Part shown: positions 1-64,000 of the stretch, piece by piece
How the letters are laid out: every line of letters starts with the position of its first letter
Numbering within the stretch: position 1 is the stretch's first letter
Virus record (IMG/VR): IMGVR_UViG_3300017971_000042
Location: 2,375 to 66,374 of that record
Length of the DNA stretch: 64,000 bases
Source of the DNA: a virus
Strand: one strand, 5' to 3'
Position numbers and translations under genes: made by a program
Notes under the pieces: generated by a model
Told to the model about the DNA's origin: nothing
What the model saw: the letters and a program-made list of their open reading frames with translations, nothing else
The model's database searches: none

Positions 1-504
1 GATTGATTCATAGCTTGTTTTTACCCTATGGCCGATTTTCACCAGCTTGATCGGTTTTTCGCCAATGGTTATGGTGATGACCGGGAACTCAGCGCCTTCA
101 CCGACGCGGCGGCCTCCGGTTTCGGCATCATCAATAGTACCGGTAATGGAATTATAGGAACCACTGTCGATGCTAAATGTTACGGCAACAATATCGTCCA
201 GCACACATTCGTTGCGGACTTTTTCCATTCCCAGTCGTACATTCTTGTTAATGAACTCCGGGAAAAGAACAGTGGAGCTACTGGTTTTATAGAAATCCTC
301 TACAAGAGATACCTGCCTGCCGGAAATCTTTATTCCATGAGCCTTCAACTGCCGTTCGAAAGCGTCGAGTTTCGCATCCTTGGGCGGTACATATCCCTTA
401 TCTTTTTCCAGTTTAGCCAGAAAATCGGTAAGGGTCAAATTCTGGGATGCAGCGTCCGCATACATCCCCTTTTCGAGCTTCAGTTCTACTATTTTGGGTG
501 GCAT
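1..504 (-). CDS. Major capsid protein, N-terminal part (runs off window; absent from ORF track)
   Basis: Manual translation from ATG 504 with AAGGAGG RBS: MPPKIVELKLEKGMY...LDAFERQL...VLFPEFI...RRVGEGAEFP, open to base 1. Follows the protease, scaffold and decoration genes. Confidence 0.85.
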   Translation of the reverse strand, partial: MPPKIVELKLEKGMYADAASQNLTLTDFLAKLEKDKGYVPPKDAKLDAFERQLKAHGIKISGRQVSLVEDFYKTSSSTVLFPEFINKNVRLGMEKVRNECVLDDIVAVTFSIDSGSYNSITGTIDDAETGGRRVGEGAEFPVITITIGEKPIKLVKIGHRVKTSYESI

Positions 505-545
505 TTAAATTTCCTCCTTAAATTATCCTAAGGGATGTTCATCCC

Positions 546-926
546 CTATAACTTCAGTGTCACAGTTTGAGCGGTAGCGTCACCGTCAACGATCCAGTAA
601 TAGATACCGGTACCAGCCGTCGCCGGTGTCTTCACCCCTCCAGCCCCATTAGCCACAAGTTCTTTATGACCAACGCCTGGAGCTGTTCCGGTATACGGTA
701 ACGTTACATAACCTTCTACCTGAACGGTAGCAACACCATCACCGGCATCTATCTGTTTTAAGACGCCCATGAACTTATCTTCTACCGATGGTAATATTAC
801 CGTCTTGGGTGTGGTGGCATGTATCCTTACCACCTTCTCTTCGTCGGTACCTTTGGTCAGTGAAGATGCGAATGAAACATTTCGCTGCCCGATACCGTCA
901 AAACCTACTCCGAATGGTGAGCTCAT
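546..926 (-). CDS. Head decoration/cement protein
   Basis: 126 aa, Gly-rich beta-type protein (ATVQVEGYVT) immediately upstream of the capsid gene. Confidence 0.6.
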   Translation of the reverse strand: MSSPFGVGFDGIGQRNVSFASSLTKGTDEEKVVRIHATTPKTVILPSVEDKFMGVLKQIDAGDGVATVQVEGYVTLPYTGTAPGVGHKELVANGAGGVKTPATAGTGIYYWIVDGDATAQTVTLKL

Positions 927-1417
927 TACTCCTCCTTTTTATCATCAAGTATGTAATCATTTTCGTCTTCATCTCCGTCACTACCGCCTTCAAGATCACC
1001 TTCCTCAGATGACCTCCGTGACAACTGCAGAGATCCGCAGCTTTCACATTTCAATGGAAACTTCTTTTCCACTTCGGCTTCGAACTCTTCCTTCAAGGCC
1101 TTAGCATCTTCCAGGCTGGCGTTCTGGATCGTTTTTTCCATCGCCTCTGAAGCTTCCTCCCCCTTAGCCTTCTTATAAGCAGCAAGAGCGGCTTCGCGGG
1201 TATCAGCCAGATACTTGTCGCCAAGCTCAGCACTCGGTTTCAGCTTCTCGAGATCCTCAACGGACTTCTTGAGATCTTTTTGTTCCTCTTGAAGACCTTG
1301 GTTTTCAGTCTCCAGTGTGTCGTTCTTGGAAAGCATATCCTCGACCTTCTGATTCCAATCATCATCGGTAGGGGCATCTGTTCCCAGGAAATCAATAACT
1401 ACTTGTTTTAATGGCAT
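926..1417 (-). CDS. Putative capsid scaffolding protein
   Basis: Acidic coiled coil with C-terminal CESC knuckle, between protease and capsid genes. Confidence 0.55.
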   Translation of the reverse strand: MPLKQVVIDFLGTDAPTDDDWNQKVEDMLSKNDTLETENQGLQEEQKDLKKSVEDLEKLKPSAELGDKYLADTREAALAAYKKAKGEEASEAMEKTIQNASLEDAKALKEEFEAEVEKKFPLKCESCGSLQLSRRSSEEGDLEGGSDGDEDENDYILDDKKEE

Positions 1418-1458
1418 TTCTTTACACCTCTCATTTTTAGAATTATTCAGGATTTATT

Positions 1459-2511
1459 TTAATTCTTCACTATTCCCTTATTTTTGGCGAACCAATCTGC
1501 GCCAGCCCAGACCAGCGATGCCTCATGCTTGTTTAAAACTTCTGTGACATCTATCGTTACTAATTTACCATCAACCTTCTTTCCCAAATTCCCCCAAAAA
1601 TCCCAAGAATCCATATCCGGATGCGATTTCTCCCAATCAAAAACAATGTTAATTGAAGTGCTGTTTATCATTGGAGGTTTGGCTAACAAACTTCTGCCAA
1701 TACGAGGATTACCCACGGCATCAATTTTGTATCTACTGTTTATTCCCGCTGGTTCGCTACTATCGTCCCAGAATTCTTCAATTACTACTCCTACTTCCGC
1801 TCCTACTTCATGTTGATGGTTGATTAATACTGGTTTACTTATCAACATCCCTAAAGAGTCTTTCAGGACATTATCTTTTGTGAAATTGAAGTATCTCCCC
1901 GGTATAATCGTTTTTGAAATAGACCGAAAATCTACAAGAATAAAATCCTCTTCCTTCGGTTGGATGCTCTCAAGGGTAGGTAAATCCTCTCCCTCCTGCA
2001 GCTGTTCCTCTTTCAACTCTGAAGCATTAACATTCAACATTGAACCTGAGAACACCGTACTCAAAGAATTATCTCCCACCAACTTTATATTTTCAGGTAG
2101 TTTAATCCGGCTGTCTTCGGCCATCTCAATAGCCAAAGATTGAGAAGAGCTTTTTGTTTTACTGGAGTTAAGTTTCAAGTCAAATGAATGTTTATTTAGA
2201 TGATCCCTCGCTATCTGCCGTAGTTTCCCGGGAGTTATAGAATTAGTAACCGGAGCGATCTGAGATACAATTGACAGAACATTTTTCAAATGGGGAGCAT
2301 CGATATTATCTTTAGAATCCAATCCCCTCACAACCTCTTTAAGATGATGAGGTAGATGTCTTGCGTTCTTATTCCTTGTTTTACCCTGAGAATAAGCTGG
2401 TTCTATAACTGCAAATGCTTCATCAGGCAGATCATTAATTTGATACCTGCTCCACCTTTTCAGGCTTAAATCATTTTCACCTTTCCAGCATGCATCACAC
2501 ATATCAATCAC
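1459..2511 (-). CDS. Prohead maturation protease with extra N-terminal domain
   Basis: PVLINH and EASLVWAGAD motifs typical of phage head proteases; N-terminal INDLPDEAFA...RHLPHH module; gene position. Confidence 0.65.
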   Translation of the reverse strand: MIDMCDACWKGENDLSLKRWSRYQINDLPDEAFAVIEPAYSQGKTRNKNARHLPHHLKEVVRGLDSKDNIDAPHLKNVLSIVSQIAPVTNSITPGKLRQIARDHLNKHSFDLKLNSSKTKSSSQSLAIEMAEDSRIKLPENIKLVGDNSLSTVFSGSMLNVNASELKEEQLQEGEDLPTLESIQPKEEDFILVDFRSISKTIIPGRYFNFTKDNVLKDSLGMLISKPVLINHQHEVGAEVGVVIEEFWDDSSEPAGINSRYKIDAVGNPRIGRSLLAKPPMINSTSINIVFDWEKSHPDMDSWDFWGNLGKKVDGKLVTIDVTEVLNKHEASLVWAGADWFAKNKGIVKN

Positions 2512-2674
2512 CTCCCATTTTCTCTTTTGGATGAATTTCGTCTATAGTGGTTGACATAACACCTCCGTTATCTTTGCTATTTAATTTCCATTCATAGCCG
2601 CATCTCGGGCATCGATATAACATCAATGATTCCTTTAATATCATATGTGCTAGTTTGCATGCTGGACATTTCAT
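2504..2674 (-). CDS. Small zinc-ribbon protein
   Basis: MKCPAC...RCPRCG; ATG overlaps the portal stop (ATGA). Confidence 0.6.
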   Translation of the reverse strand: MKCPACKLAHMILKESLMLYRCPRCGYEWKLNSKDNGGVMSTTIDEIHPKEKMGGD

Positions 2675-4986
2675 TTCGCTACCTGCCTTCCGCGGCACCT
2701 ACTATGAAACGGGGGACCGACGATATTATCCGCTATCATCTCTTTCCCTGATTTCGACTTAGCATAATCGATCCACTCTTCCTGAGTCTTCGCTGGTGCG
2801 TTCTTATAAACTTTTTCATTGAAATCCTCAGCTGATAGCTCGGAAAGTTTCAGAATCCTCTCATCTGCTTTACCTACTGGGAAAATCTTCCCGTCCATTT
2901 CTAAGCAGATAGGACAAGTAATTCGGTCCAAAACCTCTACTATCTCATAGTACTTCACCTTGAATTCCGACATCTGTCTGATATGCCCCCAATTCCGAAT
3001 CCTCGATACTGATGTATCTACGATCCTTTGAATCTGACTCTTGGAAATATTCCCGAAGTTTTTTCCATAACGCTCGATGAACTTATCGATATTCGTATAG
3101 CCACCCTCGAGGTATTCCTTTTTGAGGAACTTCAACATAGGCTTTTTAGCAGAATCGTTCTGCAGATATTTCGAGAAGTAGAAATCATCCAATCCATTTA
3201 AGAATTTCACCGCTCTCTTATCCGGTAGCTTCAATAATCCAGGTATCCGTTTTGCATCGACTATATTATCCCGAACGCGATAATAGAAGTACGTGGCATA
3301 AATACGTTGCTTAACAGTATCCAGTAATCCTTCGTCTGCCAATATGTTAGGAAGCTCTTCAGAAACATATGAGAAGATATCATCAGCAAACTTATCCGGA
3401 TCCTCTGTTGAAAATTCCTTATTCTCAAGCTTCCGGGAGACAGCCTCAAGTACCTTCCCCCGGGCTTTATCGTCGATACCCTTGATCTGTCTGAAGTACT
3501 GATTCACCCATCGCAGGCGACGTCTCTCGATTCCTTTTTCCGCCGCCAGCTCAGCAACTGGCAGTTTCTCCAGTTCCGAAATATCCGCTTCATTATCTAT
3601 CTGGAATTCCGTGTTTAATATCGGAATACTTTCCTTTATTAGAATATATCTGCCGTTCATGAAATTGAATTTCGCCGAAATCATATTCTTAAATCCAGCA
3701 TCGCCGTTGTCTGAGGGCAATCCCTGAGAAAACGCCTTCTCGTAGCCAATCTCCTGTGCCGCCTGGTCCGGACTGATCAGTCCGGCATCCATCCTTGAGA
3801 TAGCTGTATCCGTGACTATCTTGCTGGTTTCCGCCTGCTCTTTAGGTTTGAAACTTGAGTTCCCTGAGAAATCCATCGACAGGGTCGTTACTATAATCCC
3901 GCCCATCAGAAGATCTAACATGTAGCCCTTCTCGATAAGGAACTTCACATGCCGGCGGTAGTTATCGAGAGAGTTGACCATCTTGGTATATACCACTTCC
4001 CCGTATGTCTCCGTTGTCGAATATGACCTGCCCAACATAGCCGGATCCTGTCGTAATCCGGACATCACCTGCTCTTCGATCATCTGGTTTACGTCACTTG
4101 CCCCGCGCATATCAGTGGAGATAGGTGTATTATTCAAGGTTATATTTTCGAAGTGCGCCATCATCCCGTCTCGATAATTCTCACGAATATTTTTAGAGAG
4201 ATCAGTTAATACACCGGTGATACGAGTCAAATAATCTTCATTAGATTCCCCTTCCTGTTGCGGAGGTGTCTTCATTGCTATATCCAAGATTCCAAGTAGC
4301 CCGAATTTCTTGATAGCAAATGCGATATTATCAGCCACGTCTATCTGAATCATGGCATGACGCAAACCGGCCACAAATGGAGGTATTCCATAGGGAGAGT
4401 TCTCGTCCTGCTCTAGTGCTGAATATGTATATGTATTCTCATTAAGCTCAATCATATCTCCTCTCAACGACTGCTGCATCGGGACGTATCTACTCTCATC
4501 AACGTCATATTTGAACCGGATATCCTTGACAGGCACCATAGCATAGGTCTTTATCTCCGAAAGGTTCTTAGCGGCGATCCATTCATGAGATAACGCCCCG
4601 TATGTTCCTGCCTGCCTGAAAAGTCTATTGATTAAGTTCTCTACATTGATTCTATCAGAAAGCAGGTTAAGTCTTTTAAGGGCTTTATCTACACGCCTTG
4701 CTGAATCAGCGGTGATCATCAGCTGATGACCATTGTTTCCCAGTGATATGATATTATCAATAGCTTGAGAAAAATCCGGATTCGTCAGACAGAGCTTTGA
4801 GATTATCTCTAAGAAGTTATAAGGTACTTTTGGATCAACACCACTAAAGAATCCGCCGGCCATACCCAACAGACTGGCGAAACTCTCAGGAGGTTCCGAT
4901 CTTCGGATCCTTGGCATCGTAACGGAACCAACTCTGCCAGAATCTTTTTTCGAACCTCTCTTTATTTCAAAGTTGAATATCTTCAA
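2671..4986 (-). CDS. Portal protein fused to MuF-like head morphogenesis domain
   Basis: N-terminal portal-like region (SPYGIPPF), C-terminal DRITCPIC...GPPFHSRCRG MuF signature; downstream of terminase. Confidence 0.8.
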   Translation of the reverse strand: MKIFNFEIKRGSKKDSGRVGSVTMPRIRRSEPPESFASLLGMAGGFFSGVDPKVPYNFLEIISKLCLTNPDFSQAIDNIISLGNNGHQLMITADSARRVDKALKRLNLLSDRINVENLINRLFRQAGTYGALSHEWIAAKNLSEIKTYAMVPVKDIRFKYDVDESRYVPMQQSLRGDMIELNENTYTYSALEQDENSPYGIPPFVAGLRHAMIQIDVADNIAFAIKKFGLLGILDIAMKTPPQQEGESNEDYLTRITGVLTDLSKNIRENYRDGMMAHFENITLNNTPISTDMRGASDVNQMIEEQVMSGLRQDPAMLGRSYSTTETYGEVVYTKMVNSLDNYRRHVKFLIEKGYMLDLLMGGIIVTTLSMDFSGNSSFKPKEQAETSKIVTDTAISRMDAGLISPDQAAQEIGYEKAFSQGLPSDNGDAGFKNMISAKFNFMNGRYILIKESIPILNTEFQIDNEADISELEKLPVAELAAEKGIERRRLRWVNQYFRQIKGIDDKARGKVLEAVSRKLENKEFSTEDPDKFADDIFSYVSEELPNILADEGLLDTVKQRIYATYFYYRVRDNIVDAKRIPGLLKLPDKRAVKFLNGLDDFYFSKYLQNDSAKKPMLKFLKKEYLEGGYTNIDKFIERYGKNFGNISKSQIQRIVDTSVSRIRNWGHIRQMSEFKVKYYEIVEVLDRITCPICLEMDGKIFPVGKADERILKLSELSAEDFNEKVYKNAPAKTQEEWIDYAKSKSGKEMIADNIVGPPFHSRCRGRQVAK

Positions 4987-5474
4987 GCCGCCACCCCTTT
5001 TAATTCGTTGAGGTTAGCGAATTCCCCGAAATGCTCTTTAGCCGCACGATTATAGGCTTCAGCTGCATTTTCTTCTTTCTTGAATAGTCCTAAATGAGTA
5101 TGTTTGCCATTTATATTAATCCGGGCTTGCCATTTTTTACCAATACTATGCCAGGTAACCCCTTTATATTTCGACCTTCCTATGGCTTTGTGCTGATTCA
5201 TTCTGTTCTGGCTATTTGTACAAATTCTCAAATTACATCTTCGATTATCAAGGCCATCCCCATTAATATGATCCACCTGCATACCGGGAGGCGTATTCAT
5301 TAGAATAGTATGCATTCTAATCGGAACTTTTTTACCTTCGGCATTTATTGTATTTGTAATCGCATAGTAGCAGCTGTTTCCCTTATCAATTCGCCACTTA
5401 TATTCCTTTATAAGTTTATAATCAGAATTATCTATTAATGCCGTTTGACCATGATTTAATGGGATTCGCTTCAT
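4983..5474 (-). CDS. HNH endonuclease with AP2 DNA-binding domain
   Basis: VDHINGDGLDNRRCNLR (HNH) plus SKYKGV..WQARI..HLGLF..AAEAYNRAA (AP2). Confidence 0.9.
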   Translation of the reverse strand: MKRIPLNHGQTALIDNSDYKLIKEYKWRIDKGNSCYYAITNTINAEGKKVPIRMHTILMNTPPGMQVDHINGDGLDNRRCNLRICTNSQNRMNQHKAIGRSKYKGVTWHSIGKKWQARININGKHTHLGLFKKEENAAEAYNRAAKEHFGEFANLNELKGVAA

Positions 5475-7016
5475 TTAAGACCTACCTCCGGGAAATACAA
5501 TAATCGGTGCCGCCAATCCCGGTTTCTCGGTCAAGCCCCCGAATAACGCTAAGGCCATAGCCCAAAAACGATCCCCGTGATGTTTCTCGTTCTTATCCGT
5601 ATCATATTGAATATTGCCAGACGCTGTAACGGTCCGTTTAATGGAATAGATCTGATTCATCAGCTCCCTGTCCCTGTAAATCCATACTCTCCCCCGCTCC
5701 ATAGATATTTTGACATCCGTAGCCATCCGTGCTTTCACACCTACTGTCCCCTTTGATGCGCCCTTTTTATCTTTCTTAACCGATTTCATGTCCGGAGAGT
5801 AAACATCCGTTTCTACGCTCGAAGCGAAGTTCACCGGTTCGACGATATAGGGATATGCGATCGATAATTCTTCAGCTAACTGCATACCTATCCCACCCTC
5901 ATCGATACACATTCGCACTATGGGTAATTTTCGAAGAGCCTCTTTCAGGTTTTGTTTTTGCTCCGGGAATGGCATCCCGCGGAAAGTCAGTAACATGCGT
6001 TGGTAGAAGACTCCTCCGAATTTTTCGAAGATAAACAGCTCCGAAGCATTCCTTCTACGACCAACATCGTAGCCGGCGTACAGTTCGCCCTTTACATTTT
6101 CCCGGAGTTCTTCATATGTATCATAGACCTCAAGGTCTTTACTTGCGCATTGGGATATCAATTCCCAGGGAATAAAGGCAGCTTCGGCCTCCAGAGGCTT
6201 TAATTCATACTCCTGCTGGAAATCCTCCAACAGCATCATTGAGAAGATCAGTTTAATGTCTTCCGTCGCCCATTTCTCCACTCTTTCTTCAGTTGAAAGC
6301 AGTGATGCAGCCATGACAAATCGACCCGGTTGGACTTCTATCGGCCTGGTTGCCGCTTCCACGTCCTTACATAAGAAAGATGACTGCCACCAATAAACTT
6401 CATAACGCTTGATTTTCAGGAATTGAGGTTGTTCGGTATCTCCGGTCAGTATCTCATATGGTATACCGGCATTCCCTTTTAATGTGGAACCTATAACGAT
6501 CTGCCCGCCGTGGGAGGTCACTCCCATAGCTCCCCTTAATACTTCCCGGGGATCTTGCAGGAAAGCAAACTCATCTAAGTAAACATCACCGGGACCTTTA
6601 CCCCGGGGTCTGAACATTGAAATTATCCTGCTGCCGTTACTCCATTCTAATTCCATTTTATTGTCAGTTATCAATTTATGACTTCGACTGCGTGGAATAG
6701 AATCGCTCAATTCCCGGGCATACCTTATCTTTTCCTTGGCATCCTCAAGATTCATCGATGTGAATACTGATAGATGATTATTCAGAATATGGCTTTTAGC
6801 TACCGCCCTGGCGCTAACTGCAGTGTAGCTGTATCCGAACTGACGAGGTTTTAATGTCGCCGCCATTTTGGATGTGTCGCTCATCAGTACTTCCTGCACT
6901 TCATCGAGGATCAACGGTCCGGAAGGTGTACTCATATAACTTTGGCAGTACCCGGGAATTGAGGCCTGCCAATCCAAAATTTCATTATCTGAGACTTTTG
7001 CTTTAGCCTTAGCCAT
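5475..7016 (-). CDS. terL: Terminase large subunit
   Basis: KPRQFGYS Walker A variant, VYLDEFAF Walker B, GYDVG and HGDRFWA nuclease motifs. Start moved to ATG 7016, which overlaps the terS end. Confidence 0.9.
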   Translation of the reverse strand: MAKAKAKVSDNEILDWQASIPGYCQSYMSTPSGPLILDEVQEVLMSDTSKMAATLKPRQFGYSYTAVSARAVAKSHILNNHLSVFTSMNLEDAKEKIRYARELSDSIPRSRSHKLITDNKMELEWSNGSRIISMFRPRGKGPGDVYLDEFAFLQDPREVLRGAMGVTSHGGQIVIGSTLKGNAGIPYEILTGDTEQPQFLKIKRYEVYWWQSSFLCKDVEAATRPIEVQPGRFVMAASLLSTEERVEKWATEDIKLIFSMMLLEDFQQEYELKPLEAEAAFIPWELISQCASKDLEVYDTYEELRENVKGELYAGYDVGRRRNASELFIFEKFGGVFYQRMLLTFRGMPFPEQKQNLKEALRKLPIVRMCIDEGGIGMQLAEELSIAYPYIVEPVNFASSVETDVYSPDMKSVKKDKKGASKGTVGVKARMATDVKISMERGRVWIYRDRELMNQIYSIKRTVTASGNIQYDTDKNEKHHGDRFWAMALALFGGLTEKPGLAAPIIVFPGGRS

Positions 7017-7827
7017 TATCCCCGCCATCGATATCACCATTAACAGAACGATTACCCGCAAAGCGGGAAGGGACGCGAGTACCCTCGCTCTCGTTGCGTG
7101 GAGGCACAACGTCCCTTCGGACATTTTCACGTCTTTTCTGAATATCCTCATATCTCCTGCGGACCTCCGCCATGATTTCATTTTCATCTTCTTCATCAAG
7201 AACTTCGCCCTCTAATATCCCCATCTTACGCAGGCGTTCAACAAGGTCGGAATCTTCCTTCCGGATAACTTCCAGTATCTTAAGCCGCATTTTTCTGAGT
7301 GATATGGCAGTAAAATTTTTCTTCCGCTTTTTGACCTCTTCAGAATCGTCCTCATCAACATTTTCAAGCTTATTAATCCGCGTAGTGAGATCGACATATT
7401 CATTCCAAAGGTTTCGAACGCGCTCCGAGAACCTTTCCTGTATACCATCGAGGATACCTTTCCGGAGATCATTCGGCTCCCCCTGTGAAGGCAGGTCTTT
7501 AGATCTCTGCTTGATTTTTGCCAGGTCTGCCTCAATAGTCCTGACAGCCAATCCCATAACCTGGGCGATTTCAGAAACCTTCCAGCATTGAACGAAATAA
7601 AGCTTGCTGATCTTTTTATAATCAACTTCCAGTTGAGCAACGGTACGCCTGGGAGCGCGCTTCTTTTTCGCCACCCTTTTCTTGGCTGATTTAACAACCT
7701 TTTTCTTGGTTGATTGAGCTTTGGAGGCAGTTTTTTTAACGCTCTTCTTAATAGTCTTCCGCTTAGCAGACTTCTTTTTGACATTAATCCGTACAATTTT
7801 ATCATCTGTTCCTCCACGACCAGCCAT
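7009..7827 (-). CDS. Terminase small subunit-like HTH protein with Lys-rich N-terminus
   Basis: HTH VSEIAQVMGLAVRTIEADL; directly upstream of terL. Confidence 0.65.
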   Translation of the reverse strand: MAGRGGTDDKIVRINVKKKSAKRKTIKKSVKKTASKAQSTKKKVVKSAKKRVAKKKRAPRRTVAQLEVDYKKISKLYFVQCWKVSEIAQVMGLAVRTIEADLAKIKQRSKDLPSQGEPNDLRKGILDGIQERFSERVRNLWNEYVDLTTRINKLENVDEDDSEEVKKRKKNFTAISLRKMRLKILEVIRKEDSDLVERLRKMGILEGEVLDEEDENEIMAEVRRRYEDIQKRRENVRRDVVPPRNESEGTRVPSRFAGNRSVNGDIDGGDNG

Positions 7828-7833
7828 GCCATT

Positions 7834-8457
7834 TTAATTCCGCTCCTTACGTTTTTTCGTGGCTTTCTTCACCAACTCCGCCAAAGCCGATCCCCTTTTC
7901 TTTTTATCAGATTCCTTAATCGCTCCATCGATTACAGCTTTTTCATCATCGGTAACCTGGAAGGAGATGGTGTTAAGTTTATCCTTGGCTTCAGCTGCAG
8001 CTTTCTCTTCGAGATTTTTATCTAAATTATCCGGAAGCTTCAGCAGATTTAAGCTGTCCTGGAGCTGAAGCTTTGTATCCGGAAGTTCAACTGATAACTG
8101 ATCAAGTGATATTGATTCATTCAATGAATGTACAAGTTGCGCATATTCTTTAGGTCTGGCGTTCCCCTTCAGATAATTCAAATTGGCGGTTAGTATTTTG
8201 GCGCGGTCATCCGGAACATCGATGATAACACAATCAATCTCATTCCATTTTAGCTCAATCGCTACCGTATATCGCTGCTCCCCATCTATAATCTGATATT
8301 TATTACGTTTAGAGGGGTGTTTGCGGACAACCACCGGCGCCATTTGCCCGTCGGTTAGCAGACTCCGCTGAAGTTTCAATAGCTTTGGTGCTGTTAAATG
8401 GTTGGGATTCCAATCGTTAGGAACCAGCTTCGTTATTTCGATTGTGGTGATCTTCAA
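7834..8457 (-). CDS. ParB/Srx N-terminal domain protein
   Basis: LVPNDWNPN, PVVVR, YQIIDGEQRY. Confidence 0.85.
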   Translation of the reverse strand: MKITTIEITKLVPNDWNPNHLTAPKLLKLQRSLLTDGQMAPVVVRKHPSKRNKYQIIDGEQRYTVAIELKWNEIDCVIIDVPDDRAKILTANLNYLKGNARPKEYAQLVHSLNESISLDQLSVELPDTKLQLQDSLNLLKLPDNLDKNLEEKAAAEAKDKLNTISFQVTDDEKAVIDGAIKESDKKKRGSALAELVKKATKKRKERN

Positions 8458-8471
8458 TTTATGCCTCCAAT

Positions 8472-9467
8472 TTATTCTGCTACTAATAGCACCTCGTGCC
8501 AGTGAGCATCTACGTTTACTTTTCCCCCGAATGTATAGCGGTGGTCAACTTTAATATCCCGGACCTTGGATTTGAATTGCCGGACCATATCCATATAGCC
8601 CATCTTGGTGATGGTCTTCTGCCCTACCGATATAATCCATTTAGGGATATGAGCGGCCGCCTCAAAAAGCCCCAGTGTATTCTGCATCACGTTCTTCTCA
8701 TTAAAGCGGCTCTTCTCTGCAGTCGTAACTGCCCGTTTCAATAGACAATCAAGAACGTGATACTGTTTTTCGTATGACTGAGCCCCATAATATGGAGGAT
8801 CTATATAAACCGCATCCCCTTGAACCTGTTTTAAAAACTCGCAGACGTCCAACTGGTGACACTCGTTTTCAAAGCCGTTATCAATCACTCCATCGTTTAT
8901 CTGTCCGGCGAGATCCTTCAATACATGAAGTAATGGCCGGGAATAATCTTCTTTTAAAGCCAGAAGTGTATCGGTTAACTCATCGTCGCTTTCCGCATTT
9001 TGAATGCTCTCCACAGCATTAGGATGAGTAAAACCTCCCATCGGTCTGTAGAATATGGCTGTCTTAATCCACAGAAGTTTCATCAAGACCGCCTTGGTGG
9101 GATCCTCGAACCTCTGTATATTCGCCCAGGCTGCATCCAGAAACTCCCCTATCTCGTTTGTATAAAATTGAGAGTAGTTCTTGATCAGGAAATTATCGGT
9201 TTCGGTGGGTTCGAATAGCCGGTAGATATCGGCGTCAGTAATCTTAACGTCCGGATTCTCGATTAGTGCTTTTCCGATTACAGCTGAACGGTCAGCGATA
9301 TCGTTGCATAATACACGGAAACCCTTTGCTTTCGCTAAGAGTGACACTGATCCCCCTCCCAGAAATGCATCAATGAATGTTTCGCCTTCGGCATAACTCA
9401 AAATCCTGTTCGCCAGCTTACGTTTCCCGCCGAAGTAGGCGGGAGCGGCCGCAAATAGACGGAGCAT
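8472..9467 (-). CDS. D12-class (Dam-like) N6-adenine DNA methyltransferase, orphan
   Basis: YFGGKRKL, DAFLGGGSV (motif I), NDI, YIDPPY (motif IV); GGAGG RBS; no adjacent restriction endonuclease. Confidence 0.9.
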   Translation of the reverse strand: MLRLFAAAPAYFGGKRKLANRILSYAEGETFIDAFLGGGSVSLLAKAKGFRVLCNDIADRSAVIGKALIENPDVKITDADIYRLFEPTETDNFLIKNYSQFYTNEIGEFLDAAWANIQRFEDPTKAVLMKLLWIKTAIFYRPMGGFTHPNAVESIQNAESDDELTDTLLALKEDYSRPLLHVLKDLAGQINDGVIDNGFENECHQLDVCEFLKQVQGDAVYIDPPYYGAQSYEKQYHVLDCLLKRAVTTAEKSRFNEKNVMQNTLGLFEAAAHIPKWIISVGQKTITKMGYMDMVRQFKSKVRDIKVDHRYTFGGKVNVDAHWHEVLLVAE

Positions 9468-9512
9468 AAGGCCTCCAATAGTAATGTCCGAAGGGTCTGA
9501 TGAATATTTTGA

Positions 9513-9541
9513 TTGACGGGTAGCTACTTCCGGTCTATCTT
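9513..9541 (+). promoter_or_regulatory. Sigma70-type promoter for the antisense ncRNA
   Basis: TTGACG-17 bp-TATCTT; predicted start near 9548. Confidence 0.6.
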
Positions 9542-9553
9542 AGTTTTGCGTGT

Positions 9554-9636
9554 ACTGGAAGTGACCCTTCGGGGTGATCATGTGTTGTAGCACATGGTCG
9601 GTGGAGAGGCCTATATCTTCTCCGCTCACTTCCGGT
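9554..9636 (+). ncRNA. Candidate structured ncRNA (four-way junction), antisense to the MTase leader
   Basis: Four abutting helices, a cUUCGg tetraloop, six G-U pairs valid only on the + strand, an upstream promoter and a T-rich tail. Confidence 0.7.
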
Positions 9637-9680
9637 CTCTTTTACTGACCGTTTTTCTTTTAAATCTTCATTACGATAAT

Positions 9681-9710
9681 AATTTATTTGTTGGAATGGG
9701 AGTTTGTCAA
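9681..9710 (-). promoter_or_regulatory. Putative promoter of the MTase-ParB-terminase-head operon
   Basis: TTGACA (9710-9705)-18 bp-TAAATT on the minus strand. Confidence 0.45.
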
Positions 9711-9846
9711 GGGGGGCAGGAAAGAAATGGTATATATACCACCTTAAAATGAAAAAAACGGTAGATATACCATCAGTTCTGTTTTTTTTGTTCACTTAGT
9801 TGATCGGCAGTTATCGGCTAAATTAGTATGTCCCCTATATACACAC

Positions 9847-11601
9847 TTATGATGTTGGCCTTTCAAACTGAATTCCCAATAGAGTCCCCGATGGATCACG
9901 GTCAGTTAAAGTGAGTCTTACTTGGTTATCGAAGTCAAAAGTCTCACTAAAATCATCTCGCGGTACCATATCAGAATTAAGTGTACATATGTACTGAGTC
10001 CCTAATGAGCTGCATACTTTATGGGCTCGTTCTAATGCTTTTGCACGTTGACGTGAATCTACGCCATCGTAGAGAATGCTATCATGTATAAGAAAGTCGA
10101 TATTCTTGTCTCTACTTCGAACAAACTCGGTTAGCATCAAATCGAAACAAAACACCTTCATTTTACTTACACCCTCACTCCCGCTGCGCTCAATCTCAAC
10201 ATCATACTTATAACCTGAATCAGAAATATTTATAACGAGTTTACCTGGACTTGTATATAGAGCTTGGGAATTGTCATTGAATAATCGGATTGCTTCGGTC
10301 CACAGCTCTCGTCTTTGCTCATGATCCTTTTCTGCAATTGATTCGAGTTCTGTTTTTCTTATCTTAATTGCACGCTTACGGGATGCCATATCCTTCGACT
10401 CAGCGATACGAGTCTTAATCCGCTCACAACGCTCTTTAATATCCAGAAATCTCTCTTGCAGACTTGTCATTTCCTGCAAAGCGCCATGTGTGCTTAAGAT
10501 TTTCAGTGAATTGGAACGTGTTTCCGTCAATTTACGAATTCCTTTTTCTCTTTGCTCTATCTGGCGTTCCAAACGGGAGATCTCAGTCTTCAAGAAAGAT
10601 TTGCGGTTTTCGACAATTATCTCATGATATTCCTTTGCTTCATCTAAAGTGCGCTTGATAGAGGTAGAGAATACCACACCTGATTCCTCATAAAGCTTTT
10701 CAAGCGATATATCAGACGGCGGCTTTTCAGAGGCAATAGATTCTCTGTAACGGGCAAGTTGTCGCCTTTCAATTACGTTCCGATTTGTTAGATTATGGAT
10801 TGTTGCGGTTTGTTTATCAGCTTCCTCCTGGATCGCCTCATACTGGGGATGCACCTTAAAATCTGAGAGTGCCTGCTGTTCGCAGTGAAGCTGTTCTTCA
10901 AGACGGACTTTTTCTGCTTCAAGTTCACCGACAGTGCCAATAGTTTCTTTTATAGCACCGGTCTTGATTGCTTTATCAAGAGCCTTAAGAGCTTCTTCCT
11001 GATCCTTTAATATCTGCCATTGTGATGCATATTCCCAGTTAAGGGCTAAAAGAAAGCCAACATTGAGCTGGAAATCCCATGTCCTTTGATGCCTATAATG
11101 TCTAAAGGGATCAGCATAAGCATCCGAGCCATTTCGAATAAAATAAGATATAAGGCTGCGATATGCGGGTTTATACTTATGGACATCATCAGTTTGTGGC
11201 AAACCAAATAAAGCCCAGCCTAACAGCGTTTTCCATCTCTGAAGGTTGAAAATCAATTCACCGGAGTCTTCTACTTTATCCGGTTGTTCAATCCAGCCCT
11301 CCGTCTCACCTTCTATCACAATTCTATTATGAGACTCTATAGATCTTGTTGCCTTTATACGATTACCCGCTAGGGTGATATCGATTGTAAAGGCCCAATC
11401 CTTAAGCGGATCAATCCTGAGGACATTTCCATTGGAGCCCAAACAGAAGTCAATGATCTCAATTAGAGTTGTCTTGCCTAGGCCATTTCTTGTGTCTTTT
11501 TGAGTGGAAGTATCTGTTCGCTCAGCAAGAATTACATTTAAACCAGTAGTAAGCTTCACGGAGTGAAATGATGATTTATTGGCATAGACTCCGTGTATCA
11601 T
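9847..11601 (-). CDS. lmuB: Lamassu/ABC-three-component SMC-like ATPase (LmuB-like, DUF2326)
   Basis: RNGLGKTTL Walker A, long coiled coil, GSEG, KVFCFDL, FLIHDS..DGVD..Q. Confidence 0.85.
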   Translation of the reverse strand: MIHGVYANKSSFHSVKLTTGLNVILAERTDTSTQKDTRNGLGKTTLIEIIDFCLGSNGNVLRIDPLKDWAFTIDITLAGNRIKATRSIESHNRIVIEGETEGWIEQPDKVEDSGELIFNLQRWKTLLGWALFGLPQTDDVHKYKPAYRSLISYFIRNGSDAYADPFRHYRHQRTWDFQLNVGFLLALNWEYASQWQILKDQEEALKALDKAIKTGAIKETIGTVGELEAEKVRLEEQLHCEQQALSDFKVHPQYEAIQEEADKQTATIHNLTNRNVIERRQLARYRESIASEKPPSDISLEKLYEESGVVFSTSIKRTLDEAKEYHEIIVENRKSFLKTEISRLERQIEQREKGIRKLTETRSNSLKILSTHGALQEMTSLQERFLDIKERCERIKTRIAESKDMASRKRAIKIRKTELESIAEKDHEQRRELWTEAIRLFNDNSQALYTSPGKLVINISDSGYKYDVEIERSGSEGVSKMKVFCFDLMLTEFVRSRDKNIDFLIHDSILYDGVDSRQRAKALERAHKVCSSLGTQYICTLNSDMVPRDDFSETFDFDNQVRLTLTDRDPSGTLLGIQFERPTS

Positions 11602-11825
11602 GCATGAATCCTCTCTATCAATCCATCCGATAACTCGATAGCACCTATGATATATAGCATGTCTAATGTTAGCACAAACCGTTCAAAATTACCGACTCCG
11701 TTCGCCGTACGAACCCGTTCCCACAGACTTGTAACGGTCTGAGATTTATCAAGTTCATTAATTATAACTGCTCCTACTCCGAGTAATGTCTGCTGAGTAG
11801 ATATATGTTTTGATGGAAGGATCAC
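11598..11825 (-). CDS. ABC-three-component middle component (LmuC-like)
   Basis: 75 aa MILPSKHI...FERFVLTLDMLYIIGAI, coupled between effector and ATPase. Confidence 0.75.
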   Translation of the reverse strand: MILPSKHISTQQTLLGVGAVIINELDKSQTVTSLWERVRTANGVGNFERFVLTLDMLYIIGAIELSDGLIERIHA

Positions 11826-12508
11826 TTTTCAAATACCTCACACGCTTCAAACAAATATATCAAAATAGCAAGCCCTGCGGATTTCTTTGCCTGATCTGAA
11901 AATCCGCGCTGAGCGAACTGGCACATCAAATCGAAAAGATCATCACCGGTATAGCCATCTTTCTTCAAACGATAGTATTCACTCAAGAATCCTCCTTTTA
12001 AACGCTCAGGGAAGTTACTATCAGTTTGGGACACGATTTCTATATAATCACTCACTTCATTAGCTACACTTAATCCCATTGTAATAATCACTCGGGATCC
12101 GTTACCTAATTCGTTTTTCTTAATCTTGTCATCTGGGGGAATGACTGAGAAATCCTGCTCAGTCTGTCCTGGTTGTAATTGCATGATCCATTCAGTTGCT
12201 TCCTCTAATTCCGGAAAGCCGACATCGGCAAATGCTTCAGTCATTGCATCTCGAACCTTTTTCTCATGCTTCAACTTGATTTTATGAAGACGTTCCACCG
12301 GATAATCTTTCGCACCATTATTCTTGTCGTCAATTACATCATGGCAAACACCACAGATATAAATCAAGTTATTATAATGATTTCGTTCTTCAACCGTCAT
12401 GTGAGGATCGTACCGAGCTGCACCATTATTTTCACCCGCTATGTGTGCAGCCTTGCCAATGTTTATTGGATCACCAGATTCACTTTCTGGGGTTAGATAT
12501 TTATCTGT
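11822..12508 (-). pseudogene. LmuA-like HNH effector plus ABC-3C C-terminal domain, apparently 5'-truncated
   Basis: Frame is open to TAA at 12509-12511 (TDKYLTPES...GKAAHIAGEN..AARYD..ERNHYNNLIYICGVCHDVID), but the first ATG (12400) lies after the AAHI His; CTD motifs DDKIKKNEL and YLFEACEVFEK. Confidence 0.65.
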
Positions 12509-12531
12509 TTAGCAAATAAATTTATTTTTTG

Positions 12532-12690
12532 TTAGGTACTTGAACGTTCTTTTTTGATGATCAATTCTTTGGTCCAGTAAGCTCTCCCACAATTACGGCA
12601 TCGTCGTTCTCTTGAAATTTCGTTTTTCTGTGTAAGTTTTTTCGTACGCCGGACATATGTATTTTCAGATTTACAATAAGGACACTTCAT
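12532..12690 (-). CDS. NrdR-N/Ogr-like zinc-ribbon protein, 52 aa (absent from ORF track)
   Basis: MKCPYCKSENTYVRRT...ISRERRCRNCGRAYWTKE; GGAG upstream. Confidence 0.75.
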   Translation of the reverse strand: MKCPYCKSENTYVRRTKKLTQKNEISRERRCRNCGRAYWTKELIIKKERSST

Positions 12691-13206
12691 CCCTGATCTC
12701 CATCATTCATAATCCTATTGACATTCCTATCATCACCGACCTTATTCATACCATGTTCGAAGACTTCTATAATGACCGCCACATGCCGGTAGCATTCAAG
12801 CTGATATTATCTATCCTTGAGGGTATCATCCTCGGTATCAGGTGGATCTTCAAGAAACTTTTTTTTCGTCATAAATAGATATCATAATTTTCAATCACTT
12901 CGCGCTTAGAAAGTAATACTAATTCATGTATCCTTAGTATTCGAAATTAAACATACTTCCCTATGAATGATTTTTCAAGGCACCTGGACAGCCTCCTTAA
13001 AATATAACTCCATATATAGCCATTTATTTTTAATAAACTATCCCGTTAAGGAATCCTGAGTTGAGTTTCAGGAATTCTAAAATTTTACTTGACTTTTGTC
13101 ATACTGCTGCTATATTTTTTAATTAAGGGCTCAAGGTGGTTGGGATCACTTGTAAAAATATATAAAGCGGCGAGTCTGGTATTAGTTTTTTCGAATGGAG
13201 GAAACA

Positions 13207-16038
13207 ATGAAAAGGACTTTTCTTTCCATATTAATGGGATTAATGTTTTTAATATTTATCTCATCCACCGCAACGGGTGGCAATTCAAAATATGGTCAAG
13301 GTCATTTACTTAATCCTAAAATTCCCTCAAAAGGAATAACCTTCACAGAGAATAAAGGGCAATTCGGGGAAATCACAAAATTCAAGTGTGAATCACCAGG
13401 GGCAGTACTCTATTTTACTCAGGGAGAAGTAGCCTACCTTTTAACACGTGAGACAGATGAACTGATCGAGTATCCCGAGGATATGATTCATCATGAGATG
13501 GATGAATTGCGAGAGCTTAGACCGCGATACAAAAAGGAAGCGATATTAGTCAAAGCCAAATTCCTTGATTCAAACCCCGATGCAGAGATAATCGGTGAAG
13601 GAAAGCTTCCACATTATTACAACTACTTCCTAGGCAATGACCATTCCAAATGGGCAAAACGGGTTGCTAATTATTCATCGGTTGTATATAAGAATATCTA
13701 TCCCAGCATTGACCTGAAGTATTATGGAAATGGAAATTCTATTAAATACGATTTTATAGTCCATCCCGGATCAGATCCATCGGTTATAAAAATCCAATAT
13801 GAGGGAATAAAATCTCTATCGGTAAATGAGAAAGGCAAGCTAATAGTGTCTACCTCTTACCGGGAAATCATTGAAAATAATCCAGTTATTTTCCAAGCTA
13901 AATCTGAGGGTATTTCTGGAGCATTTTACAAAATAAATGAGAATACTTTTGGATTTAGGTTGAATAGTAAATATGACGCCAATCAAGAATTAATCATTGA
14001 CCCGGAACTCCTATTCAGTACTTACCTTGGTGGATCTATAGATGAATATGTCGGAGACCTCTCACTTGATTCGGATGGCAATGCGATAATTAGCGGTTAT
14101 ACTTTTTCGTCTGATTTCCCATTAGTAAATCCATACGATTCTCAATTTGGAGGTGATAGAGAAATTTTCGTCAGTAAACTCTCATCAGATGGCTCTAGTT
14201 TATTATTTAGTACTTTTATCGGAGGTTCAAGCTATGAATCAGGAAGGGGAAATGTTCTCGGCTCCGAAGGTAATATTTATGTGTGCGGATATACTTTTTC
14301 CAATGATTATCCACTTGTTAATCCCTTTGATGATTCGCTAAATTCCCAAGAAGCTGTAATTTCGATACTAAATTCTTCCGGGGATTCGCTGATATATAGT
14401 TCATATTTTGGTGGTTCCGAACAGGAAAGTGCATTTGATATCACTTTAGATGATGATGACTTTATTTATTTATCCGGATACACCTATTCAGGAGACTTTC
14501 CATTAGTAAATCCAATATTTGCTACATTCGGCGGTATATGGGATGCCTTTATTGCCAAATTTACTCCCAATGGTCAATCATTAATTTTCAGTACATATTT
14601 TGGAGGTTCTGATAGGGAGACATCAAATAAGATAATGCTTGATAATGATCAGAACATAATTTTATGTGGTTACACAAAATCATCTGACTTATATATTGTA
14701 AATGCAGTTGATTCTCTCAATGAATCTAATAACTATGATGGTTACATTGCAAAAATATCAAGCAGTTATGATTCTTTGATATTTAGTACTTACCTTGGCG
14801 GACGAGAGGATGAACAGTTATCCGGAGTAGATCTTGATGATGATGATAACATATATGTCTGTGGGAATACCTTTTCGGATGATTTTCCTATTAAGAATGC
14901 TTTCGACTCAACCTATGGAGGATTCGACAAAAGAGATGGTTTTATTACAATTATTTCTCCTTCATGTGATAGCCTTATTTTCAGTTCTTTCATAGGTGGG
15001 GATCGAGATCACGCTGATGATATTGAGGATATATCAGTTGACAACAATAATCACATACATGTCACGGGATGGACTTATTCCGAAGATTTTCCAATAAAAA
15101 ATCCTTTTGATGATACTTTTAACGGAGATAAAGATATTGTTGTTATGGAATTTTCCCAATATGGAGAGGAACTTATTTATAGCACTTATTTTGGTACGGA
15201 AACACTGGAAATTGGTGATGGCATAGCCGTTGATTCAATAGGAAACACCATTATAACAGGGGTTACATGGGCACTTGATTTCCCAGTATTAAATGCATAT
15301 GATTCAACTAATAATGGTATTATCGACCTATATGTATCAAAATTTTCACCGGCCGAATGTTTAGATTTAACATTAACACCTCATACGATAAGAGTTCCTA
15401 ATGATAACGGTTATATACATTTTGATATTGACCTGTTCAATTGCGGAGTTACATCAATCCCTGTTGAAGCTCAATTGCATCCAATTATCATTGATTGCGT
15501 CGGAACACCTTATACTCCGGGTTTCATGAATAGAACCCTCACTACACTTTTATCTCCGGGTTCATATTTTTCTGACAGCTATTATATCATAACCGACAAT
15601 GTAACTGGCTTGGGAAGTGGTGGGGTACAGATTGTAGCCGGTCATGAGATTGATAAATGGTTAGATGTTGACTGTTTTGAAATCATCTTCACCTATCCCT
15701 GGGGAAGAAAGACTGGAAACGAGTCTTTCGGATTCAGTGAATGGGGGGAGGTGAATCATGAGGATAATATACCTCGCGAGTTTTCGCTCTCTCAGAATTA
15801 CCCAAATCCATTCAACTCATCTACAACGATTGAATATACACTTCCTGTAAAATCCCATGTAATTCTGGAAATTTATAATATCCTGGGGCAGAAAGTTGAT
15901 ACTATAATCAATGGAAAACAGAATCCCGGAAACAAAAGCATTACTTGGCATGCCAACCAGTACGTATCCGGTATCTATTTTTGTAAGCTGGAAGTTTCTG
16001 GAGAAATATTGGTTCGGACTATAACATTAATAAAATGA
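13207..16038 (+). CDS. Secreted SBBP-repeat beta-propeller protein with C-terminal T9SS-A/FlgD-like domain
   Basis: Signal peptide, FTENKGQF, repeated LxFSTYLGG / GYTxSxDFP, C-terminal LSQNYPNPFNSST...SGIYF. Confidence 0.88.
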   Translation: MKRTFLSILMGLMFLIFISSTATGGNSKYGQGHLLNPKIPSKGITFTENKGQFGEITKFKCESPGAVLYFTQGEVAYLLTRETDELIEYPEDMIHHEMDELRELRPRYKKEAILVKAKFLDSNPDAEIIGEGKLPHYYNYFLGNDHSKWAKRVANYSSVVYKNIYPSIDLKYYGNGNSIKYDFIVHPGSDPSVIKIQYEGIKSLSVNEKGKLIVSTSYREIIENNPVIFQAKSEGISGAFYKINENTFGFRLNSKYDANQELIIDPELLFSTYLGGSIDEYVGDLSLDSDGNAIISGYTFSSDFPLVNPYDSQFGGDREIFVSKLSSDGSSLLFSTFIGGSSYESGRGNVLGSEGNIYVCGYTFSNDYPLVNPFDDSLNSQEAVISILNSSGDSLIYSSYFGGSEQESAFDITLDDDDFIYLSGYTYSGDFPLVNPIFATFGGIWDAFIAKFTPNGQSLIFSTYFGGSDRETSNKIMLDNDQNIILCGYTKSSDLYIVNAVDSLNESNNYDGYIAKISSSYDSLIFSTYLGGREDEQLSGVDLDDDDNIYVCGNTFSDDFPIKNAFDSTYGGFDKRDGFITIISPSCDSLIFSSFIGGDRDHADDIEDISVDNNNHIHVTGWTYSEDFPIKNPFDDTFNGDKDIVVMEFSQYGEELIYSTYFGTETLEIGDGIAVDSIGNTIITGVTWALDFPVLNAYDSTNNGIIDLYVSKFSPAECLDLTLTPHTIRVPNDNGYIHFDIDLFNCGVTSIPVEAQLHPIIIDCVGTPYTPGFMNRTLTTLLSPGSYFSDSYYIITDNVTGLGSGGVQIVAGHEIDKWLDVDCFEIIFTYPWGRKTGNESFGFSEWGEVNHEDNIPREFSLSQNYPNPFNSSTTIEYTLPVKSHVILEIYNILGQKVDTIINGKQNPGNKSITWHANQYVSGIYFCKLEVSGEILVRTITLIK

Positions 16039-16211
16039 TACTCAATTTGGAATTTTAATAGGTTCGATAGGTGATCGTGTTATCCGAGTAAATTAACTTA
16101 TAATTTATATTTTGTTGTTTCATTCAAATTGGTAGTAGATTGTGAATTGATCTTCCCCCGAATTGACGGACACGTAGATAAGGTGTATATTAAGAATCTG
16201 GAGGTGTCCGA

Positions 16212-16505
16212 ATGGGAAAGAGACGACGTTACGACAAGCAGTTCAAGATTGATGCGGTACGTTTAATAACAGAGAATGGCAGGAGAGCCAGCGAGGTGGC
16301 TCGCGATCTGGGAATCCATGTTAATCTTCTTTATTTATGGAAAAAGCAGTTGGTGGAAGATCCGCAGGACGCATTTCCGGGGCATGGCAAGCTAAAACCT
16401 GCCGATGAGGAGTTGCGCCAGCTTAAGCGCAAATTAGCTGATGTGGAGGAGGAGCGGGATATCTTAAAAAAAGCCTTGGCCATTTTCTCCAAACGACCCA
16501 AATGA
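16212..16505 (+). CDS. IS3 transposase OrfA
   Basis: HTH RRYDKQFKIDAV..VARDLGI, ERDILKKA; A7G slippery site near 16466. Confidence 0.92.
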   Translation: MGKRRRYDKQFKIDAVRLITENGRRASEVARDLGIHVNLLYLWKKQLVEDPQDAFPGHGKLKPADEELRQLKRKLADVEEERDILKKALAIFSKRPK

Positions 16506-17389
16506 AGTATGAGTTTATCTTCAATCACCGCTCCGCATTGCGGGTCAAGAAGATGTGCCAGGCGTTAAGGGTATCCCGGAGCGGCTATTATGATTGGCGG
16601 AATCGAGGTATGAGTAACCGAGACAGATCCAATCAGATGCTTTTGGAACAGATAAAGAAAGCTTTCGACGGCAGTAAAAAGACCTACGGCAGCCCGCGTG
16701 TCACAGTTGAGTTGAGGGATAATGGCTTGACCTGCGGCCATAACCGGGTGGCTCGAGTGATGAGATCAAACGGTATTGCGGCCAAGACCAAACGCAAGTT
16801 CAAGATAACCACTGTCTCTCGTCATAATCAACCCGTAGCCCAAGACTTGGTTAACCGCCGCTTTGAAGCCGATAAACCCAACCGACTCTGGAGTTCGGAT
16901 ATCACTTATATCTGGACTAAAGAGGGTTGGTTATACCTGTCGGTGATTCTGGATGTTTGCGGCCGCCGGATTGTCGGCTGGTCGGTAAGTCGGCGATTAA
17001 CTAAAGAGTTGGTAATAGAAGCTTTCCGCAGGGCTGCAATGCAGCGGACTCCGGCTCCAGGAATGATTTTTCACTCCGATCAGGGCAGCCAATATGCCAG
17101 CGGCGAGTTCAGGAAGCTTTTAGAACAACATGGTGTTCGGGCCAGCATGGGAAGCAAGGGCGATTGTTATGACAATGCCATCACCGAATCATTCTTTCAT
17201 ACTTTAAAAACCGAATTGATTTATTTCGAAAATTATCAGACCAGAGAGGAGGCGAGATTAAGCATTTTTGAGTATATCGAGGTGTTCTATAATCGAAAAC
17301 GTAGACATTCCGCGATCGGTTATAAAACTCCCGTTGATTTTGAAAAACAAAAAACCTATCTTAACTATATGTCCGAAATAACGGGGTAA
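16502..17389 (+). CDS. IS3 transposase OrfB (DDE)
   Basis: WSSDITY, HSDQGSQY, DNAITESFF. Confidence 0.95.
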   Translation: MKYEFIFNHRSALRVKKMCQALRVSRSGYYDWRNRGMSNRDRSNQMLLEQIKKAFDGSKKTYGSPRVTVELRDNGLTCGHNRVARVMRSNGIAAKTKRKFKITTVSRHNQPVAQDLVNRRFEADKPNRLWSSDITYIWTKEGWLYLSVILDVCGRRIVGWSVSRRLTKELVIEAFRRAAMQRTPAPGMIFHSDQGSQYASGEFRKLLEQHGVRASMGSKGDCYDNAITESFFHTLKTELIYFENYQTREEARLSIFEYIEVFYNRKRRHSAIGYKTPVDFEKQKTYLNYMSEITG

Positions 17390-17546
17390 GATCAAATAAA
17401 ACACTAATCAAAGTAAGGGCACATATATATTAGGCGGGCTATAGACTACATTCTATTACCTTTATGGGAAAGGAGGTGAATTTTCACTAGTTTTCAAGTT
17501 CGATAACTTACCATGCTAGTATAACTGTCAATGCAGGAGGCAAAAA

Positions 17547-20500
17547 ATGACAGCCATTAACAGATTAATTAAGTTCACATTATGGGGAGCATTAGTGCTT
17601 GCGTTTGTATCAATAAACTCAACACAAGTATTTGGCGTATCCTTGTCTCAAACATTCTCTGTTGATTCCGTTTCAATCACAACCGATACCACGACGTGTA
17701 CATCAGATTGTGATTCAATTTCTTATACAGGATTATCCAATTTGGATGTAGCTAATTATCCAAACCTCCCTTTCCTGACAATTGCTTTGCTGCTACCTAA
17801 TGATACTGAAGTTGATGATATTTCAATCACAACAGATGAAGATACTACAATTTCATTATCGAATCGTATAATACCGGGGCGTGCGCTTAATGACGAAGAT
17901 TTGGGTACGGCGGCAGATACCTGTTATGATGAAGAATCATCTGTATATGATACATCCGCTTATTGGCCTTTGGAAAAGGTCGAATATATTCGCACTGAAT
18001 TATTTGATGGGTGCAACTCCGTAGCTTTTTTCAATATATATCCGGTTAGATATCATCCGGTAGATTCTACAATTGAGGTTACTACTTCTATTGCATTTAC
18101 GGTTAATACAACATCTTGGACAGGAGTAGACCTTGATAGTGTAACTGTTCGTCATAAGGTAGTACAAGAAGCCTATAATAGGGGCATTGTTTCTTTGATT
18201 GAGAATCCGGAAGACTCTTCATATTACTATAAACCAACAGTTGTGGATACTTCTTTATCGGGTACATTTAATAATGGCCTTCCTTTTGCTGACTATGTAA
18301 TTATTGCTCCAGACGATGTTCATGATGAATTACAGCCTTTATGTGATTGGTTGAACATAAAAGGAGTGGAAACCGTTATAGCATCGATCGATTCGGTTTT
18401 GGCTGAATATTCAGGGGATGAAGATGTTGATGATAATCCTGCTAAACTTAAAAGTTATATTAAGGAATTATATGGGATCGGAACTGGATATGTCCTTCTA
18501 GTCGGATCTGGTATACCGACATTTGATGAGGATTCAGATGATTCCTATGATGTTATACCTCTAAGAATGACCGCGATGAAATGTGGAGATGACGATGATT
18601 ATGATGATTGGGCAAATGCTTGGGCTTGTACAAATGGCGGATTTTTCGGTAATACTCTTGTCTCGGCTTTAATGCCTTCAGATCAATATTATTGTGATTT
18701 ATTTGGTATATACAATAGTGATGACGATAATTTAATCGGTGAAGCCTTGATATCTACTCCTAATTGCGGAGACACGGAGAGTCCTAAATTGACTTCGGAT
18801 ATTTTTGTATCACGTCTACCTTTAAATCCATCTAGTAACATTACAAATTGGATAAATAAAACTCTTAATATTGAACAGAATCCTGGAAATGGTGAATACT
18901 CTTTTCTGAATCGTTCTTTTGGATATTCATATTATCATGATCACATGAAAATTGGTGTTCGAGATTGGTTAGCGGCGAATGGATGTTCAAGCCAGGATTC
19001 TCAATATACAGATGAACATGATACATCTCCAGATGCATCAGACTTGGTTGATATTTATTCGGAAGGTGTGAATGGAAGTGGTCAATATTATCAAGTTTAT
19101 AACTATTCTCATGGAAGTAGAAAGCATTATAACGTCTGTGATGGATCAGAAATGAAGGGATATTCTACTTCTGAACCATCTATTGATTCAGTTACAAATG
19201 GTCCTTATCCATTTTTTGTTCACTCACAATCATGTAATACTGGCGGATTTCAATTGGTATGTGACAATGATTTGCCAGTTGAAAGAAACATAGCTGTTTC
19301 ATGGTTGGGGAGAGGTAATGAATCCGGTGCTTTTGCATATATTGGCAAAACCACTCGAATAGGTGATCCTGATTTAATGGTTAATATTCAGAATGCGATT
19401 TATAATTCGCCTGGTCGCCATATTGGAGAAATAGTAGCTACGGAAAGAGCAAACCGAGGTAACGGCTACATGTTGTCTGGATTTTCAACGCAATACTATG
19501 GTTCACCTGAAATGAGAATATGGACTACTGGTTCGCCATCTCATTTTGAAGTAGTGGTGAATTATGCTGATTCTTCAGTAACGGTAAAGAATGCATCAAC
19601 AAGTGAAAATGTCAACGATGCCACAGTTTGTTTTACAAATTTAAGCGACACATGGTTTGTGGATACTGAGAGTTCAAATGGAATCTATTACTGTAATTAT
19701 GGATTTGACTTAGATGACTATATTACGGTAACCAAGCACGATTACATACCATATCAAGTAATGCCGATGACTACAATTTCCAGCGATGTTGTCTGGCGAG
19801 GAGATATTGAACTACCCGATACACAGCTGATTGTAGGCAGTAATGCCTGCCTTACAATCAAACCGGGGAGCGAAATAAGAGTTAGGCGTGGTGGATATCT
19901 AAAGATAAATGGAACCTTAATTGCTGAAGGTGATACATTATCTACGCATAATGAGATTGTATTCACTGCTGATACTTCAGGGACGATTCCTTCAGATTTC
20001 TGGGATGGAATCTGGGCTAATCAAAGCGATAGTATAATCTTCAAATACTGCAAGTTAGAGTATGCCAAGAACGGGCTATATCTGGGTAACACTGATCTCA
20101 GTCGAGTAGAAAACTGTACATTTAGTAACAATGATATATATGGAATCTATGCCCGACATGATAGTGATTCCTGTTGCTTCATAAAGAAAACTAATATTGA
20201 AAGCAGCACTTACGGAGCGTACCTAAAAGGTTATAATTATCTGGAGCAGGATACAATTACCGAATGCACTCGGTATGGCATATACCAGGATACTACAGGT
20301 ATCACTTCAGTCAAGGATTGCATCATTGAATTCAATGGTATTACAAATGATAGTACTCAGTGGGGGATCTATTTGCACTATCCTAGTACTGGTACAAAGC
20401 ATTGCCGGATAAAAGGAGGAAGCGTCGAAGGTTACTATCAGGGAGGTATAAGTATAGAACGTGCAGATAATACTTCTTACATAACTGGTAATATCGAGGT

Positions 20501-21212
20501 TCTTGAAAATAACATCTATGGTATTTATCTAAAGTACACCGACCTTGATGTTGAAGGAGATCCTACGGACCAGAGCTATAAGTGTAACAGTATCCAGGAT
20601 AATAAAATTGGGCTATATACTCATGATGCTGAAGGTACTATAAGGCGAAATTATTTTGAAAATGATAGTATTGATATCAAGGTACCTGCCGTTGGTGTAC
20701 CGAATCCGACTCCGACGGTTTCGGATAGTAACGTGTTCAGTAGTGATGTTAAATTCATCTTTAATGCAGGCTCTGATACATTAGATGCAACTTACAATTA
20801 TTGGGATATCAGCGATGATACCACTAATGGTATTGCGGATAGAATAACTGGTCCCGTTGACTATAGTAACCAGTTAGAAAGTGATCCCTGTGATGCCGGC
20901 GGCTCACGGTTGTTAGCAGATGAATTACTTCCAAGAACTTTTGCTCTTCACCAGAATTATCCCAATCCCTTCAATCCGGCTACAACAATGCAGTACGACC
21001 TTCCTAAAGACTGCTATGTTAAGATCACACTGTTTAATATCCTAGGGCAAAAAGTTCGTACCCTTGTTGATGGATATCAATCAGCTGGTTACAGGTCCGT
21101 CGTCTGGGATGGTAAAAACCAATTTGGAAAGGATATTTCCACTGGAGTTTATTTCTATCTCATGGAGGCAGAAGATTTCCATAAATCCAAAAAGATGTTG
21201 ATGTTGAAGTAA
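17547..21212 (+). CDS. Secreted C25 (gingipain-like) cysteine peptidase with beta-helix and FlgD/T9SS-like C-terminus
   Basis: Signal peptide, propeptide-like N-terminus, YVLLVG, SDQYY, YSHGS and SCNTGGF His/Cys, parallel beta-helix repeats, LHQNYPNPFNP...WDGKN. Confidence 0.8.
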   Translation: MTAINRLIKFTLWGALVLAFVSINSTQVFGVSLSQTFSVDSVSITTDTTTCTSDCDSISYTGLSNLDVANYPNLPFLTIALLLPNDTEVDDISITTDEDTTISLSNRIIPGRALNDEDLGTAADTCYDEESSVYDTSAYWPLEKVEYIRTELFDGCNSVAFFNIYPVRYHPVDSTIEVTTSIAFTVNTTSWTGVDLDSVTVRHKVVQEAYNRGIVSLIENPEDSSYYYKPTVVDTSLSGTFNNGLPFADYVIIAPDDVHDELQPLCDWLNIKGVETVIASIDSVLAEYSGDEDVDDNPAKLKSYIKELYGIGTGYVLLVGSGIPTFDEDSDDSYDVIPLRMTAMKCGDDDDYDDWANAWACTNGGFFGNTLVSALMPSDQYYCDLFGIYNSDDDNLIGEALISTPNCGDTESPKLTSDIFVSRLPLNPSSNITNWINKTLNIEQNPGNGEYSFLNRSFGYSYYHDHMKIGVRDWLAANGCSSQDSQYTDEHDTSPDASDLVDIYSEGVNGSGQYYQVYNYSHGSRKHYNVCDGSEMKGYSTSEPSIDSVTNGPYPFFVHSQSCNTGGFQLVCDNDLPVERNIAVSWLGRGNESGAFAYIGKTTRIGDPDLMVNIQNAIYNSPGRHIGEIVATERANRGNGYMLSGFSTQYYGSPEMRIWTTGSPSHFEVVVNYADSSVTVKNASTSENVNDATVCFTNLSDTWFVDTESSNGIYYCNYGFDLDDYITVTKHDYIPYQVMPMTTISSDVVWRGDIELPDTQLIVGSNACLTIKPGSEIRVRRGGYLKINGTLIAEGDTLSTHNEIVFTADTSGTIPSDFWDGIWANQSDSIIFKYCKLEYAKNGLYLGNTDLSRVENCTFSNNDIYGIYARHDSDSCCFIKKTNIESSTYGAYLKGYNYLEQDTITECTRYGIYQDTTGITSVKDCIIEFNGITNDSTQWGIYLHYPSTGTKHCRIKGGSVEGYYQGGISIERADNTSYITGNIEVLENNIYGIYLKYTDLDVEGDPTDQSYKCNSIQDNKIGLYTHDAEGTIRRNYFENDSIDIKVPAVGVPNPTPTVSDSNVFSSDVKFIFNAGSDTLDATYNYWDISDDTTNGIADRITGPVDYSNQLESDPCDAGGSRLLADELLPRTFALHQNYPNPFNPATTMQYDLPKDCYVKITLFNILGQKVRTLVDGYQSAGYRSVVWDGKNQFGKDISTGVYFYLMEAEDFHKSKKMLMLK

Positions 21213-21238
21213 TTTAATTTATAAACGGAGATTATAAA

Positions 21239-21808
21239 ATGAAACGTACAATATTATTAACGGCATTTCTGGTTACAGGGATCTTTTGCTTCAACGCTTT
21301 GGCTGGAGTACTAGAGATATCGCCAAGTGAAGCAATAGTAATCGAACCACCAGAGAATAACAATGACGATTATCTTGGACCAAGATTGTTACTATCATTC
21401 GCACTACCTGATTCCATTTCTGATAAAGATATTGCCCATGCTGAAATCAAGGCCGAAGGGGATTTTCCCGCTTATGACGGGATGGATATTGTCACTTTAG
21501 ACTACTATCCTGTCACCACAGAATGGAATTCAGAAGCCACCTGGGCTTATCCTTGGGCTGAAGACGGTGGTGACTTCAATGATGATATCGGAGGTTTCTT
21601 TACTGTCGAGGTTGGAGATGATCGTTTAACAATGATAGATGTCACAACTACTGTTCGTGCATGGAACGATAGCAGTTTGACTAACAGAGGTATTATCGTC
21701 ATCCCAAGAAAGTTCAATCAGGAAGCTTATACTTCCTTCAGCCAGGGAAGCTCAATCCTTTCAAACATCAAACTAAGAATCAAACAATTCAAAGGCTTCG
21801 GGCAATAA
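21239..21808 (+). CDS. Secreted DNRLRE-like domain protein
   Basis: Signal peptide, RLLLSF, VTTEWN..ATW..PW...GGDF, DVTTTVRAW...NRGI. Confidence 0.6.
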   Translation: MKRTILLTAFLVTGIFCFNALAGVLEISPSEAIVIEPPENNNDDYLGPRLLLSFALPDSISDKDIAHAEIKAEGDFPAYDGMDIVTLDYYPVTTEWNSEATWAYPWAEDGGDFNDDIGGFFTVEVGDDRLTMIDVTTTVRAWNDSSLTNRGIIVIPRKFNQEAYTSFSQGSSILSNIKLRIKQFKGFGQ

Positions 21809-21821
21809 CCATTCGACCATA

Positions 21822-21854
21822 GAGTTAGAGGGCATTCTATATGCCCTCCAACTC
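21822..21854. terminator. Hairpin between convergent genes
   Basis: GAGTTaGAGGGCAT-tctat-ATGCCCTCcAACTC inverted repeat. Confidence 0.55.
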
Positions 21855-21917
21855 CCATCTAAATCACATCATCAACTAATATGCTATATTTATACTCGGT
21901 GTAATCCTGATTAGCAG

Positions 21918-22100
21918 TTACTGCGGAGTTATTTGTATTTGGGTTTGTCGATTTAGTTGTTGGTGTTTTTCATTTCTCTCAATGCTCCACCATTTACTTC
22001 CACAATTCAAGCACTGGCGTCTTCTTTTTATTACATTCCCTGGCCTATTAATAGTTTTTTTCACTCTGATATTTTCACTTCCACAAGAAGGACATTTCAT
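21918..22100 (-). CDS. NrdR-N/Ogr-like zinc-ribbon protein
   Basis: MKCPSCGS...IKRRRQCLNCG..W. Confidence 0.7.
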   Translation of the reverse strand: MKCPSCGSENIRVKKTINRPGNVIKRRRQCLNCGSKWWSIERNEKHQQLNRQTQIQITPQ

Positions 22101-22155
22101 TTATAATTTCCCAATCTTCTATTTTAACAGGCCATAGCCTTACTTATTAAGCTCT

Positions 22156-22743
22156 CTAAACTACTCCGGCCTTCGTAATATTCACCGAATCCTTAACCTC
22201 TCCGTCTTCAACAACCGATAGTTCCACTGATTTGATATCCTTTCCATCAACACAGTCGGTCATCTTTTTAATCGATTTCTCAACATTACCTTGTAGCCTA
22301 TCGATATTGACAATCGTGCCCAATATCTTCATTCCGGTAAGCCAGCATAATTTATAAGGAAGCTCGGTTTTAAGCTCTTCGAGGAGCTTCTCAAACTTTA
22401 CCTTCAACACTAATAGATTAGAATCCTCATTCACTTGTACAAGTTTTAAGGAGGCATCTTCATTAAACCGGATATCATAATCGAAAAAAGGTTCTTTTGA
22501 AGATATAGCCTCAAACATCTGTAAATTGATAGAGGGCATTTTCTGATTTTTAAATGTATGGCTCTCTCCAGGGATCAATCCTTCATTGTCCTCGATAATT
22601 TTGAAAACTCCTGGAGGGATTAAATCCCTGAAAATCCCAACCTTATAATCCACAACGAACGCCAATGATACTCGTATCCCGTTGTTGATGTCAGTATTGA
22701 CTACAGGTTTCACCTCCCCAACAGTGCATGTTAAAACTGCCAT
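22156..22743 (-). CDS. Hypothetical phage protein
   Basis: 195-aa ORF with AGGAG RBS, within the operon. Confidence 0.6.
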   Translation of the reverse strand: MAVLTCTVGEVKPVVNTDINNGIRVSLAFVVDYKVGIFRDLIPPGVFKIIEDNEGLIPGESHTFKNQKMPSINLQMFEAISSKEPFFDYDIRFNEDASLKLVQVNEDSNLLVLKVKFEKLLEELKTELPYKLCWLTGMKILGTIVNIDRLQGNVEKSIKKMTDCVDGKDIKSVELSVVEDGEVKDSVNITKAGVV

Positions 22744-22754
22744 GTATTACTCCT

Positions 22755-23327
22755 TTATCCTTTCAACACCGTCTTCATCCTAAGTATCAATTCCCTGGCC
22801 GCCCTGGTATCCGACACCGCATCATGAGCATCTATATCGATGCCGTAATGATTACAAACGGTTTCAAGCTTTATATTGGGAAGGTCTATCTTCCCCATCC
22901 AATTCAGCCAGAAGAGTATCCGCATCGGATCGATCGGTTTATAATTGAAATACGATCCATAATATGGTTGCTCCGCTTTGCGGAAATATTCCTGTAGGAA
23001 GGGAATATCGAAACCTTCTATGTTGTAACCAGCCGGATAGAACTTATCAGAGCGATCATAGCAATCGATATATTCACTCAGCTTATTCTCAAGCTGCCAG
23101 AATGCTACATTCGGATCCTCAAATCCTGCTATCTCTTCCCTGGTTCGCTTATTGACCTTTAGCGCCTTATCATCAATCAGGTCTTTTTCATATGGCCTGA
23201 TAAGAAACTCCCCCTCTTCGACAATCTCACCATCGATATCGATGATATGGGCAAGCTGAATTATCGCATGTTTTTCCGGGTTGAGACCTGTAGTCTCCAG
23301 GTCGTAATAAAACGTTTTAACTGGCAT
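22755..23327 (-). CDS. DEDDh 3'-5' exonuclease
   Basis: YDLETTG, GYNI..FD, HDAVSD. Confidence 0.9.
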   Translation of the reverse strand: MPVKTFYYDLETTGLNPEKHAIIQLAHIIDIDGEIVEEGEFLIRPYEKDLIDDKALKVNKRTREEIAGFEDPNVAFWQLENKLSEYIDCYDRSDKFYPAGYNIEGFDIPFLQEYFRKAEQPYYGSYFNYKPIDPMRILFWLNWMGKIDLPNIKLETVCNHYGIDIDAHDAVSDTRAARELILRMKTVLKG

Positions 23328-23652
23328 CTGTTACCTCCACATCATATAATCCTAATTGTCCCCTGACCGGGAACGGATCTATCTCTCTGATATTTCTCAA
23401 CACCCAGGCATAAGCATTATTATAAACTTCACAGCAAGCCGCTTCCTCATCATGAATAGTCATCCGTCTGACATTCACCAAATCCGCTACGGCAATAGCC
23501 TGACCGGATGGTAATCCGGGAATAACCGGCTTCTTGGAAGATACTACTAACAGCTCACCGCGGTACTTTGTATCCCATGTCCGGGTCTCGATAGTCTTCT
23601 CTCCCCTGGCAATCATTGACGCCCAGGGCTGTTTAATGCTGAGTGCTTTCAT
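23317..23652 (-). CDS. ASCH domain protein
   Basis: MKALSIKQPWA..I..GEKTIETR. Confidence 0.9.
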   Translation of the reverse strand: MKALSIKQPWASMIARGEKTIETRTWDTKYRGELLVVSSKKPVIPGLPSGQAIAVADLVNVRRMTIHDEEAACCEVYNNAYAWVLRNIREIDPFPVRGQLGLYDVEVTDAS

Positions 23653-24122
23653 TCAGACACCTCCAACATCATCGGCTTCAGTTTCTTTGGTAGATAAAGC
23701 GGATGCTGCGGATGTCCTGCTTTAGTCATCTTCAGACACATTATAGGACAATCTAATAATTCAATAACATGTTTTGCTCTATCAAGATAACCGCCATGGT
23801 TACCCCAACCTGCTATAATATCCTTCCCGCAATATTCTTTAATGACACTGTCGTTCAACTTTCCTATGGGATCGTATGTACGTTCCAATTCACTCGGGTC
23901 AGTCGCTCTCAATGCAAATAAATTGATGACATGTATCCCGCCATATCCCCAGTCACATGCATAACCCATACAACGCCTGATCGTAGGATCGTCAAAGTTA
24001 GCATCCGCAGTACTCGGATTGAGAAGAATCAAGGTGAGATAATCTTTATTATCATTCCATACCCGCCACAAGCGATAGCGGTACTTCTTTGTAGGACTGA
24101 ATTCAGCGCCTTTGTCGATCAT
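23649..24122 (-). CDS. DUF1643 protein
   Basis: YRYRLWRVW, LNPSTAD..DDPTIRR, NLFA, HPLY. Confidence 0.88.
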   Translation of the reverse strand: MIDKGAEFSPTKKYRYRLWRVWNDNKDYLTLILLNPSTADANFDDPTIRRCMGYACDWGYGGIHVINLFALRATDPSELERTYDPIGKLNDSVIKEYCGKDIIAGWGNHGGYLDRAKHVIELLDCPIMCLKMTKAGHPQHPLYLPKKLKPMMLEVSE

Positions 24123-24376
24123 GTATCTCCTCCCATAGCTTCTAAAACTGCAGTGATCATCTCTATCTTCTCCTGCCTGGTTTTATCAGATTCAAGAATT
24201 TTTATGATACTCCTGGTGTGTGCTTTAAACTGCCGTATCTGGGCACTCTTACAATTGAGTGCATTATTCAGTGCGATAATATACGCTACATCACCGGGAT
24301 TACGATATACTTCAAGCTCATCGCAATTTGCCAGTATCTCAACCGATAATTCTTTAATCTTTCGAACGCGGTTCAA
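24119..24376 (-). CDS. Hypothetical protein
   Basis: Coupled ORF in the early operon. Confidence 0.45.
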   Translation of the reverse strand: MNRVRKIKELSVEILANCDELEVYRNPGDVAYIIALNNALNCKSAQIRQFKAHTRSIIKILESDKTRQEKIEMITAVLEAMGGDT

Positions 24377-24557
24377 TCCTTCGCCTCCTTTTACTCGCTA
24401 CCATCTTCAGATGTAAACCCATTGCATCCGCTTGTGTAATTCCAATTCGCTTCGGCTGTCCCTGCTTAGCAAGATAACTCCCTTTGCAGTAGGGACAACA
24501 GAATGCCGAATCCCGCTTATGTTCTTTACCACAATTCAAACACTTTTTTTCAGTCAT
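24354..24557 (-). CDS. Small Zn-finger protein
   Basis: CLNCG...FCCPYC. Confidence 0.5.
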   Translation of the reverse strand: MTEKKCLNCGKEHKRDSAFCCPYCKGSYLAKQGQPKRIGITQADAMGLHLKMVASKRRRRIEPRSKD

Positions 24558-24681
24558 AGATATGTCCGCCTCTTACAATTTTCCTAAGTAGCGACACCGC
24601 GGCAACGAGAATCCCGATGACAAAGAACGCTCCCGTTAGTCCGATTATGAACTCAAATAAATAATTCCAATCTATTGTCAT
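24550..24681 (-). CDS. 43-aa single-TM peptide (absent from ORF track)
   Basis: MTIDWNYLFEFIIGLTGAFFVIGILVAAVSLLRK; AGGAG RBS. Confidence 0.5.
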   Translation of the reverse strand: MTIDWNYLFEFIIGLTGAFFVIGILVAAVSLLRKIVRGGHIYD

Positions 24682-24823
24682 ATCAAACTCCTTTTGTATT
24701 TCCCGTATTAAAACGCAACATAATTTTTAACCTTAATAATCCGTGTAGCTTACACGTTCTGTTATTCTTACAATTCCAATAACTTGTATAAAACTTATCC
24801 ACTTTTATGTCGTTTTTAGCATT

Positions 24824-26197
24824 TTATAGTGCACTTTCCTGTACATGAACCTTATCTAATGCATTAAATCTTGTAGTTTCCGCATTAAACATCATTGGAA
24901 TTTCGATATCCCGGGGTCCATCCTTCTGTTTCCCTATGATGATTTCAGCATAATTTTTATGGTTTTTTTCCGGTATCCTATATACTTCCGGAGGTTTCTG
25001 CTTATGCATAACCGGACGGTATAGAAACAAAACAACATCCGCATCCTGCTCGATCTGCCCGCTTTCCCGAAGGTCCGATAAAATCGGTCGGGGATTTGCC
25101 CTATCTTCAGGTTTTCTGGATAATTGAGATATTGCGATAACAGGAATATTCAAATCTTTAGCTATCCTTCTCAACCCTCTACTGATTTTGCCGACCTCAT
25201 CGTTCCTTGTTTCCCCTTTAGATATAATCAGTTGAAGATAATCGATAATCAAGAGATCTAATCCGGATCGCGCTTTTAGTTTCTTGGCCTCCGCCCGTAA
25301 TTTGGTAATAGTATCTATTCCTTGGTCGTAGATAATCATCTGAGATACTCCGGAAGCATACTCTGCGGCTGCCTTAGTAAGTTTAGTCCATTCATCGTTG
25401 GACAGTTTGCCCATTCGGAGCTTACTCCCGGAAACTCCGGACCTGCTGCATAATATCCGTTCTGTCAAATTGACCTTGCCGGTTTCCAGCGAGGCCACCA
25501 TTACGATCTTGTTCCGCTTGGCCAGGTAGTCTCCGATATTCATTGCCAGGGTGGTTTTGCCTACCGATGGGCGCGCAGCAATGACTATGAAATCAGGTGC
25601 TCGCAACGGATTCAAGAACTTATCAAGATTCTCAAATCCGGTTCTTAATCCCGAATGCTGCTGGGAATAACTATCCATCGACTCCGTAGCGTCCAGGGCT
25701 AATTCCTTAAGCCATTTACCGCCTTTATCGTCGCCTTCGTGAATACCGAGGAGTCTCTCGTCGACGTCCAGAATAATATCCTCCGGATCCTTCGAGTCGT
25801 TAGCCAGGGAAATCATTTTATGGCCGAGGTTTCTTATTCTGAATAATTGTGATTTCCGCTTAACCACTGCACAATTGTCTGGTGTTAGTCTTGCCGTAGC
25901 TATATTCTCAGTTAAATCAATGAGATAGCGCCTGCCACCGATATCTTCCAGTTTCTGTTTCGATTCGAGGAAAGAGGCTACGGTGACGATATCAGCTTCC
26001 TTTCCCTCGTCAAAGAGCTTCTTGATAGCCTTGAAGATAAGCTTATGTTTGGTTGGATGGAAATCCTTGTATTCCAAGAGAGTCAAGGCTACCGGTATCG
26101 ACTTACTGTCTGAAAGCATACTTCCAAGTACCGATTGCTCTGCAGCTATATCCGGAGTCCAATTTAATCCCTGTTGGCTTTTGGAATTATTGCTCAT
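24824..26197 (-). CDS. dnaB: Replicative DNA helicase
   Basis: AEQSVLGSML, AARPSVGKT, IDYLQL, SQLSR, DLRESGQIEQDAD. Confidence 0.95.
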   Translation of the reverse strand: MSNNSKSQQGLNWTPDIAAEQSVLGSMLSDSKSIPVALTLLEYKDFHPTKHKLIFKAIKKLFDEGKEADIVTVASFLESKQKLEDIGGRRYLIDLTENIATARLTPDNCAVVKRKSQLFRIRNLGHKMISLANDSKDPEDIILDVDERLLGIHEGDDKGGKWLKELALDATESMDSYSQQHSGLRTGFENLDKFLNPLRAPDFIVIAARPSVGKTTLAMNIGDYLAKRNKIVMVASLETGKVNLTERILCSRSGVSGSKLRMGKLSNDEWTKLTKAAAEYASGVSQMIIYDQGIDTITKLRAEAKKLKARSGLDLLIIDYLQLIISKGETRNDEVGKISRGLRRIAKDLNIPVIAISQLSRKPEDRANPRPILSDLRESGQIEQDADVVLFLYRPVMHKQKPPEVYRIPEKNHKNYAEIIIGKQKDGPRDIEIPMMFNAETTRFNALDKVHVQESAL

Positions 26198-27083
26198 CCG
26201 TTCCCATTCCTGCGATAAGTATCTTCACCGGTTTAAATGGATTTGAGTCGGCTTTTTTCTGAGACCGCTTTCGAAGCTCCGCTACTCTCCGCTGATCACC
26301 GGCAATCGTCCGCAGCCATGTAAATGGATTATCAGGCTTCTTTCCACATTCGTAGATCGCCTGCCACAGCGTGCCGTGATCCCCAAATCCGGGATGAGCA
26401 AATCGGCCGTTATCGTTATTTAATTCGTTGATCAGCAAGCCAATCTGGGGATATGTGAGACATATATTGCCGAAGATTCTCTTTTGAATTTCTTCGATTT
26501 CACCATCCCACCATTTCTTGCTGTTCTTTTGAACTTCAGGATTAATAGGAGTTGCCGGAGGAGAAGAATTGTTTTTCGTGCCGGAATTACCCGAGGCTAA
26601 TATATCTTTTTCGTTAGAAAAAGATGTATTAGTATTAGAAGAAGAAGATGAAGAAGAAGAGAGCGCTTTTTCGGGTGTGATATCGCCGTGACTATTCCGT
26701 GACGCTCTCGACCTCTGTTGTCGTATCCTTGCTTTTTCCTTAGACTTAGATTCTTTATACATACGTCTGTTTATTAGTGTGACAATCCTGTGACGCTTTT
26801 GTGACTCATCGTGACATGTCACATCTTCTTCTTCAATTTCAATGTCAACGAATCCAAGCCTCAATCCCTCTTCTAAAAACACATCCCATTCAATACCAGT
26901 GCAATTGGCGAGCCTGATCAATTCATCCTCCGGGCCTTTTAATCTCCCTTTCACGGACGCTTTCCACATATGGCAAAGCGAGTTAATCCAGATACCTCTC
27001 GTTGAAGCACTGGCCATCTGGAGTTCAGTATCGCTTAACCAATCAGCTACATAAAACGGATATGATGGGGCTTTTCCGGGCAT
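26187..27083 (-). CDS. Phage replication initiator (DUF1376/YdaU-like N-terminus)
   Basis: PSYPFYVADWLSD..RGIWI, poly-Ser linker, internal iterons, next to dnaB. Confidence 0.75.
   Translation of the reverse strand: MPGKAPSYPFYVADWLSDTELQMASASTRGIWINSLCHMWKASVKGRLKGPEDELIRLANCTGIEWDVFLEEGLRLGFVDIEIEEEDVTCHDESQKRHRIVTLINRRMYKESKSKEKARIRQQRSRASRNSHGDITPEKALSSSSSSSSNTNTSFSNEKDILASGNSGTKNNSSPPATPINPEVQKNSKKWWDGEIEEIQKRIFGNICLTYPQIGLLINELNNDNGRFAHPGFGDHGTLWQAIYECGKKPDNPFTWLRTIAGDQRRVAELRKRSQKKADSNPFKPVKILIAGMGTDEQ
26677..26822. repeat. Iteron-like GTGAC repeats (putative origin)
   Basis: GTGAC at 26688, 26699, 26779, 26790, 26801, 26811 (about 11-bp spacing), inverted GTCAC at 26818. Confidence 0.65.
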
Positions 27084-27097
27084 TAGTAATTATACCT

Positions 27098-28828
27098 CTA
27101 AACGGTTTTGTTTTTCAATGCAGCTCCCCAACCACGTCCAGCCGACTTCTTTTTCTTAGAAGCTTTCTTCTTCGAGGTTTTAGCCTTCTTTCTCTTCTGC
27201 TTCTTCTGGAGCTTTATAGCCGCCTCCTCTTTAGCCCAGGACTTCGGGACGGGTACCGAAGCTTCGGCTGCCCTCTCGAGCTCTTTGAAATCCAGGTTGA
27301 TTAATTGACATATCCGCTTTGCATCTTTAATCTGGCAGTCAAATATATCGGATGGTTTGTGATACTTAAGTCGATCCGCAAAAACACCTATCATCGATTC
27401 CCATAGCTTCTGTATGACTTCTTCTTTACTAAACGGAGACGTCTTTTCAAATTCCTTCCAGCTATCTTCATCATTTAGTTCTGCCAAATTGTTCTGGGTA
27501 CCAAAAATGGCAGCCAGGGCCATCATCTTTTCACCTGCATGTAGATCGCGTAGGATTTGTACCGGTTGAGAACATTGAACCTCACCCGAATCATCGTCAG
27601 TAGACATATTATAGAGCTTCGATCTGATTTCGGTTAATATCTGGGCATAAACTCGCTTTTTCCGCTGTTCCTTCTTAGCCTTAAGCTTCGCTTCCGGATC
27701 CATGTTCTTGTTTATGGCCTTTTTAGTAGCGGAACTGCTCAATCCCCTGCTGTTGGGTTTAATGTACTGGAGTTCACCAAGCCCCGGTCCATTAACCACT
27801 ATTGCCGGCACAGCCTTTTTATCTCCCTTTTTAGCTTTATCCCAATCCCAACTCGGTAATACATCATCGTTCCCGCTTGTCATTCCGGAATTTGATATCT
27901 TTATAAGCTTAGGATGCTTTTCTTTAAGTGTAGCTATTCTGCCATCCAGATAAGCTGCTGTTTTCTTTTCCCAGCATTCCCTGTCCAGACACTTATCGTT
28001 CTTTTCGATAGCTTCGGGTGAGAGATCGTCCTGAAACAAGATGGCTTGGTGACCGGATCGTTTAGAGCATTTGGTGCAGGAACCAGCATCAGGATGTAAA
28101 GATTCGTCATCGAGTTTCCAGGGAGCTTTGCTGATTAGCGTCATTCTATCATTGAGTGCCTTTTCAATATCCTTTACTGTCCATTCATAAGCTTCCCAGT
28201 CATCCCCAAATTCTAAATATAAAACCAACTGCTCATCTTTTGGATATCTGGCAAATAACTCGTAATGACCGACGGACCAACCCCTAAATGGATTATCACG
28301 CTCAAAATCATTAACGGTGATTTTCTCCACTCCATTCATTACCGCTCTCCACTCCGGTATTAAGGACAGTAACTTAGACCTCCTAACTACCCAGCTTTCC
28401 GTCTTCCCGAGTGATTCCGATATCTCTTTGGTGTCCTTACCGGCTTCAATAAGCTTTTTCAGGCTTTCAGCTTCCTCAAGAGGTGAGAGATCCTCGCGCT
28501 GGAGATTCTCCGTTACATTGATAATCCCGGCCATGCGGTCGTCGACTTTAACAACTTCGGCTTTTATATGATTGAAGCCGGCAAGCGTGGAGGCTGTTAA
28601 TCGACGGTATCCGGATATCAGTTCGAATTTGCCGTCTGTCGCATGTTTAGGATGCAGTCTGACTATAATAGCGTTGATCACACCACCCATGCTTTTAATG
28701 TTATCAGCTAATTCCTGAATACTCTGGTCCTTCTTTTTTAGTTTCCGGGTGTAGTTCTTAGGGACGAGCACATCCTGGATGGCGATCAATCTTATCGCCT
28801 CTGCTTTCTGTTGTGTTACTACTTCCAT
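27098..28828 (-). CDS. ParB/RepB/Spo0J-family protein with Cys-rich extension
   Basis: ELADNIK, ISGYRR, ENLQREDLSPLEEA, HTH, CTKC...CLDREC. Confidence 0.85.
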   Translation of the reverse strand: MEVVTQQKAEAIRLIAIQDVLVPKNYTRKLKKKDQSIQELADNIKSMGGVINAIIVRLHPKHATDGKFELISGYRRLTASTLAGFNHIKAEVVKVDDRMAGIINVTENLQREDLSPLEEAESLKKLIEAGKDTKEISESLGKTESWVVRRSKLLSLIPEWRAVMNGVEKITVNDFERDNPFRGWSVGHYELFARYPKDEQLVLYLEFGDDWEAYEWTVKDIEKALNDRMTLISKAPWKLDDESLHPDAGSCTKCSKRSGHQAILFQDDLSPEAIEKNDKCLDRECWEKKTAAYLDGRIATLKEKHPKLIKISNSGMTSGNDDVLPSWDWDKAKKGDKKAVPAIVVNGPGLGELQYIKPNSRGLSSSATKKAINKNMDPEAKLKAKKEQRKKRVYAQILTEIRSKLYNMSTDDDSGEVQCSQPVQILRDLHAGEKMMALAAIFGTQNNLAELNDEDSWKEFEKTSPFSKEEVIQKLWESMIGVFADRLKYHKPSDIFDCQIKDAKRICQLINLDFKELERAAEASVPVPKSWAKEEAAIKLQKKQKRKKAKTSKKKASKKKKSAGRGWGAALKNKTV

Positions 28829-28851
28829 AGAATTCCTTTCTGCTTATCTAT

Positions 28852-29169
28852 TTAGAGTATCTCTATTATTGACGGATCTATCTCGAGTCTGTATCTCCCG
28901 GTTCTATCAGAAACAATCAGTGCACCAGCTCCACGAATATGTTCCAACAATTGCTTATGCAGGCGATGTAAATAACTGTATTGATTGTCTCCAGCCTCAA
29001 TATCGAGACGATGTATAAAACCGTCACCTTCAACGTTCTTACGTGCGACGGCAAGCTTCTGAAGATATAGCCATGACTTGTGAGGTAGCCGAATCTCTTT
29101 ATCGTTTACGAATATCGGAACTCGTCCCTTTCCCGGATCTTCGCCTATTACGAAGCTGTCGATTTGCAT
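28852..29169 (-). CDS. Putative winged-helix protein
   Basis: YLHRLHKQL...IVSDRTGRYRL resembles an OmpR-type wHTH. Confidence 0.45.
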   Translation of the reverse strand: MQIDSFVIGEDPGKGRVPIFVNDKEIRLPHKSWLYLQKLAVARKNVEGDGFIHRLDIEAGDNQYSYLHRLHKQLLEHIRGAGALIVSDRTGRYRLEIDPSIIEIL

Positions 29170-29426
29170 AATTCCTCCTGTTCCGCATCGACTACCAATT
29201 CCAGCTCTGTTGGCGGAACTCGGCTAATATCAATCCTTTTTCCGATATTACAATGAGGGCAGGTCTCGATTCCCTCTAAATCGAATCCCTGATACTTTCT
29301 GGTGATCTTCAATACGTATCCCTTCGGAATTACAAACCAGTGGTTACTGATATCCAGTAAGGTCCTAACCTTTCTCCCCTTCCAAAATCTTTCAGGCTTC
29401 CTTTTGTATTCTTTCCAGGTTATCAT
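29148..29426 (-). CDS. Hypothetical protein with CPHC motif
   Basis: ORF in the operon. Confidence 0.5.
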   Translation of the reverse strand: MITWKEYKRKPERFWKGRKVRTLLDISNHWFVIPKGYVLKITRKYQGFDLEGIETCPHCNIGKRIDISRVPPTELELVVDAEQEELCKSTAS

Positions 29427-29477
29427 CTTTTAAGTCTCGTGAATTATAAAATTATAGAATTATAGAATCGTAGAATT

Positions 29478-30371
29478 TTACGATTTCCCGATTAGCTTCC
29501 TTAAATACTCTTTCTCAGATTTCTCCTTATTCATAGCTTCTTTCCATTTTTCCATATCGAGATAATTATTAATATGCTGTTCTATTAATGATTCAATAAC
29601 CGCAGGTTCAAGTGCATCCAATTCCCAGCTGTCCCCGCCATAACGATTGATGTATTCATTCACTCGAGAGTCTGTTATTTTAGCAGGATTAGGAGGTGGT
29701 TTATACTCATCAATCTGATCCATATTAAGTGCAATCCTTTTAACCGTAACCTCAGCTTCAAACATATATAAACGATCATCTATATCCCTGGTCATGTCTA
29801 TGCCTGAGGGATCATGGTCTCCAAGATGAAGAATAATGAAATTACGATTTTCACTTATACCGTTAATATATTCTATAGAATGATCATCAATTCTCATTGC
29901 CGCATTCCACATCTCGCTTTGTGAGGTATACCCGCGACAGCTGAAATATGGAACCTGCCACTTGTTACAGACACTTTCGATTACACCCACCAATGCATCC
30001 TTTTCGATCCAAACCTCTAAGCGGAAAATCTGATCCTTCCATTTGTCGATCCTGTACGAATTGACCGCATCCCCTATGATTTCGTCAGGTGTACTCCAAT
30101 GAGCCTGTTTCTGAAGGTTTCTGGTACGATCTGATATATGGTCCCAGTCTATCAAGCCCGCAAGCCTGGCATCATTCACGATCGAACCCAGTTTTTTATA
30201 TTCTCTTTGAGTATTTGGAATGTAGCCCCGAGCAACAAATTGATAATACAGCTGCCTTAAAGTTAAATCAAATCCCTGCTCCGCATATTCATTCAGTATG
30301 ATATTTGCCATGCTTATAATGGCTTCGCTTTTAGCGGTGAATTTGTGATCTTTATATTTGATTAAAGGCAC
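29478..30371 (-). CDS. Spo11/topoisomerase VI-A-like protein (winged-helix Tyr + TOPRIM)
   Basis: LTLRQLYYQ, VWIEKDAL, RGY, GDHDPSG, WELDAL. Confidence 0.75.
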   Translation of the reverse strand: MPLIKYKDHKFTAKSEAIISMANIILNEYAEQGFDLTLRQLYYQFVARGYIPNTQREYKKLGSIVNDARLAGLIDWDHISDRTRNLQKQAHWSTPDEIIGDAVNSYRIDKWKDQIFRLEVWIEKDALVGVIESVCNKWQVPYFSCRGYTSQSEMWNAAMRIDDHSIEYINGISENRNFIILHLGDHDPSGIDMTRDIDDRLYMFEAEVTVKRIALNMDQIDEYKPPPNPAKITDSRVNEYINRYGGDSWELDALEPAVIESLIEQHINNYLDMEKWKEAMNKEKSEKEYLRKLIGKS

Positions 30372-30372
30372 A

Positions 30373-31218
30373 TCATCTCCACGGCAACTCCCTGATTCTC
30401 AAATCCTCGGGAAACTTATTTATATCTCTCACCAGCTTCCCATCGATCTCCAACTGCTTGACGAATACGGGGATTTCAAACTCCTGACATTTCCTGACTA
30501 TATGGCGAACCCATTCTATCTTGCAGGGACGGCGATCAGGTCCGGATTCGGCACCGACTACAACCCAATTGATACGTTCCGCCTTAGAGCTAATCGTAGA
30601 GTCAAGTCTCCAACGCTTTGGGGCTGGTTCCGACAGGAAACTTAAGTCTATTTCACCAATTAATGGCTCAATAGATAGCCAACGGTTGACTTCATCTATA
30701 CGAAGTAAATTATCAGTAAGCATCTGGCTAACATATTGATTACTAATCAACGAAACCCCCAGCCATAAATTGTCTCGATAGTATTCATGCTTATATTGCA
30801 TTATTTTTAATGTTCTTGACATTAAATACGGACGTTTAGTTGTAATTAGGTAGATATGTTCTGATAACACCGACATAAGGATATTCATCAAAATCCGCTC
30901 CTGAAGTTCATAAGGTACATCTTCATGAAACAAATCACACATATCGCAGATAAAGAAGGTCTTCGGTTTCCCGCCCATGCTAAGTTTTGCAAGCACTTTT
31001 TCATCGATGTAGAATTCAGTCTTTTGACCGTCGTAAGGCTTCCCCTTCATAGTCCGGAGATTAAAGCCTTCGGCCCAACAGTTAAGACATTCCGGAGCGC
31101 ATTTAGTGCAGTGATAACCGCCCCTTATATCTTTTAAAGGATTGTTAGAATGTGTCCAGTACTTCGAACCTGGTAGTGGACTTCCATTTCCTACTGTCAT
31201 CCTTGAATCAGTTCCCAA
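30373..31218 (-). CDS. DUF5131 (Gp37/Gp68) radical-SAM-like protein
   Basis: CTKCAPECLNCWA, MCDLFHE, TKRP, SIEPL, WVVVGAESG, FVKQ. Confidence 0.88.
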   Translation of the reverse strand: MGTDSRMTVGNGSPLPGSKYWTHSNNPLKDIRGGYHCTKCAPECLNCWAEGFNLRTMKGKPYDGQKTEFYIDEKVLAKLSMGGKPKTFFICDMCDLFHEDVPYELQERILMNILMSVLSEHIYLITTKRPYLMSRTLKIMQYKHEYYRDNLWLGVSLISNQYVSQMLTDNLLRIDEVNRWLSIEPLIGEIDLSFLSEPAPKRWRLDSTISSKAERINWVVVGAESGPDRRPCKIEWVRHIVRKCQEFEIPVFVKQLEIDGKLVRDINKFPEDLRIRELPWR

Positions 31219-31411
31219 CTAACCTTAACTCCTCTTCTATAGGTCTCCATGAATTCTTGTTGTTTACTACATCGCAGGGCATTGAATGCCGCCTTCCTTT
31301 CCACAGATACACTATAATCTTTAATACATTACAGCGAGCGAACCTACCCGGAGGCAGTCCCCGGTGATTCACAGCTCCACAGTTCGCGCATCGATGGTCA
31401 TTAAATTTCAT
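31208..31411 (-). CDS. Small Cys-rich hypothetical protein
   Basis: CANC; coupled ORF. Confidence 0.45.
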   Translation of the reverse strand: MKFNDHRCANCGAVNHRGLPPGRFARCNVLKIIVYLWKGRRHSMPCDVVNNKNSWRPIEEELRLVGN

Positions 31412-33123
31412 TGTAGTTCCTCCGGAAATAATATCTCCGCGGCCTTAACCCGTCCCGGTGATGGATATTCGATTACTTCAAAAGTGTTTCTGAGCTTACC
31501 GAGATTATTCGTGAATCCGCTACTTATAGCCGATACATTGATCCTACCCGCCAGTTCCGGCTTAGCTATATCTTCCGGGTAAATCCGGATTAATTCCTGT
31601 AGTATTTGAACCTGGCGCCCGGACTTTATGACATTTAACCAGGAACGCTGATAATCCTCCAGGTCGATTATATCGATGGAATCCTTAGCATACCCCCTTC
31701 CGGAATCGGTTAAGCAAATATAGCCCGGTGATGGATAGTTGACCAGCTCCATTGAGTTATGAAGTGATCCTAAAACATTTGTGTATCCGCTACTTTTGGG
31801 GCTAACTCCAATAATGATAGCCACAACAGCCTTTTTGACAGAATCCCTCCCCAGTTGCTCCATCATGGCCAGAGCGTCTAATATCTGCTGCTGCCTATTT
31901 GTAAGAGAAATCGATCCCTCCTGGCCCTTGTTGTTATCAGGTTTAGGAGGATTCGGTTTCGGTATCTTGATATCCGATACTGTCGGAACCTTCACTCCAT
32001 CAGCTATTTTGCGAAATTCAATTGAAGATAGACTTAACTTGCAACTAAGGTCTGTGAATAAACTTGATATAAATTTACTATATTTCTCCTGCTTCTTATT
32101 AGCAATACTCAATGCGCCCCTTAGCTGTTTGATTTCCGTCTCATGATTGCAGGATGGAATCTGTTTCTTTAATTCTCGTTCTAATTCCCTGATCCTCGAG
32201 CGTAAAGAATTAATATTCTGAGCTTCTTTCTCAGCTTCCGCCGGTAGACCCTTCAATTCATTCAAGACTGATATTATTTTGCCCGTAGGTTTCGGAGGGG
32301 CATCTATATTACGAGCTCCTACTCTCGGGTGCCGGGACTGAACGGAACCGACCTTAAGAACCTCAACTCCGGCTTCATGTTTACTACCTTTCGTTAATGC
32401 CGGTCCGTAAATATGGAATTCCCCGGGCTGCAGGTTTCTTAGAGTTAATCTCTGCTGCTTCTCGATTATTCCCAACTCATCAGCTGCCCTGCGCTGATCG
32501 ATATCTAAGGACGTTCTGCCAACCATTTTATTCAGCAATTCTGCACAGGCATCCTTATGAAGCTTGGATAGCCGCTGGGTAGCTAATATGGCACAGTAAC
32601 CGCGCTTGCGTCCCCTGGTGGCCAGATCTATCACCGCCTGATATGATTCACACTGTCCCTTCTCCGGCGCGAAATGATGCGCTTCATCTAATACTACCAA
32701 TACCGGATGCCATAGAGTCTTAGGAGCGCTCATAAGCGATTCTAAGAACAAACGGACGAACCTTACCCGGTCATGCGCTTTTAATTCGTACAGATCACAG
32801 ACAGTCGAAACACCCAACTCGAGAAGCTTACGCGCCAGCATTTTGGCAGACGACGGTTGTACCGGTGTATCAGCATTCTTGCCGGCAATCACATATTCGA
32901 ATTTCTCGCGAAGGGTAGAGAATTCACCCTCGAGATCTAAAACGATCTGCTGGATTTTACCGTGGCTTTGTTCCAGAAGGCGCCTGATAGCATATGATTT
33001 ACCGCCCCCGGAGTTGGCCTGTATCAGCATTCTTGTATCAACCAAGGTAGCCAATTCCAAGGATATTCTATCATTCCCGGACTTACCAAGTTTTATTAAT
33101 TCATTACTTGATCCTAAAACCAT
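31408..33123 (-). CDS. HerA/FtsK-like ATPase (DUF87) with C-terminal tandem wHTH
   Basis: ANSGGGKS, LDLEGEF, LDEAH, RGRKRG, ATQR; two C-terminal repeats (GYTNVLGSL / GFTNNLGKL...YPSPG). Confidence 0.82.
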   Translation of the reverse strand: MVLGSSNELIKLGKSGNDRISLELATLVDTRMLIQANSGGGKSYAIRRLLEQSHGKIQQIVLDLEGEFSTLREKFEYVIAGKNADTPVQPSSAKMLARKLLELGVSTVCDLYELKAHDRVRFVRLFLESLMSAPKTLWHPVLVVLDEAHHFAPEKGQCESYQAVIDLATRGRKRGYCAILATQRLSKLHKDACAELLNKMVGRTSLDIDQRRAADELGIIEKQQRLTLRNLQPGEFHIYGPALTKGSKHEAGVEVLKVGSVQSRHPRVGARNIDAPPKPTGKIISVLNELKGLPAEAEKEAQNINSLRSRIRELERELKKQIPSCNHETEIKQLRGALSIANKKQEKYSKFISSLFTDLSCKLSLSSIEFRKIADGVKVPTVSDIKIPKPNPPKPDNNKGQEGSISLTNRQQQILDALAMMEQLGRDSVKKAVVAIIIGVSPKSSGYTNVLGSLHNSMELVNYPSPGYICLTDSGRGYAKDSIDIIDLEDYQRSWLNVIKSGRQVQILQELIRIYPEDIAKPELAGRINVSAISSGFTNNLGKLRNTFEVIEYPSPGRVKAAEILFPEELQ

Positions 33124-33124
33124 C

Positions 33125-33277
33125 CTATCCCTCAAATCCCGTTACTGTTTCACTACAGCATCCACAGACGCCATTTTCAGTATCCACACAATCATCACAT
33201 ACGGTCTCACCACAGTTCGGGCAGGCCTGAGTTTTGTGATCATCCACAATATTGAAGCAACTTGAACATTCTATCAT
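33125..33277 (-). CDS. 50-aa Cys-rich zinc-finger protein (absent from ORF track)
   Basis: MIECSSC...CPNCGETVCDDC...CGCC; AAGGA RBS. Confidence 0.6.
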   Translation of the reverse strand: MIECSSCFNIVDDHKTQACPNCGETVCDDCVDTENGVCGCCSETVTGFEG

Positions 33278-33295
33278 TTTATTATCCTTAAAATT

Positions 33296-33361
33296 TCAGT
33301 CCGGATCGGAGACGGCAGGGAGGGGGGCTGGAACCCTACCATCTGCGCGATCCTGGACTGA
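33296..33361 (-). promoter_or_regulatory. Long intergenic RNA hairpin
   Basis: TCAGTCC-GGATC...GATCC-TGGACTGA; inner stem has G-U pairs only on the minus strand. Confidence 0.5.
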
Positions 33362-33365
33362 TTAA

Positions 33366-33623
33366 TCAAAACATCTCCTCTTGATTCTCATCTTTGAAAT
33401 ACAATCTCTGGATAGCTTCGATGCCGTTACGATTCTCGGTTGTATCCGGAATGATCCAAGCATTTAACTCGTTATCCCACTTGCTTTCCGGATAAGGAAA
33501 TCGCTCCTTAATCGCTTCCTTAGCTTCTATCCAGGCCAGCTTCTTATCAGGCGTCTTCCGGTTAAAATCTCCCCTCTCGAACTTCACGTGAAGCTCTCCT
33601 GTTCTTTCAACTTTTACCATCAT
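33366..33623 (-). CDS. Hypothetical protein
   Basis: 85-aa coupled ORF (KWDNELNAW). Confidence 0.55.
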   Translation of the reverse strand: MMVKVERTGELHVKFERGDFNRKTPDKKLAWIEAKEAIKERFPYPESKWDNELNAWIIPDTTENRNGIEAIQRLYFKDENQEEMF

Positions 33624-35887
33624 CAGTTCATCACCATTTCTATTTTCCCAGTCTCCGGATTCAGGTGAATCCTCTGAGGAACCTGGTTCCAGATCTCCGG
33701 ACGCTGGGTGATCAGTATCGTATGATGTGCCCCGGTTAATTCATGCGCTTTAAATGCGGTCTTCAGGAAAGCCTCCGCCCTATCCGGATCAAGGGGACCA
33801 TCTGCTTCGTCCTGCATGATAGTCCTGTAATCTCTCCCGGAATGTTTTACCAAGTAGATGGTGACCGCTTTTCGAAGAGACTCCTCAATCCAGACTTTCT
33901 GGCCGCCGGACAGCTTTTCAAGCTCTACAACTCCCCCCGGACGCGAAACCATTATCCGAAAGTCTTCAATCTCTTTTTTGCCATCAGCCGAATCCCGGAT
34001 AGTATTAATACCTATTGACCATTCCCTGCCGAACTCCTGAAGAATCTCGGTGGCGATTTCGGATATCTGAGGTATAGCCGAATCAAGTTCTAAGGCCTGA
34101 AGGCCGTTTTTACCGCAGGCTAATTCCAGGAACCTCCAGTCGGAGATATCTCTGTTAAGGATATCCTGATTAGTACTCAGCTGCTGTAATTCCTCTTTTT
34201 GTTTTTTATTGGATTCAGCAAGTTCATCAAGGGCTTTAAGTTGTCCCTGAACTTCACCGAGTTCGGTACGTTTATTTGAAAGAGCATTCTGAATAGAGTG
34301 TTTCTTGGTGTTGAGTTTTGCGACATTTACATCTGTAAATGACTTTAACTTTTCACTCACCTCTTCGAAACACTCCATAACTTCATCACGTTTAGTATTC
34401 AGACTCTCAGACCGTCCCTGAAAATCTCTTTCGACCTCGGATCTGCGTTCGTTTGTCTTTTCGATCTCCCGCTTAAGGTTATCAATTGTCATTTCCGCTT
34501 TATCCAAATCAGTAATCAACTTAGTCCAGTCCCGCTTGTTAAGCTGTTCGAGTTCATTTTTGATATCGTTGTGCTGAGCGTCGTTATATGGAGTAGCTTC
34601 TATTTCAGCCTTGAGGACAGCTAATTTTGACTGTTCCGGGATTGGATCGTCTTTTCTGGCAACCAGGTCGGCTAACTCCTTCTTTAATTGTACTGCCGAA
34701 TCCCTACCCTTCCGGGCGTTATCGATTAGGGGACAGGTCCTGACATACTCCTCGTTATCATTGCATGGAACCGCATCTAACTGACCGGCTGCTTTCTCAT
34801 TGCTCTTAAGTTGCTGAGTTAAGAGATTTATCTGGTCAGTCCGGCTTTTGATTTCATTATTGATTTTAATATCGAGGGATTCTTTCTTCACGGTCAGTTC
34901 AGATAGTGCCCGTGCCACCACAGAGAGTTCGGAATCAAGCCTCTTAAGCTCTTCGAATCGCTTAGCCTTTTCCCTGATAATATCTGCATTCTCGATATAC
35001 TTCCGTTGTTGTTCAATAGCTTGCTGGCATTCCTGTAATTCCGATTCCACTTTCTTCAACCAAGCCTTATTATTATCTGTAAGCTCATTGATCTCCTTAT
35101 TTACAGAGAGTATATCATTCTTCAATTTCTGGGCCTGCTCAAGCAGAGACTCTTGTTCTGTATGTCTGCCCTGGGCGTCATTAATCTCTTTATCAACTGC
35201 AGATAAAGCTGCCTCCCGGTCCCTAATACCGTCCCGGATATCTCTTAATCTTTTTTCAGTTTCCTCACGTTCAGAAAGCTTATCATTATTCATTTTTATA
35301 GCCTGTTCAATCTGCTGAATCCGTCCGCTTAACTCTGCCCTGGTCTCAGCAAGCTGCGAAGCCCTACCCTTTGCATCCGAGGATAAAATCTCGTACTTGT
35401 CCAGCCCCATTAAACCGGCAAAGAACTTCTTGCTCTCCCCTGCTTTGAGAGTAGATATCCCGTCCCCGTTCTGGGAGAGGAATATCGATTTAAAGAATAA
35501 ATCCGGATCTCCGAACAATTCATCTACAAGTTTCTTATAGCTTGGTGTTTTACCATCATTGAGCGGCTGGTCTTCAAGATAGAGATATGTTTCAATCTTC
35601 TTCCTTTCCCCATCGATCAGAAATCTGGAAGTATATATCTTCCCGTTATATTCAAACCTGAGTTCCCGTAATGAATCCTTCAGGTAAAAATGCTGCGTCA
35701 GAGATCCACTGTAGGTGACCATTCTCGGCCAGGGATGGAGATTCTCGAGTATCGTTGATTTGCCGGCGCCATTCTCACCAACTAATGCTATTGGACCCGG
35801 GTCAAACCGCTCGAAAGGAATAACCACATCCTCACCGTACGGTTTTAGGCCGATGGCGCCCCTGATAGTTGCGCTGATCAATCTCAT
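33623..35887 (-). CDS. sbcC: SbcC/Rad50-like SMC ATPase
   Basis: GENGAGKS, coiled coils with central Cys pair, LSGGQ, QDEADGPLD. Confidence 0.88.
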   Translation of the reverse strand: MRLISATIRGAIGLKPYGEDVVIPFERFDPGPIALVGENGAGKSTILENLHPWPRMVTYSGSLTQHFYLKDSLRELRFEYNGKIYTSRFLIDGERKKIETYLYLEDQPLNDGKTPSYKKLVDELFGDPDLFFKSIFLSQNGDGISTLKAGESKKFFAGLMGLDKYEILSSDAKGRASQLAETRAELSGRIQQIEQAIKMNNDKLSEREETEKRLRDIRDGIRDREAALSAVDKEINDAQGRHTEQESLLEQAQKLKNDILSVNKEINELTDNNKAWLKKVESELQECQQAIEQQRKYIENADIIREKAKRFEELKRLDSELSVVARALSELTVKKESLDIKINNEIKSRTDQINLLTQQLKSNEKAAGQLDAVPCNDNEEYVRTCPLIDNARKGRDSAVQLKKELADLVARKDDPIPEQSKLAVLKAEIEATPYNDAQHNDIKNELEQLNKRDWTKLITDLDKAEMTIDNLKREIEKTNERRSEVERDFQGRSESLNTKRDEVMECFEEVSEKLKSFTDVNVAKLNTKKHSIQNALSNKRTELGEVQGQLKALDELAESNKKQKEELQQLSTNQDILNRDISDWRFLELACGKNGLQALELDSAIPQISEIATEILQEFGREWSIGINTIRDSADGKKEIEDFRIMVSRPGGVVELEKLSGGQKVWIEESLRKAVTIYLVKHSGRDYRTIMQDEADGPLDPDRAEAFLKTAFKAHELTGAHHTILITQRPEIWNQVPQRIHLNPETGKIEMVMN

Positions 35888-37029
35888 ATCCCCACCTCCT
35901 CTTCTAATAGATCCGCTTTTTCCAGTGAAGTATCAGTAACCTCAACTTCTTTGACTTCGCTATACTCGGTGATTTTATCCCGGAGTGATTTAGTTTCGGT
36001 CAGATTAGCCGCCCGTACCCTCATCGATGGTGAAGTGATCTTCTCGATGATGGTACTGTTGCCCTCTTCACACCAGGCGTAAGCATGGCTTTCGATTTCC
36101 GGATTGAACTGATGCGCCTCAGCATGGATACGGACTTTAATGTCCGCTCCAACACATGGTTCCTCTGAATACTCTGGCCTACCATCTACGAGGCGAACGT
36201 CTATCACCTGCCGCGGTCTGGATGGAGTTTCGATAAACTCAATGTCTGATAGCTCTCCACTATCATTGAAAGTTACAATCTTAAATCCTTTAGGTTCAAG
36301 CTCCCCGAAATTCTGATGATACGGTGAACCGGCATAACTGATATGATCCGGGAATGTGGGCTGTTGAGCTTTATGAATATGTCCCAGGGCGATATAATCA
36401 GCATTGGCCATTTCCAAATCAGCAAATGATACCTGTATATCTCCTCCGTACATGGTCTGCCCGGTCGATGTTTCTGATCCAGTTACCGTGATATGGGCTA
36501 CCAATATATGAGGTTTTTTATCAGCAGAAATCGTAGCCCCGAAATCAGCAAGAATCGTTCTCAGGTTGCTTTGGATTAATTCATTAATCTCATCAGGGGA
36601 GGCTTCGAGGTCTTTAGCCAGGTTTGACTTTGTAGGTGCTGGCAAGACAGACAACCTACCTATATAGGTATTCTCCGGGAAACTTTTCATTTCAATAATC
36701 CCTGATGTCCCGAAGGTCATTAAACAACCACCATCTATCAATTCAGGATCTATATTATTGAAAATATCAATGCTCCCCGGTATATCATGGCTGGGTGTTC
36801 CCTGGATTAAATACATGGGTGCCGGTGTACTTCTGAAGAGTTCGACAATCTCATTGAAAGGACCGCTATCATTTAATGTAATAGCGCCGTCCCAGGTATC
36901 TCCGGCATTGACTATCGCATCGACCTCCCTCTCCCTGCAGGTCTCAAGTATGAATTTCAGGGCTTTTATCGCCTCCTCCTTGTTTTTCTGGGAAGCGTGT
37001 AAGTCTGCAAAATGCGCTATTTTAACCAT
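35884..37029 (-). CDS. sbcD: SbcD/Mre11-like nuclease
   Basis: ADLH, AGD, GTPSHD, ALGHIH, YAGS..NFGE. Confidence 0.9.
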   Translation of the reverse strand: MVKIAHFADLHASQKNKEEAIKALKFILETCREREVDAIVNAGDTWDGAITLNDSGPFNEIVELFRSTPAPMYLIQGTPSHDIPGSIDIFNNIDPELIDGGCLMTFGTSGIIEMKSFPENTYIGRLSVLPAPTKSNLAKDLEASPDEINELIQSNLRTILADFGATISADKKPHILVAHITVTGSETSTGQTMYGGDIQVSFADLEMANADYIALGHIHKAQQPTFPDHISYAGSPYHQNFGELEPKGFKIVTFNDSGELSDIEFIETPSRPRQVIDVRLVDGRPEYSEEPCVGADIKVRIHAEAHQFNPEIESHAYAWCEEGNSTIIEKITSPSMRVRAANLTETKSLRDKITEYSEVKEVEVTDTSLEKADLLEEEVGI

Positions 37030-37055
37030 AAATTTCCTCTATCTAACTGGGTGAT

Positions 37056-37844
37056 TTAAAAGGGTAAATCATCCTCATAGTTTTCAAATTCCTGTTCAAC
37101 AAAGTATTCCGTCGCCGCCTTCATTTTATCCACCTTGTTTTTAGGGATATGATTCAGCAACAGGACACCGTCCTTATCCGGCAATTTGACTTCAGAAAAC
37201 TTATTCTGGTATATATTGCATAACGCAGTATAAGCCTTAAGCTTTCCACTCTGTACCAGAGGTGATTTCTTCACTATTGCCATAAGCATATTGAACTGCT
37301 TCTCGGTCAGGCAACCGGCAACCTCTTTGAATTTACTCTGAGATTCCGGCTTCCCATTACCAGTCTGCTGTCCTCCCGGAGATGGCTTTCTCCGGTTTTC
37401 AGGATTACTTAATTCACCCAAAAATATAGAGGCTGCACTGCCCAACTTGCTCAAGGCCTTCGTTGTTAAATCTGTGAGGAGCTTCTTGCGGTTGTCACCA
37501 TGTGGCACCCAGATAGAATCCACGGAGATCTCAAAGCAGATCTCCTGACCGTCCTCGCCCGGGTAGAAGAATACGGCATCAAGACAGACTTCCTGAGTTT
37601 TAGATTCTTCAGTAACCTCTCCGGTTTTCCTGTCCGTCTTTTCGATTACTACATCCCGATAGGAATGTTTACAGTCTCTGACTCCCCATTTTCCGCCGTA
37701 CGGACCCCATTTTTCCGTTGCCTGCATGATCTGGTAGTGAGGATTTATTGCAGTGTATTTCCTCTTACCGTAATCTACCTTCTTAGTATATTCCGCAGGT
37801 ATGTCCGGATCGAATATCCAACAGCTTTTATTAACTTCCACCAT
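37056..37844 (-). CDS. Rad52/Sak-like single-strand annealing protein
   Basis: YTAINPHYQI..ATEKWGPYG..WG and KKLLTDLTTKALSKLG..A.IF.G. Confidence 0.65.
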   Translation of the reverse strand: MVEVNKSCWIFDPDIPAEYTKKVDYGKRKYTAINPHYQIMQATEKWGPYGGKWGVRDCKHSYRDVVIEKTDRKTGEVTEESKTQEVCLDAVFFYPGEDGQEICFEISVDSIWVPHGDNRKKLLTDLTTKALSKLGSAASIFLGELSNPENRRKPSPGGQQTGNGKPESQSKFKEVAGCLTEKQFNMLMAIVKKSPLVQSGKLKAYTALCNIYQNKFSEVKLPDKDGVLLLNHIPKNKVDKMKAATEYFVEQEFENYEDDLPF

Positions 37845-38229
37845 TTGCTACCCCCTTCTTTGCTAAACCGATCTCCGCCTGCATATCGTTTTTCTGAACC
37901 CATGCCCGAACCTGATTAGCGGTAATCATCCACTCCTTATCATCAAGCCTGGCTATAATTTCCCATTTAAATGCTTGGTGATATGGCCAAGCTTTCTCGT
38001 AAGCTTCTTTCTCCTCGTAGGCATCAGCTATGAATACCGCCACTAATAATGATAGAGCGAGATCCGCAGGTCCGGAACCTCCATACCCCCACTCGAAACC
38101 ATCTAATGAATGATATTCTATATGTTTGAGTGATGGGATAACGTCCGGCTTCTCAGAGGAATCGCATTGAACCTCCTCAACAATCGGAGTTAATCCCAAC
38201 CTTCTCCCGGTAAAATAATGCAACTTCAT
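37831..38229 (-). CDS. DUF6166-like protein
   Basis: HSLDGFEWGYGGSGPADLALSLL...YHQAFKWEII. Confidence 0.75.
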   Translation of the reverse strand: MKLHYFTGRRLGLTPIVEEVQCDSSEKPDVIPSLKHIEYHSLDGFEWGYGGSGPADLALSLLVAVFIADAYEEKEAYEKAWPYHQAFKWEIIARLDDKEWMITANQVRAWVQKNDMQAEIGLAKKGVANGGS

Positions 38230-38406
38230 TTTTTTCTTGACCTCCACGCCCTGGTGGGCTATATTTAATTAAGTTAATTGTTGCCTTCGGCAACGGCCTT
38301 CTGTAATGCCTCGCATGCCCGCGGGGCTTCTTTATTTTCTCCCGATTCATCGAATGTTAATCGCGGATCGTCGAAGTCTGTTATTCTGAGAATTATCCTT
38401 TGCATT

Positions 38407-38598
38407 TTATATCTCCTTCCCTGCTTGGTTAATTCTGCTTTCTTTTATCTTGCGTCTTAACTCCTTGGTGCTGATCAGTAATTTGTTTGTTGGCCGAAAT
38501 GCCGCTATTTCTCCTATCTTGATCCACTCCCGTAATTTAGAGGGCGATATCCCGAAATCATCCTGCGCCCTTCTCAGGCTAATGAATTCAGCTGCCAT
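38407..38598 (-). CDS. Excisionase-like HTH protein
   Basis: FISLRRA..FGISPSKLREWIK.GEIAA. Confidence 0.65.
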   Translation of the reverse strand: MAAEFISLRRAQDDFGISPSKLREWIKIGEIAAFRPTNKLLISTKELRRKIKESRINQAGKEI

Positions 38599-39068
38599 TA
38601 TATCACCTGCTCCAATTGTTCCCGCAGCGTTACTAATTTTGACATCGCCTTCTTGGTATCCCTCAGAAGAAGTTTCGCCTCTCCCTTATCAAGACGATTA
38701 TCCTCCATCGAGCTATTGATATCCCCACATAGGATTCCTATGTTCTGAGCAATGTTTAAGCCGTCGCTCCGGAGTAGTTCCGGTTTTAACTCTCCGGTGC
38801 GTTTCGGCCTGACTAAAACCAAGAGGTCTCCATCGAAAACTTCCATTAATAGCTTCTCTGCAAGCTGCGGTTGGGTTTTATAGAATAAGGAGTACAATTT
38901 CTCGAAGGTCTCCGTCCAGAACCGCGTCCTTCCACACATCTGCTCATTGAACTGATGCCTGGTAAAATCGAGTCTCTCAGCAATTATCTCCCGAGACAGA
39001 TTCTCGGCAACGCAAAATGCCGTCACAAGTTCGCTAACCTTCTTAGCCAGTATGACCTGGTTCCTCAT
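38598..39068 (-). CDS. CII-like phage regulatory protein
   Basis: N-terminal HTH; C-terminal SMEDNRLDKGE motif; second gene of the early operon. Confidence 0.55.
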   Translation of the reverse strand: MRNQVILAKKVSELVTAFCVAENLSREIIAERLDFTRHQFNEQMCGRTRFWTETFEKLYSLFYKTQPQLAEKLLMEVFDGDLLVLVRPKRTGELKPELLRSDGLNIAQNIGILCGDINSSMEDNRLDKGEAKLLLRDTKKAMSKLVTLREQLEQVI

Positions 39069-39283
39069 TCCAAATCTCTCCCAATTCTTGGTTTGCTAAC
39101 CATTTCGCTTCTCTTTACCATATTATCATGACCATAAAGTTAAAACACACGGAGGACCGGAAACCAGGCTCCCTCTGGCCGGGAAAGCGAGATATGCCGC
39201 GGCTGTCACATCTCAAAGAACTCCCTGTATTTCCCAGGTCCTCCGGTGAGTGCAATAGTGAATTTCTATATAATGATATCATT

Positions 39284-39490
39284 CTAATTAGCCCCCATAG
39301 GCGCTGCCGAGGGATTTATCTCTTGGATAGCTTCTTTCCTATAATGCTCGATCAGAATCTGACGTATTCTCGTACTGACCCCAATTGTAGCCTCGTTTGC
39401 CTCTCTCTCCAGCTGGGCATAGACATCCCCCGGAACTTTCGTCACCTTGATAGGATCAGCTACATTCTTATTTTTCTTCTTCTCTGCCAT
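39284..39490 (-). CDS. Cro-position regulator, ribbon-helix-helix-like
   Basis: VTKVPGDVYAQLEREA...VSTRIRQIL; divergent from the repressor. Confidence 0.55.
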   Translation of the reverse strand: MAEKKKNKNVADPIKVTKVPGDVYAQLEREANEATIGVSTRIRQILIEHYRKEAIQEINPSAAPMGAN

Positions 39491-39515
39491 TTCCGGTCTC
39501 CTTTGAATTCACGTT

Positions 39516-39622
39516 GTGAATATTCACTATTTTGTCTCAAAAAAAATTCCTTTCCCCCTTTCAAGTGGGGCGAGCTTTCTATATTTACAATCTATTATTG
39601 TGAATATTCACACTTTTGTCAA
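39516..39622 (-). promoter_or_regulatory. Early promoter with two palindromic operators
   Basis: GTGAATATTCAC at 39516-39527 and 39600-39611; the second lies in the spacer of TTGACA-17-AATAAT on the minus strand. Confidence 0.75.
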
Positions 39623-39690
39623 GTACTTTTTTTACCTTTTTGTAACTTTTTTATTGTCTATTAGTATAAGTGTTTACTATAATTGTTATT

Positions 39691-40071
39691 ATGTTGTCAG
39701 GGAAGATAAAAGAATTGATGAAATTAAGAGGATGGAATCAAGTCGAAACAGCAAAAAAATCGGGATTAACCCCTTCTCAAATTAGCGCAATTTTATCGAA
39801 TAGAGTTAATAGTGACAACATTACTACCAAAAACGCCGACAAACTTGCCACCGCATTTGGAATCACCATTGATGAACTACTCGGAAGGAAGGCAAAAAAA
39901 AAGAGCGAATTAAATCTTGATCATATTGACCCCAGTATTCGAGGAATAGTGGAAGACCTAATGTCATGCACCGACGAAGAGTTTATCGAAATCATAAATA
40001 ATATTGCTAAGGAATTGAAAATTATAGATAAGAGTATTATTGAGGAGTTGATAAGAACAGCCAAAAAGTGA
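39691..40071 (+). CDS. XRE-family HTH phage repressor, probably leaderless
   Basis: IKELM..RGWNQVETAKKSGLTPSQISAI..KLATAFGITIDELLG; TATAAT ends 7 nt before the ATG. Confidence 0.85.
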   Translation: MLSGKIKELMKLRGWNQVETAKKSGLTPSQISAILSNRVNSDNITTKNADKLATAFGITIDELLGRKAKKKSELNLDHIDPSIRGIVEDLMSCTDEEFIEIINNIAKELKIIDKSIIEELIRTAKK

Positions 40072-40122
40072 TGGTGTAGTGAAGGGGGGTATGATAATAA
40101 TAATGACAACGGGAGGGCTTCC

Positions 40123-40245
40123 ATGGCTGCCAAAACGGAGAGACTAAACCTAATCCTCAAACTCTTAGGGGCACTGAATGCCGAACAAATCAAATCCATC
40201 AAACAAACCATCGATAAAACCTTAACCAAAAGGAGGGTAGCATGA
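40123..40245 (+). CDS. 40-aa hypothetical peptide (absent from ORF track)
   Basis: GGAGG RBS; MAAKTERLNLILKLL...; ATGA coupling to the next gene. Confidence 0.45.
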   Translation: MAAKTERLNLILKLLGALNAEQIKSIKQTIDKTLTKRRVA

Positions 40246-40637
40246 AATTCAAAGGTTATTTATCATTAGTATCTGGCTTTATTATTATATTGGTAATCAT
40301 TGGTTTAATCATTTCTTCTTCCGATGATAACAATTTCGAGCGGGATTATGATAATATTCACAATCCCGATTCAATCGATATTACATTTGAACTTCAGGAT
40401 ATATATCCGGACAAAGGTCAAAAGGTCGTAGTTTGGATTAAAAATAACTCGAGTCGCCATTTTGACGGAAGTGTCTCTATGTTTGCCAAAGATTTCGATA
40501 GTATCAGCATTGCCAGAGAAAACCTCTATATGGATAAACCTATTCCCCCAGGCCAACAAACATGGGCAATAATGTGGATTAAGGACCATTATCGTTTAGA
40601 CCATTTTAAATATGATCTGGATGGAAGGTTTTTATGA
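40242..40637 (+). CDS. Membrane-anchored Ig-like protein
   Basis: N-terminal TM, VWIKNNS..F.G, IPPGQ. Confidence 0.6.
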   Translation: MKFKGYLSLVSGFIIILVIIGLIISSSDDNNFERDYDNIHNPDSIDITFELQDIYPDKGQKVVVWIKNNSSRHFDGSVSMFAKDFDSISIARENLYMDKPIPPGQQTWAIMWIKDHYRLDHFKYDLDGRFL

Positions 40638-40660
40638 TATTTTTAGGAATGTAACATAAT

Positions 40661-40960
40661 ATGGAATCAATCAGCGCCTTGTTTATACTATTAATAGCAT
40701 TATTTCTTGTGATTCTTCTTATATGTTGGATTGTATTACCCTTCATTGTTATGGGTACAAACACCCGACTTGACAAGATACTTAAAGAGCTTCGGGCTAT
40801 TCGAATAAATAATACAGACATAGATAATCCACCCATAGAATCCGATGACTCGGAACACGCATATTTTCCGGATAAGAAGAAAAATGGTTCGGAGAGATCC
40901 GACAGCCTAAAAATCCCCGAAAACAAGAAAGCTTTTAATACTAAGAAGAAATCGAAATAA
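40661..40960 (+). CDS. Single-TM protein
   Basis: Long hydrophobic N-terminus. Confidence 0.55.
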   Translation: MESISALFILLIALFLVILLICWIVLPFIVMGTNTRLDKILKELRAIRINNTDIDNPPIESDDSEHAYFPDKKKNGSERSDSLKIPENKKAFNTKKKSK

Positions 40961-40986
40961 TGAATAATATCTAACCGAGGTTCTAA

Positions 40987-41652
40987 ATGGCTCAATGTAA
41001 ATGGTGTGATAAAAAAGGATTTTTTCTATCTGTAAATCAAGATGGAGTGTGTAAGAATTGCGAAGGTATCATTGTTATTGATGTTCAACAAAGAATGAGA
41101 ATTATCAACGAATCAATTGAACTCTTTGAAAATTCAAAAAAAATGGAAACCAGATTATCTCGTCTCGATTTAGTAGAAGAACATCTTTCGGCAATCACTC
41201 AATATGAGGATAAAAATATCGAAATTATAAATCCTTCCGCAAAATCCCTCTTAAATAAATTCGAAGGGAAGCACGATAAAATCATCTTGGAACATATGAC
41301 CGAGATTGCCGAAAACGCCCTTACAAAGGCGGAAGTCGCCACTACTACGAGAACTAAGGTTAATGCTATAAATAAAGCCCTGTTGAAAATCCGTGAAATG
41401 CAAAAGCAACTTGAGGAAGCATCATCTCTCGATGATCTTGAAAAGAAGCTAAACACCTTCATTCATAAGACACAAATAGACTCATTTATTAATGAAGCCA
41501 AGAAGGCCGAGTTTAAGGGTAATAATAAAAAGGCAATTGACCAATACCAAGAAGCTTTATATTTCCTAAAAACTGACAATGTAGATGATATCCAGCAACA
41601 AAAAGAAATATCGGAAATAGAAGCTAATATCGAACGGTTAAAGAATCAATAA
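40987..41652 (+). CDS. Zn-ribbon plus helical/TPR-like protein
   Basis: CKWC...CKNC; C-terminal KAEFKGNNKKAIDQYQEALY. Confidence 0.6.
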   Translation: MAQCKWCDKKGFFLSVNQDGVCKNCEGIIVIDVQQRMRIINESIELFENSKKMETRLSRLDLVEEHLSAITQYEDKNIEIINPSAKSLLNKFEGKHDKIILEHMTEIAENALTKAEVATTTRTKVNAINKALLKIREMQKQLEEASSLDDLEKKLNTFIHKTQIDSFINEAKKAEFKGNNKKAIDQYQEALYFLKTDNVDDIQQQKEISEIEANIERLKNQ

Positions 41653-41667
41653 ATTTCAAATATAGTA

Positions 41668-42756
41668 ATGCCCTACCGCAAACCTAAAAACAAACCCAAT
41701 CCCCAACGCGACGGCATCTTCAAACGCTCAGAGAATGGCATATATTACGGCTGGCTGCCTTCCAGATACAAAAAAGGACTCCCTGCCCGAGTATCACTTA
41801 AAACCCGTGATTTCGTCAAGGCCAAGCGCCGCTACGAGCATTTACTGGCGACTGAAGCCGATGAACCATCTGAATCACCTATCCGGATTCAGGAGTTCTT
41901 TAACGATTACTTAAATACTCACAGTAAACCACCACGGAAGTCAGAGAAATACTGTCGGTTAGAACGATATCGCCTCAACAGGATTTTAAATTATCTGCAA
42001 TCTAAGGGGTGTTCAAACCTTAAGGATATCACTCCTCAGATCGTTGAGAGCTTGAAATCCTCATTAATTGATCAGAAGCTTGCCCCAAAGACAATTAATG
42101 ACTATATCATTCAGTTGAAGACGGTTTTAAACATTGCCCTCAATTACGATTACATTGAAAAGAATCCCACTAAAATCATTAAAATGTTGAAGGTTACCAA
42201 CGTACGCTCTCGTAAGGCCTTTACAAAAAAAGAGATTAAGACTATCCTTGAGATGGCTGATGATGATACGGGACAATACATCAGACTAATATTATTAACC
42301 GGTGTCAGGTTATCGGAGCTGGCAAATCTTAGGTGGGATGATATTGACCTGGAAAACCGACATCTAATCGTACAATCGAAAGACGGTTTCGCACCCAAAT
42401 CCCGTAAAGTTCGCTATATCGATTTAAGCAACGAAGCTATAGAGTTCTTCAATGACCTCTCCCGTAATGGTAAATATATCTTCTGCAATGGATCGGGAAA
42501 TAAACGCTATAAGGATCCCGGAGACTATACAAAGAGGATTAATGCTGTTTTAAGAGAAGCCGGATTATATCAGAAAGGATTTGGAGCTCACACGCTCCGG
42601 CATACATATATAAGTATGCTCTGCCAGGCCGGAGTACCGATAACGACAGTCAAAGAATTAGCTGGTCATGCGGACATACAGACGACAATGAAATACATTC
42701 ATTTGACCCCCGGACACCGGCGTTCGGTAGTGGAAAAACTGGAATTTTTACCATAA
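41668..42756 (+). CDS. int: Tyrosine integrase
   Basis: TGVRLSE, K, HTLRH, LAGH..IQTTMKY. Confidence 0.95.
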   Translation: MPYRKPKNKPNPQRDGIFKRSENGIYYGWLPSRYKKGLPARVSLKTRDFVKAKRRYEHLLATEADEPSESPIRIQEFFNDYLNTHSKPPRKSEKYCRLERYRLNRILNYLQSKGCSNLKDITPQIVESLKSSLIDQKLAPKTINDYIIQLKTVLNIALNYDYIEKNPTKIIKMLKVTNVRSRKAFTKKEIKTILEMADDDTGQYIRLILLTGVRLSELANLRWDDIDLENRHLIVQSKDGFAPKSRKVRYIDLSNEAIEFFNDLSRNGKYIFCNGSGNKRYKDPGDYTKRINAVLREAGLYQKGFGAHTLRHTYISMLCQAGVPITTVKELAGHADIQTTMKYIHLTPGHRRSVVEKLEFLP

Positions 42757-43096
42757 ATGGTATTGACATCTTTAATAGATTATGATACAGTTAGTTACAT
42801 CTTGTTTAATGGAGGAATCAATGAGATTTCTTTCATACGGTAAACTTATAATGTCAGCTACAATTATCTTTCATCTAACACATGACCCATTTAATAATCA
42901 TGAATATCATACTCATCAGGAAACCTATCTTCAACCTCCAATTTGTGCAGAAAGAATGGTTACGAACATGACTTCAAGCAACAATCCCTATACGATAGAA
43001 TCTAATATTATTATTAATAGGAGTGGATTTTCAATTTAGATTTCTACCCAATATTCACACAGATTTTGTAAGTTATTGTTACACAATCTCTCGGTA

Positions 43097-43120
43097 AGGT
43101 TCAATCCCTGCCGGGGGTAC
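43097..43120 (+). other. attP core: tRNA 3'-end fragment
   Basis: AGG-TTCAATC-CCTGC-CGGGGGT-AC = T-loop, T-stem 3' side and acceptor 3' strand, with no 5' tRNA half; flanked by imperfect direct repeats TTCTACCCAATATTCACAC (~43042) and TTCTGCCCAATTACTACAC (~43238). Confidence 0.75.
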
Positions 43121-43335
43121 TTTTTATTAGTCCCCGAGTAATAACGATTTAATGCTTAATTGTTTTTATAATAGCAGGTTATGGTCATACCAATACTTAG
43201 CATAATCTATCATAACTTAACATTTCAAATTTTTATTTCTGCCCAATTACTACACACCTCATCCGTGCTGTTTTCATAATAAACACCATATATATTTTTC
43301 TTGAAATTCCCAAGTAATAGAAGCATTATACCGTC

Positions 43336-44784
43336 ATGGAAATCTTGACAGATAAAACTTGCCAATTTAAAAATGATAATGGAGAGCTGGTATGTTCAAG
43401 GGAAATCTATCAGGATGAGGATAAATGCATCTTTCATTCCCAGATTGAGAATAAAGATGTCATTCAGTTCCAAATGGATTTGAAATCCTCTTATGAAAAA
43501 AGCGGTGATGTTTGGGACCTCAGCGATGTTATCTTTCCTAAGGATTTTGAATTTAAGGACTATGTAATTGATAAAAAAGTCTATTTCAAAGACTCAATTT
43601 TTTTAGGTACAACTACATTTCAAAATATTATATTCAGGGACTTCGTATCTTTTGCCAATTCACTATTTAAAGGCACAACATATTTTCGCGATATTTCATT
43701 TAAAGGCATTGATTTCGATCAAGAATCCAATGACAAGGGATTTAGAGAAGGAATACATTTTGATAATGTAATATTCGAAGAACATGTTAATTTTCGAAAC
43801 ACATACTTTAGAAAGGTAGCGGATTTTTTTGAAACCGAGTTTCTGAGTAGCGCAAATTTTTATAAAACCAACTTTGATTGCTTAACAAGATTTATTAGAG
43901 CTACATTTGATGGAAACATCTTTTTTAGGTCAACAATATTTAAGGATGTAATATTCAGCACAAGCAAAGTAACAAACAAATCCAGCATTATTTTCGATGG
44001 CGAAAATGAATATGGAAGAAATATGTTTGTTGACAAAGCTGATTTTTCTAATGTCGTCCTCGATAATCCTAAAAGATTGACTTTTAGGAAGGTGTCACTT
44101 GAGAAATGCCTTTTTTTAGAAACAGATGTTAGTTTGATAAAATTCCATGATGTGACCTGGCCAGAAAAACGTATTACTAAACGAAAATATGTATATGATG
44201 AAATCTCGCCGGATGAAAGGTGGTTAAATAGGGAGAATTCCCCTCAGAAATCAAATTTAAGAAAACGTCCGAGATATGATTATAATCTAATCGCACATCT
44301 ATATCGTCGTCTTCAAGCCAACTATGATTTTAATTATCAATACCCAGAGGCAGGAGATTTTTATTTTGGCGAACAAGAAATGATAAGAAGAGCGAAAAAG
44401 AGACCTTGGCGTTATATCTCCCCAAATTATATTTACTTGATATGCTCCCGTTATGGTCAAAGTTGGATAATTCCTTTGATCTGGATTTTATTAATCCTAA
44501 TTCTATCTTCATTCGTACTCTTACTAACAGGTGTTAATCTTAATAACATGATTATAAACCAGGATTTAAATTCTTCAGGAGAACTTTTTCTATTTCAGAC
44601 TATATATTGGTCTATATTTAGTGAAAATTTAAGATTTGTAATCTTTGATTTTACTAAATTTGATACTATTTTACAGGATCCATTTCAAAGGATATATGTA
44701 GTTGGAGAACTATTTGTGGTTATTGGCCTATTTACTCTATTCCTTCTTGCACTCAGGCGAAAGTTTAAGAGGAAGAGTTATTAA
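43336..44784 (+). CDS. Pentapeptide-repeat protein with C-terminal TM domain (moron)
   Basis: KCIFH, F..A.F-type pentapeptide repeats, YRRLQ..AGDFYF.E, YGQSW..P, TM helices. Confidence 0.8.
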   Translation: MEILTDKTCQFKNDNGELVCSREIYQDEDKCIFHSQIENKDVIQFQMDLKSSYEKSGDVWDLSDVIFPKDFEFKDYVIDKKVYFKDSIFLGTTTFQNIIFRDFVSFANSLFKGTTYFRDISFKGIDFDQESNDKGFREGIHFDNVIFEEHVNFRNTYFRKVADFFETEFLSSANFYKTNFDCLTRFIRATFDGNIFFRSTIFKDVIFSTSKVTNKSSIIFDGENEYGRNMFVDKADFSNVVLDNPKRLTFRKVSLEKCLFLETDVSLIKFHDVTWPEKRITKRKYVYDEISPDERWLNRENSPQKSNLRKRPRYDYNLIAHLYRRLQANYDFNYQYPEAGDFYFGEQEMIRRAKKRPWRYISPNYIYLICSRYGQSWIIPLIWILLILILSSFVLLLTGVNLNNMIINQDLNSSGELFLFQTIYWSIFSENLRFVIFDFTKFDTILQDPFQRIYVVGELFVVIGLFTLFLLALRRKFKRKSY

Positions 44785-45354
44785 TTAAATCCTAAATCCA
44801 ATTAGAAATCCCACCCTCCTTTCACTGAAGGTCGGACCAATTAGAAGCCCCCTGTATTGACCATATAATCCAACAAACGGTTTTGAAGCTAATCCTACGA
44901 ACGCCCCCCATTCGAACCGGTGAGATGGTTTTGGAGGTATCCCCTTCAGCTTTCCGGAATACTCCCCGGAGAATCGATTGATAAACAGATCTCCCTGGAC
45001 TTTATAATTGCCGGCAAGAACCTCATCGATGGTGATGCTTAGAACCGGCCTGAGTATAATCTCCCGAAAGGATACATAGCTGCCGATCGTATCCTTCGGC
45101 GACCTGATTTCAAATGTAAAATCAGGGATACTGTCGACCGGTACCGGTTTTCCTTCCAGGGTGACATATATAGTATCCCCATAAATCGTATCCGGAACGG
45201 CATCGGCGGTACCCTGCAGCTCCGCAGCTTCATTTTTTAATTCGGCAATTTTGTTATCCCGCTTCTCGAGTTGATTATTCTTATAGAATAGCATAATCCC
45301 GAGAACGATTACCAGAATCAACAATGATGTGATGAAGCCGTTTTTAATGTTCAC
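44785..45354 (-). CDS. Spanin-like/exported lysis accessory protein
   Basis: N-terminal TM, coiled coil, C-terminal amphipathic beta strands ending GFRI; last gene of the lysis block. Confidence 0.45.
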   Translation of the reverse strand: MNIKNGFITSLLILVIVLGIMLFYKNNQLEKRDNKIAELKNEAAELQGTADAVPDTIYGDTIYVTLEGKPVPVDSIPDFTFEIRSPKDTIGSYVSFREIILRPVLSITIDEVLAGNYKVQGDLFINRFSGEYSGKLKGIPPKPSHRFEWGAFVGLASKPFVGLYGQYRGLLIGPTFSERRVGFLIGFRI

Positions 45355-45550
45355 CGTTTCCTTCCCGGACAGCTACGTTCTTAGAACGGGTGTTGCCGGC
45401 AACGTATGTACCATAAACACCGGTTAATATTCCGACAAACGCTATGAATTGCGGTTTATCAAGACAATAACCCACAAAAGCCAGCATCACAATGAAGGCT
45501 CCAAAAATAAGCCTGGTACTGATCAGCTTGTGCCAGATTCTCTCATTCAT
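45344..45550 (-). CDS. Holin-like 2-TM protein
   Basis: KLISTRLIF..two TMs..YVAGN. Confidence 0.6.
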   Translation of the reverse strand: MNERIWHKLISTRLIFGAFIVMLAFVGYCLDKPQFIAFVGILTGVYGTYVAGNTRSKNVAVREGNGEH

Positions 45551-46100
45551 AATTATCCTCCAAATATTTAATAGCATCTTCTATTACATCAAAACCCCTA
45601 TAGAATGACTGGCCATTGCTCCAAACCTTTACCCAGAATCGTTTACAGACAGTCTTGTATCGTCTTCTCACCCAATCCATCCAGGCATCATTCCCCAGGC
45701 CGAGATGCATGATTCTCTCTCGAGGATAGAATCCGATTCGGTGAAAGTACTTCATGGCGATTTCAGCTAATTGTATCTGTCGTCTAACATCTCCGATATT
45801 TACATCAACACAAAGGGCCGAATTATGCTCTGAATGTTTAGTGCCGATCCCTTCGCTTCCATCTCGATATCCGGAGGTGATATAACCGGTCTTATCTTTT
45901 AATCCCTGCCTTTTATAATTCCCACCAGCGAATGCTTCCAGGCCAGCCTCTCTACAGAACTTCTTATAATTAGTCAATACCGGATTGGGCGTTTCCCAGA
46001 TAATGATTAAATCCGGATCCGGTTCTGGAACCGCCCGCATTACTCCGAGCTCTGCGAGATTCGGAGGTAATAGTATAATTTTGTCAGTAGCGTCTACCAA
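45543..46100 (-). CDS. Endolysin, peptidase M15-like
   Basis: ITSGYR, SEH..ALCVD, RIGFY....MHL. Confidence 0.7.
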   Translation of the reverse strand: MVDATDKIILLPPNLAELGVMRAVPEPDPDLIIIWETPNPVLTNYKKFCREAGLEAFAGGNYKRQGLKDKTGYITSGYRDGSEGIGTKHSEHNSALCVDVNIGDVRRQIQLAEIAMKYFHRIGFYPRERIMHLGLGNDAWMDWVRRRYKTVCKRFWVKVWSNGQSFYRGFDVIEDAIKYLEDNYE

Positions 46101-47758
46101 TCAAACTCCCATGTATCCTGATCCGGGATTATTATATTTTCTCGCTTCCATTCATCACGGCCTATCCTGAATACAAAGATATATTTGGAATCAGATGGGT
46201 TCAGAATCGAATTAGGATAAAGCGGTACTTCCCAGTGTCCTAATGAATCAGATTCAATCTCCTCTTCAAGATTTATTATGATCCGACCATCAGGAGCCTT
46301 TAGCACCCTCGTATCGCTGGTGATTTTTATCTTTATATTCTCATGCGCTGTCCCCATCATGCCGCCGAAGTCACCCCAGACATTGCATAAATCAGGATCT
46401 GTTGGAGCTTGAGGATTAAACGCCGCGCAGAAGAACGTATCGGTGACCCCCCCATTGACTGAAACCGAATAAGGTATCCCGCTGAATTTATATCCGGATT
46501 TATTTGGAACTATTTTATATGAACCATCGATTAGGCTTGCCACCAACAATCCATTAGGATCTGTCCGCCAATAATTCATTGTACTTGTCATCCCGGAATT
46601 GTATATCCTGATCCAGCACTGATCAACTGCAGAAGAGTCCGTTTCATCTAAAGTATAAAAATAACAGGGATTATAATTGCTTCCGGCAAAAGCATCTACA
46701 ATGGCCTGGGCAGTGTCCACCATGGCCTGCTTGGTAGCTCCATAAACGGTAGCAGAATCCAGGCTACCTGCTTCCCCCTGGTATTTACTCGTCGAATCCT
46801 CCAATACCTGTACAACCGCGCCGTAAACAACCGAGGAATCAACACCTGCGGCATCACCCTGATACTTACTTGTGGAGTCTTCTAATACTTGAACAACTGC
46901 GCCATAAACAACAGACGAATCCGGTAGACCCGAGACATCCGCCTTAAAGGCATTTTCATTACTATCAGCCGTGAACTCAGCATAAATATCAGCCGCGGTA
47001 AGGCTACTTCCTGGCCCCTGGTATAGGTCAGAAGAGTCTGTAGCTACTTGTGCAACAATATCTGCTATTGATCCCGAGTCATTAGAATCAGTAGGATCGA
47101 ACATGGATAATCCCGAAACGTCTGACTTATAGTTATCCGGATTATTAGCTATTAAACTTAAGTCTCCTGCGCTACTATCAACCATTGTAACCTTATCAGT
47201 AGTATAATCGAAAGTAGATAAACCGGATACATCGGCATGATACCTGTCTGGATTTTGCAGAGAGTCAATTACAGCATTCAACGAATCAATGATATCCTGA
47301 GCCAGGGTATTGTTCCATACAGAATCCCCAACCTCGGATAGTGTTGCCAAATTAGATGTTAATGCGGTAACGTATTCTGCTATAGTGGGGAATACAACAG
47401 TCTGTCCGATAATATGCATTTCAGGAGAACCTGCATCTAACAACCATATACCGATCTGATAAACCCCTGTAGAATCTAATTGTATCATGCCACTCGCACA
47501 GGACGCATCACCATTAACAGAATAGGTTAGATAGGCTGTTTCATAATAAGATGTTGCGGTATCAGCTATCAATCCCAAACAACAGACTACCAAGGCCGTG
47601 TCTGCTGAAGTTAAAACAATGGGCGAATTGATAGTAATCGGAAATGGTTGTTTCTCAATAGCAAAAAAGTTTTGCCAATAAGTATCTGCCGGGCTATGTG
47701 CTCCATATACATTCGCTGCCATTAGTAATATTAAGATTAATGAAAATATGTATTTCAT
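46094..47758 (-). CDS. Exported repeat protein with C-terminal beta-sandwich domains
   Basis: Signal peptide (..ANVYG/A); ADVSGL and DSSVVYGAVVQVLED repeats. Confidence 0.7.
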   Translation of the reverse strand: MKYIFSLILILLMAANVYGAHSPADTYWQNFFAIEKQPFPITINSPIVLTSADTALVVCCLGLIADTATSYYETAYLTYSVNGDASCASGMIQLDSTGVYQIGIWLLDAGSPEMHIIGQTVVFPTIAEYVTALTSNLATLSEVGDSVWNNTLAQDIIDSLNAVIDSLQNPDRYHADVSGLSTFDYTTDKVTMVDSSAGDLSLIANNPDNYKSDVSGLSMFDPTDSNDSGSIADIVAQVATDSSDLYQGPGSSLTAADIYAEFTADSNENAFKADVSGLPDSSVVYGAVVQVLEDSTSKYQGDAAGVDSSVVYGAVVQVLEDSTSKYQGEAGSLDSATVYGATKQAMVDTAQAIVDAFAGSNYNPCYFYTLDETDSSAVDQCWIRIYNSGMTSTMNYWRTDPNGLLVASLIDGSYKIVPNKSGYKFSGIPYSVSVNGGVTDTFFCAAFNPQAPTDPDLCNVWGDFGGMMGTAHENIKIKITSDTRVLKAPDGRIIINLEEEIESDSLGHWEVPLYPNSILNPSDSKYIFVFRIGRDEWKRENIIIPDQDTWEFDW

Positions 47759-49020
47759 GGAGATACTCCTATAAACGTTTTGGGCATTGTATTAAATATT
47801 AAAATCCAGGGATCGGCACCGGTAGATGGGTTATGATTATAATTTGCTACACACAGGGCAGTTGTTGAGTTGATTGCCTTCACCGATGTTGCTTGTTCTC
47901 CGTTGCCATCAGTCCCATAATTAGCCACATAAACAGTATTTCCGTTTTTATCCACATTGACCACAAGTAGGTCTTGATGATATCTTTGGTTATAGTTTTC
48001 CGTTCGGCAACTACCTACACAAAACAATGAACTATCGTTTTCCATTTGGACAAGAGACATTAAATAGTCGTTTTTAAAAGAATGGATATTCCGGTTCTTG
48101 GGTATTTCAGTGAACCAGACCGTATTCCCCAATGTATCGATTTTAGCTACAAAGGCCGTGAAACACAGTATATCAAAATGGTTAATCCCACCGCATATAT
48201 AGTAACAACTACCGTCCAATGATTCTATACAACCGTAAACCTCTGACCAATATCTATAACTATCTCCGTAGTGCCTTAGCCATAAAGTATCACCATCAGA
48301 TTTATCTAATTTCAATAATACTCCATCAGGCCGGTCGTTTGAAGCATCAGCATCAGTGAAGTCGGGGCTTCCACTATATCCGGAAGTTAAATAATGGCCT
48401 GACGATGTAGGAATTATCTGTTGTAGATGATCTACTCCATTTGAGCCACCGGGATTGAGGCTTTTTGTCCAGAGGGTATCGCCGAGTGAATCGGTTCTGA
48501 TAATCCAAAAATCTTTATTGCCGCCACCAAAGTAGGACTCTGAGCTTCCACAAACCGCGAAACCACTGTCGGACGCTTCAAAAGATACGCATCGAAACCA
48601 ATTATCATAGGACGTACTCCCATAGGTCTGCATCCAAAGAGAGTCACCCGTTGACGCATTAACTTTTAATAGAAATCCAAGTTTACTGCCCCCGGTATGA
48701 GTAGTATATCCTGCTACTACAATATTGCCATCCGCGGTTTCACAAACAGAATAGCCCCTGTCATCATCGCCAGCACCATTAAAGGTTCTTGCCCATACGG
48801 TGTCCAAATCAGCATCATATTTAATGAGTAGTATGTTTTCATTCCCGATCCCTCCATGGACATGAAAACCAGCGGAATAATAATAGCCATCGGAATGAAT
48901 TAATACACTGCGAGGCTTATCATCATAGTTCGGATTATTTGTCAGGATGTTGGTTCCGAGGATATCCTGAGCATAGCAGTTTGAGCATAGGATAATTGTA
49001 AAAATTATAATTCTAATCAT
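47755..49020 (-). CDS. Exported beta-propeller protein
   Basis: Signal peptide; repeated L.K.D..GDTLW...YG blades. Confidence 0.75.
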   Translation of the reverse strand: MIRIIIFTIILCSNCYAQDILGTNILTNNPNYDDKPRSVLIHSDGYYYSAGFHVHGGIGNENILLIKYDADLDTVWARTFNGAGDDDRGYSVCETADGNIVVAGYTTHTGGSKLGFLLKVNASTGDSLWMQTYGSTSYDNWFRCVSFEASDSGFAVCGSSESYFGGGNKDFWIIRTDSLGDTLWTKSLNPGGSNGVDHLQQIIPTSSGHYLTSGYSGSPDFTDADASNDRPDGVLLKLDKSDGDTLWLRHYGDSYRYWSEVYGCIESLDGSCYYICGGINHFDILCFTAFVAKIDTLGNTVWFTEIPKNRNIHSFKNDYLMSLVQMENDSSLFCVGSCRTENYNQRYHQDLLVVNVDKNGNTVYVANYGTDGNGEQATSVKAINSTTALCVANYNHNPSTGADPWILIFNTMPKTFIGVSP

Positions 49021-50543
49021 TACTCTGATCCTATGAGAATATATTTTGTAGGTGGTTCGGGTTCTCCGGATGATTTCTGAAGTATAATCCCTTCAACATT
49101 CTTAATATCTACGCTTGATAGCGGAGATCCTTTAATCGAATCTGCATCGATGACCATCCATGTGGTGTCCGGTAAATCAATAGTAACGTTTGATGCCGAA
49201 GAATAATTACTACCATTCCTGGCCCTATATAATATCATAAACTCCTCCCCGTCATCCCTTGTAAACTCCCTTCGATAAACAGTAAATGCCTGTGAAGCAC
49301 CATCGGTCCCTGTCGTATCAACAAACCGAGCGCTATCGGGTTGCCCTATATCATAATGCAATATCGGTTGCCACCATATAGTATCTGCGATGTTAAAGTT
49401 ATTATCTCCTGATTGCCCCATCATAAAGAAGAAATGTCCGGTGTCAGCAAAAGAATAGAAATGACATAATCGCTCCATGAATCCTCGATGCCAACTACCT
49501 AATGCGGCAGTATCTGCAGGAGGATTGTTATACCATACTATCACCCTACCTCTATCATTAGAAATGACCAACTTGAACATCGAATCCACGTAAACCGGGT
49601 TCCAAAAATCCTGTTGTAAGGGAGATATTAGTAGATACTCACCAAACAATATTCCGCTTCCATATTGATAAACATCCTGAGTTAAATCGGAATTCGGAAC
49701 GCCATAAGCAGCCATATTGGGAAACAACCCTAAGAGATTGTTAGTGGAACATGCGGCGACTATTTCCGGAAGCCATGTATTTTGCTTTAAGTGAACCAGG
49801 CTATCTCTACATTGTTGATTACTGTATCCATCCCAACCTGCGACATCCTGAAAACTCCCATGACTCCATTCTGTGTCCTGGAGAGGAAAACACATCATAT
49901 TTCCGTAGTCATTGATCCCAGTATAATTATACCAACCGTTAGCCTCGTCTTCCATTATCCCATCATATTCATAAACACCATCACTATCGGGATCACATTC
50001 ATAAAGGAACTTCCAAATAATAAATTTCCGGGCTGCTTCTTTGGTTAAATCAGGGGCGTATCGTCTTTGACTAAAACCGCACCACTTAACCGTATCCTCA
50101 TTGGTGGCATCCCAAATACACAGTACAGAATCTGTAGTAGTACAAGGAGGTTGATCGGGGGCAACGGCATTAATGCAGATTGAATCTCCCGTATCTACCC
50201 ATAAGAAAAGATCATCATAATCGTACTGGGGGTACTCAGCCAAGAACTTCGGTATTAATGTAGGTACATCGGGACCACGATAGGTTGAGAATGTTGCGTA
50301 TCTTATAATCTTGGTATCTGGATCTCCGGCCTTGATAGTATCATAGTCTAAATCTTCCCATTCGGCATTAACACATAAATCAAAATGACTACCCGCCCAG
50401 AAAAGGGCTTCATATTCACTCGAAGAGTATGTCATAACCCCTGTTCTAATACTTGGATTTTTAGGATAATCCGCCTGAGTCAGCTTTATACAGCAGACAA
50501 GCGACAATAAAATAATAATGGTTATGAGAATAAGCTTCTTCAA
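49020..50543 (-). CDS. Exported putative glycoside hydrolase (GHL15-like TIM barrel)
   Basis: Signal peptide, IKAGDPDTKIIRY, YDGIMEDE, YDIGQP..VYRREF..ILY. Confidence 0.6.
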   Translation of the reverse strand: MKKLILITIIILLSLVCCIKLTQADYPKNPSIRTGVMTYSSSEYEALFWAGSHFDLCVNAEWEDLDYDTIKAGDPDTKIIRYATFSTYRGPDVPTLIPKFLAEYPQYDYDDLFLWVDTGDSICINAVAPDQPPCTTTDSVLCIWDATNEDTVKWCGFSQRRYAPDLTKEAARKFIIWKFLYECDPDSDGVYEYDGIMEDEANGWYNYTGINDYGNMMCFPLQDTEWSHGSFQDVAGWDGYSNQQCRDSLVHLKQNTWLPEIVAACSTNNLLGLFPNMAAYGVPNSDLTQDVYQYGSGILFGEYLLISPLQQDFWNPVYVDSMFKLVISNDRGRVIVWYNNPPADTAALGSWHRGFMERLCHFYSFADTGHFFFMMGQSGDNNFNIADTIWWQPILHYDIGQPDSARFVDTTGTDGASQAFTVYRREFTRDDGEEFMILYRARNGSNYSSASNVTIDLPDTTWMVIDADSIKGSPLSSVDIKNVEGIILQKSSGEPEPPTKYILIGSE

Positions 50544-52264
50544 AACTCTTTTTCAACTCCAATCGAGAACGCGCTGGAATCAGTAACCATCCCCCCGTTC
50601 CAACAATATGCTCTGAATCGATAACTGTCCCCGGGATTTGCGTCTATAGACCGCCAGTGTCGACTGGTTCCTTCTGTCTCAGGGGCCATATCCTTAACCG
50701 TTCTTTTCAGTATAACGAACGAACTATCCGGAGTATCTAAGTAGACAGTCACATCCGCTGTTGTTGTATCGATGTTGAGGTTCTTGATCCAACCATCATA
50801 TAGAATCCCGAGTTGTACAGGCCACATATCTATATCAACATTAAATTGCTGGGGAATTGTACTGTCCGGAACGCATATAACTGTCTCACAGTTTCTGATT
50901 GATGCCGAAGTTACTATATCTCCGAGAGATCCATCATACTGAAGCAATCTGTAATCGCCATTAAGGTCGTATACGATAGCCGACTGATCACCATAGTTAC
51001 TACCGCTGGCCCCTCGATATAAAACAATAGCATTCTGGAAGTCCCGGGCCCTGAGAGTATAATATTGTCCCGCTCCGTCAGTCCCGGATTGTGCCGTATA
51101 CATATCACCGAGAGGTTGACCTATGTCGAATTCAAATGCCTTCAACCATTTATATAAACTGTCTTTAGCCTGATAATCATTGTGTCTCAACCAGACTTCA
51201 TTGCCGGTGACCAAAAAGATATAATTAGCAGTATCGCCCTTCATGTAAAACCAGCCGAGTCTTTCCATCAGACACCTGGGCCAACTGCCCAGGGAGCTGG
51301 AATCAGCTGCCATTACTTCTGTCCAGACAATTGCCTTGCCATCAGAACCTTTAATAAAATCCATCACATCCCAGGCGGCCTGATGGAATTGCTTATAGGT
51401 CGGCCGTAAATGCATACCTTCTCCGAGTGATATGCCAGTACCTGTAAGGACAACATCATCGATGACATCGCTTCCGCAGATCCCATAAGCTGCAGGATTT
51501 GCGAACCGCTGTTTATTATTCGCTCTCATCGAATCCATTAATGAAGGTAGCCATTGATTCTGTTTTAAATGAAGCAGACTATCTCGGATAGCATTATGAG
51601 AATAACCTTCCCAGCCCCTGATATCGCTGGCGGATCCTTGTGTCCATTTATCCGGTTTCATAGGAAAGCACATCATTGGAGAATAATAATCCCATATTGG
51701 ATGATAGTAGAAAGTACACTCATCCTCATAAACACCATCGTATTGACTACCCATTTTAATCTTATATTTATACCAATAGTATTCCCACATTCCCGGATAC
51801 GTGAAGTCCGGCTGGTTTCGATAAGAATTCCATCCACAGACGCTCAGTCGTTCTCCTGAGTCAGTGCAAGTAATTGCACCAGTACATGGAGATCCGGAAG
51901 GCGCTATTGAAGCCAGGCAGACATCATTCTCCGCCCAGAGATACATCAAATCAGAATTATATCCCCTCTCATCACAGAACTGTTGAATCAGATCATGATC
52001 GCCACCCCTCAATGAGGACATGGTTATATACAATAAACATTTTGTTTCCGGATCGGCCGCTTTGACTGCCGTGAAATTCGCACCGGATGGATTGATGGCT
52101 ACATCATAATGACGGCCTACGAAGTCAGCGCCTATCACGTCAGTCAATGAATAGCAAAGCGCTCCCGTCCTGATATGGTTATACTTCCGGGCATACGAAT
52201 TGCCCGCCAGCGCCAATACTATCATAAGCACGGCGATTAAAATAATTAGATGATTTTTCTTCAT
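50540..52264 (-). CDS. Exported putative glycoside hydrolase, paralog of 49020-50543, with extra C-terminal domain
   Basis: Signal peptide, VKAADPETKCLLY, YDGVYEDE, RDSLLHLKQNQWLP shared with the paralog, FDIGQP..RDFQNAIVLY. Confidence 0.6.
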   Translation of the reverse strand: MKKNHLIILIAVLMIVLALAGNSYARKYNHIRTGALCYSLTDVIGADFVGRHYDVAINPSGANFTAVKAADPETKCLLYITMSSLRGGDHDLIQQFCDERGYNSDLMYLWAENDVCLASIAPSGSPCTGAITCTDSGERLSVCGWNSYRNQPDFTYPGMWEYYWYKYKIKMGSQYDGVYEDECTFYYHPIWDYYSPMMCFPMKPDKWTQGSASDIRGWEGYSHNAIRDSLLHLKQNQWLPSLMDSMRANNKQRFANPAAYGICGSDVIDDVVLTGTGISLGEGMHLRPTYKQFHQAAWDVMDFIKGSDGKAIVWTEVMAADSSSLGSWPRCLMERLGWFYMKGDTANYIFLVTGNEVWLRHNDYQAKDSLYKWLKAFEFDIGQPLGDMYTAQSGTDGAGQYYTLRARDFQNAIVLYRGASGSNYGDQSAIVYDLNGDYRLLQYDGSLGDIVTSASIRNCETVICVPDSTIPQQFNVDIDMWPVQLGILYDGWIKNLNIDTTTADVTVYLDTPDSSFVILKRTVKDMAPETEGTSRHWRSIDANPGDSYRFRAYCWNGGMVTDSSAFSIGVEKEF

Positions 52265-52479
52265 TGTCCTAACACCTCAACTGCAAAATTAAAAATTCCC
52301 TTTATTGTTAATATTCCTATCGCTCCGCTTAACGCCCACATCCATTTTTCAATAGCCCTCACTCTTCCATTTTGCCTTTCTACACAATCCTTGATTACTT
52401 TTAGAGTACCAGTCTGGTCTTTAAAAGCTTGGGTCAACTTAGCTCCTATAGGGCAATTATCCGGATCAAATTCTGACAT
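52261..52479 (-). CDS. Holin/XhlA-like protein
   Basis: QNGRVRAIEKW followed by a C-terminal TM. Confidence 0.6.
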   Translation of the reverse strand: MSEFDPDNCPIGAKLTQAFKDQTGTLKVIKDCVERQNGRVRAIEKWMWALSGAIGILTIKGIFNFAVEVLGQ

Positions 52480-52497
52480 TGATTTCCCCTTCTATCA

Positions 52498-52746
52498 TCA
52501 TGATATTTTCCCCGTAGCTTCATTGGTTACCGGACTATGCTGATGTGGTCCAGGCGCCGCCGGAATCGATGTAGTATCTAAAGGCGCTATCGTAGCATGT
52601 TGTTGAACTTCCTTGATAATCTCTGATGCGATCTCTTTCCAGACCTTCAGGCCGATATCATCTGATTCCTTCGTTTCCTGACTTCGCTGAACTCGCTGTA
52701 CAGCCGCATACATATTAGATCCCAGCCTGTCTTTATTCATTGGCAT
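52498..52746 (-). CDS. Small baseplate/spike-associated protein
   Basis: MPMNKDRL...IASEII...ATGKIS; TAATG coupling to the spike gene. Confidence 0.5.
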   Translation of the reverse strand: MPMNKDRLGSNMYAAVQRVQRSQETKESDDIGLKVWKEIASEIIKEVQQHATIAPLDTTSIPAAPGPHQHSPVTNEATGKIS

Positions 52747-53243
52747 TAAAACGCACCCTTCGCATAAACATTTTTGCTCCCCTGCATATGTGGGCTGCCG
52801 GTAAAGGGACATAAGCACTTCGTAGTCACCACCCGCGAGTCCTTTACTTCATTATTCAGTGTTATAAATTTATCAGACTTGACTTTGATTTCCCCATCCG
52901 TTACAACCGAAACATTGTTTTCATTGTTGATAATAATCTCAAGGTTAGCCCTTTTAATAACCGCCCAGTCCCATTTCTGACCCTTGACCACCTGCGGTTG
53001 GTTTTCATTGTCGCCAATGAAGATTATCAGAACCTCGGACTCAACACTCGGAACGAAAGCAACGCCTAATCCATCATCGTCATTGAAAATCCTTAAAGGT
53101 ATATTCTTCCGGACAGTATCCTCTCCCTCAAAGACAGCATTGCAGGTCAATAACTGGCTATCATATGCTTTCACAGTCGCTACGACAGCCTTAGCTCCTT
53201 TTCCGGAAATAACTTCCTTGAGTTTTCTAATTCCCTCTTTCAT
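52746..53243 (-). CDS. Baseplate spike (gpV-like)
   Basis: OB-fold VPSVESEVLI.F...PQV; tip CLCPFTGSPH. Confidence 0.7.
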   Translation of the reverse strand: MKEGIRKLKEVISGKGAKAVVATVKAYDSQLLTCNAVFEGEDTVRKNIPLRIFNDDDGLGVAFVPSVESEVLIIFIGDNENQPQVVKGQKWDWAVIKRANLEIIINNENNVSVVTDGEIKVKSDKFITLNNEVKDSRVVTTKCLCPFTGSPHMQGSKNVYAKGAF

Positions 53244-53246
53244 AGC

Positions 53247-53693
53247 CTACGTCGGTGTCCCGGAAGTCTCCGTTCCCTGAATATAATCAGATGACCGCCA
53301 TCCGATAGCGTCGTAGCACATAACCCTGACCTTGAGTGAATCTCCATTCTCGGCCGGAATTACTATATTTCTGGAACGTCCCTGATAGAAAATATCATCA
53401 ATTGTATCCACGTCCGGGTAATTAACGTTATTAACATTGGCAAACACGATATAACCAAAAGCCCCACTTACCGAGTCCCATGAAACTCGGACTCCCTGGG
53501 CTGCAGCCGCAAGAGTTAAGCTTCCGCTCATTTCTAACTGGCTGCGTCCAGTCATTCCGGCAGTAACCTCTACGGGTTCGCTCCAATCCCCCTTATTGCC
53601 ATTGCCGTCTATAGCCCTCACGTAGACATTCGCCCTTAGGCCCGGAAGCTGACCGTGAATTATTCTCTTATTTTTTACTGCTTCTTCAGCCAT
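53247..53693 (-). CDS. Fn3-domain tail protein
   Basis: VRAIDGNGNKGDWSEPVEVT; VRVSWDSVSGAFGY. Confidence 0.65.
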   Translation of the reverse strand: MAEEAVKNKRIIHGQLPGLRANVYVRAIDGNGNKGDWSEPVEVTAGMTGRSQLEMSGSLTLAAAAQGVRVSWDSVSGAFGYIVFANVNNVNYPDVDTIDDIFYQGRSRNIVIPAENGDSLKVRVMCYDAIGWRSSDYIQGTETSGTPT

Positions 53694-53705
53694 ATCAAAA
53701 CCTCC

Positions 53706-54497
53706 TTAAGCCGCATCCTGATCATAAGTCATCGTAAATACCTCCACCTCATCGATGTTCTCGTCGTCATCATCATCAAGCGGAACTAACGCTATCTCAT
53801 AGCCAAGGATTCCCGAAGGATCCGTTACATCCACCCACTCTACTTTAATCCAGCACCTTAAGGGATCATCTACAAAAGCAAACTCATCCAGGATATCAGA
53901 ATTTATTTTACCGGTTTCAACACCGGTAGTCACCGCAACGCCCGTTACTTTCGATGGTCCCGTTGTATCCGATCCACCGGAATAATCCGGTGTGGTCCTG
54001 TCCTCAGTAGAGATTGTTACTGTAGTGCCGTTTCCTGTTGTTGTAGCCAGGCATACATCACCCGCCAGAATCCCCTGCGCTTCCGTTCGGACTACGACCT
54101 CATAATAATCGCTTATCCGGGTAGGCCAGATTACGCCCGTTTTATATGCTGTCCGGTTGTCGGTTTCCTGGGTAGTATGTCTGACACAAACATAATTTAT
54201 AGCTGCATTGGTAGTGTCTACTTGAATACCGGTAATTGGAGTCAGTGCCTGTATAAGATCGCCATCCTCATCATAGGCAATACCGCCTGAAGTTGGTGTA
54301 TCCGGATCGTTGGCAATCTTGACAGTATTCCCTGAAGGATCGTAGACAACGAAACCTTCGATGATACATGGCGACAGTAGGTGCTTCAGGGTGTTCTTGG
54401 CCTGATCGTTTAGTCCCTCGAGAGCTGCTATAATATCTTCATGATGTATCTGATCATCTACGCAATTAGCATTATTAATATTCCAAAATTCTGGCAT
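53706..54497 (-). CDS. Tail fibre-base/baseplate protein
   Basis: GIAYDEDG, NYVCVRH, VCLA; C-terminal half Fn3 domain. Confidence 0.6.
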   Translation of the reverse strand: MPEFWNINNANCVDDQIHHEDIIAALEGLNDQAKNTLKHLLSPCIIEGFVVYDPSGNTVKIANDPDTPTSGGIAYDEDGDLIQALTPITGIQVDTTNAAINYVCVRHTTQETDNRTAYKTGVIWPTRISDYYEVVVRTEAQGILAGDVCLATTTGNGTTVTISTEDRTTPDYSGGSDTTGPSKVTGVAVTTGVETGKINSDILDEFAFVDDPLRCWIKVEWVDVTDPSGILGYEIALVPLDDDDDENIDEVEVFTMTYDQDAA

Positions 54498-54498
54498 A

Positions 54499-55563
54499 CT
54501 ACAATATCTCCCTTAATAAATCATATCCTTCCGGACGCACCTGAACTATCCTGACCATAATATGCGCCGGCTTAACCTGAATAACATTCGCCTCTATAGT
54601 ATCGAGTCCTGACGAACCCGGATCATAAATCAGAGCCGCTGATAATGTGAATCTGGTCTGTATCGAATTACACCAGTTCTTACCTTCAAAATCAGGATGC
54701 CTCTCTACATAGACAGCAAATATTGACATATCGAAGGCATTATAACCGGCTACCGCACCGAACGGATCAGCAGGAGGTGGTGTATCCGTATTATAGGCGG
54801 CTTGGTTGGCGCTGCCGGTATCGTAATAGATATTCCACGATCCGCCGGTTACATTAATTGTCAGCCAGTAATAGTCATCTTCCGTTAGTGCTTCGCTGTC
54901 GAAACTGAACTCATACCATCCGGCATCATTTACGGTTACTGTTGCCTGGGCATCTGCTACTTTATCATTGGGAACTCCGGCATTATCATCGTATATAGCG
55001 CAATGTGCAGTCCGGTCTCCGCCTCCAACCGCCTCAAGATATGCTTTAATAGATCCCAAAGCTCCCGGATCGGTTATCTGAAACCTACAGGCAACTTTGG
55101 TATTTGTACCGATAGTAGTCGAGCTGGCTCCGACAGAGTTATTCCCGAAGTATAACAACTCTGGTTCTTCATATGAATCCGGCCACTCCCATCTATATTG
55201 ATACCATTGATATATCACCGGAACATCCGGATCCGTCACTGCGAATATAGCATCATATATCGATTGAACATTTATCCCTTCAGGAACATTCCTGAAATCA
55301 AGTAGTAGTCTATCCCGATAATCCTCGTCGGTTTCCCCGCCGTTGCCGGGTAATCCCTGCCTGACACCGAATTTTGGAAGGAACTCTACATCGCAAGTAG
55401 TTAGTCGTTTGGCGTTATAAACGATATTCATTGCTGCGATTAAATCATCCAACTCGGTTTTAACTACACCAGCCAATTCCCGGAATTTACTCCCGCTTGG
55501 AGATCTCTTTACCGGCTGTCTCCCGGTCAGAACATTAAAATTAGGTGAAAACCTGTCCGCCAT
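54499..55563 (-). CDS. Baseplate wedge (gpI-like) with inserted jelly-roll domain
   Basis: ETDEDYRDRL, VKPAHI; insert AIYDDNAGVP..YWL. Confidence 0.65.
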   Translation of the reverse strand: MADRFSPNFNVLTGRQPVKRSPSGSKFRELAGVVKTELDDLIAAMNIVYNAKRLTTCDVEFLPKFGVRQGLPGNGGETDEDYRDRLLLDFRNVPEGINVQSIYDAIFAVTDPDVPVIYQWYQYRWEWPDSYEEPELLYFGNNSVGASSTTIGTNTKVACRFQITDPGALGSIKAYLEAVGGGDRTAHCAIYDDNAGVPNDKVADAQATVTVNDAGWYEFSFDSEALTEDDYYWLTINVTGGSWNIYYDTGSANQAAYNTDTPPPADPFGAVAGYNAFDMSIFAVYVERHPDFEGKNWCNSIQTRFTLSAALIYDPGSSGLDTIEANVIQVKPAHIMVRIVQVRPEGYDLLREIL

Positions 55564-56108
55564 TACACCGCCTCTAACTCCGCTGTATAAACTAAGATAT
55601 CCGCACCTGTCGGCTGGTTGTCCGGATCATCAAAATAATCCTGAATCTCCTGAACCTCGGATTCCAGCAACGGGCTATTTCTGTAAGTCACATATAAGTT
55701 AACAGTGCCCGGGCCCCGGGCATTAGGATAACATGTCGCCTCCGATACCGTATTGAAACTGTTCAGGATAATATTCTCATACCAGTCCTTAGTACCCAGC
55801 ACATTGCTCCCCTGGTATTTATTTAGGACTATTTTCCTGGCTACTTCAGTATCCGGATCATCCCATGTCAAGCCCCACTCTTCATATTCGCGCTTGAGTC
55901 CCTCTCTGTCTGCATCCTGGGGGAAGAGATTGAAATAAATTATTTCTACTACAACATAGCATAACCTTATCCCCGCTGCTGTCACCTGTAGGATAGCACG
56001 TATTACACTGCCTTTACCCCAGTTGGTCAATGTTGGGACTGCAGTCTGCATATTAGACTTCATGTTATCGTAGATATCTTCAAGGCTTTTTATTGTCGGT
56101 AGGGCCAT
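55563..56108 (-). CDS. Baseplate J-like protein (short)
   Basis: GSVIRAIL, FPQDAD, GTKDWYE, ARGPGTVNLY. Confidence 0.75.
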   Translation of the reverse strand: MALPTIKSLEDIYDNMKSNMQTAVPTLTNWGKGSVIRAILQVTAAGIRLCYVVVEIIYFNLFPQDADREGLKREYEEWGLTWDDPDTEVARKIVLNKYQGSNVLGTKDWYENIILNSFNTVSEATCYPNARGPGTVNLYVTYRNSPLLESEVQEIQDYFDDPDNQPTGADILVYTAELEAV

Positions 56109-56111
56109 AAT

Positions 56112-56492
56112 TTATCCTAATTTGAATTTTATAACTTCCGGAGTGTTTCTCCCGATGGGGAGATACGATGCTGTTATCTCGATAGTATCTGATGATTTTT
56201 CAAACTGAATATTCCACGAGTCTTTTTTAATACGGGCATCTACTTTAAGGACCTCAATAACCGCCTTTTTTAAATCTGTTTCGTAGAAATCATCGTTTCC
56301 TCCCTCAACAAATTCCTGTAACCTCGATCCGTGTTGATGAGTCAATCCCCAGAAATAATATGGCGTCAAGAAGGCGTTCAATAGATCTTGATTCAAACAA
56401 TCGATGTCTGTAACTAATTCCAGATCACCACCATTGCTGACAACAAGATCACTTTCTTCCATCAATAAATCTGTGCCGTAGATATCTTCCAT
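56112..56492 (-). CDS. Baseplate gp25/gp46-like protein
   Basis: GDLELV..L.Q.L..TP..H..GS..DARI. Confidence 0.7.
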   Translation of the reverse strand: MEDIYGTDLLMEESDLVVSNGGDLELVTDIDCLNQDLLNAFLTPYYFWGLTHQHGSRLQEFVEGGNDDFYETDLKKAVIEVLKVDARIKKDSWNIQFEKSSDTIEITASYLPIGRNTPEVIKFKLG

Positions 56493-56662
56493 TAAACTTG
56501 TTCCATCCACTCCCTGATTTCATCAGTCGTGAAATTGTCATGGTTGTATTGACAATACCTGGGGGGCATGTTGGCAATATTCTTTCTATCCTGAGCTTCT
56601 AATATGACCATTATAGGTTGCTTAAGGCTATCATATACCTTGTCTCCAACTTTTACTTTCAT
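56492..56662 (-). CDS. 56-aa hypothetical protein (absent from ORF track)
   Basis: MKVKVGDKVYDSLKQPIMVIL...IREWMEQV; GAGG RBS; TAATG coupling. Confidence 0.6.
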   Translation of the reverse strand: MKVKVGDKVYDSLKQPIMVILEAQDRKNIANMPPRYCQYNHDNFTTDEIREWMEQV

Positions 56663-56674
56663 AGAATTACCTCT

Positions 56675-57757
56675 TTAATTTATACCGACCGATAATACCG
56701 GGTCTACACTCACGCTCATCTTAAAACCGATATCCGGACCAAACTCATATACAATTTTTTCGATAAAACAATGTTCAGATGCATGGCGATGATCTACTTC
56801 ATCAATGCGACATTTCATCGAATGCATTAATCTTGATTGACCAAATGTCATAAGGCTTCCTTCGAAACCTGATGCATTCAGTTTGTCGAACTCTTCCTTT
56901 GCCCGCTCATCGCCCTTTTGCCTGGCAGATTTTTTATTCTTCTTTTTCTTATCAGTCTGGATTCCAGCAATAAAAATATCTTTTACAACGGTAGGATCGG
57001 ATACCCCCGGCTTACTATATTCTCCAACAGGATCTTTAGACCTTTTCTTGAAGTCCGGATCTGATGTAAATATCCGAACCTTCTCAACATCGCCACCTTC
57101 TCGCCACTTCAAATTGCTCCGGATAATATTTAACCCCCTCCTGAATACCGGAGTTTCGGTTTGCACTTGATGATTATATTTATACAGTCCCGGTCCAAAA
57201 TAAAAAGTCCTGGTCCCGGGGATCACATAAAAATCCCATCCAGAGTGTTTTACAAGCCAATCAAATACTTGCTGGTAGCTCTGTTTATCTACATGGAAAT
57301 TTTCAGTTAACTCCCTATCAGTATCCGGAGCTATTGTATTGATATCAGTTATTTCCGTTATGTCCCCTATTAGGTTCTTGGCTATTTCCGAATACAAAAC
57401 CGAGCTAAAATTGTAATACTGAGACTTTTTCCTCTCCCTTACTTGTGACCAGACATCCTCACATTCAATTTTAACTGGCAGGTTCGCCCCCACCTTAGTG
57501 ATATATCCCAGAAATACAGTTTTCATTGATGAGTTCTCTTTATGTCCTAATTGAATGGTAACTTCATCACCTTTTTTGAAAGTATTGAGATCCAAACCCT
57601 TCATCATGGGCAATGATACTAAGGCTTTATCAGGGGCTATGTCCCTTGAAGAGGTTATCTTAATCCGCTTTATAGTTGGAATTCGATATTCAGCATCACT
57701 ACTCTTTATCCTGATATCAAATAATGGTGTTATCACCGGCATACTATTGTTCTCCAA
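56675..57757 (-). CDS. Baseplate hub (gpD/gp44-like)
   Basis: GDEVTIQLG, VFLGYI, IECED, GFEGSLMTFG. Confidence 0.75.
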   Translation of the reverse strand: MENNSMPVITPLFDIRIKSSDAEYRIPTIKRIKITSSRDIAPDKALVSLPMMKGLDLNTFKKGDEVTIQLGHKENSSMKTVFLGYITKVGANLPVKIECEDVWSQVRERKKSQYYNFSSVLYSEIAKNLIGDITEITDINTIAPDTDRELTENFHVDKQSYQQVFDWLVKHSGWDFYVIPGTRTFYFGPGLYKYNHQVQTETPVFRRGLNIIRSNLKWREGGDVEKVRIFTSDPDFKKRSKDPVGEYSKPGVSDPTVVKDIFIAGIQTDKKKKNKKSARQKGDERAKEEFDKLNASGFEGSLMTFGQSRLMHSMKCRIDEVDHRHASEHCFIEKIVYEFGPDIGFKMSVSVDPVLSVGIN

Positions 57758-57959
57758 GTGGATTATATGTCATTGTCTTGCGGCGACGTTCGGCATCCGC
57801 CAAGGTTCTTCTGTTTCCTCGGGGCGGTAACTTAATCAAATCGCCATATTCCCACTCTACCGGTAACGTAAATCCATTAAAGGCGACAACCCGGAAGAGA
57901 AAGTATTTACTTCCGTAATACTCGAGTACCTTTTCTTTTAAACTGAAATTAACCATCAT
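57744..57959 (-). CDS. Tail X/LysM-like small protein
   Basis: EYYGS..V.AFN..GDLIKLP. Confidence 0.5.
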   Translation of the reverse strand: MMVNFSLKEKVLEYYGSKYFLFRVVAFNGFTLPVEWEYGDLIKLPPRGNRRTLADAERRRKTMTYNPLGEQ

Positions 57960-58165
57960 GCCACCGCTGGAGTCGGTATCCTGTACTCATCTTCATTTAT
58001 TTCGATTTCCGGGATAATAAGCTCCATTCCCGCCGATATATTCTCCGGATCATCACCAATAATATCCTGATTAGCATAATAGATGATATCAAAGAGACCG
58101 GCATCACCGTAAAACCATTGTGTAATCAGGAATATATCAACATCACCTATGACCTTATATTTCAC
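57956..58165 (-). CDS. LysM/tail X protein
   Basis: FYGD..IYYAN..I..DP..I.AGMELIIP. Confidence 0.75.
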   Translation of the reverse strand: MKYKVIGDVDIFLITQWFYGDAGLFDIIYYANQDIIGDDPENISAGMELIIPEIEINEDEYRIPTPAVA

Positions 58166-58168
58166 GGA

Positions 58169-58771
58169 TTAGGTCTCCTCGATCTGTAAGAATCTTTCCA
58201 TTTCCAGATCTCTATCCTGTAGTAAATCCAATCGATATATTTTACGTTCAGCCCCCATTACATCGTTTACTCGAATACCTCTCAATACAACCTTATCAAT
58301 ACCCAGTGATAAGAACCTGTCGTTTTTATCTGTAATAGGTAGAGAACCTTCTTCTTCAAATAATAGTCTCAATTCAGTTAATTGCTTGACCCATGTCTTT
58401 TCAAATTCAAGCCCGGCAACATTCGATTGTCCGACCAATTCAGAGAGGCGTTGCATCGGAGTGGGATCGAAAGACATCAGTAGTCCTTCTATGACTATAT
58501 ATGCCTCCCCTAATCCCATATCTTCTTTAACAGTTGCTCCACTTAAATCATAGTCCTGGGCAGAGCCGGCAATTTGAGTGATAACCATATTTTTTCGTTG
58601 GCGATAGGATACCAGTGGTTGAAAAGGAAGAACCTGCTCTCCAATTTGAATCTTCTCGTACCTGTGAGGATCGAGAATGATATCCTTGTCTGTAAAGGCG
58701 CCTAATAATGATGCTACCGCTCCCCCGCCGGCAGCTATTAAATCCTTTTGACTTGGTACTACTAAAGGCAT
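58169..58771 (-). CDS. Tail tube initiator-like protein (DUF6046-like)
   Basis: LPFQPLVS..KN.V.T.IAG..TVKE; follows the tape measure gene. Confidence 0.6.
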   Translation of the reverse strand: MPLVVPSQKDLIAAGGGAVASLLGAFTDKDIILDPHRYEKIQIGEQVLPFQPLVSYRQRKNMVITQIAGSAQDYDLSGATVKEDMGLGEAYIVIEGLLMSFDPTPMQRLSELVGQSNVAGLEFEKTWVKQLTELRLLFEEEGSLPITDKNDRFLSLGIDKVVLRGIRVNDVMGAERKIYRLDLLQDRDLEMERFLQIEET

Positions 58772-58772
58772 A

Positions 58773-60671
58773 TCAACTACCTATTCCTGCCTTTTTCAAA
58801 AGGTTTTCGAGTGCGTTTTCAACACGGTCATCGAAATCATCACCTAAAGATTCACCCATCTCGGTAACTACCGCTCCTTGTTCAACATGGATTGTATAAT
58901 AGTTATTCGTTACGGATGATCCTCCTCCTCCGAAACCGCCACCTAAATCTAAATCCGAACTCAAATCAGTAATACCACCCACTCCTGTTGTACCGGCTGG
59001 TTTTTTCGTTCTCCATTCTTTGATTAAAGGTGAGGTCTGTGCTGCTGTAATATCAGCTGGACTTATCGCTGTTGGTGACCATGCAGGTCCATAAATCATT
59101 CCCGCAGCCGCCAAAGTCATTGTTGCGTCTCTAACACCCGCTACACTTCTTAATATCCCAGCAGCAAATGTATCGCCGAAAGCCCTCCCTGACTTATCAA
59201 TATCTTTTAGCGGTCCTTCTTTAGCGGGTGAGAAAGGCAATAAATCCCGCAACTTCTGTAATCCCTCTTTGACCGTATTGTATGGGACCATAATTACAGA
59301 TTTTATCCCTGCAACCATATTCAATATTATCTTCTTCCCAGCATCATAAAATCTTCCGGGAAGACTTGAAACAAATCCCCACAACCATTTATAGTAACTA
59401 ATAATAAGATTAATTAACCACTTGAACCCCGTAACGATTGCTTCCCACACCTTTCGCAATGCCCTGCTAACTGTCTCCCAGTTCCGATATAACAAATATG
59501 CTATACCGGCAATTGCGGCTATAGCCAATACAACAGGTCCTGCAGTTGCGATAATTGGACCCAATGCCGTGATGGCGAAAAATTTTAAAGCAAAAAATGC
59601 AAACCCGATACTTTTTATCAATGGAAGTAATTGTAAGGCGTTTGCTACCAAAAAACCTATCCCGCCCGCCACCGAAAATAACACTCCTACTATAGCTACT
59701 ATTGCACCCGATAGTATCGACAACATTCCGATTGTCTTCGCTAATGCCGGATGGGCTTCCAAAAACTTAATTATTGGAATTACAGTAGTAAATATTGCTT
59801 TTCCCACATTTTCAAGGAGCTGAACAGCCTTAATAAAACTATCACCTATAATTTCCGCCCATTTTTTCAGGGAACCGGTTTCTTCTAATTTGCTAAGCCA
59901 CAACAATAATTCACTTAATTTTGTCTTTGAATATTCAAACAATGATTTGCCGGAAATCTGTTTAAATCTGAATATAAAATCCATCATATTGGAAAGCTTG
60001 CCTGTAAAAGTCGCTGCCAATCTCTCCATGCCACCTTCAAACTTCCCGACCATAACGCTTTCAAGAGCCTTTTTTAGTGTATAGATACCCTCCGCAGTTT
60101 GATATGTACCCGACCAACCGACCGCTTTTAACATTTGCGAGGTTACTCCGAATTCTTTTAATCTCTCCAGTCCCCCGCCTGATATAGCATCTGCGACCGC
60201 CTCTACTGCCTGTACAACGCCTTTATTCATTGCACCCGCCATATCACCGGTCAGTGGAAACCATTTTTTTGCACTCAATCCATACATTTCTAATCTTGTA
60301 GTGGCATCAATTACCTCATTTAATTCGAAGGGGGTCTTTGCTGCCGTTATGGTTGCCCAATCAAGCATCTTTCTTGCTTTTTCAGTTGATTTTAATGCTG
60401 TAGTTAGTTGAGCTTCAAATCTCTCCACTTCAGAATTCACCTCAATGAGGCTTTTTCCAATCATCACAAACGGTGCCGTCATAGCTGCACCTGTTAATCC
60501 CATTTTCCAACCACGGCTCCAGTTCTTCTTAGCCATCCCCATAACTTTGTCAGCACGCTCAGCATGCTTTTCAACATTATTCAATGATTTGACAATACCT
60601 CTTGATGCCTTGGTAAGTTTGTCAATCAACGAAAACTTGATACCTATCCCGAAAAGTTTATCTAATGCCAT
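58773..60671 (-). CDS. Tape measure protein
   Basis: AAKTPFEL, ERLKEFG, GKLSN, YRNWE, LPFSPAKEGPL. Confidence 0.9.
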   Translation of the reverse strand: MALDKLFGIGIKFSLIDKLTKASRGIVKSLNNVEKHAERADKVMGMAKKNWSRGWKMGLTGAAMTAPFVMIGKSLIEVNSEVERFEAQLTTALKSTEKARKMLDWATITAAKTPFELNEVIDATTRLEMYGLSAKKWFPLTGDMAGAMNKGVVQAVEAVADAISGGGLERLKEFGVTSQMLKAVGWSGTYQTAEGIYTLKKALESVMVGKFEGGMERLAATFTGKLSNMMDFIFRFKQISGKSLFEYSKTKLSELLLWLSKLEETGSLKKWAEIIGDSFIKAVQLLENVGKAIFTTVIPIIKFLEAHPALAKTIGMLSILSGAIVAIVGVLFSVAGGIGFLVANALQLLPLIKSIGFAFFALKFFAITALGPIIATAGPVVLAIAAIAGIAYLLYRNWETVSRALRKVWEAIVTGFKWLINLIISYYKWLWGFVSSLPGRFYDAGKKIILNMVAGIKSVIMVPYNTVKEGLQKLRDLLPFSPAKEGPLKDIDKSGRAFGDTFAAGILRSVAGVRDATMTLAAAGMIYGPAWSPTAISPADITAAQTSPLIKEWRTKKPAGTTGVGGITDLSSDLDLGGGFGGGGSSVTNNYYTIHVEQGAVVTEMGESLGDDFDDRVENALENLLKKAGIGS

Positions 60672-60683
60672 TAGAGCTGAAAC

Positions 60684-61243
60684 CTATTTATTTTCACCGA
60701 AAACTGTTGCTATTCCCAGGGCTACCATTGCTGAATATCTTTTTTCGAGCCATGTAGCACCTGCCGCTAAATCGAAATATTCTTCATCATCTAAATCATC
60801 CGGATTCACTCCGAAATAATGTCTAATCATTACATCCAGCGCCGCATATGGAGAATTATTTAAAGTCTCCTGGCGACGCCTTAGACGTTTTTTACAATCG
60901 CCTCATCATCTAATCCCACCTTCTCGCTGAAAGGTGTGAATAGTGCAGAGGGCAACTGCGGCATCCGCTCTATCCTCTCGGATAAAGTCTTTAAATCAGG
61001 AAACCTCAGGCAATCAACCAAGGGGATCATCATAGCATCATAGAGCGATTTTCGAGCTTTATCGATAAAACGCTTCATAGTGGGTCGACTGGGTGTCACA
61101 AAGTAATAGATTCCGCCTTTATACTCGAGCCTATAGACCTCACCATTCGGTGATTCTCTTTTCCACTTTTCAATGGTCTCCTTATCGGGCTCCTGATCTG
61201 CTTTTGCTTGGTCAGTGGAATTATTGATCGCTTCGTTTTCCAT
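60684..61243 (-). CDS. Tail assembly chaperone (60881-61243) with -1 frameshift extension to 60684
   Basis: A AAA AAC slippery heptamer at 60893-60887; the -1 frame is open for 67 codons (MIRHYFGVNPDDLDDEEY..A.WLE) to TAG 60684. Confidence 0.8.
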
Positions 61244-61245
61244 AA

Positions 61246-61701
61246 TTAGTTTTCACCTCCGGTTTTAAGGCTGCCCACGTAAAGTTCCAGCTTGACCGTG
61301 TTTTCGGTATCACCCTGTTTGGCAGCAAAATCACGGGATTGAAATAAGCAGTTTTCAAGGCGGTCAACATGCGTAGGGGAATAATTGACCTCTGTAAAAC
61401 CATCGTCTCCCTCAGTTTTAGCGCCATAAGCAACCACAACTACGAAACTATTCATTTCATATAGTTTTCTTCTGGCACCCGCAGCTATTGATATGAGAGT
61501 ATCGTAATCTTCCCTGGTGAGAGTGATATCACCACTGGCTTCGTAATCGGCCGTACCTACTCCGATAGGATATCGTCCGCCACCACGAACAGATTCTCGT
61601 TTCACGGCATCTTTGTAGTTAATTTCTTTCACGTCCGCGACGGGAACACCATTCAAGACAATCTTAATGTCTTCATAAGAGAAGTTTCGTCCATTAATCA
61701 A
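61246..61701 (-). CDS. Tail tube protein
   Basis: MINGRNFSYEDI..EINY..GRYPIGVG..YEASGDITL; follows the sheath gene. Confidence 0.85.
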   Translation of the reverse strand: MINGRNFSYEDIKIVLNGVPVADVKEINYKDAVKRESVRGGGRYPIGVGTADYEASGDITLTREDYDTLISIAAGARRKLYEMNSFVVVVAYGAKTEGDDGFTEVNYSPTHVDRLENCLFQSRDFAAKQGDTENTVKLELYVGSLKTGGEN

Positions 61702-61718
61702 TGTCCACCTCCTTTCTG

Positions 61719-63122
61719 TTAGCCTGTTACCCGGCCGAGGCCGAATACTAAGGTTATATTCTTGATAATTCCAACTGGCTGGATTGTCATCTCCGCTGCG
61801 ACTTCACCGGTACCCAGAACATCAGTTTCTAAAATAGAAAGTTGATAATCCTGAATTTCCCGCTCGATGGTCTTCATGTTTTCCAGAGGCTGTTTGATAT
61901 CAGCCTCAAACATGACCATGGAAGCGGAATCTCCCGTCCCCTCAACCCATGGAATGGCTTTTGCTCTAACCAGCCTGACGGCTTTATAGAGCGTCTCCAA
62001 CCATTCCAGCCTTTGGAAGTCGGAAGTATCAGTATGCATCATGGGAACACGAACGCATCTGTAACCATGACCATCCCAGTATCTGAAGACGGTGAAGCGG
62101 TCATCGTGCAGAGTTTCAATCTGGGTATCGGAAAGATCTATCGGATACAGTCCGGTGATCACAGGAATAGGGAATTGGCGAACCCATCCAATAGATTCAT
62201 GGACTTTTGCAGATCCCCTCAGTCCGCAAAGAATACCGCCGAGATTATGCCATCTGACATTGCCCCTGATATCTGCTACAAATCCGTAGCCAGCATTGAC
62301 ACAGACGGTATAATCATAGTACGCATCCCATTCAGCGCGGATGGCTGTAATCCACTCCGCTGTTGTCTGAGCTGAGGTCTTAGTGATAGCCTCCAGCACC
62401 CAGGTGATATACTGATGATTGGCCAACAATACCGCATTGCCCGTTGAAATTGAAGCCGCGAATGTTGAATCGACACCTTCGGTAACATATACCCGGGTAA
62501 CATCTCTGTCTGCGGTCAGGATAGTAATAGCATCGAGGATCTTAGCCGTTGTTGCTTTTGCTTCTTTCACCCATTGCTGCCAGACATCATCGACAACCAA
62601 CTCCGGAGGAGTGCCGCTGTTGGTGAATGTAATGGTTGCGCCGTCCGGTAAAGTTATGGGTGTTCCCGAAGCCGGGAATGACTTCTCGTCTCCGTAGGTA
62701 TGACCCTCATTATCGGAAAGCTTATACTTCCCATCGGCCACATCCGCACTTGCCCCTTCGGTTACAACAAGCTTGAAATGCCGGTCACAGGTCGGGATTC
62801 CCCCAGCGGCCGCCGTTGCATTACCGGTTCCGGAGGTCTGTGTTGCTACACCATCATCAGCTGCTACAGCTCCGGTCATATCCGGTTTAACATAGTAAAC
62901 CTTTGACGGAGCATTGGGTACGGCGAAGATATCGAGTATCTTCTCTAAGGCTGTCCCGGTAACCAAAAGGTTAATAGCTTCTCGAGGGCTTCCAAGAATG
63001 ACTATCTCCTCCGCTGTAGGATAAGCACTGTTACCGACCACTCCCTGTATCTGAGCATTAGGAGGTAGTATTCCAAGACCACCATCAACAATGGTTTCGT
63101 TTACGCCTGGTAAACCTTGCAT
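61719..63122 (-). CDS. Tail sheath protein (DUF2586-like)
   Basis: LPGVNETIVDGGLG, HESIGWV, SDFQRLE..KAVRLVR, QPVG. Confidence 0.85.
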   Translation of the reverse strand: MQGLPGVNETIVDGGLGILPPNAQIQGVVGNSAYPTAEEIVILGSPREAINLLVTGTALEKILDIFAVPNAPSKVYYVKPDMTGAVAADDGVATQTSGTGNATAAAGGIPTCDRHFKLVVTEGASADVADGKYKLSDNEGHTYGDEKSFPASGTPITLPDGATITFTNSGTPPELVVDDVWQQWVKEAKATTAKILDAITILTADRDVTRVYVTEGVDSTFAASISTGNAVLLANHQYITWVLEAITKTSAQTTAEWITAIRAEWDAYYDYTVCVNAGYGFVADIRGNVRWHNLGGILCGLRGSAKVHESIGWVRQFPIPVITGLYPIDLSDTQIETLHDDRFTVFRYWDGHGYRCVRVPMMHTDTSDFQRLEWLETLYKAVRLVRAKAIPWVEGTGDSASMVMFEADIKQPLENMKTIEREIQDYQLSILETDVLGTGEVAAEMTIQPVGIIKNITLVFGLGRVTG

Positions 63123-63385
63123 TACTTCACCTCCTTGAGTTGCTTTTCTGAACCGCCTAATGGCTTATCCAGAAACTTATTAGCCACCCTTTGGAATTCG
63201 GACTTGGAAACTTCCGTATCCTCTTTCCAGCCACCGGTGGCCATTATCCCACCCATCTTAAAGGCGTTATATCCGAACTCCTCGCACCACTGTTTGACAG
63301 TCTTTTTACCGTCAGACGATGATTTGGGCGGTGTACTACCGGTCTTCAGATTTTTGTTTCCTGAAGAACCTGATTCATTTACCAT
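63122..63385 (-). CDS. Small protein upstream of sheath
   Basis: KTVKQW...GW..DTEVSKSEF....KFL. Confidence 0.6.
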   Translation of the reverse strand: MVNESGSSGNKNLKTGSTPPKSSSDGKKTVKQWCEEFGYNAFKMGGIMATGGWKEDTEVSKSEFQRVANKFLDKPLGGSEKQLKEVK

Positions 63386-63434
63386 TTCACACCTCTGTTA
63401 TTTAAGAATTCATAAATTAAAGAATCTGCTAATT

Positions 63435-64000
63435 TCAAGAAATCACTGATTCGATTTCTCCGGTTACTTCGATTTCACCAATCATGGGAACATCCTTGCT
63501 GACATAGAGGCATCCCTCGACATCTATGATTACTGTACCTCGATATTTATTCACCCTGATATCATGAGTAGGTGACGGCATCTCCTTAATTGATGTTGTT
63601 ATATGAGAGAACGAATCCATCACCACACCAGCTTTATCAGAAAATAGATTTACCAGCTGATCGAGATATCCAGTTGTTTCAGGATCACCCATTAACTCTG
63701 TTTTAGCAGCAGCCAGCAATTCGATATCTACGCTTCCCATGAAACGATAGCTTCGGTATTTCTGAGTAATCAATGACACTGTCTGCCAGGAATATCTGTC
63801 TCCGGTAACTAAATCGCCCACTCCTGTAAATACTATCGTGGTCCCATCACCTATAATTATCCTGCCGTTTGCCGGTACAATGATGGGATCTCCCCATGAC
63901 TCTCCGCCATCCATCGATAGGTGGTACAAAGCTGTTCCCAGCGCACCTCCGGTGATAATCTCCAAAACATAGTCATTATTGCCGCGATGGTCCCCTTCTA
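63435..64000 (-). CDS. Tail completion/terminator-like protein, 5'-partial
   Basis: Frame is open to the window end; position upstream of the sheath; Ig-like insert. Confidence 0.55.
   Translation of the reverse strand, partial: EGDHRGNNDYVLEIITGGALGTALYHLSMDGGESWGDPIIVPANGRIIIGDGTTIVFTGVGDLVTGDRYSWQTVSLITQKYRSYRFMGSVDIELLAAAKTELMGDPETTGYLDQLVNLFSDKAGVVMDSFSHITTSIKEMPSPTHDIRVNKYRGTVIIDVEGCLYVSKDVPMIGEIEVTGEIESVIS

Follow-up and report, generated by a model that had tools for sequence, protein, structure and literature searches.

The window analysed in the current study is a stretch of 64,000 nt (bases 2375-66374) from an IMG/VR virus record that is 66,374 bp long and has direct terminal repeats. 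It includes a gap of 379 bp, bordered on both sides by minus-strand genes, in which the record's only copy of an element with four helices is found. The gene on one side encodes a D12-class N6-adenine DNA methyltransferase (MTase), and is the first of an MTase-ParB-terminase-portal block, where it is followed by genes for a ParB_N protein, a probable small terminase, the large terminase and a Mu-F-like head protein. The high side of the gap is occupied by an ABC-3C type cassette (DUF2326 with CTD10; middle component MC6).

Three contigs, representing two lineages, carry the element: the window, a close relative (L002, the contig that also supplied loci L004 and L087) and a distant relative (L003, also locus L176), the MTases of which are 91% and 53% identical, respectively, to that of the window. 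Both relatives have the same fold immediately before the MTase start and on the opposite strand, at a distance of 66 nt in L003 and of 87-88 nt in the close pair of window and L002. The order RNA-MTase-ParB-TerS-TerL-portal is common to all three contigs, whereas on the high side L002 has an aspartyl-protease-like gene and a DUF5678-like ORF, without the ABC-3C cassette. Since the former gene order is shared and the opposite-side gene is not, the RNA is assigned to the MTase/packaging side, and on this arrangement it appears to mark the edge of a variable cargo slot. Two palindromes in the gap (Table 1) are the sole matches to their sequences in the 64-kb window at 0-1 mismatch. Both are conserved in L002, where one was flagged as terminator-like, and they may be operator-like, or else weak terminators of the upstream cargo genes.

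The intergenic DNA of the element has no match among GenBank phages, for which the nearest MTase is a single match at 28% and the TerL matches are at 32% or less. The four DNA runs with this stretch (none recorded as RNA) are labelled as sediment and seawater metagenomes, and the source phage is an uncultured phage of marine sediment. Shine-Dalgarno motifs precede 37 of the 60 long ORFs, compared with 199 of 2000 random sites. A host with classical translation signals is plausible, and because Shine-Dalgarno use is high, promoters of the classical sigma-70 type are a reasonable expectation for it. In Bacteroidota the -7 box is TAnnTTTG; such a box can be fitted in the window and in L002. L003 does not have it, and as Shine-Dalgarno use is also high, it was not relied on. 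One phage protein ends in a type-9-secretion sorting tail.

Table 1. Features of the MTase upstream region (nt positions of the window; candidate signals are named by their likeness).
Feature	Position (nt)	Strand	Remarks
D12-class N6-adenine DNA methyltransferase (MTase) gene	8472..9467	-	Pfam PF02086, E 1.8e-19
MTase initiation region: GGAGG (9476-9472), ATG (9467-9465), first codons	9450..9479	-	
CCGAAGGGTC, 10-nt exact complement of P2 (9563-9572)	9488-9497		Would form the leader 'Alt' helix, which excludes the mirror junction
Small-RNA promoter, sigma-70-like, TTGACG-17-TATCTT	9513-9541	+	9/12 matches; ends 12 nt before P1
ACTTCCGGTCT, P1 3' arm, two exact copies	9526-9536 and 9628-9638		First copy inside the small-RNA promoter spacer
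Small-RNA core, four-helix junction without unpaired linker	9554..9636	+	MFE and centroid fold, covariance-model matches
P1	9554-9563/9627-9636	+	RNAfold
P2, ACCC-UUCG-GGGU	9564-9575	+	RNAfold
P3	9576-9599	+	RNAfold
P4	9600-9626	+	RNAfold
Mirror of P4 5' arm and loop, AGGCCUCU in the leader	9605..9612	-	Complementary to the MTase Shine-Dalgarno region
Weak terminator-like hairpin, CGGTC-9nt-GACCG, then TTTTTCTTTT	9633..9661	+	Overlaps the last P1 bases
Convergent promoter-like site, TTGACA-18-TAAATT	9710-9681	-	10/12 matches; same site in L002
Two 12-bp palindromes, 31 bp apart	GGTATATATACC 9729-9740; GGTAGATATACC 9760-9771		Upstream of the leader promoter

The core of the element is 83 nt in length, and in the predicted fold everything is paired except three loops, with stems of 7-10 bp. 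When nt 9548-9650 of the plus strand were folded with RNAfold, the junction was both the MFE and the centroid structure (-47.4 kcal/mol, z -5.26), a stability matched by none of 200 dinucleotide shuffles, while the minus strand of the same region gave -33.3 kcal/mol (z -3.35). All of the sequence features described in a first-pass annotation of this DNA were found in the window. The four helices that it had joined without a linker were recovered, with registers that differ by one pair at the junction (either register being possible), and its six non-Watson-Crick pairs, read as G-U on the plus strand, agree with the 6 G-U among the 34 pairs of the window fold. From these features we infer a small non-coding RNA gene, with a putative product of about 95-115 nt that would start at about nt 9548.

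An alignment based only on sequence misplaces the helices of L003, within surrounding intergenic sequence that has diverged. When a covariance model (R1) was trained on just the window and L002, it recovered the L003 element at full length (L003:2-79; 31.5 bits, E 9.4e-6) and without a non-standard pair, and a second covariance model (R2) also scores the L002 contig and L003. A 3-row alignment has 97 of 98 cells paired (99%) across the 34 pairs. Between the lineages 12 of the 34 pairs are changed on both sides, compared with a mean of 4.3 in shuffled alignments, none of which reached 12 in 500 trials; the alignment was fitted to the model structure, and with two of its rows near-identical, this represents effectively one deep comparison. 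In slid controls, where the partner was moved by 1-3 columns, only 39-51% of cells were paired, with 0-2 double-changed pairs. Pairs kept through compensatory changes in three sequences of two lineages are what is generally expected of a conserved structured RNA, and the fold, for which the first-pass annotation had proposed a covariance-model check, is in this sense kept by covariation across the three contigs. The UUCG loop of P2 is the only invariant loop, and while the loops of P3 and P4 and most of the stem letters vary, the geometry of the helices is retained.

The small number of carriers, three contigs, is what a chance fold without function would predict. Such an origin is barely credible, given the z-score of the fold and its retention in a lineage where the intergenic sequence is otherwise strongly diverged. 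When 321 records (2.5 Mb) were scanned on both strands by structure alone, 44 candidates were obtained, and among the best 40 of these there was no new clear member; a strong, uninterrupted four-helix junction was the MFE structure in only 9 rows, all of them from the contigs described here.

The strand on which the element is selected can be read from its wobble pairs. The plus-strand MFE folds have G-U at 6 of 34 pairs in the window, 6 of 34 in L002 and 7 of 30 in L003, each of which becomes A-C on the mirror strand, and the reverse case, favouring the minus strand, occupies just 1 of the 98 cells. Folding energies follow the same trend, at -45.9, -43.8 and -35.6 kcal/mol for the plus strands of the window, L002 and L003, versus -28.6, -33.8 and -20.1 kcal/mol for their mirrors. 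Because the G-U pairs all lie on the plus strand, the plus-strand molecule is taken to be the selected one, and the earlier assignment to this strand, made on six such pairs, now extends to 6-7 per sequence in both lineages. The element is thus very probably a real, conserved, structured RNA of the plus strand.

The same asymmetry bears on whether the element might work as DNA, either single-stranded or duplex, for example as a signal for priming or replication, in packaging, or as the target of the ParB-like protein. Genes for ParB-like and terminase proteins adjoin it, and the L003 contig stops 1 nt after P1. A cruciform would, however, require both strands to fold, and one of them has 6-7 A-C mismatches; the fold is preceded by a conserved promoter that points towards it; in the complete record, about 12 kb separate the element from the ends; and the break in the L003 contig is also explained by the variable cargo next door. 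A role as DNA is therefore considered highly improbable.

Membership of an Rfam family was taken as a covariance-model score at or above the gathering threshold of the family, with RF01695 and RF02924 included in the search. With Rfam 15, nt 8000-12000 of the window gave no match over nt 9470-9710 at E<=10, the narrower interval nt 9480-9700 gave five matches of 10.5-17 bits against thresholds of 36-80, and L176 (nt 11000-11188) gave none, the last two scans being kept to about 200 nt so as to maximise sensitivity. The comparison with Rfam that had been suggested for this element thus returned no family near threshold, and full-text literature searches, as far as the texts retrieved extend, gave no description of it.

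Further members were sought by way of the neighbouring genes. Eleven additional MTase homologues were found on metagenome contigs, ten of them at 48-68% identity (P0002-P0004 and P0006-P0012) and one at 42% (P0013). Searches of viral contigs with the MTase, and with a 13-sequence MTase alignment, returned only the same two relatives, and P0013 as query found no match among viral contigs. At least 80 metagenome MTase loci (identity of 40% or less) were without the RNA when searched with R1 under default filters, settings that also missed L003. With R2, again under default filters, 80 viral loci with TerL relatives gave only the L002 contig (as L087) and L003, all others having E values of at least 4.8. 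A degenerate P1/P2 pattern was found at 34 viral loci, of which one passes R2 (L176, on the same contig as L003), and at no fewer than 120 genome loci, where 0 of the 80 searched with R2 pass. At E<=1e-30 the MTase had no relative among 401 genomes belonging to one bacterial phylum (that of a Flavobacteriales-titled MAG), nor in five genomes reached through the loci. The contigs of four DNA runs include both the window type and the L002 type, occurring together in the same runs, and no new variant.

Two reading frames overlapping the element were considered as genes and set aside. The plus-strand ORF at nt 9594-9752 shifts frame between the window and L002 through an indel, and a 13-codon ORF on the minus strand lacks a start in L003 (both assessed by eye). 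Targets in trans were also sought; the window contains no further match to the RNA of at least 12 nt, and when duplex energies of the RNA were calculated with every initiation region, no target consistently came first.

The sigma-70-like site TTGACG-17-TATCTT, which the first-pass annotation had placed before the element, is present at nt 9513-9541, where with 9/12 matches it is a weak promoter. The homologous site in L002 also scores 9/12 and also ends 12 nt before P1, while L003 has TTGACA-18-GATAAT (11/12) on the strand of the RNA, ending 13 nt before P1, with no other promoter-like site in 600 nt. Across nt 9000-10300 of the window there are four promoter-like sites versus an expectation of 3.2 (sd 2.2) from shuffles, a number not above chance. 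The small RNA has its own promoter-like site, at a distance that is conserved in two lineages. Downstream of P1 is a T-rich tract with a small hairpin, which in L002 was flagged as terminator-like (6 pairs, 7-nt loop); the window hairpin was not flagged because its loop is 9 nt. A 3' end at this hairpin would give the small RNA its putative length of about 95-115 nt. The 3' arm of P1 recurs exactly within the promoter of the window, as had been described, and this copy retains a 9-nt core in L002, but the repeat is not kept in the distant L003.

The second promoter of the earlier annotation, a convergent TTGACA element at nt 9710, is likewise present as a consensus match, and is conserved in L002. 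The starts predicted for the two facing promoters are about 125 nt apart (small RNA near nt 9548, leader near nt 9674). Such a layout, together with the T-rich tract and terminator-like hairpin after P1, would also be seen if the promoter alone mattered, convergent transcription from nt 9513-9541 interfering with the late operon and the junction serving only to terminate and stabilise a by-product transcript. A by-product, however, has no need of 34 pairs kept by 12 double changes, as a simple hairpin terminator would suffice, and this explanation is regarded as improbable.

With the fold selected on the plus strand and both flanking genes on the minus strand, the small-RNA gene would run antisense to any leader of the MTase mRNA, as the first-pass annotation had placed it. 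The overlap depends on that leader starting upstream of nt 9636. If the consensus match at nt 9710-9681 fires, transcription would begin near nt 9674, and the predicted leader, of about 205 nt, would span the whole small-RNA gene.

All leader structures considered here are thermodynamic predictions. At all three loci the MFE of the leader is a long-range fold instead of the mirror image of the junction, with energies of -63.6, -74.8 and -46.9 kcal/mol against -54.7, -65.2 and -34.0 kcal/mol when the mirror junction is enforced, a gap of 9-13 kcal/mol. The mirror junction, which is weakened by 6-7 A-C mismatches, is absent from the predictions, and the P3 mirror is the only junction hairpin that is left in the predicted leader folds, again at all three loci. 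The mirror of P4 is predicted at each locus to pair with the Shine-Dalgarno sequence, start codon and first codons of the MTase (AGGCCUCU with GGAGGCCU in the window, CCCUUUCC with GGAGAGGG in L003). The P2 mirror pairs with the downstream spacer in the leader MFE of all three, with 10 perfect pairs in the window. This last pairing, between nt 9563-9572 and nt 9488-9497, had been noted previously as a competitor of the junction, and it recurs in L003 with changed letters, where the counterpart has 7+3 bp and a 2-nt bulge and lies inside the promoter spacer. The copy of ACTTCCGGTCT at nt 9526-9536 gives the leader a second perfect 11-nt site for the 3' arm of the small RNA.

Blocking the mirror region, as a bound antisense RNA would do, lowers the predicted paired probability of the Shine-Dalgarno-to-AUG interval from 0.81, 0.71 and 0.67 (free) to 0.49, 0.40 and 0.51. 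The duplex between P4 mirror and initiation region was beaten by only 6, 11 and 14 of 500 shuffles at the three loci, while the P2/spacer duplex is by energy no better than shuffles, 45, 197 and 68 of 500 being at least as good. Among the initiation regions of each locus, that of the MTase ranks first of 63 in the window, second of 15 at L004 and fourth of 11 at L176, and the arms of P1 and P4 are generically Shine-Dalgarno-like or anti-Shine-Dalgarno-like. Because the P2/spacer pairing is no better than shuffles, and the MTase is not ranked first everywhere, sequestration of the ribosome site in the leader is graded as moderately supported by these predictions.

Such alternative pairings would also be found if only the minus-strand leader were functional, as a riboregulator in cis or a kinetic folding switch, with no plus-strand RNA made at all. 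They are conserved, and ribosome-site sequestration is predicted in just this molecule. On the other hand, the junction is optimised on the plus strand, where 6-7 G-U pairs become A-C on the minus strand and the reverse case is confined to a single cell, and in L003 a near-consensus promoter points the plus way. That the leader acts by itself is considered decidedly improbable. The modelled structures suggest, with moderate support, a sense/antisense switch between the small RNA and the leader, which may either activate or repress.

Taken as a whole, the locus may hold a cis-encoded antisense small RNA that regulates the convergent leader of the late operon, a reading to which we assign an even chance. 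The small RNA would be transcribed from the plus strand by its own sigma-70-type promoter, opposite the MTase leader. In the leader alone, the P4 mirror would cover the Shine-Dalgarno sequence and start codon of the MTase while the P2 mirror would bind the spacer, and the free loop of the P3 mirror could begin the pairing through a kissing contact with that of P3 in the small RNA. Pairing between the two RNAs would remove the partner of the Shine-Dalgarno sequence, and the long duplex could be cut by RNase III, as is established for antisense pairs, so that translation of the MTase and the fate of its mRNA would change. The convergent transcriptions may also collide and so contribute to the effect. 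Of the cis-antisense switch proposed in the first-pass annotation, the fold, the strand, the place, the promoter-like site and the P2 pairing have all stood; that both transcripts are made and meet, and that MTase translation and perhaps the downstream ParB-terminase genes respond, is inferred.

A structured RNA that acts by its shape, as a protein-binding scaffold or decoy whose position opposite the leader is incidental, would account for several of the same observations. Helix geometry is conserved, in contrast to the loops of P3 and P4 and the majority of letters in the stems, the UUCG of P2 being the one invariant loop; pairing of all 83 nt save three loops is unusual among antisense RNAs; the phage has no other complementary site of 12 nt or more; and the linkage to the MTase-ParB-terminase block is strict (3/3 contigs). 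Candidate partners would be the ParB-like, MTase or terminase proteins, a junction-binding enzyme or a sensor of host defence. No test in the current study indicated a protein partner, however, and the suggestion that the RNA might be a partner of the MTase protein drew no support from any result. The sample is three contigs, and the place opposite the leader, the convergent promoters and the conserved alternative pairings make an antisense function the simpler explanation. A role by shape is on balance unlikely.

Within the antisense reading, a more specific possibility is that the 83 bp encode two working RNAs, and that the plus-strand RNA, rigid and perfectly paired, is a positive regulator in cis that unlocks the methylase and packaging operon. 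Here the mirror on the minus strand would have been deliberately weakened, and would lock the ribosome site of the first gene instead, with release occurring in two steps by way of the second 11-nt site, that in the leader spacer. Antisense activators of translation encoded in cis are rare, and we think it rather unlikely that this one applies; if it did, a closed four-helix junction as an antisense activator would be new.

Should the antisense reading be true, the element would represent a new compact RNA family that times the first gene of a packaging operon by means of a sense/antisense pair whose members share one 83-bp stretch of DNA, each on its own strand. With two promoters, one leader and one small RNA, such a system is small and fully testable in a reporter. 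A perfectly stacked four-helix junction is in addition a possible natural module for RNA design, and even without the regulator reading, a conserved small RNA of a phage would be left.

Several known systems share individual properties with the element. In its order of arms (a long closing stem, an arm of 3-4 bp and two longer arms) and its length of about 80 nt it is similar to tRNA and to the skipping-rope RNA (RF02924), but it has no linkers, lacks the conserved letters of a T-loop or D-loop, and has stems of 7-10 bp. A tRNA or tmRNA was discounted, as ARAGORN found 0 genes in the window and the fold is one without linkers and with stems of this length. Sequestration of the Shine-Dalgarno sequence that is relieved kinetically, or by another RNA, is seen in the cloverleaf of the MS2 maturation-gene leader and in the action of DsrA on the rpoS leader. 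The predicted MTase leader would be comparable, with an upstream segment pairing with the ribosome site until an early-forming alternative fold, or a small RNA that takes up this segment, opens it; unlike in those cases, the competitor would be an RNA read from the other strand of this very DNA.

In the EcoRI restriction-modification system (PMC3141266), antisense RNAs adjust how the gene unit of a DNA methyltransferase is expressed. Antisense transcription within such a unit would be common to both, but EcoRI is a cellular/plasmid restriction-modification system, its RNAs lie inside the coding region and not opposite the methylase leader, and the parts of that report available to us describe no conserved four-helix fold for them (PMC3141266).

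The closest parallels in arrangement are found in plasmids and other phages. CopA/CopT of R1 and RNA I/RNA II of ColE1 are cis-antisense pairs that interact by kissing loops. Like them, the element would specify a small (about 70-110 nt), structured RNA with its own promoter, opposite the leader of the gene it controls, and the target would keep a mirror hairpin, here that of P3, whose loop can start pairing. CopA and RNA I differ in having one to three stem-loops in a row without closure by a P1; the four-way junction of CopA-CopT forms between two RNAs, and here it forms within one; and those systems repress replication functions, whereas the target here would be a phage methylase/packaging operon. 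Among phages, antisense RNAs include C4 of P1 and P7 (RF01695), CI of P4, OOP and anti-Q of lambda, and sar of P22, so that this kind of regulator is ordinary for phages. The resemblance would be in being phage-encoded and in timing or restraining key phage genes, but there is no similarity of sequence or structure, and both target and genome position differ; C4 and CI, moreover, act on sites upstream in their own transcript, while the RNA of the window is convergent to its putative target. The element is read here as a new, uncatalogued RNA family, for which the proposed regulator kind, phage cis-antisense, is known and the closed four-helix architecture is unusual.

The four-helix-junction RNA that lies antisense to the D12 methyltransferase (MTase) leader is the boundary of a variable slot for cargo or defence genes. 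The cargo adjoining it varies among related phages: the window carries an ABC-3C cassette, while the contig designated both L002 and L004 (MTase 91% identical) carries an aspartyl-protease-like gene and a DUF5678-like ORF. In the more distant relative, designated L003 and L176 (MTase 53% identical), the contig end (position 1) falls 1 nt beyond the RNA. Both relatives, unlike the window, have an Amidoligase_2 gene on the opposite strand, flanked by the genes for ParB and the small terminase.

Features of the window and of related or compared contigs
Feature	Location	Strand	Value
ABC-3C cassette (slot cargo)	window 9847-12400
Aspartyl-protease-like gene + DUF5678-like ORF (slot cargo, L002)	L004 415-2424
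Amidoligase_2 gene	L004 4474-5391	-	E 5e-22
Amidoligase_2 gene	L176 8485-9417	+	E 6e-24
12-bp palindrome GGTATATATACC	window 9729-9740
12-bp palindrome GGTAGATATACC	window 9760-9771
Phage protein with type-9-secretion sorting tail	window 13195-16038
Weak four-helix candidate	L018 1916-1996	+	-21 kcal/mol
Weak four-helix candidate	L016 3520-3600	+	-21 kcal/mol

Closely upstream of the leader promoter are two palindromes, spaced 31 bp apart, both of which are kept in L002 and have no further copies in the 64-kb window at 0-1 mismatch. They could be operators for a late-operon regulator or, alternatively, weak twin terminators for the upstream cargo genes.

Within the window, a one-step shift of the junction is possible, as A9564 can pair with either T9575 or T9626, and G9600 with either T9626 or T9575. 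The two resulting registers, ours and that of the first-pass annotation, are equivalent; this freedom to shift is not retained in L003. The arms of P1 and P4 have one Shine-Dalgarno-like and one anti-Shine-Dalgarno-like side (window 9554-9636). In silico, for the minus-strand counterpart of the RNA within the MTase leader, pairing with the MTase start region is outdone by pairing with that of ParB in L176 (-32.9 kcal/mol) and with that of the small terminase in L004 (-28.5 kcal/mol). These predicted pairings (L176 9414-10043, L004 5573-6382) could have arisen by chance, or could hint at broader control inside the operon.

The phage probably infects a bacterium of the wider FCB group that uses Shine-Dalgarno signals, and not one of the classical Bacteroidia. 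Across the whole window, a Shine-Dalgarno motif precedes 37 of 60 long ORFs, although one phage protein bears a type-9-secretion sorting tail; no MTase relative was found among 401 genomes of one sampled phylum. Phages of the window type and the L002 type were found together in the same sequencing runs (X1 and X2, compared with window 9300-9900), at similar depths (about 11 and 9). The contig sets from X1 and X2 are identical, and possibly represent one data set deposited twice.

A weak four-helix candidate also occurs in two metagenome contigs, about 80 nt 3' of a distantly related D12 MTase gene (28% identity), but its context and strand differ from those of the RNA described here.
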